A stretch of 64,000 nucleotides of DNA from Eledone cirrhosa (Eukaryota). Below, in pieces: positions 1-64,000 of this stretch. The stretch spans positions 238,142,001 to 238,206,000 of the forward strand of contig OZ024742.1 of NCBI GenBank assembly GCA_964016885.1, written 5' to 3'. The notes under the pieces were generated by a model, which made no database searches, was not told where the DNA came from, and saw only the letters and a program-made list of their open reading frames with translations. Numbering within the stretch: the stretch's first letter is position 1; every line of letters begins with the position of its first letter. A program made the translations under genes and the position numbers.

Positions 1-438
1 TTAACCATTTTGTATTTCTCGCCACTTCACTCACACACACTCACACCCCCTCTCTCTCTCTCTCTCACACACACAATCTCCCTTCTATCTCACATACACA
101 CTCAACCACCCTCCCTCTCTCTCTCTCAGATAATCTCCAACAAATATGCTTAATCCATTTAATGCATGATATTTCAAATTTTAGAGCTTTCTGGCGATGC
201 CGTTTTATAAAAGATTTCGAATAGGTCGATAATTATCAGTGAAGTTAATTCACAGAATATCGATCGCTTCCCGTCAATTCTAATGTCTCAAATTCGTCAC
301 TACGTCGTCACTAAGCTGCCGTTGTTATGTGAAAGAAAATCGATAATATTTCTGAATTTTTATACTTTTATTTTTGTATGGGTATTATGTACCATTGTTC
401 AGTGTCTATTGTGCCTCTATACCTTATATATATGTGCG

Positions 439-512
<74 letters not shown>

Positions 513-946
513 TGTGTAATAGGTATGTAAGTGGCTATGTGTTCTGTACTATACCTGTAATTCATTGTATTCCTAGTTCTAAGCCAGATACACTAATGTA
601 GGTAGAAATACTTAGTAGCAACATTTTGTTTTGTTGTTTTAAACATTTATTCACCTGGTGATTGATTGCCCATGTGTGTATATATATGTGTGTGTGTTTG
701 TATATGACTATTAAATGTCATGTGGAAATGTATATGTGTGTGTGTATACATATGTGTGTATACATATGTGTGTATGTATATATATAAATACATGTATGTA
801 TATATATGTATATTGTTGGTGTATATATTAAGAAAAAAAAGTTTCAAAAAATACAAGCATTATTTTTTTTTTTGGGGGGGGGCTTGTGCCTATATAAGAA
901 ACCATTATTATTATTATTACTATTATTATTATTATTATTATTGTTA

Positions 947-1133
947 TGGTGGTGGATTGGCAGTATCGGTAGAGGGTAGGATGCCATGCTTTACAGCAAA
1001 GAGTTACGGCCCTTTATGACCTGAGTTCAAATCCCGCCGAGATTAATTTTGCCTTTCATCCTTACGAGGTCGATAAAATAAAGTACCAGTAATACACTGG
1101 GATAATTGCTGGCCTTGAATCTAAATCAGAAAG

Positions 1134-1135
<2 letters not shown>
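947..1135 (+). mobile_element. tRNA-derived SINE (main family, ~190 bp), followed by (ATT)n and a duplicated tail at 1167-1225
   Basis: A-box-like TGGCAGTATCGG, B-box-like GAGTTCAAATCC, core GCCTTTCATCCTTACG.GGTCGATAAAATAAAGTACCAG (resembles the MetaSINE core), tail GGCCTTGTGCCAAAAGTAGAAACAATTA; recurs many times in the window. Confidence 0.85.
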
Positions 1136-1167
<32 letters not shown>

Positions 1168-1254
1168 AAGTACCAGTAATGCACTGAGGTAATTGCTGGC
1201 TTTGTGCCAAAAATAGAAACAATTATTATTATTATTATTAATAAAAATTATAAT

Positions 1255-1527
1255 AAATCAGGTAGAGCCACTACTTCTCCAATTTGGGAGATCAGAACTC
1301 CGATATTATGGGCATGTGGTTAGAATGTCTCGGGCAAAACCAACCGGCAAGAGACCCAGAGGTAGACCCCGAGCAAGACCGTTGGGTAACATCCATTAGG
1401 TTGGCTGGTCACACTTGGGGTTCCAGCTGGATCAGTTGGAGACGGTTGCTTCTGACACGACCAGCTGTAGGGAATGTTTGAGTACTCTTCCCCCACCACC
1501 CTCTCGGGAATAGGTGGACGAAGAAGT
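1255..1527 (+). mobile_element. RTE-clade LINE 3' fragment
   Basis: Homologous to 53930-54220 (GAGATCA..CTCCGAT, GGTAGACCC.GAGCAAGA, CCCTCTC..GAATA.GTGGACG.AGAAG), ending in a short (GAA) tail. Confidence 0.65.
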
Positions 1528-1689
1528 TCTACAAACGTTATGAAGAGTGATGTAATACTCTCTCTCCCTCTCTATTTTTGGTTTTCTTTCTCACTTTTTA
1601 CTAAATTTGCAACTGTTAACATACAATATAGACATATATGTGTTTGCATATATGCATATATATATATATATGTTTATATAAACACTTCC

Positions 1690-2796
<1,107 letters not shown>

Positions 2797-2798
<2 letters not shown>

Positions 2799-3060
2799 GA
2801 TAACAAGTTGTCGTTTTAGGTAATCCAGTTAGAGGTTGTGAGTGCTCTGTACTATGGATAGTTTTAACGTACTGCGTTGTTTGACTCAACAAGAGGTTTC
2901 CTTAGTTAGGTAGCGAGTTTGCGAGAATTCTCATGCAGGTTATTCTTGGAGTAATAATAGTGAAAGAGTGAAGAATAACATGGTCGGCTGTACAAAAGGG
3001 TTTTTAATAAATAAATAAAACCCTTTTGTACAGCCGACCATGTTATTCTTCACTCTTTCA

Positions 3061-3063
<3 letters not shown>
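2797..3063. mobile_element. TA-flanked fold-back element (family D)
   Basis: Inverted arms ~2957-3004 and ~3017-3064 (TAGTGAAAGAGTGAAGAATAACATGGTCGGCTGTACAAAAGGG and its reverse complement). Confidence 0.7.
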
Positions 3064-3094
<31 letters not shown>

Positions 3095-3345
3095 TTACAT
3101 GGTGGAGGCGCGTTGGTTCGATCCCTTGACTTGGTTGCGTGTTTTGTTCCTAACAAAAATACTTAATTTCCTGTTGCTCCAGTATACTCAGCTAAAACTG
3201 AATACTAGCAATATCTGGGTGTTTATCCCTGTGATAGCCTGGCGTCCTGTCCAGGAAAGCGTCTTGCACTCTCACTCTCGCTTCACGCCACGGAAAACTG
3301 GATAAGCACCGGCCTGATGAGCGTCCGGGCTTCAGACAGACTTTA
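3095..3345 (+). mobile_element. Old tRNA-derived SINE with V-domain-like core
   Basis: GGTTCGATCCC B-box-like; CCTGGCGTCCTGTCCAGG..CTCGCTTCACGCCACGGAAAACTGGATAAGCACCGGCCTGATGAGC. Confidence 0.5.
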
Positions 3346-3354
3346 GTATATTTA

Positions 3355-3820
<466 letters not shown>

Positions 3821-3902
3821 AGTTGATAAATTGAAAAAAACTAAACACGGGAAGCAAAATTGCACAGTTATATTAGGTTTACGTTTGGAGGAAGTGGAGG
3901 AG

Positions 3903-3940
3903 GTTTCAACGTTTCAGACACAAGTCTTTCTTCTGGAAAG
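3903..3940 (-). ncRNA. Degenerate minimal type I HHR
   Basis: Minus strand TTTC-CAGAAGA-AAGACTTGTGTCT-GAAA-CG-TT-GAAA; core U4 is mutated; similar motif at 34733-34770. Confidence 0.5.
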
Positions 3941-4262
3941 TTCGGATAAGAAGAGAACAGATAAGCACAAGCTGCAGTGACTCTTACCGATCGAGTGCCG
4001 GCCGGGCCACTCGTCTCCATGTTTTACATTGTTATCCTTGAGATCCAAAATAAGGTTGGCCAATCGTGTGTGTGTGAGAGCTTCAGCAGAAAGCATTAAG
4101 TGAAAAACAGAAATTAACTTAAAATCGGAGATAATTGTGAACTGTGACCATCTAAAAATACGTATCTTTTCCGCCTCGTCTTTGAAGCAAAAACCAAGGA
4201 CAGACACTTTGTGCAACAATTAACAAAGACCATCAAATTATCACAACTATTATTATGATTAT

Positions 4263-4452
4263 TGCGGTGGATTGGCAGTATCGTTAGAGGGTCGGACGCC
4301 ATGCTTTCTAGCATAGAGTTACGGTCCTTGCTATTCTGAGTTCAAATCCCGCCGAGGTTAACTTTGCCTTTCATCCTTACGGGGGTCGATAAAATAAAGT
4401 ACCAGTAATACACTGGATAATTGCTGGCCTTGGGCCAAAAGTAGAAACGATT
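4263..4452 (+). mobile_element. tRNA-derived SINE (main family)
   Basis: Full-length match to the family consensus. Confidence 0.9.
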
Positions 4453-4665
4453 ATTTTGATTATTTCCATTATTTTTGCCTTCTAATATTACCATTATTAC
4501 AGTTAACTCTACAACTATTACTATCATCGTCAACATAGGTAGGTGTATGTCTTTATAGGTAGGTGTATGTCCTTATAAGTATGCATATATATTTATACGT
4601 GTATATACGTGTGTGTGTGTGTATGTGTGTGTGTCTATGTAAGTATATGTATGTGTATGTATATG

Positions 4666-4740
<75 letters not shown>

Positions 4741-4795
4741 CGGTGTACGGGTGTATGTATATGTATGTGTATGTATATGTATGTGTATGTATATG

Positions 4796-4838
<43 letters not shown>

Positions 4839-4981
4839 TATATATATGTGTGTGTGTGCGTGTACGGGTGTATGTATATATGTGCACGTGTATATGTTTG
4901 TATATATATGTATATATATATATATATATATAGGTGGGTTTGTGTCTATATATGTGTACATATGGTTACATATGTACATAC

Positions 4982-5026
<45 letters not shown>

Positions 5027-5560
5027 TGGGTTTGTGTCTATATATGTGTACATATGGTTACATATGTACATACGTATATATGTAGGTATGTGTACCTGCG
5101 TCCCTATCTAGGCTGTATATGTGTGTGTATATATATATATATATATATAAATACATATAGCATTCCCTGGATGATAACGCCTATGTGTGTGGCTATAAGT
5201 ACATTATCATACGTATATATCTGGGCGATTCTGGATCACACAGTATGAATGTGCGTGGATGTGAGAACCATAGTTATGTGCCTTGCCTACAAATATTAAC
5301 ACTATTATGATTATTATAATTACTGTTAGTACTTCGATTAGTACTTTATTACTTTACTTCACTCCATCACGATATCTCATCACTTTATTTTTTCCGAGCA
5401 TTTTTTCTCCCCTCGTATATATATTCTCCCACTCTATACGTTTATCCTTCATAGTGTCATTCCTTCTAGTGTATTACATATACCTATATTCCTATATACC
5501 ACATGTATCACCGTATAACTTCGCCACATTATATTTTTACATCACGTGGATTGGTGGATT

Positions 5561-5662
5561 GGCGGTGGATTGGCAGTATCGGTAGAGGGTCGGACGCCAT
5601 GCTTGGACGTATAGAGTTACGGCCCTTGCCATTCTGAGTTCAAATTCCGCCGAGGTTAACTT
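5561..5662 (+). mobile_element. SINE (main family), 3'-truncated
   Basis: Head through GAGGTTAACTT only. Confidence 0.8.
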
Positions 5663-6241
5663 ATATCATTTCTATCATTTATAGTTTTCTTGTTAGTTTG
5701 TTTCATCCACACATATTCTCACTTTCATCTTAACTGTCTATTGCCTCAATGACACTGAAATACAGAACATTCTTTGTACTACTCATTTGCCCCTTGTCAC
5801 CCTCTCAATTCCTCTGCTTCGGTATCGCATCTCACCATTCCTGAAAATTTAGCCCCCACTACATAACACCACCACATAAGGGCCAATCTGTCCACTATTT
5901 AAACGGCCGACTTTACCACAGGATGCACCCTACCATCATTCATTCATTTTCTCAATCCCTTTCTTCTTTCTACATCTTTCCTTCTCCTCTCGCTCCTCTT
6001 CTCATATTTTTTCTTCCCAAAACAACCAACCAAAACAAAGAAAAACTGACCACCCCGAACTAATGAGAAATTGTATATTTTTTAACGCTATACGGGAAAA
6101 TTTCCGTCATTAATCAAACAGAAGTCTGATCAGCTTTTGATTCCGATCGATAGGGATCGAACGTTGAGCTATTCAATCACGCAACGCGCATTAAACCTGA
6201 ATAAACTTAATGGAAAGTTGACAACTCGTCCATACTTATTA

Positions 6242-6305
<64 letters not shown>

Positions 6306-6309
<4 letters not shown>

Positions 6310-6692
6310 AATAAATGGAAAGTATATTTATAAAACCATATTTATTTAATTATATATATTTCAAGAGCAACCAAAGCAAATGATGGTGCGCTTTCATCAG
6401 ATAAAATACAGATTTGTTTTATAAATAAATATTGACATACCCGGAAAAAAGTATTTTTTCCGGGTATGTCAATATTTATTTATAAAACAAATCTGTATTT
6501 TATCTGATGAAAGCGCACCATAATTTGCTTTGGTTGCCCTTGAAATATATATAATAAAATAAATATGGTTTTATAAATATAGTTTCCATTTATTAATATA
6601 TTGTATATTTACTCCACTTTATTGTTGAGTGCTTTATATCAGTTATAAAAATGTTTAAGCTTGTTGAATCCCAACAAATTAAATATAACCTC

Positions 6693-6696
<4 letters not shown>
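6306..6696. mobile_element. Family B fold-back element with HHR in (TA)n
   Basis: Arms ~6306-6449 and ~6454-6597 inverted about GGAAAAAAAGTATTTTTTCC; extra 3' tail to 6696. Confidence 0.85.
6496..6561 (+). ncRNA. Type I HHR (family B); mirrored copy on the minus strand at ~6341-6408
   Basis: TATTTTAT-CTGATGA-AAGCGCACCA..TGGTTGCCCTT-GAAA-TATATA-TA-ATAAAATA. Confidence 0.8.
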
Positions 6697-6735
<39 letters not shown>

Positions 6736-6840
6736 TTTTATTCTTTTATCTGTTCCAGCCATCCGGCTGAGGCCATGCTGGGGCACCGCCCTTGTATATA
6801 TATATATGTGTGTGTGTGCGAGCGTATATGTATATGTTTA

Positions 6841-6917
<77 letters not shown>

Positions 6918-6920
<3 letters not shown>

Positions 6921-7012
6921 AACGAGTAGGACCCCGACGGCTGAGCTCAAGCCGTTTCGGCGGCTAATTCTGGACTAAATGGTCCACCTGGTTCCTTACC
7001 ACATTTCCTTCG

Positions 7013-7015
<3 letters not shown>
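6918..7015. mobile_element. Family A element: inverted short arm joined to the 3' tip
   Basis: Antisense arm 6918-6980, then sense GGTCCACCTGGTTCCTTACCACATTTCCTTCGTTA. Confidence 0.85.
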
Positions 7016-7082
<67 letters not shown>

Positions 7083-8147
7083 CTGAACAGGTTGATATTT
7101 CCTCTTTGTTATAACATAATATAATATGATATAGCCACCCACCACTTCTTTCTATATTTTGCAATCATCTTTAGTTAAACTACTAGAAAGAGCGAACTTA
7201 ACTAAATAGCAGCAGTTGTATAGCATCACCAGTAGCAGCTGTAAGAACAGCAACAGCAGCAGCATCTGAAGCAGAAGTAATAGTTCTAGCAAAGCTAAGG
7301 TATTAATCTAATCAACTGCTCTTTTGGTTAACAATACTGTTTTATGTAGTAGGAGAGATAGCGACAGATTTTCTCTCAGTAAACTACTCAATGGGCTTGC
7401 CTTATAACTTGAAACTTATCTGCGCTTCTACAAACTTTGAAAAAGAAGAAAAATATAGTTTTTATATACATATCTATGAAAGTTTTTCTTCATATGTATA
7501 ATATAAAAGGAGGTAATGATGTGTCTCCTGTGATAATTTATCGAAAATGTACAGAAATCGTGACATTAAGATGGATAAAACATCTGGACTATTTCCTGGC
7601 GGATGAATAAAATGCAGAAGTTAAAATTTACCTGACGAGGAAAGAACTACGACAAAATGAGACCACCAAAAACCTTTTTTTAAATAGATAATGCATATAT
7701 TTTTTATAAAATATATTGAAGATATATTATTTCCATCCAAATATTTTCCAATTTTTAAATTTACCTCTTTTTTTGTTTTGTTTTCTAATTGTTCGATTTT
7801 ATATAAATTTGTATAATACTTTTGCAGTCCAAATATATAGTAAACATTTATCTATCTATCCAATTATCCATCTATTCTCTATTTGTCTTCCTATCTCTCT
7901 GTGTATAGATATATAATCTCTCTGTATATATATATATATCAAAGTAAATGAGATATCGTTTAAGGTTATCCGCTTATCCGTATTAATCATCCTTTTACCT
8001 GTTATATATATATATATATATATTTGCGAGCACACACCTACATAAACGTATGCACGAAAACATATATATACACACATACATAGATACATATATACATACT
8101 TAAATACATAAACACACACACGCACATACACATACGCACACACACAT

Positions 8148-8234
<87 letters not shown>

Positions 8235-8886
8235 TACATATATATATATATATGATATAAGTAAGTATTACATATCATCTGTATATAAAACACATAAACA
8301 CATGTGAGAATATTTAGTGATTTATGCTGAGAAATTCCACCACATCCACTGGGAAAATCTTAATCAAGATAATAAGGATTGCGTGCATGTCATAGAAGCA
8401 AAGTTTACCATGGAATTACGGGGGAGGAAGGAAGACAAGAAAAAAGTTAACGAGAGGGGGAATGAAAATTAAAAAGCGGAAAAAGAAATAAAAAATTCAA
8501 TCATTGAAAAGTAATATATTACTGCAAGTGGAATTCGTTTTGATAAAAAAAAAGACCATTTTATACACACATATACATATATATACATGTGTATATATTA
8601 AACAATAGGTTGAATTAATACAAGGATTATACTAAAAATGAAGGTCAGAGATAAACGCTGGGAATATCTGTTGTGTCAGCACCAATAAAAAGGTAAGACG
8701 CTATGCAAATATTTTAGTTTATATTTACATCTTAACGTTTCTTATTCGATTGTCGATATTTTTCTTAAATAACTATAAACATTGATTTCGTGAGAAATGC
8801 GATGCGGGGTAATATATCATTTGGAGTGAGGTTTATAAGGTTTAACATTATATATAAATACACACACGCACACACGCACACACACG

Positions 8887-8965
<79 letters not shown>

Positions 8966-10690
8966 TTGTCCTTGCGCCAGACGAGATAGGCCATTTTTAG
9001 AACCGCTACTCTAGTATACAGTGGTAGCCGTGACTGAACCCCTAAATCTAAAGTCGTGCTTACATGTTAAGTGTATGAACTTTATTATAAATTAAATGTG
9101 TTCTCTTGTAATAGATTGAGCATTTTTCCTTTGCCATTTATCAACGTATATCTGTGTATTTGTGTGCATATGTAACAAAAAGTCAAATGTAATTATAAAT
9201 CATTAAACAAAACAAAAAATAGAGTACGATGATTAGATATTTGATATGTATATCTATGTGTATATATATGTTTATATATATATATATGAATGTGCAGGTG
9301 CCTGTGTGGGCGTGAATGTTAAGTGTCTGACTGACTGCGTGCGTGCATTTCTTTTGTTTTCATCAAAGCATATATAATGTTTGATGCCTACGTATCATAT
9401 ACCTAAAATGAACTTCCCACCCCCGCTTCTCTTTTGTTTGTACATACATATATTTATATAAATGTTGCGATCTAAATTTCTATTCAACTATTTTTCTGCA
9501 TGATTAAGATCTGTTTTTAATGCTCTGCAATTATTGTCCCTTTCGTATTTTATTAGCCTAATTTTGATCCCCGAAGTCATTTCAATTTATGGCCTCTAAA
9601 TTTTGAACTATTGTTATTTCATTGAAAATAAAGAAATTTGGTAGCTAACCACTGGTAGTTAAGCACTCACCAATGTCTCTCCCTTACCTCATTACGTCTT
9701 TTTCCCATGGTCACATATTGACAAATTAAATGTTTTCCGATATTTTTCCCAGTTCTCTGCGCTCTGAACTCAAATTCGGCCGAAGTCACCCAACTTTGCC
9801 TTTTATCCTTCAAAGATCGTCATTAAACTACCAATTTACTACTGAGCTCCAGTATTCTTCAATATCGGTTATCACACTCTCTCCCACCCCCCACCCCCTC
9901 TCTCTCTCTCTCTCTCTCTTTCGCTCTATAGATATATTTCGATAGTAGGGTCGTGAGTTCGATATTTCCAACGGCGCGTTGTTTCTTTATTTCAAGTGGC
10001 TCCAATTCACTCAGCAGACAAAACTGAGCCCTTCCTGTGATTGAAAGTGTCAGCTTTGTCAGACGCTAAATCCCCTTGATAACCATGGAATACTCAATCG
10101 GTAATTTATCAAGAAGGTTGATCAAATAGTTGAAACACTCGTAGTCGAAACTGACGAATGTCCAACAAATACACAATTTATGTTCTTCAAGCGTTAAGAA
10201 CAATGTCGTCATTAAATTCTCTAAACGAAGATGTCATATTTACATAGACGTAATACTTCTTTATCATATATATTTCCTCAAGCTAATAGCTGATTAGATC
10301 TAATGATATTCTTATCTAAGAGACATTTTCAGGATTTATGTTTAGGAACTTTATGCTATGACCCTGCCTTTGATATTTTCTGGGTCTGTAGAGCATTTTT
10401 TGTAATGGCTATTTTTAAACATTTTATGAGTATTTTAAGTAGTTTAACCATCACTTATCATGTAAATGCAGGTAATATTGGACACAAAATATAAGCTTAC
10501 TGAACAAAATTAGATTTAGAGCTACAAAAGCAACGATTAACTGCACATTAGAATGTATTCAGTCTCGATTCTTTGAGATATTTTGAAACTACCAAGGATA
10601 CGTTGAAACTTTTCTCAATATTCAAGCAAATCTCTTTAGCCTCCACACTTTCATTCTTGCTCTTGTCATGTTGTTTTTCTTGATATTATT

Positions 10691-10884
10691 GGCGGCGGTG
10701 GATTGGCACTATCGGTAGAGGGTCAGATGCTATGCTTTGCAACACAGAGTTACGGCCATTTACGGTCCGAGTTCAAATCCCACCGAGGTTAACTTTGTCT
10801 TTCATCCTTACGGGGTCGATAAAATAAATTACCAATAATGCACTGGGATAATTGCTAGTATTGTGCCAAAAGTAAAAACAATTA
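10691..10884 (+). mobile_element. SINE (main family)
   Basis: Full-length match. Confidence 0.88.
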
Positions 10885-11351
10885 TTGTCACCTCTATATA
10901 AAAATTGTGTAGCATTATCATCATGACCATTAAGGCCAAGTAGGCAACTGTCAAGGATGCAAACTTCAAAGAGCCCCATTACTGAACCTTAAATAGTTCT
11001 ATATATATTTTTATACAAATTATATAATTAAATCAAATATATAAATTCCTGTAATCTATAAATAAATCACTAAATATCATCGCCATGTAGCAAAGCGATA
11101 GAGAGGATCATATGAAGTTATTGTTTGTCACATGATTTGGTTTGGGTGAATAAACACTGAATAGTTGAAAATACAAATTTAGTAATTTTCATAGCAACAA
11201 ATGTCAAAAACTAGGTTTATTAAGTTACCAAACATTAAGTTAAAATTATCATTTTGGGCTTATAATTAAGAGATTTGGAGGACATAAGACTTTGGAGGAC
11301 TCAACGAGGGCGCAAAATACACAGACTCTGGCACTTAGTATCAAGTAAAAT

Positions 11352-11536
11352 TAATTGTTTCTACTTTTGGCACAAGGCCAGCAATTTACTAGTGCATTAT
11401 GGTACTTTATTTTATCGACCCCTTAAGGATCAAAGGCAAAGTTAACCTCTGCGAGATTTGAACTCAGAACGTAAAGGGTCGTACTCTGTACTGCAAAGCA
11501 TGGCGTCCGACCCTCCACCGATACTGCCAATCCAAT
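11352..11536 (-). mobile_element. SINE (main family)
   Basis: Reverse-complement match. Confidence 0.88.
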
Positions 11537-11731
11537 GAAAGATAAAGATGCAAGACAACGATGATACCGATAAGTGCTGCCTATGGATTCTGTTCCCTTC
11601 TCATTGAAAATCGAATGAAATGTTGCCATTCTGATAAAACGATTACTTTTACATCAAATGATTGCTATTGAGTCAGAGAAATATGTTAATGTCTGTTTTA
11701 CGAAGAACTGAATCAAAAGTATCTCTCTCTC

Positions 11732-11882
<151 letters not shown>

Positions 11883-11892
11883 GTGTGTGTGT

Positions 11893-12545
11893 GGTTTGAG
11901 TTCAGCAGATTGTTGCTCTTAAGAAAGGGAGCAATTCGTGATCTGACCACCCTCTCAAATACCTTGATGATATAAGAGGTGGGTGAGATTGGACGGTAAT
12001 TCATTGCAAAAGACTTGCGTCCGTTTTTGAAAACTGGGACAACAGATTGGGATAGTAAGATAGTAAGGTATATATCCAGCATCTTGTGAATTCCTCCACA
12101 GATTATCAAGAGGAGATGCAAGTTGGTATTGACAAACCTTCAGGACACTAGCAGGGAACCTATCGGGGCCTACTACTGAGTTGTATTTAATTTCGTTTAT
12201 TGGCCCTAAGACATCAAGTTGCGCCAGACGTTATGTCCGATATTGTGTGTTGGAGATTAACATCACTGATACAGCCAAGATCAGTCATGTCAGGATTGCT
12301 GAAAACAGAGCAGTATTATTTCTGCAGTATCTCACCCATGGTTTTAGTAATGTCTTGGAGGGTGCCATTTTCATCAATCAGGGTGCCAACAGTGGAGACA
12401 GTGACTTTGTGTTTTTTCACAAATGAAAAAAAAGCTTTGGGAATGAGTTTGATTTTCTCGATGGCCTATTTCTGTTCAGCTGTTCTTTGGTTATTGATGA
12501 TGGTCTTCATGCATTGTTGGAGGTAATATTTTGTTTATTCGAACA
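11893..12545 (-). pseudogene. LINE reverse transcriptase fragment (CR1/L2-like)
   Basis: QSVVPVFKNGRKSFAMNYRPISPTSYIIKVFERVVRSRIAPFLKSNNLL, the YRPISL-type RT motif; frameshifted upstream. Confidence 0.85.
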
Positions 12546-13075
12546 GTGCGTTAGCAGTCGAGTGTGTGTTGTTGTTGTTGACAGTATTTTAATTTGTTGA
12601 TATTTTAGTTCTTTTTATTTTTTCTGTTTATAGTTTTTCAGTTTTGGGGGATTTTGCATTTAGCTTTGTTCACAGAAATTAGAAGGTAGCATGTTAGAAT
12701 TTAACAACATTCTATTTATTGCGTAATCACTGTTATATGCATTTCGATGTTATATGTTATATAATGCTCAGCTATGACCATTTCAGACAGGTTTTAGTTG
12801 TATGAACATTACTGATTTAAGATCTCTCCAATAAGATATACCAACTGGAGGTTTAGGCATTGTTTCCTCACCGCTCAGCTGACATATATAAGTGGACAGT
12901 TGAAGTGTTCAGTCGTTATGTTTAGCCTCTCTTAAAGTCAGCAGCATGCTATACAGCCTAACTATCCATATCTCTCTTCTGTAACCCTAGAAAATATATA
13001 TTTTTTGTAACCCCGTGTTTACCTACAAACTTGTAAGTACGCATTTTAACGGCAAACTTTCAATTTCTGCACATT

Positions 13076-13257
13076 TGGATTGGTACTATCGGTAGAGGGT
13101 CGGACGCCATGCTTTCCTGCATAGTTACGTCCCTTTACGGCCTGAGTTCAAATCCCGCCGAGGTTAACTTTGCCTTTCATCCTTACGGGTCGATAAAATA
13201 AAGTACCAGTAATGTACTGGGTAATTGATGGCCTTGTGCCAAAAGTGGAAACAATTA
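13076..13257 (+). mobile_element. SINE (main family)
   Basis: Near full-length match. Confidence 0.88.
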
Positions 13258-13949
13258 TTATTATAAATACTTGCTTTTTAATATTCTCAAATAACCAAAT
13301 AATGAAAAACCTCACACACATAATACAGCGTATACAAACGAAAAAACAAAACAAAAGAAAAATACGACTAACAAGCAACAACTTACAACAAACGATTCGT
13401 GTTTGAATGATATTGCCGATAAAACAGCCCAAATATTCAACACGTGGTCTGTGAAGCAGATACTAAGCAAACTTAAAAACTCCTGAATTTCAGCACAATA
13501 ACGGATTTATTCATTGACTGAATCTCACCACCACTTTCACCGAATGCGTTCAGTGACCAACCTAAGCAACCACCACAATTATCATCACCAGCAGCAGCAC
13601 CACCAAAAGTGGAAACTACAACCCTATCCAACAGTGCAACCACACCTCCAGTCAAAAACTGCTCGCTAAATAAGAAAGCTCTTTTATAACTTTGATGAAC
13701 CTGGCAAAAGAAATGCAAAAATCTTCTAGATATCACGCAACACCATCCTATGCTATTACCACAGTGCACCAACTCCTCCATTGCTGTCACTAACAGGCAA
13801 ACACAAAACAAGCTCCCTGAAACAGTCAACACCAGTCACTACTCTAACCTCCACATTTCTACTCAATTTATAATGTGTCAACCCTTCCATCAATACACAA
13901 AAATGGAAAGTCCAATTTATCGAGGATTGGGTTGGTAACTATTCATATC

Positions 13950-14917
13950 ACATCCCTTTCTTCATCTTTACTGAGACCCATCTCAAAAACTCACACTTGG
14001 AAGCCGAAGTGAAGGTGAGTAATTTCACAACAGTCGGCGCGGATCGTGTCGGCAGAAGGATGGGTGGAACTGTCATTTTCCTGCATGGTTCCTTTATGCA
14101 AATGGAATATCACATTCTCCGTGGTTACTGTGAATCAATCACGGTGGATAACAAAGCCAATGACTTGATATTTATTGGGCTCTTTAAAGAATTCCTCAAC
14201 AGCATTAAGTGCCATTCTGGTAACATACTTATTATGGGAGTCTTTAATCTACTCTGTGTTGATTAAAGACTCCCATCAGTTTGAAACCAAGCACTTCCTC
14301 AACAACCGCTAACAAAACAGTAGTACAGTCAATTCTAGACTTTATGGATCAGTTTTTCTTTGTCCCAACTTGTTTTTGCACCAACACGATATCAGAAAAA
14401 CGTTTTGGACTGAGTGTTTATTAACCACACTAAAATTATATATATCACAGTGGGAAAAACCATTCTGTCCATAACATGTTTCTCTGTAATCTGAGATTCC
14501 ACAAGCCGAAAGCTAAGCCAATGACCTCTCTCCAGCCCATCCATTTCATAACATGGATCTTTATAATGTCAACTGAAGTGCAATCACTAACGAGCAATCA
14601 CATCTCCACCAACATCAAAACATCTTGGCAGATATTTGCAGACACTGTCAAAAACATATGTGCAAAACACACTCCACCAAGATCTGTGAATAAAACAAAG
14701 TGCAGAATCCCAAAAATTCAAAACGTCTTTAGAGTAATTTCTCTAAGAAATCCCGAATAAACCTCCTACACCCGGATATGTCTCCATAAACAATAAATCT
14801 CTACTTGAGTCGGCCACGATGTCCAAATCCTAATTTGAGGGACTTCGCCAGCTGGTACTTTTAAGTTAGACATGGCCTGGGCCAATACCTGTCGAAACTT
14901 ATCAAAGTTATCAAAGC
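13950..14917 (+). pseudogene. LINE apurinic endonuclease / ORF2 fragment (CR1/L2-like)
   Basis: IFTETHL..ADRVGRRMGGTVIF..NILIMGVFNL, the APE motifs TETWL / DR..GGG / GDFN in decayed form. Confidence 0.75.
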
Positions 14918-14987
<70 letters not shown>

Positions 14988-14990
<3 letters not shown>

Positions 14991-15194
14991 AACCAGTAAG
15001 ACCCCGACAGCTGAGCTCAAGCCGTTTCGACGGCTAATTCTGGAGTCCAGAATTCTGAGTCCAGAATTAGCCGTCGAAACGGCTTGAGCTCAGCTGTCGA
15101 GGTCTTACTGGTTCCTATTACCCACTCTACTACCTCAAGTATTGAGTACTTTGGTGCGTTATGGTCCACCTGGTTCCTTACCACATTTCCTTCG

Positions 15195-15196
<2 letters not shown>
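14988..15196. mobile_element. Family A fold-back element
   Basis: Short antisense arm plus long sense arm, junction TCTGGAGTCCAGAATTCTGAGTCCAGA; TA-flanked. Confidence 0.85.
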
Positions 15197-15239
<43 letters not shown>

Positions 15240-15246
<7 letters not shown>

Positions 15247-16440
15247 ATACTTTAGGAGGGTCATGCTGTTCATATATTGTCAAACCTCTTACGTCACACA
15301 TTCTGTGACCTCCTCAGTGACTAATTTCTTATTTTGTGTCTCTCCTTTGTTCTGTCCTACATCATATTGTTTTTGTGAGTTGTGTGCTGTGTGCTTGGTT
15401 TGCGCATGCGTTACATCCGGGCGCGTGTGTGTGTTTATTTATTTATTTATGTGTTTATTTAATTTCACTAGTTGATTGTTTGTTCTATCTGTGTGTGTCT
15501 GGTTTCTTTAATTAGTCTGGTTTTTGTGATTTTGTGTGTGTCTGTATGTCTTCATTTTGTCCTTAATTACTAGTTGTGATGTTGCTATTCCACTCATGTT
15601 TTCTGTTTAATTTTGGTTAGAGTTCGTTTAAGTTTGCCGCCTCTGTAATTTGTCTGAGCATTGCATATTTTCTGTGTGTGGATATGATTTTTATTTCTAT
15701 GTTCTCTAATGTGCCCCTATGTTCTATTTTGGCATGTTGGTGGAGTACCAATGAATATTAAATTTTAGCTTGTCTATAGCCCTTCTAAATCTGTAAGATT
15801 GTTCGCCTCTGATGGTTGCATTGACGAACATTATACTATGAGTTGATTTTATTTATCTTTTTCTTAATCCTTTCTATTCTATTCCAAAATTTGCTCCTAT
15901 ACATGGGACAAGTCCCATTCGTATCCTTTTCTACAATCTTTGCCCATTTAGTCCTGTCTCTCTGATTGTAGCCAGAGAATTGCATGCGGTGGATGAAGTG
16001 TTGTATGTGTGTCTCTAATTCTTTAGAATTGCCCATGTGGGACACTTTCCTCATCACTCTTACTAAATCCGCAATCAGTATGTTGATTTTCATGTTATCC
16101 GAAACAGCTGAGTTTCTGTGGATCAGGTACTTGGAGGTCATGAGTTTGGCATAATGCCAATGGAGGATTTGTCTTCTAATATGAATAGTTCTAACCAGAG
16201 TTCTGTGTCTAATACAGGTAATCTATGGTTGGGATGTTTGGTTGGGTAGGCCATAGTAACTTTAATACTTTGGTGATGGAGTTAGCTATTTGCTGACTAT
16301 TTTCCTATGGGGTGTTTTTACTACGAAGTTAATGTCATCTACATAGCGGGAATACATAGTCAGGGCTATAAAATTGTCGTCTAAACGTTCCTTAAGTCTT
16401 CTGTCCCACCATACCATAAAGAAGTTAGCGCCTTCACGAA
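15240..16440 (-). mobile_element. Penelope-like element remnant (RT and GIY-YIG, internally deleted)
   Basis: Minus strand SRYVDDINF (PLE RT catalytic motif), LPVLDT, thumb region SKYLIHRNSAVSDNMKINIL; 3' end homologous to the 23195-24410 family. Confidence 0.85.
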
Positions 16441-17150
16441 ATATTATATATATATATATAATATATATATATACACTTATTCAATTGAAGAAAGATGCTT
16501 GAGTAAAAATCTGCCGACTTATTCTGAAAGAGACGTGAAGCACTCCACGGCTTTTGTTCCTTAGGATTTTCCCCTAATGTAACATCCGGAGTTTAAGTAT
16601 AATAAATAAGAGAGGCGACTTATTGTTATTAACCTCGTCGACCAGTACTCAGATGGCTAGATTTCACTTGTAGCAATTCTATTATGGGTGGAGATAGTAT
16701 TGTTGCTGGCATCGGTGATTGTAAGCAATCTGGGGTATCAGGTTGCCAAATTTGTCGCATGATTCTAAAATGGCCTGCAAGCACTGTTAATTTATTTTTT
16801 TTATATTTCCGGACTAGATTGTACTTACGTAGATTTTAATTTTAGATACATAATGATGATGTTACATTCATGAATGATTTATTGATGCTGATGTTATATT
16901 TATGAATGATTTATTAATTAATTGATGGTCTATTTTATATTACTTACAGAAGTTTTAATGATATAGTCTGCGGAAAATCTTAAATACTTTATGTAAACAA
17001 GTATTAAATATGGCAGAGCGTTTATTGATAATTTTATGCCTACTATTTATGATGTGCAAAGTCTCTGTAGTAATTGAGCAACTTTTTTGAATAACTTAAT
17101 CGATATACATTTGTTTTGTATATATTTAGAGTATATATATATATATATAT

Positions 17151-17980
17151 AAACAAGGTTTAGCAAATAATGAAAAAGTTTCAAAATAAATTTTAAAAAA
17201 TTGACTTTTCCTACTATAGTTACCTTTACCGATCGGTTTCGAATCCCAAAAATAAACGGAGACCATATGGCCTTCGTTGCAAAGAAAGATTCTCGTCAGA
17301 AGGTTCTTTTCATTCGAAGAATATAAAATTCCTGAATTTAAATTACGAACTAGCGCTATCAAAACTGTTCCTGGGATGAGAGTGGATGATGTAGAAACAG
17401 GTTTATCAAGGGCCGAAGTAAAGATAGAGACAGAAGGAGGTAGGTCAAACCAGCCGCAGCTATCACTAGCAGCAGTCGGAGCGACCAAATTTGTTCTCAA
17501 CATAGAGGAGTTGGTAATAATAGGATATGTGTTCCTTCACGCACAAGGCGCTAAGGTACGCATGTATTGTCCAACCAAATGCCAGTGTGGTTCAATGGCA
17601 GGTTAATAAATTAACGAGCCAGAACAAATATAAACAAGGTTTAGCACCCAGGAACAGTTTTGATAGCGCTAGTTCGTAATTTAAATTCAGGAATTTTATA
17701 TTCTTCGAATGAAAAGAACCTTCTGACGAGAATCTTTCTTTGCAACGAAGGCCGTATGGTCTCCGTTTATTTTTGGGATTCGAAACCGATCGGTAAAGGT
17801 AACTATAGTAGGTAAAGTCAATTTTTTTAAATTTATTTTGAAACTTTTTCATTATTTGCTAAACCTTGTTTATATTTGTTCTGGCTCGTTAATTTATTAA
17901 CCTGCCATTGAACCACACTGGCATTTGGTTGGACAATACATGCGTACCTTAGCGCCTTGTGCGTGAAGGAACACATATCC

Positions 17981-17983
<3 letters not shown>
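17151..17983. mobile_element. Family E: circularly permuted 481-nt HHR monomer plus inverted partial copy, in (TA)n
   Basis: 17151-17375 is the reverse complement of 17647-17870; 17519-17646 is the reverse complement of 17856-17983; AAACAAGGTTTAGCA repeated at 17151 and 17632. Confidence 0.85.
17718..17800 (+). ncRNA. Type I HHR (family E); second intact copy on the minus strand at 17222-17304
   Basis: ACCTT-CTGACGA-GAATC..GATTC-GAAA-CCGATCGG-TA-AAGGT; all core nucleotides present, palindromic stem III. Confidence 0.9.
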
Positions 17984-18038
<55 letters not shown>

Positions 18039-18236
18039 GATGAAGCTTCATATTTAGGTTTTTAGTGTGTATCGATCTGTTACATCTGTTACGTGCGTTT
18101 CACATATGGTTCGCTCAAGGTCACCCACAAAAGTTATGGATCCGACTGACTCAAGTATCGACCAGCTCTTCGGACTGATGATTCAACGAAGAATACAGTG
18201 TTTGTGATGGCCGGTGAAATGTCGAGAGTGAGCGGC

Positions 18237-18285
<49 letters not shown>

Positions 18286-18817
18286 CATATGTGTGTGAGT
18301 GTGTCCATTTTTTTTTAATCTGACGCCAGCCAACGTCTAGCTATATTGTGTCAACTACTTCAATATTTTAGCTGTCGGTTATACCTGCACTTCTCAAACA
18401 CGAACAAATTGGATTTCGACAATCTATTTCTTATATAATAAATTTTGGTATCAGTTATAATGTTTACAGTTGTTACAGACCTGTAGACAATATGGGGTTG
18501 GGAGGGGATGGATGTCACTACTATTATAGCAGCCGCTGTCACAACTACTATAACAGTTACTGATAAAGAGGGGAGGGAGAAGGGCGACCAACCGTTTTCG
18601 TTACTTCCTAAACTAAACTAAACATAGTGACGTGAACCTAAATTGATCAACAATTCTGCCAAAATTCTTAGTGTCATACAGGGGCCGTCAAAGAAACAAC
18701 ACCACGCGTTCGCCGGCTCCCTGTATCATGAAAAGAAAATCTTTTTTCGGAAAAGTTATTGGATTTTTCCAAATTTAAATGTTTCTTAGGAACTTTCTAT
18801 GTTTATTTTAGGTTTTG

Positions 18818-18875
18818 CCGTCTGAAGAGCTGAGGCTATCATAACTGATAGTCCTCAGTGAGATATGTATAACGG
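18818..18875 (+). ncRNA. Type I HHR with one core mutation (GAAA to GAGA)
   Basis: CCGT-CTGAAGA-GCTGAGGCTATCA..TGATAGTCCTCAGT-GAGA-TATGTA-TA-ACGG. Confidence 0.7.
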
Positions 18876-19136
18876 AGTCTTAAATAAACCTGAATATGGC
18901 CTCCGATCTTTTATTAATATATAATGGTCCGACTTGCACCATTTATACAGGTCGTTGAGCGCTTCTTTTTATCTACTTCACAACCGACAGACCATAATAT
19001 GATCAGTACGTCTCTGTTCGGTTAACTCCATAATCTCTCTATATATATGTGTGTGTGTGTTCAGAGATGGGGGGGGGAGATGCATCTTTGATAAATGGTT
19101 TGTGAGATAGGCCAGAAACATGAGATTATGAAGCAA

Positions 19137-19178
<42 letters not shown>

Positions 19179-19334
19179 GTCTATGTTTAATAGTAACAAA
19201 TCTCTTTCTGTTCCATTAGTGCCTCTTTTAGATTAAATAAACTGCTGCATGAAAGAAAAAAATTTAGACAGTTGTTATCTTTACGATTGCTTTTATCTCT
19301 TCGCTACACACACACACACATACTCACACGCGCG

Positions 19335-19566
<232 letters not shown>

Positions 19567-19839
19567 CAATGCTCCGTGAGAAAAGAAAAAAAATAGACCA
19601 ATAGGAATGCATCTACTTTCACTCTGTTTATGTAGCACTAAACAAATCCCATCGGTGTATGGACGACATCTGTAATATTCGGTTTCTCCATTAAAAGGTA
19701 ACAAAACTACTATGAGAGAGAAAGAGTGAATGATAGAGAGATGATAGAATGACAGATAATGATAGATGTATATGAACGGCATCTTAAATATTCGGTTTAT
19801 TCACCAAATGTACACAAAACTACTAATACATGCTTAATA

Positions 19840-20038
19840 AAGAAATTGCTTCTACAGCACTGGAACTGTTTCATTCAAGGGAAATCAAGAAAGCCTTTTC
19901 CTGATGATTGCTTTTGAATGAAACAGTTCTAGTTTGTAAAAGAAATTTCTATATTAAAGATGATGTTTATACTCTACCAATGTTATTGAGTACCTTACTG
20001 TAGTTACCCCCAATTGAACCCGGGATTCACATATCATA
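19840..20038. mobile_element. Family C fold-back element (older copy) with HHR
   Basis: Imperfect inverted arms about 19895; CCTGATGATTGCTTTTGAATGAAACAG; homologous to 20495-20687. Confidence 0.75.
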
Positions 20039-20066
20039 AATATATATATATATATATATATACAAT

Positions 20067-20272
20067 GATATTAAATAAATGGAAACTATATTTATAAAAC
20101 CATATTTATTTTATTATATATATTTCAAGGGTACCAAGTCACATTGGTGCGCTTTCATCCGATAAAATACAAAGTTTGTTTTATAAATAGAGACATACCC
20201 ATGAAAATCATACCTTATCGGTTGGAAATTCATTGGATAGTCGGACTTCAAACAAATTAAATACCCCTTCTA

Positions 20273-20275
<3 letters not shown>
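20067..20275. mobile_element. Family B element (antisense arm plus 3' tip)
   Basis: 20067-20200 matches 6306-6442; the end CAAACAAATTAAATA matches ~6672-6686. Confidence 0.8.
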
Positions 20276-20367
<92 letters not shown>

Positions 20368-20371
20368 ATAC

Positions 20372-20687
<316 letters not shown>

Positions 20688-21138
20688 TAAAAAAAGAAAA
20701 TATATATATATACACACAGAGACAGGGATAGAGAAACAGTGGCGGATAGAGAGACAAACAAATACAGATAGACAGGCAGGAACACACATAAATATATGTG
20801 AGAGCTATCGATATCTGTATATATATATAGTGGGAGAGACCACACCGTGTTTTGTCTTAGATTTGCGATCCAAAAATATATATATGGATTTAGGCAGACC
20901 GCTTTCGTATATCGTATGTTATGCAGACAAACAGTCCTATGCAATTATTATAGAGCGTTAATCAAATACCCCACTACCATATATGTATGTATACTACCAG
21001 ATCTCACCGGTGTTGCCCGGGTTAAATATAATAATCGAATGCCATTCAAAACTTGATATAGGATTTCTTTCTTAATATTTATTGTAATTGGTCATTTTAA
21101 CATTACTGACATAACAAATTCGGTGAGATCAACAGCAA

Positions 21139-21329
21139 TAATTGTTTCTACTTTTGGCACAAGGCCAGCAAATCCCCAGTGCATTACTGGTACTTTATTT
21201 TAACGACCCCGTAAGGATGAAAGGAAAAGTTAACCTCGGCGGGATTTGAACTCAGAATAGCAAGAGCCGTAACTCTATGCATCAAAGCATGGCGTCCGAC
21301 CCTCTACCGATACCGCCAATTCACCGCCC
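21139..21329 (-). mobile_element. SINE (main family) with target-site duplication
   Basis: GAGATCAACAGCAATAAT present on both sides. Confidence 0.9.
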
Positions 21330-21620
21330 TAAGAGATCAACAGCAATAATATACTTGAAATAGAAAGTCTGTCCAGGATTGGCCACGCTGTACCTTGCAC
21401 TGACGGGATCTTAAACTTGGCCGATGTCTTTACAGCTGGATGCGGTTGCTAACACCAACCACATTTACAGTGTGGTACTGGGAGACACCGCTATGAGGAG
21501 GGACAGGCCAATTGGGTGCCCCGAACCCTTTTCATAGCGAAACCATAGATTGGGAGCCTGATATGTATGTGTATATACAGATAGACATGTATGTATACAT
21601 ATATATATATATATATATAT

Positions 21621-21812
21621 AGGAACGAGTAGGACCCCGACGGCTGAGCTCAAGCCGTTTCGACGGCTAATTCTGTCCAGAATTAGCCGTCGAAACGGCT
21701 TGAGCTCAGCCGTTGGGGTCCTACTCGTTCCTATTCCCCACTCTACTACCCTAAGTATTGAGTACTTTGGTGCGTTATGGTCCACCTGGTTCCTTACCAC
21801 ATTTCCTTCGTT
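21621..21812. mobile_element. Family A fold-back element
   Basis: Junction AATTCTG/TCCAGAATT; TA-flanked. Confidence 0.85.
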
Positions 21813-22030
21813 ATATATATATATATATGTATGTTTATATATATGTATATACATAAATATGTATTTATATATATACATATATGTGTTATACATATATATG
21901 TATATACATACATATATATCTATCCTGTCTGTTGTATATCTATCTATTATGTGCGTGTGGTGATCATGGACATAACTTAAGGAAGGTTATTAAGCGTGTG
22001 AATGTGTATACATATATACGTATCTACATA

Positions 22031-22208
22031 TTTGTTTCTACTTTTGGCACAAGGCCAGCAATTATTCCAGTGTATTACTGGTACTTTATTTTATCGACTC
22101 CGTAAGGGTGAAAGGCAAAGTTGAACTCAAACCATAAAGGGCCGTAACTCTTTGCTGCAAAGCATAGCGTCCTCCGACCCTCTACCGATACTGCCAATTC
22201 ACCGCCCT
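22031..22208 (-). mobile_element. SINE (main family) with target-site duplication
   Basis: ATATACGTRTCTACATATT on both flanks. Confidence 0.88.
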
Positions 22209-22226
22209 CATATACGTGTCTACATA

Positions 22227-22287
<61 letters not shown>

Positions 22288-22359
22288 GTGTGTGTGTGTG
22301 TGAATTTATATATATATAGATACATATATGTCTGTCTGCATATATGAAGATATATAGGC

Positions 22360-22464
<105 letters not shown>

Positions 22465-22555
22465 AAGAGAGAGATGTATATATGCATGTATGTATACAAA
22501 TTAGCACGTGTAACCACCTTTCTTAAGTTTTGTTCCAAATCACCACTCACACACG

Positions 22556-22880
<325 letters not shown>

Positions 22881-22892
22881 TATATATATATG

Positions 22893-23036
<144 letters not shown>

Positions 23037-23048
23037 TATATATATATG

Positions 23049-24457
<1,409 letters not shown>

Positions 24458-24464
<7 letters not shown>

Positions 24465-24560
24465 ATACTTTGGGAGGGTCATGTTGCCAATAAAGTATAA
24501 CAATATCGGTTTCAACACACGATTTCAGATAAAGAATCTTGCTAAACAAATTCAAAAACG

Positions 24561-24563
<3 letters not shown>
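24458..24563. mobile_element. Miniature fold-back derivative of a PLE 3' end
   Basis: Reverse complement of 22698-22803. Confidence 0.8.
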
Positions 24564-24618
<55 letters not shown>

Positions 24619-24620
<2 letters not shown>

Positions 24621-24817
24621 CGAAGGAAATGTGGTAAGGAACCAGGTGGACCATAACGCACCAAAGTACTTAATACTTAGGGTAGTAGAGTGGGTAATAG
24701 GAACGAGTAGGATCCCGACGGCTGAGCTCAAGCCGTTTCGACGGCTAATTCTGGACTAATTCTGTCCAGAATTAGCCGTCGAAACGGCTTGAGCTCAGCC
24801 GTCGGGGTCCTACTCGT

Positions 24818-24821
<4 letters not shown>
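24619..24821. mobile_element. Family A fold-back element
   Basis: Junction TCTGGACTAATTCTGTCCAGA. Confidence 0.85.
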
Positions 24822-24884
<63 letters not shown>

Positions 24885-24990
24885 AATATATATCTGTATA
24901 TAAACATACATATATATCTTTATATATACATCTGCCAACGATTGCTGTGAGGTGTAACACATGTAACACTTCTAATAATCGTAACACATG

Positions 24991-25095
<105 letters not shown>

Positions 25096-25681
25096 CATTA
25101 ACATGAAAGATGTTGTGTGTTACCTTCCGAGTTCGATAAACGTGTGTGCCTAATTCTTTAAACATATATGTATACACAACGATTGCTTCGAGGCGTACCA
25201 AACTTCCGTTCACAAAACGGAAATGATCGTATCACATCTAATATAAATATATAGAGAAAGACAGAGAGTAGAAGAATATTGTAGTTTGCTTGAAGAAATT
25301 AAGATGAAACACGATGTGCGTTACCTTATTTATTTATATGCCTTTATATTTCGAGAAGGAACGCATCCGAGTTCGATAAACGCATGTTACCGGAAGTGGT
25401 GGTAGAAAGGTGAGAGAGGGGGTGGGATATTCCTTGTTTTATTTTTTATATTTATTTTATAGGTTATGCTAGAGAAATGTCAAGAGTCTTCTTAAAGAGA
25501 AAGGACTCTGTATCCTTCAAACTAATTTTAGATGAAAGAGGATTATCTCCTGTCCCTTAAAAGAATATATGTCCATGTTTAAGGACACCCTATAGTTGAG
25601 TCGAAGGACCTTTTATGCCAAGTTTGAACAAGATTAGATAATTGGTTTTTGAGTGCATTGGTAACCAACCAACCAACAAGC

Positions 25682-25768
<87 letters not shown>

Positions 25769-26537
25769 GCGCACGACAGACTTCCGCACAGTTTCTGACT
25801 ACCATGTTTGGCAGATGAAAGCATACCTGATCAAAAGGTAATTTGTTTTCTCTTACTTTCACTTTCCGAAACATTTACCTAAACTCAAAATGGCAGAGAA
25901 AATGAATACCACAGCTGAAAACCTGAAAAAATAGTATAAAAGATCCATTTGATGTCGTAGTATGATCGATACTCAGGGATGAAATGAAAGGAATAAATGG
26001 AAGAAGAAAACTATTTAAAAAAAACAACAAAATAAACTATATAATCAAGAATACGTATAGAAAGTCACAAATAATTGATCCGCCAAACCTTTTTAAGAAA
26101 TCGATATCAACGTTTCGACTTTCGAAGATAACAAGTGTGCTACCTTCGATAACTCGAAAATGTCTCTTAGTTTTATCGGTAGGTTGCCTTGGTAACTGTA
26201 TCACGTAGTAAATGATTTCTACGACGATCGTTCAGTAAATGATGTGTGGAGCCTATGATAGCATTATGGAATGATGTAGTTACATATATTATTTAACCAT
26301 TAGACAACATAGCATTTAAATATACAGCACAGCCAATTTGATCGATTCAATTGAAAAAGTATTTATTTTACTGAGATCCCCTACGGATCAAAATAACATT
26401 TGTTCCGGGCAATATTTAAACCTAGAAATACAAAAGTAAACACTGGAAAGAATTCAGTCCTAGGATGTATGTCTTGAAAATGTATTCATGTCCCATGTCT
26501 CTTAATTATCGTCCGTTGCTTTCGTAACATTATCTAG

Positions 26538-26789
26538 CTAACACTTTTGATATCAAACCGCCTGAAACCACCCCTGGTTTCCTGATACAAAGCATTTTAT
26601 TTTGTATTTATCTCGATCAATCTCCCCATTATAATTTTATGAAGGACATTTGTTAAGTTATGTTCCTAACACTAGTTTAATAGTGAGAAAGTTAGTTATA
26701 TTTCTAAATACCCCAAATCTTTATTTGCAAAATTAATTGATAACCACAGGTAGTGTTTTTCATTGGAAATATGGTAACGAAATGGTTAA
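26538..26789. mobile_element. Possible piggyBac-like MITE
   Basis: Degenerate TIR-like ends TAACACTTTTGATATC and GGTAACGAAATGGTTAA; related decayed sequences near 31240-31430 and 35060-35275. Confidence 0.4.
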
Positions 26790-26849
26790 CACACAACCTT
26801 CAAAATGTTTCTATTTCATGCCTCTAAGTTATCAATCATTGCTTTGGTA

Positions 26850-27215
26850 AGTCGTATAGCCTAGTGGTTAGCCTTGATCTCTCTGTATGTATTGGCATAT
26901 CCCAGAAATTGGTTGCTTTGCTATTCTCTGACAATTTTTCTGTTGATATTTCTTAATGCTGACATAATTTCCAGTGTATGAAGTTCCCAACACTATCATG
27001 CCTGTGGATATATTCTTTTTTGGCTGGTGCTGGGCATCCAAAGACTATGTCGTTGATTATTTCTTCCCTATCTCCCCATATTCTACAGTTACTTATAGTC
27101 CTTTGTTTCATCGTGTACTTCTAAGTAGTTTCTCGTAGATAGACTCTGGTCCTGCGCTGCAATTAGAAATCTTTTCGTCTCAGCTTTTACTCCAGTACTT
27201 CGGAGCCAGTTATGT
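26850..27215 (-). pseudogene. RLE-type non-LTR retrotransposon fragment (R4/NeSL-like)
   Basis: Minus strand FWDMPIHTE..IKAN and LIAAQDQSL-like motifs. Confidence 0.6.
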
Positions 27216-28949
27216 GTGTTTTCTTCAAACATACACTCAAAGAAGATCAGCTTTTACAAACACAATCATATACCAACCATAAAACTACAAAAAAAATTAA
27301 AGAATTAAAGCGGTGCGCCAACATAACTACAATCCAGCGACTGAAAACATCAAAAGAATAAATTGATGTAATAAACAATGTATACTAGATGCAGCAAAGT
27401 ATATGGTGTGAAATACGCATTACTGAAGTCGAATGAAACGAAATTTTGTTCCAAAGTATGTCGGTGAATGAAGCCAAATAGTTTAGTTTGTGTATGCGTA
27501 TATACACACACAAGTATATAACATCACATGATGCCTAGCTGCATAGAATCCGATTACATCTATAACTATTTGTCTCTACTCTTAGGATTTGTTTTTTTCA
27601 TATCTACTTTAAAAGCGTTTCAATATTCACTATTGAAATTTAATCGGGTTTTAAAACGAAATTGAATTCTATAAATTTTGAAAATTGACTTATACTTCAT
27701 TATGGATCCTCCATTGCTTTCTAAAATCCGTATTCAATTTTTCGATCAACTGAACTTCCAGCTCGTGAATTATGTGTTCCATAGGTACGTATACCCAAAA
27801 CATAATTAATTCTCAAGCTGAATCATCGTGATACGTTATAGGTACAATGAAGCAGACTAACGTATTCACAGTTTCCGGCTGAGCGCTTTGGAAAAAAAAG
27901 AGAGATTGATGAAATAAGTATCAGACTTGAAAAAATAAATTGCTGGTATCGATATAATCGATAAAATCACTTGAAGGAGGTATCTAAACATGGCCACTGT
28001 CTAATGAGTGAAACTAGTAAATGAGGAAATGAATACCCCAGATTGAATTGGCAGAATCGTTGTGTCGAAAGAAATGCTTTGAAATATTTATTCTGCCTTT
28101 TTATATTGTGCGTTCCCACCCCCACAGAGGTCAACTTTATCTTTCATCATTCTGAAAGCAATAAAATATAGTACCAGTCTAGTGCTGAAATCGATATATT
28201 CAGCTTTTCTCTCTCCGCCCCATACTGTTGACCTTGCATCTATGTTAGAGGCCATTATTAAATGTTTTTAATTTATGAAATTTGTCTAAGTTCAATCTAA
28301 TATCTGCTCAGGTTGAAGGCTATAATGTTTCTTTTGAATAGATAATGAAGATCTTATCTGTGGAATTGTCTGCTGCATTGTTAATATAGAAGTAGAGGTG
28401 GTAACGAATGCAATCATCCTTTATCAGTATATTAGTTGGAATCTAGAGAAGAAACAAACGGTGTAGTTTAAGATTGAAAAGTGATATAATATATTATAAT
28501 TTACGTCAATAATTAATGGTGTCTAATTTAAGCACTGTCGGTGTATTGACAAAGGGGTTAGAACGTCGGATTAAATGCCTCGATATTTCTACCGGCTCTC
28601 TTAATTCTGAGTTCAAATCAGCCTGACGTTAATTCTGAATTTCATTCTATCGGGGATTGATAAATTAAGTACCAGTCCAGGGGCAGTGGATTGGCAGAGT
28701 TTGTAAAGTGTCGAACGAGATACTTATTGGCAACTGTTATGTCTGTTAGCACTCTAATTTCAAATTCAGCAAAGGTTAACGTAGCCTTTCTTCCATTCGA
28801 GACGATTAAACGGCAGAGTTTGTTAAGTGTTGGCTGGGATGCATTGCAGTGCCTGTTTCGTCTCTCAGTTCCCTCAGCTCAAATCCCACCAAGGTTAACT
28901 TTGACTTTCATCTTTTCGGGGTTGATAAAATACTAGTCCAGTACTACCA

Positions 28950-29345
28950 TATAGAACGTCTTGTCACTCCTTTGTACGGGAGCAGCCACACTGCTGTCCC
29001 GAGAGCTATACCACTATAACATCACACTGGTGGGAATCAGCAGCTGGAATCCGGTGAGCTACCGTTTGCTGTCCTCCCGTTTTTTTCCATCTGTATGGGA
29101 CGATGATTATCATCGTTGCCTATACCCTTACAGACATCTCAGAGGAAACTGTCAAGGACGATCACTATGACCATCTCCAACAGGTTTTAAGACAAAACCC
29201 ACCCCATGACATCACGACCATTCTGACGGATGCCAATGCTAGAATCTCTTCTTCTGCCAGGTTCCCTCCGACCGACTTATTGCTGGCTCAGTCCATTGGC
29301 ATAACCTTCACTGACAAAGCAGTTTTATCCAACTCTACCAATTCA
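28950..29345 (+). pseudogene. RTE-type APE endonuclease fragment
   Basis: IIVAYTLTDISEETVKDDHYDHLQQVL..HDITTILTDANARI, the YAPT..KD.FY..GDFNA motif. Confidence 0.75.
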
Positions 29346-29456
29346 CCACCTAAATAGATAGGGCAAGAAATAATGAGAGAGTTAGACAAAGAAATGGAGA
29401 AATGGGAGCTATGTGTAGAAATAGAGAGAGTGAGAGAAAACCATTAATAAAAGATA

Positions 29457-29538
<82 letters not shown>

Positions 29539-30076
29539 AAGAGTGAGGGCGAGTGTGGGGTAGAGAGAGAGGGAGAGAGAGAGAGAGTAAATCTATATTT
29601 ATGTATGTGTATAATGTGTATATTTGTGAGTAAAATGTTTGGATAGTTTGGATATTTATCAATATATTTTGACAGTGTGTAAACGAATGAAATATATCTA
29701 TTTGTAGATTTCAAATAATTGTATATGTGTTACCAGTTACTGAAACTATAATGAGAAAGTAGAACAATATTTGAACTTTCTGCTGAAATACAAAACCTAA
29801 ACTAAGTTGTTTGGCGCCTTCTAACAATCAACATTTCGACAAAAAAAAACTTACGTGATTGATATATGTCGGTTGTGGATTAAAGGTTATGGTATTCGGC
29901 TCCTGATAGTAAGGTCACGAGCTCGATTCCCGGACCGTGCGGTATGTTGCATCGTTGAGTAGGACATTATATTTCACATTGCACCAGTCCACTCTCCTGG
30001 AAAATGAAATGGGTTGTAGCGGCACTTACACCAAACTATATTGGCATTTTCCTTTCCCTTGGGTAATATCATAAAT

Positions 30077-30239
30077 AATTGTTTCTACTTTAGGCACAAG
30101 GCCAGCAAATACCCAGTGCATTACTGGTACTTTATTTTATCGACCCCGTAAGGATGAAAGGCAAAGTCAACCTCGGCGGGATTTGAACTCAGATCGTAAA
30201 GGGACGTAACTATGCTGGAAAGCATGGCGTCCGACCCTC
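30077..30239 (-). mobile_element. SINE (main family) nested in an older CORE-like SINE (~29880-30490)
   Basis: TSD TCATAAATAAT; the host is homologous to 39510-39820 and 9945-10170. Confidence 0.85.
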
Positions 30240-31727
30240 ATAAATAATGTATATGTAGCATAAATAATGTATATGTAGCATATCTATAGTGCATATATAT
30301 GAAGTATAGTGTATATACCGTGTGCGTTACAACGACATTGGTTCCACGCTATATTGGATTTTGCCTTTTCCTTAGACAACATCGATGGCTTGAAGAGGGG
30401 AGGCAGATATACTTGAGTGATTTATAGGTTTGTCTTGAAGAAGGAATTTTCTGGTAAAAACCCGTGATCAGTCATGATCGACAGGGGCCTTTTGTAGCTG
30501 CAAATATCCTGATCTGTGAAGGTAATTTGATGTATTGCAGGCATTTAGGTAACAACTCTTCCCACTCAGAATTGAGGGAATGGATCTTAGGAACACTATG
30601 AATCCACAAACACTTAATTCCTCATAGGATTGTAGGGGCGCCATCGGGATGTCATATAAAGTTTCTGCAATTGCCGTATCTTGGTTGGTTCTGTAGACAT
30701 TGTCTTTCATATCTTGTGTTGAATTCAGTTTAGGCAATAGTGTCATTTGGGATATAGTAATAGCTACTAGCACTATATGCCAAATACATTGATATAGCTT
30801 GCTTTGGCTGGATACGTTAACTGTCTATTTATTTCTATTTTCCTTCTATTTATCTCACTGTCCGATATTTTGAATTAAAATAGTTCTAGTAATTCTGTAT
30901 GTTTCCATGTGTGAAGGTGCGTGGCTTAGTGGTAAAGCTGTTCGGTTCTCACTCACGACCGGTACATAATACTTCTATTATACTTACTAATATTATGTTT
31001 CCATTAAACTGTTACGAATTTCTTTATCTCGATAATTCATTTAATATAAAAGCGATCGTTGGTAACATTTCATATTCAAATGAACTAGATCACACGTCGG
31101 AGGATATTAAAACAATAACTAATAATATTTTACGACCAGACCGTTCGAACGGAACCTGGTCGTTAAGTAAATATTTTGTTTACTGATCAAATCGCTTTAC
31201 AACCTGATCATTAGAACAAAACCTGACCATTAGACCATTTACTACCGACCTGCTCGAAACACAATTGGTTCTGTGAAACAAAACCAGCCATTATCAAGGG
31301 TTCCTGTTTAAATTAAAATTTGACAAAATTTGATATAAGAACCTTTAACGAAGTAATATATGAATTAAGTAAATCTCTCATTGATTGATTAAGATACAGT
31401 GTATTTTATTAAAGATATGGCAATGAGGGAAGCTCGGTTACCGAATAATTCGCTTTACTTAGCTTGAGCTATAACTTGGTCGAGAAGTAAGGACTGTCTA
31501 AATATGTTGATGTTACTTTTTAACTGATCTTCCATTTACCATCCCAATTCAATGCTACAAGAAACGTCCATTGATCAATCCTTTCAACTACTATATATAT
31601 CGTGCTAATTTTCTGCTGCTCAGTTATTAACATCTCTTTTGTTACTCAACATTTCGTTTCAGTTTATATATATATAAGCATGAAGTACAAGTCAAGAGGT
31701 TATAAGTACCTTCGTTTATTCATAATC

Positions 31728-31786
31728 GCTGTTATATATATTTCGGTGATAACCGTTATGCAACAGTTATGGCCTCATCAGACAGC
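31728..31786 (-). ncRNA. Type I HHR
   Basis: GCTGT-CTGATGA-GGCCATAACTGTT GCAT AACGGTTATCACC-GAAA-TATATA-TA-ACAGC. Confidence 0.88.
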
Positions 31787-31908
31787 TAGAAATTGAACAG
31801 AAAAAACGTAAAAACATAAAGATGCAATAAACCCTACTTCTGTTGTTTCAATTGAATGATATGCTCCGGGCTGAAATTTGGTGTTGCTTTCTCAAGACTC
31901 CGATAGCA

Positions 31909-32093
<185 letters not shown>

Positions 32094-32210
32094 GTGTGTA
32101 TATATATATATGTATATGTATATATATATATGTGTGTGTGTGTGTATATATATATGTATATGTGTATATGTATATGTGTATATATATATATATATATGTG
32201 TGTGTGTATA

Positions 32211-32295
<85 letters not shown>

Positions 32296-32300
<5 letters not shown>

Positions 32301-32400
32301 ATGTCTCCAAACGATGTATACACACTTTGATTACCTGTACAGGCAATATTCATTAGAATGCTGTCGAAGTATGTATACATTTTGGGAGGACACACTGTAT
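32296..32400. mobile_element. Tc1/mariner-like MITE in (TA)n
   Basis: Imperfect ~30 bp TIRs TAGGATGTCTCCAAACGATGTATACACACTT / AAGTATGTATACATTTTGGGAGGACACACTGTA. Confidence 0.6.
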
Positions 32401-32409
32401 ATATATATA

Positions 32410-32464
<55 letters not shown>

Positions 32465-32696
32465 CTTGTATTGGTATTTTGTTCTTATTTTCTGCAGACA
32501 ACAGATATTTTGTGCAAGGATCTGTTGTTATTTTCAACTTATGCATCTATCTTTAGTTTTATGAATGCATAATCAACTATGATTTCATATGTAAAGAGAG
32601 TTGAGAGGTATGGTTAGGGAGAGAAGAAGGGAGAGAAAGGGTGTTGTTAGCAAGAGAAGAGGAGAAAGTTGTTGTGAGGGAGAATCAGTGAGAGAC

Positions 32697-32738
<42 letters not shown>

Positions 32739-32789
32739 TTACCGTGTGTGAAAGAAATGAAACAAGAGAGAGAGGGGGAGAGAGAGAAT

Positions 32790-32870
<81 letters not shown>

Positions 32871-33636
32871 AAAGAGAGAGAGAGAAATAGCGAGGGAGAG
32901 TGTCAGAGGGAAACAGTTAGAGTCTGAAATTTGGTGAGAGAGAAAGTTAAGGTGTGTGAGATCGATAGTTAAAGAGATTGTTAGTGAGAGAATGAGAATG
33001 AGTGTGAGTGAGGGTAAAAGAGAGAGTTACGATGTCTGAGAGAGCTAGTTAAGAAAACTGTTAGCGAGTGGGAGGAGGAAAGTTAGCGAATATGAAAGAA
33101 AAGGGAGATAGTTAGTTAGGGAGATAGAATGTCGAAAAGAAATAAAATTCGAGAATTCATGTTTATGTATGCAGATATTGGTCTTTAGCAAACAGCAGAT
33201 TATTTTACAACTGGCTCTGTTAACATTTATATTTGTGTATGGTTTTACAGCGTCTGCATGTATGTCGTGTCTGGTATATATGTACATATAATTAATAACT
33301 ATACCAATATAAAATGCATAGTATAGTTTCATACTAGCGATCGGGTGGTTGGCAACTCGAGTAGATTTGAAAATATCTACTCTGTTAATACTGTGTAAAG
33401 CGTTGGTCAAGCTGGAAAGGGGGTGTTGGAGTTGAGACTAAGCATAGTGTCACGTGATAAAGATAGTTAGGAGAAACTTTGGCTGTTTTTCTTTTACCTG
33501 CTCCAATTACAGAAAGCAAAGAAACTGTAAACACACACATACAGACAGACACCCACGTATCCCCTCACTCTCAAGAGCGTGAAACTAATAAACCTTTGTT
33601 CGTACTGCCTCTCTGTTTTGTTCCCGTTCAATTTTT

Positions 33637-33686
<50 letters not shown>

Positions 33687-33692
<6 letters not shown>

Positions 33693-34668
33693 AAAAAAGA
33701 TGAAATCGAAAATGTAACTGGAGTCTTTTTAAGAATATTTATTTGTTTCCTTTACCGGTTTCACAGTTCTTTTGCTTTCCAAAAGTAGAATTAAGATGGA
33801 GGGTTTGTGGTTTTTCTCGCATCTGGTTGGTGTTCGAATGTTACTTCCGTTTTATGTGGAAAAAAGTGGCTCGAAATGCTTGGTTTTTTTAGAAAAGTTA
33901 TTTTGGTTGGTTGATGACTGTCACGTGAATAAGTATAATAAATTTCGCACCAGTTCGCGTTACAAAGTTCTTATTATATTTGCCTTTAAAAAAAGGCGGG
34001 GGGAGGGGGAGGCTCAGATTGCTTTTTACATATATGAGTGAAGTTTTGTTGGTTGATATAGCCACGTGAATGAGCACATCAACTTTCGCGCCAGTTCGTT
34101 TATTCCACTTAAAAAAGTGGCTCAAAAAGTTGTTTTTTTTATACTGGCGCGAAATGTAATGTACTTATTCACGTGACAGTCATAACCAATCAAATTACAT
34201 TTATTAAAAAAAAAACTTTTTGAGCCACTTTTTTAAGTGAAATAAACCCTCATACACGAACTGGCGCGAAAGTTGATGTGCTCATTCACGTGGCTATATC
34301 AACCAACAAAATTTCACTCATATATGTAAAAAGCAATCTGAGCCTCCCCCCTCCCCCGCCTTTTTTTAAAGGCAAATATAATAAGAACTTTGTAACGCGA
34401 ACTGGTGCGAAATTTATTATACTTATTCACGTGACAGTCATCAACCAACCAAAATAACTTTTTTTAAAAACCTACCATTTGGAGCCACTTTTTTCCACAT
34501 AAAACGGAAGTAACATTCGAACACCAACCAGATGCGAGAAAAACCACAAACCCTCCATCTTAATTCTACTTTTGGAAAGCAAAAGAACTGTGAAACCGGT
34601 AAAGGAAACAAATAAATATTCTTAAAAAGACTCCAGTTGCATTTTCGATTTTATCTTTTTTCCTTATA
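33687..34668. repeat. Large inverted repeat (~450 bp arms, ~65 bp spacer)
   Basis: 33687-34140 versus 34206-34668, few mismatches and one ~11 bp indel. Confidence 0.92.
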
Positions 34669-34732
34669 CTTTCAGTCCTGTAAGACATCTCGGTTTTTTT
34701 TATTTTGAAAAAAACTCATTTTCTTGGAAGAG

Positions 34733-34770
34733 ATTTTGACGTTTCGAACATAAGTCCTTCTTCAGGAAAG
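34733..34770 (-). ncRNA. Minimal type I HHR candidate
   Basis: TTTC-CTGAAGA-AGGACTTATGTTC-GAAA-CG-TC-AAAA; weak stem I. Confidence 0.6.
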
Positions 34771-34889
34771 GGAGATTTCAGAGAGAGAGAGAGGGTTGGA
34801 ACATCGGACTTTGGGAAAAAATAATTTATATATGTATGACACATACATCCATCTCAGAATTTCAGAAATTAAACAGACATGCTTCGTCT

Positions 34890-34926
<37 letters not shown>

Positions 34927-34937
34927 CCTTACTTCCC

Positions 34938-34968
<31 letters not shown>

Positions 34969-35486
34969 GTGTATATAAAGTGCTGCAGAGAACACATTTA
35001 AAATTTGTACATTATAAATTTGTACGTTAAAAAGCCAAGTATTACCTTCATTTGCTCATAATCCTGTCAAAATCGGCTTTCCTTCTGTGAAACAAAACCA
35101 CCTATTTAAATGGTTCTTATATAAATTAAAAATTCGCAACATAATCTTATATAGTCATATGTTAGATTACTGTTTTAGTATAATTAAATAATTTATAATT
35201 TTATTAATTCACTCCAAATTCTTCATTAGTTAATTGAAATAGTGAATTTCATTAGAAATGTTACGAGAGGGTTCAACAGCTCCTTGAGAAAAAATATAAA
35301 ATCTAAGCGGTGAACTATATATCAGGTATGCATCCTCGTGTAGTTAACAATATAGAATGTTATTAACGATTTGTATTCACACCAACATTTATTTCATTTG
35401 TACTTTTGTCGACTTTTCTTCGTCTTCAGCAAAACTTACACACACACTCCCTCTAACTCAATGTATTATTATTGCCCGTGGGTTAG

Positions 35487-36360
35487 GCGGTGGATTAGCG
35501 GAATCGTTAACGCGTCGAACACGTCGAACAATATTCTTTGCGGCATTTAAAGTTCTGAATTCAAATCTTGCCGAGGTTAGTTTTGCTTTTCATCTTTTCC
35601 AGGCAGATAACATAAATTACTAATAACGCACTGGGATCGATTTAATCGACTTTTCCCTTCCCTTCAAATTTTTGATCTTGTGTCAAAAGTAGAAACAATT
35701 AGGGCAGTATATTGGCAGAATTGTTAGAGTGTCGGTCAATATGCTTTACAACATGGAGTCATGGCCCTTTACATTTTGAGTTCAAATCCCGCCGAGGTTA
35801 ACTTTGCCTTTCATCCTTACAGGGTCGATAAAATAAGGTACCAGTAATGTACTGGGGTCGATTTAATCAACTTTCCCCTTCCTTTCAAAGTGCTGGTCTT
35901 GTGACAAAAGTAGAAACCACTATTATTGCACACTTGGATGGCGGTGGATTAGAAAAATCGTCAGAGCATCGAACAATGTGCTTCGTGGGATTTGTTCCAA
36001 TACTTTACATTCTGTGTCCAAATCTTGCTGAGATAAATTTGCCTTTAATATTTCCGAGGTCGATATAATAAAGTACCAGTCATGTACTGGCCTTGTGCGT
36101 ACATAAGAAATCAATATTATTGCGTGTGTGGATTGGCAGTATCGGTAGAGGGTCGGACGCCATGCTTTGCAGCAAAGAGTTAAGGCCCTTGCCATTCTGA
36201 GTTCAAATCCCACCGAGGTTAACTTTGCCTTTCATCCTTACGGGGTCGATAAAATAAAGTACCTGTAATACACTGAGATAATTGCTGGCCTTGTGCCAAA
36301 AGTAGAAACAAATATTATGTGTGGGATTGGCAGATTTGTTAGATCGTCGGAGAAATGTCA
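35487..36360 (+). mobile_element. Head-to-tail stack of four SINEs plus a fifth SINE head
   Basis: Units at ~35487, 35702, 35938, 36128 and 36320 with differing divergence. Confidence 0.85.
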
Positions 36361-36684
36361 ACCGCTATGTCTTCCAGATATTTGACTTCCATAGTCACTG
36401 TTACAGATAGTAGATTCTACAATAATTTATTATTTTACTTTGGTGTTTATAGGTAGACTAAATCTAACGTGGAGTAGTCCATTAAGACACTCCGAGTCGC
36501 TTTATTTATTAGCTATTCTAACTATAGTGCTACACTGTAGATACATGGTACCGAAATAACAGACTCAATGGAATATCTATTGAAATATACTGTTAACTTC
36601 CTTCTTCCCAACAATACTAGTTACAACTACAACCATTAAATCAAATGACATACCACATACACACAGATACATACACACATATAG

Positions 36685-36750
<66 letters not shown>

Positions 36751-37037
36751 GCGTACACACACACACACACAACACACCACACACACATGCAAACAAGACA
36801 AAACTAAAAGGAAGTGTTCGCAATACTTCTACATCATTCACTGGTGTGTAGAAGTAAAGATATCACGCACGCACACACACAGAAGCAGACACAGACATAC
36901 TCATATATCACCAAGAAATACATCGTGTATTCGGGGCTAAAATCAATATAAAAACTGTAAATTGGAATTATCGGATGTACTTTCTAACCTCCCATACATC
37001 TGTGTGTACGCAGGTGGCAGATGAATGTATGAGTGCG

Positions 37038-37103
<66 letters not shown>

Positions 37104-37164
37104 TATATATGTATATATATATGTATAAATATATATATGTGTGTATATATATATGCGTGTATAT

Positions 37165-37218
<54 letters not shown>

Positions 37219-37219
37219 C

Positions 37220-37251
<32 letters not shown>

Positions 37252-37424
37252 GTATATATATATGTGTGTATATATATATGCGTGTATATATATATATATA
37301 TATAATATATATATATATAATATATATATATGCATAATATATATATATATACACATACATATATATGTATATATATATATGTATTTATATATATATATAT
37401 ATATATGTATAAATATAATGTGTG

Positions 37425-37458
<34 letters not shown>

Positions 37459-37533
37459 TATATATATATATATATATGTATATATAATATATATATATAT
37501 GTATATATATGTATACACATACATAAATATATT

Positions 37534-37570
<37 letters not shown>

Positions 37571-37593
37571 AAATATATATATGTGTGTATATA

Positions 37594-37660
<67 letters not shown>

Positions 37661-40188
37661 GTGTGTGTGTTGGAGTCAACTATTTTATCTTCCTAATAAC
37701 AAGGCTTACATGACTATTTCATCGATATCGTGTTTCCTGTACTTACGTTTATTCTTGTATATTTATCTACATTTATCCGTACCAGTGAAATAAGTACGTC
37801 GAAGGTTCACAAGACATTATTTGAAGAATCACATAAAAGTGAAAACCCCTGCCGCCAGTAAGATTATTTCACAGAGAGACGATCGTATCATGTCGATGTT
37901 TCATAAAGAAACAACAAACTTGATTTGGTTAGGAATTAATCCCAATAGAAGGATATTTTCATCATCTGTAACATCCGGTAGAAATGCGGTTGAATAAAAA
38001 TAGTAAGAAAATGTATTATTCTCCTATACTGAACAGTATGACCTAACGGTTATTGTAAGATTCCACTGCGGTGGGTTCGATCCCACTGCGTGTTATGTTG
38101 AGCAAATGTCATTAACCATGGCCTCGAGTTTACCCATACCTTATGAGTGAAATTCTACTGTAGTCAACTTTAGGGGAATAGAAATATTAAGGTGGGTCGT
38201 GGAAGTGTATTAGTGAAATAGCATCAAAAGGAAATTTATATCGTGTTGAAGACCTAAGACATTTATGCAGGATTTGATATTAGACGGTGAATACGAAATA
38301 CTCTAAATGGGTTTCCACTATTTCAGCCATTATTCCAAATAAAGTATTAATCCTGGGACGGTGGATTTCGTAGAATTGTTGAATAGTTGAACGGGATGCT
38401 TTGGGGTATCTATTCCAGCTCTGTCCAGCCTACATCAATCAGGTGTTGTCACTGGCAGTGTGTGTATGAATGTGTGTGTTGGACCTTGGTCATTTTTGGC
38501 GATGAATGTTTTATTTGTTTGACAAACGGAACAGCCACTTCGGGAAATGTACGTACTAGTAGCTGTACATTCCGCAGTCACGTATACCCTTAACGTAATT
38601 GAAGTAGCACTCAATTTTTGAGAGCTGAGCGGATTGGAGTAACATGAAATAAAGTATCTTGCTCGGAAATTGAACTCTTAACCTTAACCTGTAAGTCACG
38701 AGCATTTAGTCCGGCATGAAATATCAGCAAAAGAAAGACCAATGGATATATTAGCTAGTTGTAGCACTAACACACAGCGATACTTATATATGTTTATCTA
38801 ACATAAACATATTGTATATGCTTTCATAAAATTGTTTCCTAGTACTGATCTGACGATCGCTTCCTTTCTTTTCAGTTCAACTGATATCCTAAGTACAGCA
38901 AGACACATGTATATTTATTTAGCATAAACATATTGTATATGATTTAATATAAAAATGTCTCCTTGGCCTGTGATGACAATCGCTTCTTTTTCATTCTGTT
39001 CAAAAGACATCCTATGTAACAGTGATACATTTGGAGATATATTCAATATCCGCAGCAATAGAATAATGAACTCGAGTGTCTCGTAGGAAATTAATTTTCT
39101 ACGAAAGAATCAAGCCAAACATTATAAACAGTATCTGTCAACCGTTTTCTACGTTGGCGCGGGTAGGATGTGTCCGTTTCTGTTCGAGATTTGGCTGGTC
39201 GGGAAACTCCGTCTTGCTCATACGTTCCACATTTGGCAGAGTTTCTACAGAAAAATGATTAAAAGGAAATTAAATTTAACAACACCCCCGTCATCATCAT
39301 TCTCATCATCATCATGTTTTATCTGCTCTGAGAGATAGGATGCCATAGACCATTCCAATGATTTTAATTAATTAACTACGGGTGTTGACTGTAATCTCTT
39401 ACACAGAGTCCTGTAGGATGGCGCAGGATTTGAACACAGAATACGAATAGTTGAAACAAATGCCGTTATGTTATTACTATTTTATTTTATTTCTAGATAG
39501 GCATGTGACTGTGTAGTTAGAGTGTTTGCCTCACAATTGTGAGGTTCCGCGTACGATTTCTGGATCAGGCGGTGTGTTGTATCCTTCAACAAGACACTTT
39601 ATTTCACATTGCTGGAGTTCACTCAGCTAAAAGATGATTTGCGACGCCACTGATGTTAAGTTTTATCGGCCTTTGGCTTTCCCTTGGGTAACATCTGTGT
39701 CGTGCAGAGAGGAGGTTTGTATGGATGGACGACTGTTGGACTTCCATAGAAACCCTTTGTCCGGTCGGTCCTGTGCCACGGAAAGAAATGTTCTAGGCGT
39801 AAACCCATGATCAGCCATAACAAAAGAGTGACTGTAATGTTGATCTAATGATTATTTTGTTTATAATTTTTGCACAACGCCAACAATTTAGGGAAAGGTA
39901 AAGTCGATTAAATCAGTCTTGTACCAACGTTAGAAATAATGATTTTACTTGCTTCAGTTATCAGACTCCGACCATGCTGAGACAGAGTCTTGATATAGTC
40001 GATCAGAACAGTAGTGTTAATGTTTTCAAGTGTAGTACTTTTATAATTGGTCTGAAATTTGTCGTGACGTCAACTTGTAGGATGTAAACACAGACAGATC
40101 CACAAACATAAACAGAGGCATGAACGTACGGACGGTGACACACACATACACGCACACACACACACACACACACAGACATATATATACG

Positions 40189-40613
40189 ATATTAAACAAA
40201 TGGAAACTATATTTATAAAACCATATTTATTTCATTATACATATTTCAGGGATACCATATTAAAAATATGGCATGCCTTCTTCGGATAAAATACAATATA
40301 TAAGCAGTTTTATAAATAAATTTGACGTACCATAAATATTGAACAAACAACTTCCATTTGGAAGTTGTTCAATATTTATGGTACGTCAAATTTATTTATA
40401 AAACTGCTTATATATTGTATTTTATCCGAAGAAGGCATGCCATATTTTTAATATGGTATCCCTGAAATATGTATAATGAAATAAATATGGTTTTATAAAT
40501 ATAGTTTCCATTTGTTTAATATCGTATATCTACTCCAAAACTTGTTGAGTGCTTTATATCAGTTATAAAATATTTACTCGTTGTAACCCAACAATTTAAA
40601 ATAAAACTTTTGC
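40189..40613. mobile_element. Family B fold-back element (HHR core mutated to CCGAAGA)
   Basis: Near-perfect arms ~40186-40345 and ~40366-40528 around ACAACTTCCATTTGGAAGTTGT. Confidence 0.85.
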
Positions 40614-40703
<90 letters not shown>

Positions 40704-40705
<2 letters not shown>

Positions 40706-41136
40706 CGTCCCAGTTTCAGATTTCTTTTTCGCTTGCTTTCTACCTAGCCTAATTTCATACATACTCCTTAGAATTTGCTGTATAGAATTCACTTTCAACG
40801 CTTGACCGGTTCCACCCACTCCCTATTTGTTGTAAAGGCAAGTTCAGCCACCCCCACCTCCTACCCACCGCCATGAAAGATTTAATTGTGTTTACAAGAA
40901 ACTTTGACCAATCCTTTTGACAACTACAATCTTCCCATATAAGGAATTACCCCTTGAAAAGTTCGGCTATTTATTACCACGCTAAAAATTCTAATTTAGT
41001 CCAGAAATAGCCGTCGAAACGGCTTGAACTCTGCCGTCGGGGTTAAACATTTTCATATTACCCACTCTACTACCCTAAATATTGAGTACTCTGGTGCGTT
41101 ATGGTCCATCTGGTTCCTTACCACACGTCCTTCGTT
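40704..41136 (+). mobile_element. Non-inverted long family A copy with a complete but degenerate HHR at 40947-41046
   Basis: TTACCCC-TTGAAAA-GTTCGGCTATTT..AAATAGCCGTC-GAAA-CGGC..GCCG-TC-GGGGTTAA. Confidence 0.75.
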
Positions 41137-41187
41137 ATATATATATATAATAAATTGAAAGTGAATAACCAACTTATAACATGATTT

Positions 41188-41278
41188 TACTCTACGTACG
41201 TTTCAATGTACAACAGCCGACCATACCTCAATTTATGTATTAGGCATTAGTCTGCTGTTCTACATATCTTCAGGAATA
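41188..41278 (-). ncRNA. Type I HHR within a TA/CA-flanked element (~41150-41590)
   Basis: TATTC-CTGAAGA-TATGTAGAACAGC..GCTGTTGTACATT-GAAA-CGTACG-TA-GAGTA. Confidence 0.85.
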
Positions 41279-41587
41279 TAAATGCTGTTACAAGCATCGA
41301 GATACAAACATGCAAAAAGTGACATCATAATACAGATTAGACTCATATGATATGAACAAAAAACAGCATGCCAAGTTGTTATATTTAAAAGCAACACAAG
41401 ATGTAATCAAAAGCAGATTTAGAAGCAAAATTTGAGCTCTGCAGTTTGTTTTAACATTCTATAACGTAATCTACAAAGGTCGAAAAAGCATTCTGCCTTT
41501 TGTGTCACTGATTTACCAAGGATACTAATTAGCATTGAGCTTCTATAAACTTTACCAGAACATATATTGGTAAACTCCAATATAACC

Positions 41588-41705
<118 letters not shown>

Positions 41706-41949
41706 ATGTTTATTATTTCAAATGAAATAATAGATCACAGAGAAATATGTGCACGTCCATAAACCATATTCAAAATAATGTCATAATGTCATGAGGGAGA
41801 TAAAATAAAAGCTGCCCATGCGCTTCTATCATTAGCTTTTTGCTGAATTGCGGGGACTTTTGCATTCAGTTCTTTTGTGACCATTCTTTGGAATGTGATC
41901 TTTGTCACTTGCGGTAACCTCCTGGTAGTTGATGTATCAGAAGACACTC

Positions 41950-43132
<1,183 letters not shown>

Positions 43133-43142
43133 TCTCTCTCTG

Positions 43143-43175
<33 letters not shown>

Positions 43176-43199
43176 ATCAGAAACATAGATAATAGGGTC

Positions 43200-44510
43200 C
43201 AAATGCACCATAGACAGCTCAATGAATAATTGCGAAAAGAAGCCAAATTCAAATTTATTTCTGCGACTCTTCACCTACGAGCCTCTCGTCCTCTCGTGCT
43301 GCCCACTTGCGCCGACTCACCGCACCGAGTACACTTCTGACTTTACGAAACGTCTCCGGAACAGAGTCAACATCAAACTAATTGAGGGTGACGTTTTGGC
43401 TGCATTAAATTTGCTGGTCTCGAGGGACACTGTATTCCGGCCTACATCTGATGTCTTATCAATGCTTCGCCATAAACACCCGGACCCCCCAAGCCCACAT
43501 TAGGGACATCCAAGCCCCGACCAGTAATCTTTTTTTGATCGCGTCAAGTGAAGACGTAGTAGCTGCCCTGAGATCCTTCCCAGTGGAGGAATGGACGGCT
43601 TTTGCCCCGGCCACCTCAAAGACCTCACGCTTTCTAGGCAGGAGTACAATTGCTCCAGTTGATCACAACCCTCAACAACTGTCTTCTCTGTGACAAATTG
43701 CACTGCCATGCCCGCAATCTTTTCTTCTCAGCCGGTCTGACGGCTCTGTGGAAGAATGATGGTGGTGTCCCTCCCATAGCAGTGTACAAATTCTTCCGAC
43801 GACTTGCAGCGAAGATAGTTTGCGAGTCAGTCAAAGATGACCTGAACGAAGGGCTAAGCCCTGTCTAGCTCGGTGTGGAAATCAAGTTTGAGGCTGAATT
43901 CCACGATGTCGTACTCATAATCAATCCGGTCCTGTCTGGTGACTAAGTAGGCAGACATGTTGAGAATGGTGGAGAGGCTGCGCCCTATTGACATGCACCA
44001 ATACTCTTCCTTCCGAGGAACTGCTTCGCCCTTCCCAAATTCTTTTTCACGCTGCGATGTGCGAATTTTCACCCTCACGCAGATCATCTCGATGAACTCG
44101 AAGCTACCATCCGACGTTTAGAGAATTCGTCTGGTGTCCTTGGGCCCCGTACAGACGAGCTCCTTCGTAAAATCAGAACGTCAGCAGCCCGTCTAAGGAT
44201 GGTGCTGCAAGGTGGCGTGGCTGTTGGGACGGATGTCGCTGGCCATTGTCCATGGAAATGCCTTTGCAGCTTTGTCAGCGGGACGCAGCCAAACACCTAG
44301 ACGTAAAACTTTTCCGAGACGTAAAACTTGTCACCTTCTCCCCTCCCACTTCACTTTTTTTCGTGGCCTCATACTCCTGCTATTTCCCTCCTTTTCTCAT
44401 TTATGGCATTTATAGTCCTTTACTTTCCTATAATAACCAGATGTGCTCTTCTTTACTCCTTCTCACCCTTTTCATTATTTATATGATTATGTAAACTTAA
44501 TAAACTTTTT
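43200..44510 (+). mobile_element. CRE-clade-like non-LTR retrotransposon remnant
   Basis: KNDGGVPPIAV..FRRLAAK..LGVE and C-terminal GRMSLAIVHGNA; its 3' UTR recurs at ~56113-56230. Confidence 0.7.
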
Positions 44511-44763
44511 TTTTAATGATTTGATGTTTTTAATTCCAAAACAGAGAGAGACGTAAGAAAAATAAATTTAAATCAACGATGTTTACACTTGCCTGTCCAC
44601 TTGTTGCTGAATTTTATCCAACCCATCTTCTCAGAGCTATATATATGTGTATATATTTATATACAAAATTAAGATAAATCAAAATGAATTTAATCTAAAT
44701 TCATTTGTAAAAATTATCTCGTGTGATTATTCATGTTTATTTATATGTTAATCAATTTCTAGT

Positions 44764-44836
<73 letters not shown>

Positions 44837-44894
44837 TATATATATATATATATATGTGTGCGTGTGTGTGTGTGTGTATATGAATATATATATG

Positions 44895-44927
<33 letters not shown>

Positions 44928-45032
44928 GTATATATATATGTATATATATATGTACATATATATACATATATATATATATGTATATATATATGTATATATA
45001 TACATATGTATGTGTATATGTATATATTTATA

Positions 45033-45086
<54 letters not shown>

Positions 45087-45120
45087 TATACACACACACA
45101 CACACGCACACATATATATA

Positions 45121-45263
<143 letters not shown>

Positions 45264-45324
45264 TTATATATATATGTGTATATATATATATATGTATATG
45301 TATATGTATATATATATATAGATA

Positions 45325-46069
45325 TATATGTAGTAAGAAACACAGTAAATCGTGTGTCTAATATTACGGGTGTTGAAAGACCACATTTGTTTGAAATATT
45401 TAACCATGAAGCAGACAGAATGATAAAATAAAATTAAATTATATTATACAAACCGCCTCAATAACAATTATATCTCTCGGACAGATTAGGGATAATCTGT
45501 TTCGCCCTGGGTGTGTTTGTAACAGATAATCCTGGGCATCATCAGCGAGAGAATCTGATTAAATGCGACAAACACCTAGTACCAACGTTCACACATAAAG
45601 ATGAATTTATCACCTCGTGTGCCGTAAGTCAAAAGTGGTATGAGTGTATTGGTTAGAAACAACAGTCCAACACACGCAACTTAATAAGCTCACATCATGA
45701 GGGAGCCGAAATATAAATGAAAGTTAGAGTTAATAACTCCTACTGAAACCCTGTAATCAATAAGCTCAAAGCATAAATACCGAGCATTATAATAATAATA
45801 ATATATATGTAGTAAGAAACACAGTAAATCATGTGTCTAATATTACGACGGTTGAAAGACCACATTTGTTTGAAATATTTAACCATGAAGCAGACAGAAT
45901 GATAAAATAAAATTAAAATAAAATTGGTCTTTCAACCCTCGTAATATTAGACACACGATTTACTGTGTTTCTTACTACATATATATTATTATTATAATGC
46001 TCGGTATTTATGCTTTGAGCTTATTGATTACAGGGTTTCAGTAGGAGTTATTAACTCTAACTTTCATTT
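45325..46069. mobile_element. Family H: 479-nt HHR monomer with partial tandem repeat and inverted copy
   Basis: GTAGTAAGAAACAC at 45330 and 45809; 45925-46069 is the reverse complement of ~45713-45860. Confidence 0.85.
45474..45551 (-). ncRNA. Type I HHR with full stems
   Basis: CTCTCG-CTGATGA-TGCCC..GGGC-GAAA-CAGATTA TCCC TAATCTG-TC-CGAGAG. Confidence 0.93.
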
Positions 46070-46080
46070 ATATGTATATG

Positions 46081-46113
<33 letters not shown>

Positions 46114-46150
46114 GTATGTATGTATGTATGTATATATATATATATGTGTG

Positions 46151-46216
<66 letters not shown>

Positions 46217-46221
<5 letters not shown>

Positions 46222-46507
46222 GGTAGTACGGTGAAATTGCCGCTCTACCAATTACTCAAAATTACACACATAAGCCCACACACACAAAAAAATAGGACCG
46301 ATGCCTATATACATATTTTCGGCCCACATACTGCAACAAAAATATATTTTTGTCGCATCACCAGTCTGAGGAATAGATCGATACTGTAGTCGGGTTCATA
46401 CCTCCGAACGGTCACCTTGAGCCAATCGTCTGCGAAACGCGCGTAAGAGGTCGATACGCAAGAAATATTTTTCATATGTAAACGAAACGAAACTTCCTCG
46501 TTTTTTC

Positions 46508-46510
<3 letters not shown>
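46217..46510 (+). mobile_element. TA-flanked element with degenerate HHR at 46400-46451
   Basis: ACCTC..GAAA-CGCGCG-TA-AGAGGT; the 5' core is decayed. Confidence 0.5.
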
Positions 46511-46551
<41 letters not shown>

Positions 46552-49500
46552 GCAGTTTCCATCAAATTCACTCGGCATTGGCCAACTATGACATTTTCCC
46601 GAGGTACCGCGCAGCAGGACTGAATCTAGAACCAACACGTTGTAAGTTGAACTCCTTAACTGCTCATCCTTGCTTGTGTCTATGTTGTTTCAAATCGTTT
46701 TTTTTAAGATTACAGATGAAACTTTCTTCAGTCATATCGCCACCTTTTATTTAGTTCGACGAAGTACACAGTATGACTGAATGGTTAAATTTTGCTTCGC
46801 AAAGCATTAGGTTAAATTTTGCTTCGCAAAGCATTAGGTTCTGTGTTTCATTCCTCAACGAATCATTTAATCCAAGACTCTACAATTCTGCCAATCCATT
46901 TCCTGTAGAAAGTTATGATATAATGTTTATGAATTATTTTCTTTTATTTCATCAGATTTCCAAAGGCAAAGTTTCATTCATTTTGAATTCGTTTTTTCGC
47001 AGGATAATAATAATTAATTATTTGTAGTATTATGAAAGAAAGCTACATAGTAACATTACTTGTCATTAGTTGTGTTTGACTTAGGAATAAATTTCATCTG
47101 ACTTAGTGTTTTATTTCTGTAAATCTATTCAGAACTTTTGACAGCTCTATTGATGCATTGACATCTTTACAGTTACATCTTCAACCTCGTAGTCTATAAT
47201 AGTGTTTATTCTTTGTAACCATTGACGGTTGATGGTTCTGTAGTTCAACGACCCATAAAACATTGTAATATAGCAAACTAACGAGAGAAAAAGATAGGGG
47301 AAATTCAACAGAGGTTCCCACCTTTTCACTGCCTAGGACCCATTTTACTCCCTTTCGACAACGGACTAAAATCTTTCACCCCGAGATTGTTATACAGTGA
47401 AAATAACAATCGAAAAATTCAAATACTTATACCTAAAGAACGGATACCCAATAGCGTGTGCATATTATATTTTTAACAAAGTTCTTGGATTCTTTAAACT
47501 TAACTCACGGACAATTAAAACATTTAGGGGCTACCTACCCACACACGGGTGAAGACCCACTAGTTAAGTCAAACCAGAAGATTCTACGTTCCTGCTCGTC
47601 CCCCAATGCATTATATACTTTCCGGGGATCACCGTATTTCCCTGGAAACATTTCTTCGGTGACTTCACCTTTCCGGACCTCCAAGGATTCACGGACTCCA
47701 GGGTGAGAACCGCTGCCCTGCTACGTTGGTCATCCTGCTAGATATAGTTCATAAACCTCCCTTAAATCACACATGCGCACTGTTATCTTAATACTTTGGG
47801 TGGTATGATCTGGAATGCAGGGCCAGCGTTACCATTAAGACCAACTAATCAGCCGCCTAGGGCTCAGACAAGAGGTGCATCACCGTAACTTAAAGGATCA
47901 CAGTTTTATACAGATTAAATTAAAAGTAAAATAATTGCCTGCAATCAATAAATAAATCGCTAAACATCTTTGCCACGTAGAAGAATTGTGTAAATATCCA
48001 AAGAGGTTGAGAATGTAGTGAGGTGTTATGATCTGTGCATGGCTGTGACAAGGGTTCTAAACATCAGACACCAGCTTTGTTTGCGTCCAATGTGCCTAGG
48101 AAATAGGAGTATTAAAGACAAAACCAAACATTGGGCACATGTAAATAAATACAGTCGTATAATTTCAACCGGGAGGCGGATTGACAGTCGTTAAACTGTC
48201 GAATAGAATATTTTGCGGTATTATTTCTGGTTAACTGCTCTCTCTGAGAACATGTCCCTCGGCCAGTTGTAATAAAAATCTGTTGAATTAAACAAAAGTA
48301 ACCATAGTCGAAGAATAAAAAGAACTTACTACATCTGTAGAGTGAAAATGTTATTTATTTTTAAAACATCTACAATTACAGATTGCACTTACTGTTTTGT
48401 TATCACTCTTCAATATGTGTGATTTTTAAATGTCGATGTGTAATACATAGGTATGTATGTATTAAAATACACACACATACACACACACTTATATATATAT
48501 GTGTGTGCGTGTGTGTGTGTAATGTACATATGTATATATAAAATACAACATATATAATAATACATAAGCTAACTCTCTCATCCTTTCCCCATCTTTCTCT
48601 CTTTCTCTTATACATTTACATTATTAGGTGCAATTTTCTGCACAGCTATGTATCGATTTTAAGAATGCTTTAGCAGCGACTGTAAAGGTTAATCGATATA
48701 TTAGTATGGAATTATGGGTCAAAGGAAGTCACTTAACATTGAAAATATTTCTTTCTTTTTTTCTTTTTGAATTTGAATGTTAACCTCAGCAGCCATACGG
48801 TACCAAATGCTATTTATATCTCTTACACACCATTATTAATGTTATTAGCAATGTTGCTGTGGGACTTCCGTGGTTCCGACGACAAGTGCTGCAGTTGTTT
48901 TCACAACAGAAAGGCCTGCTTGTGAATTTATCGTACAAGTGGCTGTGCGTTCCACAGATGCGTATACCCTTAGCGTAATTTACAGTGAGATTCAGCGTAA
49001 CTCTGACCCTTTATTTCCAGCAGAATGAACTGGAGCAACGTTAATGTCTTGCTTCAAGGACACAACGAGCCTTCAAATTCTGCTGAGATCAACTTTGTCT
49101 TTCATCCTTCCGGGATCGATAAATTAAAGTACTGATAGCGCACTAGGTTCAATTTAATCGCCTTAGGGCGCCAGACGAAATATTTTGCGATACTGACCAT
49201 TACTATTTGAGTTCAAATCCAACCAAGGTCAACTTTACCTTTCATCTTTCCGAGGTTGAGATAAAATATTTTGCCAGTCAAATACTAGGGTCAATTTAAT
49301 CTCTTCCACTAAAAAATAATCGCTGTTCTTAGGCCTTAAGGGTAGTAGATTGTCAAAATTGTTAGAGCGTCGGACACAATGCTTTTTGACATTTTTTTCG
49401 ACTCTTTGTAATGGTTTAGAAGAAAATATCTTAAAGCGGATTTGTTTATTCAAATGTTTATACATTTACTAGTAGATTTTAGGAAAGCTTACAGTATCAG

Positions 49501-50624
49501 ACTAAAACATCAATTTCGAATGTAATACAGTCTTTGAACTGTTGTGTACAAAATGTTTATACTATCTTTAGTAGTGGACAGATTGTTGTGAAAATTACAG
49601 TATTGGAGTAAAGACATTAATTTCTAGTGCAATGCTGTCATAATGTTCCTTTGTTACTTTTCCAGAATATCTTGCAAATGAGGTTTCAATAGTACAAGTT
49701 ATTAAGAGTTAATCATTTGGCCATGCTGCTTCCACAGCAATATGTATACAGAGGTATTGAATGCCCTACAACATGCATTGATTATTATTGCTTTCAAAAC
49801 CGTTTTCGAAAATAATACAGACCTTTAATCCAATAGGATCTGTACTACTGGTTATATTCTATTCTTCTTCTATCGACATTCAGTATAACGAAATTTCCTC
49901 TCATACAATCCGGGTTCCTTGCTCTAATATTTGATAAGGATCTCCAAATTATAGATTCCATTTGAATTACACTTGTATCATATTTTCTAGCATATCTCAC
50001 ATATGCATATACTGAGAACATCACTGACGAACACACACACACACGCATACACAAACAAACACTCACGCAAACATGTATATATAAACATATATATATATAC
50101 ATACACACACACACACGCGCGCGCGCGCGCGCATATATATGCATCACATTTGTAGACACATATATTTCATATGTGCACACACCGACACACGCACACAAAC
50201 ACTCAAGCCCAGTTGCGCATATACTCACACATTTATATACAAGCACGCACGAATACAAACACACATACAAACGCAGAGATATCACATATGTGCACAGAGA
50301 TGGTGGGGAGAACGCAGGCGTCCCTACGCGCACGCGCAGACACTTATTCACATCCACACGCAAACATAAAAGCAAGCGTCTCTCACGTCTCTCTCTCCCT
50401 CCTTCCTTTGCTCTTTCCCTCTCTCTTTATATATATATACATTATTGCAATTTTGCAATAACCACACATACTGAATTCATCCTCCAAGACTAGGGGTTGT
50501 CTCCCTTCTAACCCCCCACGTGGGTTCAGATAACGGTCAGTTCCTTAGCTTTGCATAGAACTAAATGCCTGTTGAAAAAGTGACTTCCTTGTTCGATCAT
50601 CATACCAAAAGCTTAACATTATTT

Positions 50625-50720
50625 GTTAACTTTGCCTTTCATCCTTACGGGGTCGATAAAATAAAGTACCAGTAATACACTGGGTAATTGCTGGCCTTGT
50701 GCCAAAAGTAGAAACAATTA
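50625..50720 (+). mobile_element. SINE (main family), 5'-truncated
   Basis: TSD ATTATTTGTT. Confidence 0.85.
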
Positions 50721-51024
50721 TTTGTTTAAGCAGATAGTACCTGATTTAGGAGTTGCAGAAACCCCATATTGGATTTTTACCACCGTTGCAAGGGGTCCGG
50801 GTATAATTTTCAATCATATTTTATTATTTGTTTGACCCGAATAGCTTGGTCGTTTCTATGGCTTTGCGGATAATGGTTTAACCATCGTTTCAGTGTGTTT
50901 GGCCTTTTAACGTATGTTGTTGCTCTAGTTCACTCGTTTCTATGGAGCGCTTGCCACACATCTCGGAAGTTGTTTTTCGCCAATTTCCAATAGCCGAAAT
51001 GCGATTCTCGCTAATTTATATTTG

Positions 51025-51073
<49 letters not shown>

Positions 51074-51121
51074 TGTGCTAAAAGTTTGGTTGAAATATGC
51101 ACTCAGTCCATAGAACGAGTT

Positions 51122-51197
<76 letters not shown>

Positions 51198-51230
51198 GCA
51201 TACATATATACATACATATAGATATATATA

Positions 51231-51437
51231 TGAAAAGATTCAGGATCCCGGCGGCTGAGCTCCGGCCGTTTCCACAGTTAGATCCGAACTGAGTTCGGAT
51301 CTAGCTGTCGAAACAGCCGGAGCTCAGTCGGAGCTCAGCCGGAGGTCAGCCGTCGGGATCCTGAATCTTTTCATATTACCCACTCTACTACACCAAGTAT
51401 TGAGTACTCTGGTTTTTTACCATACCCTATCTGACAT
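51231..51437. mobile_element. Family A subfamily variant, fold-back
   Basis: Arms about CCGAAC-TGA-GTTCGG; shares TATTACCCACTCTACTA..AAGTATTGAGTAC with family A. Confidence 0.75.
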
Positions 51438-51459
51438 ATATATACATATATATATATAT

Positions 51460-51527
<68 letters not shown>

Positions 51528-51722
51528 TAACAGATTAAAGTTTAAGCAAAGAATCGCTGCTTTCACCCTTAACGGGATCTTCTGAAACTAAAAATATCAA
51601 TCTGTGAACGCAGAAGTAAATATTTCGAAAAACGTTGCAACCGAAGGAAGACGGGAAGACGATACTTTGGTTCGTGGAAACGTTCCCTGGCAAAGAACGG
51701 AAAAAAACGAAGATAATACGTC

Positions 51723-51785
<63 letters not shown>

Positions 51786-52140
51786 CGTGTGTATGTGTGT
51801 GTGTATGAGCAGTGGCAATGGATTTGCAAAGAAACTATTATATTGGCGCATTCTTCTCAGACTTTCTCTCAGTCTCTCACTTTCTTTCTCTATCACTGTC
51901 CCCCCCCCCTCTATCTACCACTCCCTCTCGTTCGATATATATATATATATGAGTATGTGATTATATTCACTTCTACTCCACCTCTTTCAATATCCCTGCT
52001 TTATCGATTTCTAATATGTTTCCTTTATCTCCCCGCCAGCCATTTGTTCCTATAATGTTATTTACTCTACCCACAACCACTATATAATTTCTTAACGTTG
52101 CTCTTCCTTTTTCTCTATTTATACAATTTCGCTTATTTCC

Positions 52141-52204
<64 letters not shown>

Positions 52205-52425
52205 ATATTTCTCTTTCTCGCTCTTTTTCTGTCTTCCCTATCACTTTTGTCTCTCTCACTCTTCCCCTCTATTTCTTTGGTCTCTCTTCATCTCTCTCTC
52301 TCATACCCACTCATCTCCCTCCATTTCTCTCTTCTCTCTCTCACACCCTCTCATCTCCCCCTTTCTCTCATCTCTCTCCTTCTCCGTCTATCTCACTCTC
52401 ATTCTCACTCTCTTTCACTCTATCT

Positions 52426-52460
<35 letters not shown>

Positions 52461-52912
52461 CCCCATTCATGTCATTGATATTCCCTTCATTCTCATATTT
52501 CTCCTTCACAACATTATATCTAAAAGATACATCAAAACAAACAATAAACGAACCAAAAATAAAACTACCAAACTTTGCCGCCATTTTCATATGAAAAATT
52601 TAGCCAAACTAACTTTTCCATTCAGAACAAAATAATGTCAATCAATTTTGTTGTATCGGTTAAAAAAATCGATATCTATCAATACAGAAACATCAAAGAG
52701 AAATAAACTGACAGTTAATATATTTTTATTTTAGAAAAAAATGTCACATATTTCTATTTGTATTTTCTTACTTTATTTTTTTTTTATATTTTATTTATTT
52801 TATATATTAACATCAAGATTTTAGATATTACTGCTTTTTCTCTCTCTTTCTTTCTCTCTCTCTCTCTTTCTCTCTCCCCTTCTCTCTCCCTCCCTTTAAC
52901 AAAGAGAGATAG

Positions 52913-52956
<44 letters not shown>

Positions 52957-53284
52957 TGGAAATAGCACAGAAAATATATTTAAGGATCTGTTTTTCTTTT
53001 TTTCTTCTTTGATTCGTCAAAGTGACGCTATTGAAAAAATGAGAGGAACAATTTAAAAAAAGAAAAAGGAGTTTTATAATGTATATAAAATATATAAAAT
53101 ATAACCGGTTTCGATGTATCAGTGTAAACCATCTTATCAAATTTTGAAAATTGCAATTAAAAAGAATTAAAAAGAATTAAAAATTAACAATTTTAAAATT
53201 GAGTGTTGAAAAGGTCTGTTCATCTTTCTTGTTGCGAAGACTGGGTCTAAAATAGAAGCTTATATATAGAGAGAGAGGTAGCCA

Positions 53285-53359
<75 letters not shown>

Positions 53360-53514
53360 AAGTAGTGTTGGTAGTTGTGTCTTTTTACAAAACAAAATTA
53401 TTTTTAGGAATAATCTCAATTGTGTTAAAGGATTGGTCAAAATTAAAGGATTGAACACTCGTCCTCTCAAAGAAGCCTGTGCAGTGCACGCTACATGTGA
53501 ATGTAATTCCACTT

Positions 53515-54352
53515 AAGGTAGAGAAGTTCCAGTATCTCGGGGACTTGTTCGCGAGTGACGGAAGCTAGGAGGCTGAATTAAGTGCAAAAATTACAAACGC
53601 TGGTGCAGTAATGCGCCAACTTCTGAATTTAGTAATCAGAAGAAGGGAGTTTCTCAGGACTGTGTTCACAAGGCAGGAGGCTGAATTAAGTGCAAGAATT
53701 GCTTGAGCTGGTGCAGGAATACACCAGCTCCTACAATCAGAATAAGGGAGGTAAGCGTAAAAGCCAAACTTGCTATCTTCAATTCGGTATTCGTGCCAAC
53801 CCTTACCTATGGTAAGGGTTGGCACGAATAATGACCGTAAATACAAGCGGCCAAAATGGGATCCCTCCGAAGTGTCTTTGGAGTAACGTTACTCGATAAA
53901 GTGCGTAGCTCGGAGATCAGAGAGTATCTCCAGATAGAGCCGCTACTTCTTCGAATTGAGAGATCACAGCTCCGATACAATTAACATATGATTAGAATGT
54001 CTCAGGAAAGAATCGTTGGACAGATTTTACGGGCAAACACAACCAACCGGCAAGGAACACAGGGGTAGACCCTGAGCAAGATGGTTGGACAGCATGCTTG
54101 AGCTTGGCTGCTCACGCTTCGGGAATCCAGCCGGATCAGCTGTAGACGGTTGCTTCTGACCGGATCCGCTCGAGAACTCTGCCTCCATGACCCTCTCAAG
54201 AATAAGTGGACGTAGAAGAAGAAGAAGAAGAAGAAGAAGAAGAAGAAGAAGAAGAAGAAGAAGAAGAAGAAGAAGAAGAAGAAGAAGAAGAAGAAGAAGA
54301 AGAAGAAGAAGAAGAAGAAGAAGAAGAAGAAGAAGAAGAAGAAGAAGAAGAA
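53515..54352 (+). mobile_element. RTE-clade LINE 3' end with long (GAA)n tail
   Basis: KVEKFQYLGDLFASDG..EAELSAKITNAGAVMRQL..EPLLLRIERSQLR; (GAA)n at 54215-54352. Confidence 0.85.
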
Positions 54353-54354
54353 GG

Positions 54355-55300
54355 GTGTGTTTCTGGTGAAATGTTAATGAGGTGTAAAGTACATGTCATC
54401 TTTTGATGAAAAGAAAAGAAAAACAAAGAGAAAAACAAGATCATTGATTGAGAAAGGTATTGGGAGATGTTGGGTGAGGGAGAGGTTGTGATGGTCAGAT
54501 TTACCAAAATGGCCTTTGGTGAAGAAGTAAGATAAAACCAAAATATAAAACAAGGTTAATGAGTGTTTAATGAGTGTTTACAGTGTGTTATTTGTTTGGA
54601 AAGGGTTGTAAAAATAACTTCACACACATCAAAAATTCCTAAGTGCCCTTTGGTGAAGGAATAAGATAAAAGTCAAAATATAAAACAAAGTCAATGAGTG
54701 TTTCAACTTTTGTTGGTGTATATTTACAGAAAATGAATTTGGGTGGTGTGTCTGGGTAAGTGTTAATGAAGTGTAAAATACTGTCTTTTGATGAAAAGAA
54801 AATGAAAACAAATAGAAAAATCAAATGATTAATTGAAAGTGGTTTTGGGAGGTGTTGTGGATGAGGTAGACATTGTGTTGGTCAGATTTACTTAAATTGA
54901 CTTTGGAGAAGAAATAACATAAAAATCAAATTATAAAACAAAGTTAGTGAGTGTTTAAACTTTTGTTGAGAGAGAAAAGTATGTGTTGTTGATCTCGGTT
55001 TGGAAAAGGTGGTGAAAATGGTTAAGAAATAAGAATAAAGTAGATGTGGACAGGAACAGGGAAAGGTATTTGTTGATTTGGATTATTAAACATACATCCC
55101 ACCCGCTACAAACCACAGCGATATACTGAAATAATTGGTTCTAGTTATTTGTTCTTAAAGAAACACATTTTGCATGTATATGATAGTGCACATACTTAAA
55201 TATGGAATAAAGTTAATGAGTGTTTACATTTTTTGTTGAGAGAGAACTGTTTTGTTGTTGTTGATAGGTTGAAAATGGCGATGAAAAAGCCTTCATATTT
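54355..55300. repeat. Diverged tandem repeat with a ~385 bp higher-order period
   Basis: TCTTTTGATGAAAAGAAAA at ~54399 and 54784; GGTCAGATTTAC at 54493 and 54880; AAGTTAATGAGTGTT-like motif repeated. Confidence 0.7.
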
Positions 55301-55922
55301 ATTCACATGCATACCTCCCTACATATAAACATACACACATACATACATATACATATATATACATATAAACACACAAATATGTATACATTCCACATACACG
55401 TGTATCATTAGCGTGTATCTCAGGTAGATTTAGTGTGACATAGTGTGTGACAAGGCTGACCCCCTTGAATTACAGGTACAACTGTGGAGCAACGGGAAAT
55501 AAATTATCTTGCTCAAGGACACCATCCGCTACCCGGGTCGAGAAACGAAATCATGATCTTTCGATCGTGAGTAGAATACCCCAACCACCAAGCCACGCGC
55601 CTTCACATATATAAACATACATGTACACATATATGGCCACACACATATTCATATACATACATCCATACATATTCGTATATATAATACATTCACGCACACA
55701 TGCATTTATTAATATATGCATATACATAGCGTATTCTCCTACATACATGCACACACATATATGCACATACAAATATGTACGTATATATATGCGTGAACAT
55801 ACACATATACACATACATATATATATATACATGATGGCAGTATCATAGACTCATTTATCTGTCTGCATCTAAATACTCCAAAATTCTGTTTCAGAGCTAT
55901 TTTGAAATATGTAAAAAAAAAA

Positions 55923-55964
55923 ATCTATGATAAATTAGACATTTTTTTTTCTGTTCATGCTTAA

Positions 55965-56002
<38 letters not shown>

Positions 56003-56044
56003 TTAAGCATGAACAGAAAAAAAAATGTCTAATTTATCATAGAT
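55923..56044. repeat. Perfect inverted duplication centred on (TA)n
   Basis: ATCTATGATAAATTAGACATTTTTTTTTCTGTTCATGCTTAATTATT and its reverse complement. Confidence 0.9.
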
Positions 56045-56047
56045 AAA

Positions 56048-56095
<48 letters not shown>

Positions 56096-56589
56096 TATAT
56101 ATATATATATATACTCCGTGTGTTATCATTACCATTTTCCCTCATCTACCTCTCATTTATGGCATTTATAGTCCATTCCTCTATTTTCTTATACAGCCAT
56201 ATCTGCCCATCTTTACACATACCCGCTTTTTTCGTTAGTTAATTGTATTTTTTTTCTTTTTTCTTTTTTTCCATATTTCCATCTTTTTGTAAAATATAAT
56301 TTACATTATATAATATATATATATACATATATAACCGTTAACACTAATATTATATCACATATAAATAGCCATTAACAATGCTATTATACTATATATATAT
56401 AAATAGCCATTAACAATCCTATTATACTATATATATATATATAAATAACCATTAACAATCCTATTATACTATATATATATATATTACATATATATATGTG
56501 TGTGTGTATAAAGAGAGAGAGAGAGAAAGAGAGGGAGAGAGAGAGAGAGAGAGAGACAGAGAGAGAGAGAGAGACAGAGAGAGAGAGAG

Positions 56590-57025
56590 AATTACAAAAG
56601 TAATATTAAAAACACCATAATCCAGATGAGAGGGAGTAACTTTTTAATCAAATTAACTCGCATCCAACTCCTTGAGTATGCAGTTACAATGAATTTTCAT
56701 TGTAACTACATATTTCAGTAGTTGGATTCGGGGTAATTTGATTAAAATAATGGTCAAACTTAGTGGTCCAAGACTTATATGTAATGCATATAATTAAACA
56801 CGTGTAAATGATACGCAATAAAAGTTATTCCCACTCATCTGGATTATCGTGTTTTTTATAAATTTTTTGTAATTGTCTATATACACGCCGTAAATTGTTA
56901 CTACACTTGGAACCTGTATAACTACTACAGGATCTACAAATTAGAATAATTCGAACGTTGAGTAATCACTGCAATATGCGCTCTTGTTGAACAATCAAAT
57001 TAATTGATTACACTAACAGAATTTG
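56590..57025. mobile_element. Older fold-back element between microsatellites
   Basis: Centre GTTACAATGAATTTTCATTGTAAC; outer arms 56590-56644 and ~56821-56874. Confidence 0.65.
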
Positions 57026-57031
57026 AATAAT

Positions 57032-57177
<146 letters not shown>

Positions 57178-57254
57178 GAGAAAGAGAGAGAGAGAATTAT
57201 TATATATATGTGTGTGTGTGTGTATATGTATATATATATGTATATATATATATA

Positions 57255-57407
57255 TAGTTATGTAATAAACAACATAAGGCAATTATTTCATTTACCAGTG
57301 GTTTCTGAAATAATTGCCTTATGTTGTTTATTACATAACTATTAAGCTCTGTAACCTACATAGAGCACACTTTTATCCTGGACCTTTCCGACGGAATTAC
57401 TTCATTT

Positions 57408-57457
<50 letters not shown>

Positions 57458-58075
57458 AAAATTTCGCTCTACATGGCTAACATTCGATTCGTTTGCAATT
57501 TTGCAAACAAGCCTCAATTTTATAGCCATGTCGGTAGAATGAACACTTCATTCTTGCTCTTATTCTACTGACATGAGGTGTTCGTACTGATGAAGGGTGA
57601 TACCCAGAACATTAGTGCCAGCAGTTCTGTTCGCATGCCAACATAAGAGCAAGAATGAAGTGTTCGTTCTACTGACATGGCTATAAAATTGAGGCTTGTT
57701 TGCAAAATTGCAAACAAATCGGATGTTATTATTAATATTCGAAAAACCCATATTACATTTATTGTATTCAGCCATGTAGAGCGAAATTTTTCTTTTTTAA
57801 TTGAATTTGCCAAAGCCGGCCATTTATCGCTCGTATACAGGAAACTGACTGGCCAGTCTGCTGATATGCAAATCTGGCTGATCAGTGAATCTGTTAATAT
57901 GCATATCTGACTGATCTGACTGACTTCATTCTTGCTCTTATGTTGGCATGCGAATATGCAAATCAGGCCGATCAGTCACTGTGTATTTTTGAAAATAGCA
58001 TATATTTTCACTATCTCTGACAGTTTGGCAGGTGAACAGTGAGCTGTACTGATGAAGGGTGATACCCAGAAACAA
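57255..58075. mobile_element. Cluster of fold-back elements (57255-57341 hairpin; family J at 57452-58075) with HHR-like motifs
   Basis: GTA-CTGATGA-AGGGTGATACCCA-GAA(A)C at 57584-57622 and 58043-58075; family J fragments also at 59177-59236 and 61364-61420. Confidence 0.65.
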
Positions 58076-58293
58076 TTAAATCTCTCCCAAGGTAACTCTA
58101 TCTCGTGTTATTATTTTTATCCTTTACGCTCTTTCCTACATTCTTCTACACGCTACACATCTCAACCTCTCTCTCCACCACCGGATCTTGTTACCCGGAG
58201 ATTTACCCATCTGCATTGCTGAGGCTTCCAAAACGACCTAAAGAAATATACCTTATTATTCCACAATGCTTCAAGCAAACTTCAATACTCTCT

Positions 58294-59162
<869 letters not shown>

Positions 59163-59329
59163 TATATATATATAAATGTAATCTGAGTTTTTTCGAATAT
59201 TAATAACATTCGATTCGTTTGCAATTTTGCAAACAGTTTTGTGTTTAATTTCATTGTTTTAATATTTATTTATATATATACACTACCTTTACCTCCACCC
59301 CTTCCCTGTCCCTTCCACCCTCATCCGCA

Positions 59330-59640
59330 CCGCCGAGCTAGTCCGCACCCTCAACTGTTTCTCTTTCTCGTGTGAGTTCTATCAACAGGTCACCAGGGTA
59401 GCCATTGGTACAAGAATGGGTCCCAACTACGCCAACCTTTTCGTTGGCTACATTGAGGCCCGAATCTTTGCCCAATAGACTGGCCCCACTCCCGAATAAT
59501 ACGGCCGTTATATTGAGGACTGTATCAGTGCCAAGATACTCACCCAGGAACAGCTCGACTCTATTCTCTCTTTCCTCTGCTCCTTCCATTCCTCCCTCTA
59601 TTTCACCACCTCCATCTCCACCACTTCTGTTCACTTCTGT
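59330..59640 (+). pseudogene. Penelope-like RT fragment
   Basis: LNCFSFSCEFYQQVTRVAIGTRMGPNYANLFVGYIE..YGRYIEDCI (PLE G.AMG.P..A.LF and RYIDD motifs) with stops. Confidence 0.85.
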
Positions 59641-59949
59641 CCACCGTGCCAGTGCCCTCACCCCACTGGTTTCAGTCATTAAACAATACCCATGCTAGAA
59701 CACCATCTTCGTTTAGTCGATCTTATCGACCCCAGTACTTATGTTATCTCGCTCTTTTTACTCTATTTTATTTTTTTGTTGAACTAATAAGTCTTGAGAT
59801 ATAAAGACATGGACGTGCGCAGATAGATATGTTTATCTATTTATTCAATTATAGGACTTAGGTCTTTATCTTAAAAACGGCCAAGAAACTTCGTTTGAAG
59901 ACAGCTATAAGTTTCAAACGATCGTCGATGTTTATATATATATATATAA

Positions 59950-60040
<91 letters not shown>

Positions 60041-60134
60041 AGTGCGTGTGAGTGAGTGTGTGTGTGGGTGTGGGTGTGGGTGGGTGTGTGGGTGTGGGTG
60101 TGGGTGGGTGTGTGGGTGTGTGTGCGTGCATGTG

Positions 60135-60306
60135 CATGTTACGGTCTTTTGCAGTTTCCGTCTACCAGATTCCACTCACGAGACATTCGTCAACCCGACA
60201 ACTCGAGGCTATAGTAAAAGACACTTGCCTAAATTGCCGCTCAGTCGCAGAAGGAATGAAACTAGAAACCATGTGATTGTTAAGCGAACTCCTTAACCAC
60301 ACAACC
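60135..60306 (-). mobile_element. Second tRNA-derived SINE family (CORE-like)
   Basis: Minus strand TGTGGTTAAGGAGTTCGCTT..GGCAAGTGTCTTTTACTATAGCCTCG..GGTAGACGGAAACTG; decayed relatives near 46545-46665 and 38045-38160. Confidence 0.6.
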
Positions 60307-60780
60307 ATATCTGTGCATATGTGAAGATAAAAATACCTAAGTATTTGTATCAAAGGATAAAAAAGGAATTGTTCTGACCGTCAGATCGAATCAAAGAAAC
60401 AATTGTTCCATTGATCTTTCTATTGCTGACATTATCTGCCTGTCACAACCTAGCAGAATGAATAACATGAAATAAATTATTTTATCTTGATCACACCACG
60501 CAGTAATCAAACATCCAATCGCGAGTCCAACACTCTAGCCAGTTGGCCACGTGCCGGAAGTGATTTGCTTCATAAGAAAACTAAAAATGGATGAGTTTGA
60601 AGAAACCAAAATACTTTGACTTAAATATAAAGATTATAAATACATCATGCCAAATAACAGCCGTAATAGAAATTATATTTCATATTGATTAGTAACCAAA
60701 TACAGAAAGCTGACCACACCAACGGCCTTAAACTACCCAGCAAATAATCATCTCTGTAGAACTAACTAACTATATATATA

Positions 60781-61175
60781 TACTAGCCGAATTAACCGCG
60801 CCTAGCTGCGTTTCACATTTTTTTTTTTTTTTTTTGTAAGAAAATGATGATTCATTTTAAATCAGTGATATAATTTATGGAGAAAAACTCCATTGGGGTG
60901 TCTTAATATTATTGAAATTTGCTGAAATTTTGTGACTAGGCATCATATCTTGTCATTTACCTATGGTTTAAATTTCATATACATCGAAAGGAAAATATTT
61001 TCAGCGGGGGTTTGTGCCCCCGGGGAACCCTTTGATTAAAATGAAATATATTTATCCAAGTACACCGGGCAATGTAGTTTCAGAATATATATGGTTATGG
61101 GGGTCTATCTCCAAAACCATAGGAGGAGTTCGTGAACAAACAAACAGACAGGAACTGCAACTTTATACATATATA
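60781..61175. mobile_element. Non-autonomous Helitron/Helentron-like (HINE-type) element
   Basis: Begins TACTAG..CCGCGC hairpin-like, ends ACAAACAAACAGACAG..ACTTTATA; general resemblance only. Confidence 0.45.
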
Positions 61176-61179
61176 TTGT

Positions 61180-61367
61180 AATAATTGTTTCTACTTTAGG
61201 CACAAGGCCAGCAATTACCCAGTGCATTACTGGTACTTTATTTACGATCTGAGTTTAAATCCCGCCGAGGTTGACTTTGCTTTTCATCCTTACGGGGTCG
61301 ATAAAATAAAGTACCAGTAATGCACTGGGTAATTGCTGGCCTTGTGCTTAAAGTAGAGACAATTATT
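61180..61367. mobile_element. SINE with inverted duplicated tail
   Basis: 61180-61243 is the antisense tail; 61246-61367 is the sense 3' half. Confidence 0.85.
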
Positions 61368-62193
61368 AATATTCGAAAAACTCAGATTACATTTATTGTA
61401 TTCAGCCACGTAGAGCTGAATATATATGAATGAATGAATGTTATTTTGCACGAGTAATAACACGTTTTATCTCTCCTGTGATATATATTTGGTTATTATT
61501 TTCGTGTTTTTCTTCTGGCATATGAGAATAGCTGATACGGATTGATGCGTTGAAAGTGTATTTATGCTAACAAATGAACTTCATCGGCATAAAACAAATC
61601 ACCAACTATGACGTCAATAGGGAAATATCTAAACAAGAATATCGTTGTGTCTGCTTCATCGATTAAAAGTATCTGCTTAATAAGATCTTTCATAATGAAT
61701 CAAATTGTCATTGTTTGTTTGTTGTTTTTATTTCTCGAGAGAAACAAATTTGTGAGATCATTAAGAGTGTTAAATAGAGTATTATTGATTTTATTTTCCA
61801 TTGGCTTAACAACACTACTGATTTATAGTCTAAATATTGGGATGTGGTATTCATGCCTTTCCCATGGCTATATGATCTTTCATAATGAGTCAAATTATCA
61901 TTTGCGAGTGTTTTTCTAATTTCTCAATCTAAACCAAGTTCTGAGTGTTAAAGTAATATTGAATTTATTTTCCACTTGGCTTAATGATATCCTTGATTTA
62001 TAGACTGAATCTGATGCTGTGATGTTGTGGCATTCAAGTCTTTTCCATGATCGATAAGATCGTTCATTGTTAAGCCAAGTGAAAAATAATAACAATAATA
62101 CAATATTAACGATGGTGATAAATAGAAGTGGTACTAACATAGCCTGGTTCATCATAGAGGTGTATATGAAAGCATTTACGCTATATCTATGTA

Positions 62194-62385
62194 TAATTGT
62201 TTCTACTTTTGGCACAAGGCCAGCAATTACCCCAGCGCATTACTGCTGCTTTATTTTATCGACCCCGTAAGGATGAAAGGCAAAGTTAACCTCGGCGGGA
62301 TTTGAACTTAGAACATAAAGGGCCATAACTCTATGCAGCAAAGCATGGTGTCTGACGCTCTACTGATACTACCAATCCGCCGCCC
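62194..62385 (-). mobile_element. SINE (main family) with TSD
   Basis: TATCTRTGTATAAT on both flanks. Confidence 0.88.
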
Positions 62386-62718
62386 TTATCTGTGTATAAT
62401 AAACATACGAAAGTTTCGTCAGGAATTCTTTTAAAGCTGTGATCATGCCACAGTATCACAGTAGTGGCGAGAATACCAGGCAGCTGTTTATGGAATTTTA
62501 GCCATCATTGGTGACATTCATTCGTTCATAACTGAGACAAAATTAAGCTAAAGCCTAAATGATTTTTGTATTAATGATGTCACAAGTTCGTTTAGGTTTA
62601 GAAATTTTATAAAACAATAATGACAGCGTAATTCGTTATGGAAGCTCTCGTTACCACAGGAAACAATTGAATGTCCCAACGTCACATTCACATAATATAA
62701 TATTATTAAGCCAAGGAT

Positions 62719-62842
62719 ACGGTCTGAGTTCGAATCCCGCTGAGGTTAACTCTGCCTTTCAGCCTTACAGGGTCGATAAAATAAAGCACCAGTAATGCAC
62801 TGAGATAATTGCTGGCCTTGTGCCAAAAGTAGAAACAATTAT
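62719..62842 (+). mobile_element. SINE (main family), 5'-truncated with TSD
   Basis: TTATTAAGCCAAGGA on both flanks. Confidence 0.88.
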
Positions 62843-63499
62843 TAAGCCAAGGAAAAAATATCAATATCTAACACATTTGTTTCTCACAAGAAATTAAAAG
62901 AAAACATTGATTCACCATAAAAGATCTTGTGACCATGTGAAAAGCATGAACATCACAATCAGTGCTATTTAACCAATTTTGAAATAAATCCAATATTATT
63001 ATATTTAAGATTCTTAAAGAACTAACAACTTTTTTTTCGATTGAGATTTTTTTTTTTTTTTTTGCTAATTATAATTTAATTCAATATACCATGAAAGCTC
63101 TTATGAACATAGGAAATGCATGTATACCAAAACATATTCAGAGAAAAATAGATAGTGTTAGTCCAAGTGTAAAATTATCTAATATTACTCTAATAATCTT
63201 AATGATCTAACGGTTTTGTTTAGATTGGGAAATTGGACGCAGTTTGGCAGAATTGTTAAGAATTTTTAAGAATTGTTAAGAATTGTTAAGAATTGTTAAG
63301 AAGTTCGCTTTGCAATCATTAGATCCCTGTTTAGAACCGTAAGAGAATGCCTCTGTCATAATAATGGAAAGCATGGCAACAAAAAATGGAGAAAGGCGTA
63401 GGAGCAGGAATATCACCTTGTTTTACCTCGTTGTCAATTGGGATTTCCCCAGATAGTTTATCGTTGAAGCTTTCATAATTCTGTGCAGCTGCTTTAGTA

Positions 63500-64000
63500 T
63501 ACTCACAAACTTGGGTGGATATCTTACTTTTCCAAGTATTATCCAGAGTGCATCTCTGTTAACTGTGTCAAAAGCCTTCATTAGGTCGACAAAGACTGGA
63601 TATAGAGGGTCACACTGCTCAATACATTTTAGAGAAAATCATGCCAACTGTTCCCCTTCCTCCTCTAAAAACACTCTATAATTCTGGGATAGCTATAGGA
63701 TAGATACCCTCCTCCAGTTTATTGGGCAAAAGTCTTGCGATACCCTTGCCAACAACTTCCAACAAAGTGATACCACAGTGGTTGCCACATATCGATTTTT
63801 CGCCTAATGATAACCAAATACTGTTGATCCAGTCCTGCGGAACGGGTTCCCATTCCAGCAATCAGTGATGAAGTTGTTTATCGCTTCCATTACATTATCA
63901 CTACCGACTTTCAGCAGTTCGACTGGGATACCATCAGGACCTGGTGCCTTTCCAGAGTTGACCTGCTTGACTACCAGCTTTATTTCATCAGCAGACAGAA
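63500..64000 (-). pseudogene. RTE-like LINE RT fragment running off the window edge
   Basis: SGKAPGPDGIPVELLK..VPQDW..CGNHCGITLLEVVGK..FVDLMKAFDTVNR. Confidence 0.85.

What the first reader, a model, noticed from the sequence alone, without database searches (positions are those of the whole stretch)
17151..17983. Closed 481-nt hammerhead-bearing circle reconstructed from one insertion (retrozyme-like)
Seen: define X1 = 17647-17870 (contains an intact HHR), X2 = 17856-17983, and U = reverse complement of 17376-17518. The plus arm reads X1 then X2. The minus arm (17646 down to 17151) reads X2, U, X1. All three junctions of the cycle X1-X2-U-X1 are therefore present, and a 15-bp terminal redundancy (17151 and 17632) gives a period of 481 nt with one ribozyme and no credible protein. 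Known: non-LTR retrozymes and PLE pseudo-LTRs carry type I HHRs, and retrozymes form circular RNAs. Inference: this is a non-autonomous element copied from a circular or multimeric RNA into (TA)n, with a strand switch producing the inverted arm.
Basis: partly seen in the sequence, partly recalled or inferred. Interest (0 to 1): 0.85.

Follow-up and report, generated by a model that had tools for sequence, protein, structure and literature searches.

The report
Ribozyme-bearing mini Penelope-type jumping repeat
This is one of hundreds of copies of a 481-base non-coding repeat carrying a hammerhead-ribozyme motif, inserted in TA microsatellites as head-to-head or tandem copies and likely moved by the enzymes of Penelope-like retrotransposons, a known kind of genomic parasite (a retrozyme) whose circular RNA stage is plausible here but untested.

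Summary
In detail: two head-to-head arms of a 481-nt unit with a type I hammerhead (predicted cut after 17795), in (TA)n, no conserved protein. The unit belongs to a high-copy family: 1,209 exact matches to the hammerhead 3' half, arrays up to about 12 units, an 80%-identical subfamily with compensated stem II pairs. It files as an animal non-LTR retrozyme, likely a non-autonomous Penelope-like element (PLE).

Copies are not permuted: 126 of 137 arms end at one of two fixed 3' sites 111-115 nt apart, and the '15-bp terminal redundancy' is one fixed end plus one random 5' break. The inversion is not a fold-back strand switch: in 57 of 59 classifiable inverted insertions one arm ends at each site. 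This is the PLE one-sided 'tail', best explained by both cut DNA ends priming at two reverse-transcription start sites.

A circular template is plausible (units within one insertion are near-identical) but unproven: no run was on record as RNA, and linear multimers fit too. No autonomous partner was found in 70 PLE loci.

The parts
17147..17986 (.). Whole insertion: two head-to-head arms of the 481-nt unit, RNA 3' ends pointing outward into (TA)n
   Evidence: L091
17147..17646 (-). Inverted arm: X2, U, X1 and 15-19 nt more; 3' end at fixed site A (17147-17151), 5' end a random break at 17646
17647..17986 (+). Direct arm: X1 then X2; 3' end at fixed site B (17983-17986), 5' end a random break at 17647; blunt junction with the other arm
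17718..17800 (+). Type I hammerhead motif: 4-5 bp stem I, CUGACGA core, long stem II, palindromic stem III, predicted cut after A17795
17222..17304 (-). Second copy of the hammerhead, in the inverted arm (core starts at 17299; predicted cut after 17227)
   Evidence: coordinates mapped
17376..17516 (-). U, the least conserved part of the unit (66-68% identity to the 80% subfamily)
17872..17986 (+). Stretch between end sites A and B, equivalent to the PLE 'tail' (111-115 nt)
   Evidence: compared with PMC8557442 and PMC11167929
17132..17150 (.). Left (TA)n target flank
17984..18035 (.). Right (TA)26 target flank

Best explanation
This is one copy of a high-copy, non-coding 481-485-nt repeat with a type I hammerhead motif that is likely retrotransposed in trans by a Penelope-like element's reverse transcriptase and GIY-YIG endonuclease, that is, an animal non-LTR retrozyme. 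Inferred mechanism: the PLE protein binds the RNA near site A, cuts both strands of a (TA)n tract, and each DNA 3' end primes reverse transcription, one at site A and the other at site B, 111-115 nt downstream. Both sites are TA-like and could pair briefly with the target. Each cDNA runs backwards through the unit, often for more than one turn, and stops at a scattered point. The two cDNAs are then joined bluntly or by a few bases of microhomology, giving head-to-head arms with the tail on one side only; if one arm is lost or tiny, a plain truncated tandem results. The template that allows more than one turn is most likely the monomer circle made after hammerhead cleavage (about 50%); an uncleaved multimer transcript or end-to-end template jumps are the alternatives. 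Shown: the family, its arrays, the two fixed ends, their pairing, TA targeting, motif conservation. Inferred: PLE mobilisation, twin priming, cleavage, the circle.
For: Family size: 649+560 exact matches to a 23-nt hammerhead stretch, reversed control 0. First sample, 90 unique insertions from 140 loci, 137 arms: 3' ends A 74, B 52, other 11, 5' ends scattered. Of 46 inverted insertions: A+B 39, A+A 1, B+B 0, one end elsewhere 6 (39 of 40, p about 4e-11). Position-ordered second sample (37 new loci, 38 insertions, 56 arms): A 33, B 18, other 5; of 16 inverted, A+B 12, A+A 1, one end elsewhere 3 (p 0.0016). 80% subfamily (29 loci): A+B in 6 of 7 inverted, the seventh unclassified. TA-like flanks: 3' side in 39 of 43 single-arm insertions, both sides in 39 of 47 multi-arm insertions. 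The genome holds RT plus C-terminal GIY-YIG ORFs. One such family has a 3' hammerhead with palindromic stem III and two ends about 45 nt apart that join TA or other simple repeats, and L186 holds opposite-strand copies, one with each end. Literature: one-sided tail, inverted truncated copy, microsatellite bias (PMC8557442 passages); two RT start sites bounding the tail, both strands cut and extended, predicted dimer (PMC11167929). For a monomer template: within-insertion divergence 0.38% against a median 4.8% mean and 1.0% nearest between insertions, 115 private against 12 shared variant sites in 54 insertions, 1 variant site in the 12-unit insertion L061; 113 of 137 arms cross an intact cut site; folded as circles the units beat 30 shuffles at z -3.5 and -5.8. 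Two subfamily-level compensated pairs in stem II and its extension.
Against: No autonomous partner was found: no meaningful DNA or translated similarity in 50 GIY-YIG loci, and one 23-nt match in 20 more, DNA only. These 70 fetched loci cover under half of the 150 scored hits, out of 10,596 candidates. The tail is 111-115 nt, longer than the 30-40 bp in print. In vitro, Poseidon insertion did not need hammerhead cleavage, unprocessed RNA was the main substrate, and RT start sites did not differ between strands and were not homologous to the target (PMC11167929). Homogeneous arrays such as L061 and L257 could themselves supply identical-unit linear transcripts. The hammerhead is not the minimum-energy fold and is not in Rfam. 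Covariation rests on 7 related sequences (41 of 500 shuffles reach the pair count). The first sample was chosen by best match to my queries and is not random.
Confidence: 0.85

Rival explanations
1. Same element, but the template is a linear read-through transcript of a tandem array, largely uncleaved; the hammerhead is weak or dispensable and no circle is used.
For: Arrays of 9-12 near-identical units exist as possible sources. Hammerhead mutants did not affect Poseidon insertion in vitro (PMC11167929). Only 1 of 9 Xenopus retrozyme dimers cleaved in vitro (bioRxiv 10.64898/2026.07.22.740005). A few 5' ends lie at or just before the cut site while downstream sites stay intact (7 of 137, 2.6 expected, p 0.016; 3 of 56, p 0.09), as partly cleaved linear RNA would give.
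Against: Repeated passage through multimers should carry unit-to-unit differences from one insertion to the next; only 12 of 127 within-insertion variant sites were shared with three or more other insertions. The motif is kept, with compensated pairs, across 20% divergence.
Confidence: 0.35
2. The template is the linear cleaved monomer, and the RT makes multimers by jumping from its 5' end to the 3' end of the same or another monomer.
For: It predicts the same seamless, homogeneous multimers and some stops at the cut site: 10 of 13 family 5' ends abutting TA within 30 nt upstream of the anchor lay at unit positions 414-422, counted by eye in the first 100 of 229 listed matches.
Against: End-to-end jumps would be expected to leave small indels at the cut site (inference), yet 258 motif matches in the fetched loci (overlapping loci counted repeatedly) read identically through it. 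TA microhomology at positions 414-415 and 419-420 could explain the cluster.
Confidence: 0.1
3. These are only the truncated 3' ends (pseudo-LTRs) of a longer coding PLE, and the unit is not a self-propagating family.
For: Truncated PLE ends with hammerheads in (TA)n are common in this genome, and the insertion anatomy is the PLE anatomy.
Against: The unit closes on itself in arrays of up to about 12 turns with no coding DNA between turns; both the young and the 80% subfamily do this. The PLE protein matches found in the loci of 5 of the 90 insertions, using 5 PLE ORFs as queries, lay in flanking DNA 213 nt or more from the insertion, not as a continuation of the unit.
Confidence: 0.05
4. A DNA minisatellite spread by unequal exchange or fold-back repair, or an assembly artefact at this locus.
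For: Long identical arrays can arise after insertion, and inverted repeats beside microsatellites are hard to assemble.
Against: Dispersal over many contigs, fixed 3' with scattered 5' ends, the A+B pairing, and three private differences between this locus's arms.
Confidence: 0.03

Closest known systems
Animal non-LTR retrozymes (Cervera and de la Pena 2020, PMC7229834: abstract, first part of Results, Discussion read; Li, Clavereau, Pollet 2026, bioRxiv 10.64898/2026.07.22.740005: parts 1-3 of 5 read, Abstract to Discussion)
   Same: Short tandem unit, one type I hammerhead per unit, GC under 50%, no protein, dispersed monomers to multimers, PLEs present in the same genome; the circle-template model for tandem cDNA is already proposed there.
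   Different: 481-485 nt is above the 150-450 bp quoted in 2020, though inside the 51-972 bp range of 2026. Stem II is unusually long. RNA and cleavage are untested here. In the parts I read, neither paper maps two fixed 3' ends or their pairing in inverted retrozyme insertions.
Insertion units of endonuclease-bearing Penelope-like elements (Craig et al. 2021, PMC8557442, passages; Arkhipova et al. 2013, PMC3846280, passages)
   Same: 5' truncation, partial tandems, adjoining inverted truncated copy, tail at one end only, microsatellite bias that hides target duplications.
   Different: No RT or endonuclease ORF; tail of 111-115 nt rather than 30-40 bp; no sequence similarity to any autonomous PLE I examined.
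Poseidon element PAc in vitro (Frangieh et al. 2024, PMC11167929: parts 1-2 of 4 read, main text and start of Methods)
   Same: Two RT start sites bound the tail; both target strands are cut and extended; AT-rich target; start sites lie about 85-90 nt past the hammerhead cut there, 76-80 nt (site A) here.
   Different: There the start sites were not homologous to the target and did not differ between strands. Here both sites are TA-like and the two ends of one insertion nearly always use different sites.
PLE hammerheads with palindromic helix III (Cervera and De la Pena 2014, PMC4209133, passages)
   Same: Short helix I (4-5 bp), long helix II, palindromic helix III suited to dimer cleavage; the circle and more-than-unit copying idea is proposed there.
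   Different: Helix II carries an extension of about 40 nt, and helix III can form 3 bp plus a tetraloop as a monomer.

Membership tests
Animal non-LTR retrozyme | Type I hammerhead in each unit | tested here: met
   no Rfam hit
Animal non-LTR retrozyme | Tandem genomic repeats of a few hundred bp, two or more consecutive units with the motif | tested here: met
   arrays with periods of about 481-485 nt, up to 10 units in one arm
Animal non-LTR retrozyme | No encoded protein, GC under 50% | tested here: met
   GC 38.5%
Animal non-LTR retrozyme | No LTR, primer-binding site or polypurine tract | not tested
   no LTR-like arrangement in the copies mapped; PBS and PPT were not searched
Animal non-LTR retrozyme | Expressed as linear and circular monomer RNA | not testable with these tools
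   no holder on record as RNA; only contigs were available
Animal non-LTR retrozyme | Self-cleavage as monomer or dimer | not testable with these tools
   folding energy only
Animal non-LTR retrozyme | Target-site duplication, when present, longer than 4 bp | tested here: inconclusive
   both flanks are (TA)n, so a duplication cannot be read
PLE-type insertion (non-autonomous) | 5'-truncated partial tandems with an adjoining inverted copy | tested here: met
   46 of 90 and 16 of 38 insertions inverted
PLE-type insertion (non-autonomous) | Tail present at one end only | tested here: met
   57 of 59 classifiable inverted insertions; 111-115 nt, longer than described
PLE-type insertion (non-autonomous) | Sequence shared with the pseudo-LTR of an autonomous PLE | tested here: inconclusive
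   none in 70 GIY-YIG loci of 10,596 candidates
Autonomous PLE | ORF with telomerase-like RT and GIY-YIG endonuclease | tested here: not met
Viroid-like autonomous circular RNA | Exists apart from the host genome and replicates RNA to RNA | tested here: inconclusive
   genome-encoded in over a thousand motif copies; no exact match in viral contigs; RNA replication not testable

The most novel reading that the evidence does not exclude
The family is a natural read-out of the PLE integration step: one protein dimer sits on one 481-nt circular RNA at two start sites 111-115 nt apart, each subunit primes one cut DNA end, and both copy round the circle. That would explain at once the one-sided tail, the head-to-head arms and the identical multimers, and would give a compact non-coding substrate for testing how PLEs build tandem and inverted insertions.
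Probability: 0.3. Interest if true: 0.6.

Novelty: new member of a known kind. Interest (0 to 1): 0.3.

Why it matters
As a category it is known, and this genome holds several other hammerhead-bearing, TA-embedded elements. Its value is as a clean data set. It ties a tandem retrozyme to PLE insertion mechanics by its ends rather than by co-occurrence, and it puts a number on the one-sided tail (57 of 59), which constrains models of a transposition cycle that the papers I read call unresolved. It does not by itself show a circular RNA.

Tried and rejected
Rfam: 36 weak hits in 14000-21000, none a hammerhead and none in the element. Protein reading: rejected. Partner search: Pfam GIY-YIG gave 150 scored hits of 10,596 candidates; 70 fetched loci showed no real similarity; a pattern for the same stem III with a shorter stem II gave 2 matches, one a deleted family copy and one unrelated; an all-against-all comparison of flanks gave an output that was cut, and in the part I saw only unrelated neighbouring repeats. 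RNA: no RNA holder listed. Two runs of unrecorded kind were laid as contigs; the smaller covered the element but not its flanks, which expression or shallow DNA would both give, so it is no evidence. A possible transcription start at unit positions 269-276 (9 of 137 5' ends) did not repeat in the second sample (1 of 56) and was dropped. The 5' pile-up at the cut site is weak and confounded by TA microhomology. Fold-back self-priming was rejected by junction geometry. Viral contigs: 0 matches. Earlier findings: none for this genome or sequence. Literature: five searches showed no paper on this family or on paired use of the two ends in retrozymes; the library lacks most subscription papers, I read no supplements, and bioRxiv supplements are closed, so Repbase-style or supplementary family lists may already hold it.

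Full report
What is in the sequence. The region 17147-17986 is an insertion in a TA microsatellite. It has two head-to-head arms. The minus arm (17646 down to 17147) reads X2, U, X1 and 15-19 further bases; the plus arm (17647-17986) reads X1, X2. The inverted pairs are 229 nt at 99% and 130 nt at 100%, and a 19-nt direct repeat is spaced 481 nt. Three substitutions separate the X1 copies. Each arm holds a type I hammerhead motif: 4-5 bp stem I, CUGACGA core, a long stem II, GAA, a self-complementary 10-nt stem III, and a predicted cut after A17795 on the plus arm. Rfam does not detect it. The hammerhead fold lies 2.1 kcal/mol above the free minimum, and two stem III copies would form a -16.6 kcal/mol duplex, the dimer arrangement described for metazoan type I motifs (PMC4209133 passages). 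Below, q1 is 17646 on the minus arm, so the cut follows q420.

It is a large family. The unit gave 1,859 first-look candidates in the 3.0-Gb genome, and a 23-nt hammerhead stretch matches exactly 1,209 times with 0 for the reversed control. The first 100 listed matches fall into 46 clusters by my count, which suggests several hundred insertions (rough extrapolation from one contig). Tandem arrays with periods of about 481-485 nt occur, with up to 10 units in one arm. A subfamily about 80% identical has the same organisation. Between subfamilies the stretch around site A is best kept (about 90%) and U least (66-68%). Two pairs in stem II and its extension change on both sides between subfamilies; with 7 related sequences this is supportive but not strong. 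Indels between subfamilies shift any reading frame, the long frames survive in 4 and 20 of 66 full units, and Pfam finds nothing, so there is no conserved protein.

The ends are fixed at two sites, not permuted. From 140 loci I obtained 90 unique insertions and 137 arms of 30 nt or more. Their RNA-sense 3' ends lie at site A (q8-22) in 74, site B (q120-135) in 52 and elsewhere in 11; 5' ends scatter over the unit. These loci were best matches to four queries, so I took a second sample in positional order: of the 46 clusters, 9 were already analysed and left out, and the other 37 loci gave 38 insertions and 56 arms, with A 33, B 18, other 5. Both sites resemble the TA target.

Inverted insertions use one site at each end. 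Of 46 inverted insertions in the first sample, 39 have one A and one B end, 1 has A twice, none has B twice, and 6 have one end elsewhere. In the second sample the counts among 16 are 12, 1, 0 and 3; in the 80% subfamily 6 of 7 are A+B and one is unclassified, though its query ended at A. Pooled, 57 of 59 classifiable cases are A+B (p about 3e-15 against independence). The two inner 5' ends are unrelated (4 of 43 two-arm cases within 20 nt, 3.7 expected) and mostly overlap by 0-5 bases, which argues against fold-back copying. This locus is a typical case: A on the left, B on the right, blunt junction.

This is the known Penelope anatomy. PLE insertions are 5'-truncated partial tandems, often with an adjoining inverted copy and a 30-40-bp tail at one end only, with microsatellite bias (PMC8557442 passages; PMC3846280 passages). 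In vitro, a Poseidon protein cuts and extends both target strands and starts reverse transcription at two internal sites that bound the tail (PMC11167929). This genome has many such elements: 10,596 GIY-YIG candidates, 150 scored, and RT-containing ORFs up to 1,096 aa, 6 of 8 scanned also matching GIY-YIG. One family carries a 3' hammerhead with a palindromic stem III and two ends about 45 nt apart, and L186 holds opposite-strand copies, one with each end. I did not find the partner of the 481-nt unit: 70 fetched loci showed no real similarity. Mobilisation by a PLE is thus inferred from anatomy, not from shared sequence.

Circle or linear multimer. For a single monomer template: units within one insertion differ by 0.38% of compared positions (dominated by the long arrays) against a median 4.8% mean and 1.0% nearest between insertions; 115 variant sites are private and 12 shared in 54 insertions; 113 of 137 arms pass through an intact cut site; the unit folds better as a circle than 30 shuffles (z -3.5, and -5.8 for the older subfamily); and other animal retrozymes are shown circles (PMC7229834). 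Against or neutral: homogeneous arrays could be transcribed as linear multimers; Poseidon insertion did not need cleavage; only 1 of 9 Xenopus retrozyme dimers cleaved in vitro; a slight excess of 5' ends near the cut (7 of 137, p 0.016; 3 of 56, p 0.09) fits partly cleaved linear RNA and is confounded by TA microhomology. No RNA data were available. I put the circle at about 50%, a linear multimer at 35% and template jumping at 10%.

Verdict. A new member of a known kind: an animal non-LTR retrozyme that inserts like a non-autonomous PLE. The circle-template idea is in print for both retrozymes and PLEs. What goes beyond the passages I read is the long tail and the measured pairing of the two end sites, which favours two coordinated priming events per insertion. 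Earlier AI notes on other genomes describe the same inverted, one-sided-tail pattern; they are unchecked and not counted as support. Interest 0.3.

Noticed in passing
window 6308-6596: TA-embedded palindromic insertion with a different type I hammerhead motif (core at 6504, + strand); similar motifs occur in L180, L189, L231, L232 and L237, so it is probably another hammerhead-bearing mini-element family.
   Followed up: partly
window 14989-15195 and 20495-20691: Two more small fold-back insertions beside TA tracts, each with an unpaired extension of 70-80 nt on one side only, the same one-sided-tail pattern.
   Followed up: partly
window 58402-58566 and 59197-59637: C-terminal GIY-YIG fragment of a PLE (96% amino-acid identity to the L180 ORF) starting right after a TA tract, and weaker RT-like fragments nearby.
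   Followed up: no
L171:3809-6622 (-), L173:775-4062 (+), L174:2722-4629 (-), L177:2755-4299 (-), L180:2644-4074 (+): Long open PLE frames. Four carry a Cys-rich linker before the endonuclease, as described for Neptune and Nematis clades; L180 lacks it. No tree was built.
   Followed up: partly
L061:1528-7343 and L257: Inverted insertions with 10 and 9 near-identical units in one arm, far longer than the median arm; either very processive copying or expansion after insertion.
   Followed up: partly
L004:1477-2864 and L112:968-1578: Copies of different subfamilies lie about 115 and 250 bp apart in TA-rich DNA, suggesting repeated use of the same tracts.
   Followed up: no
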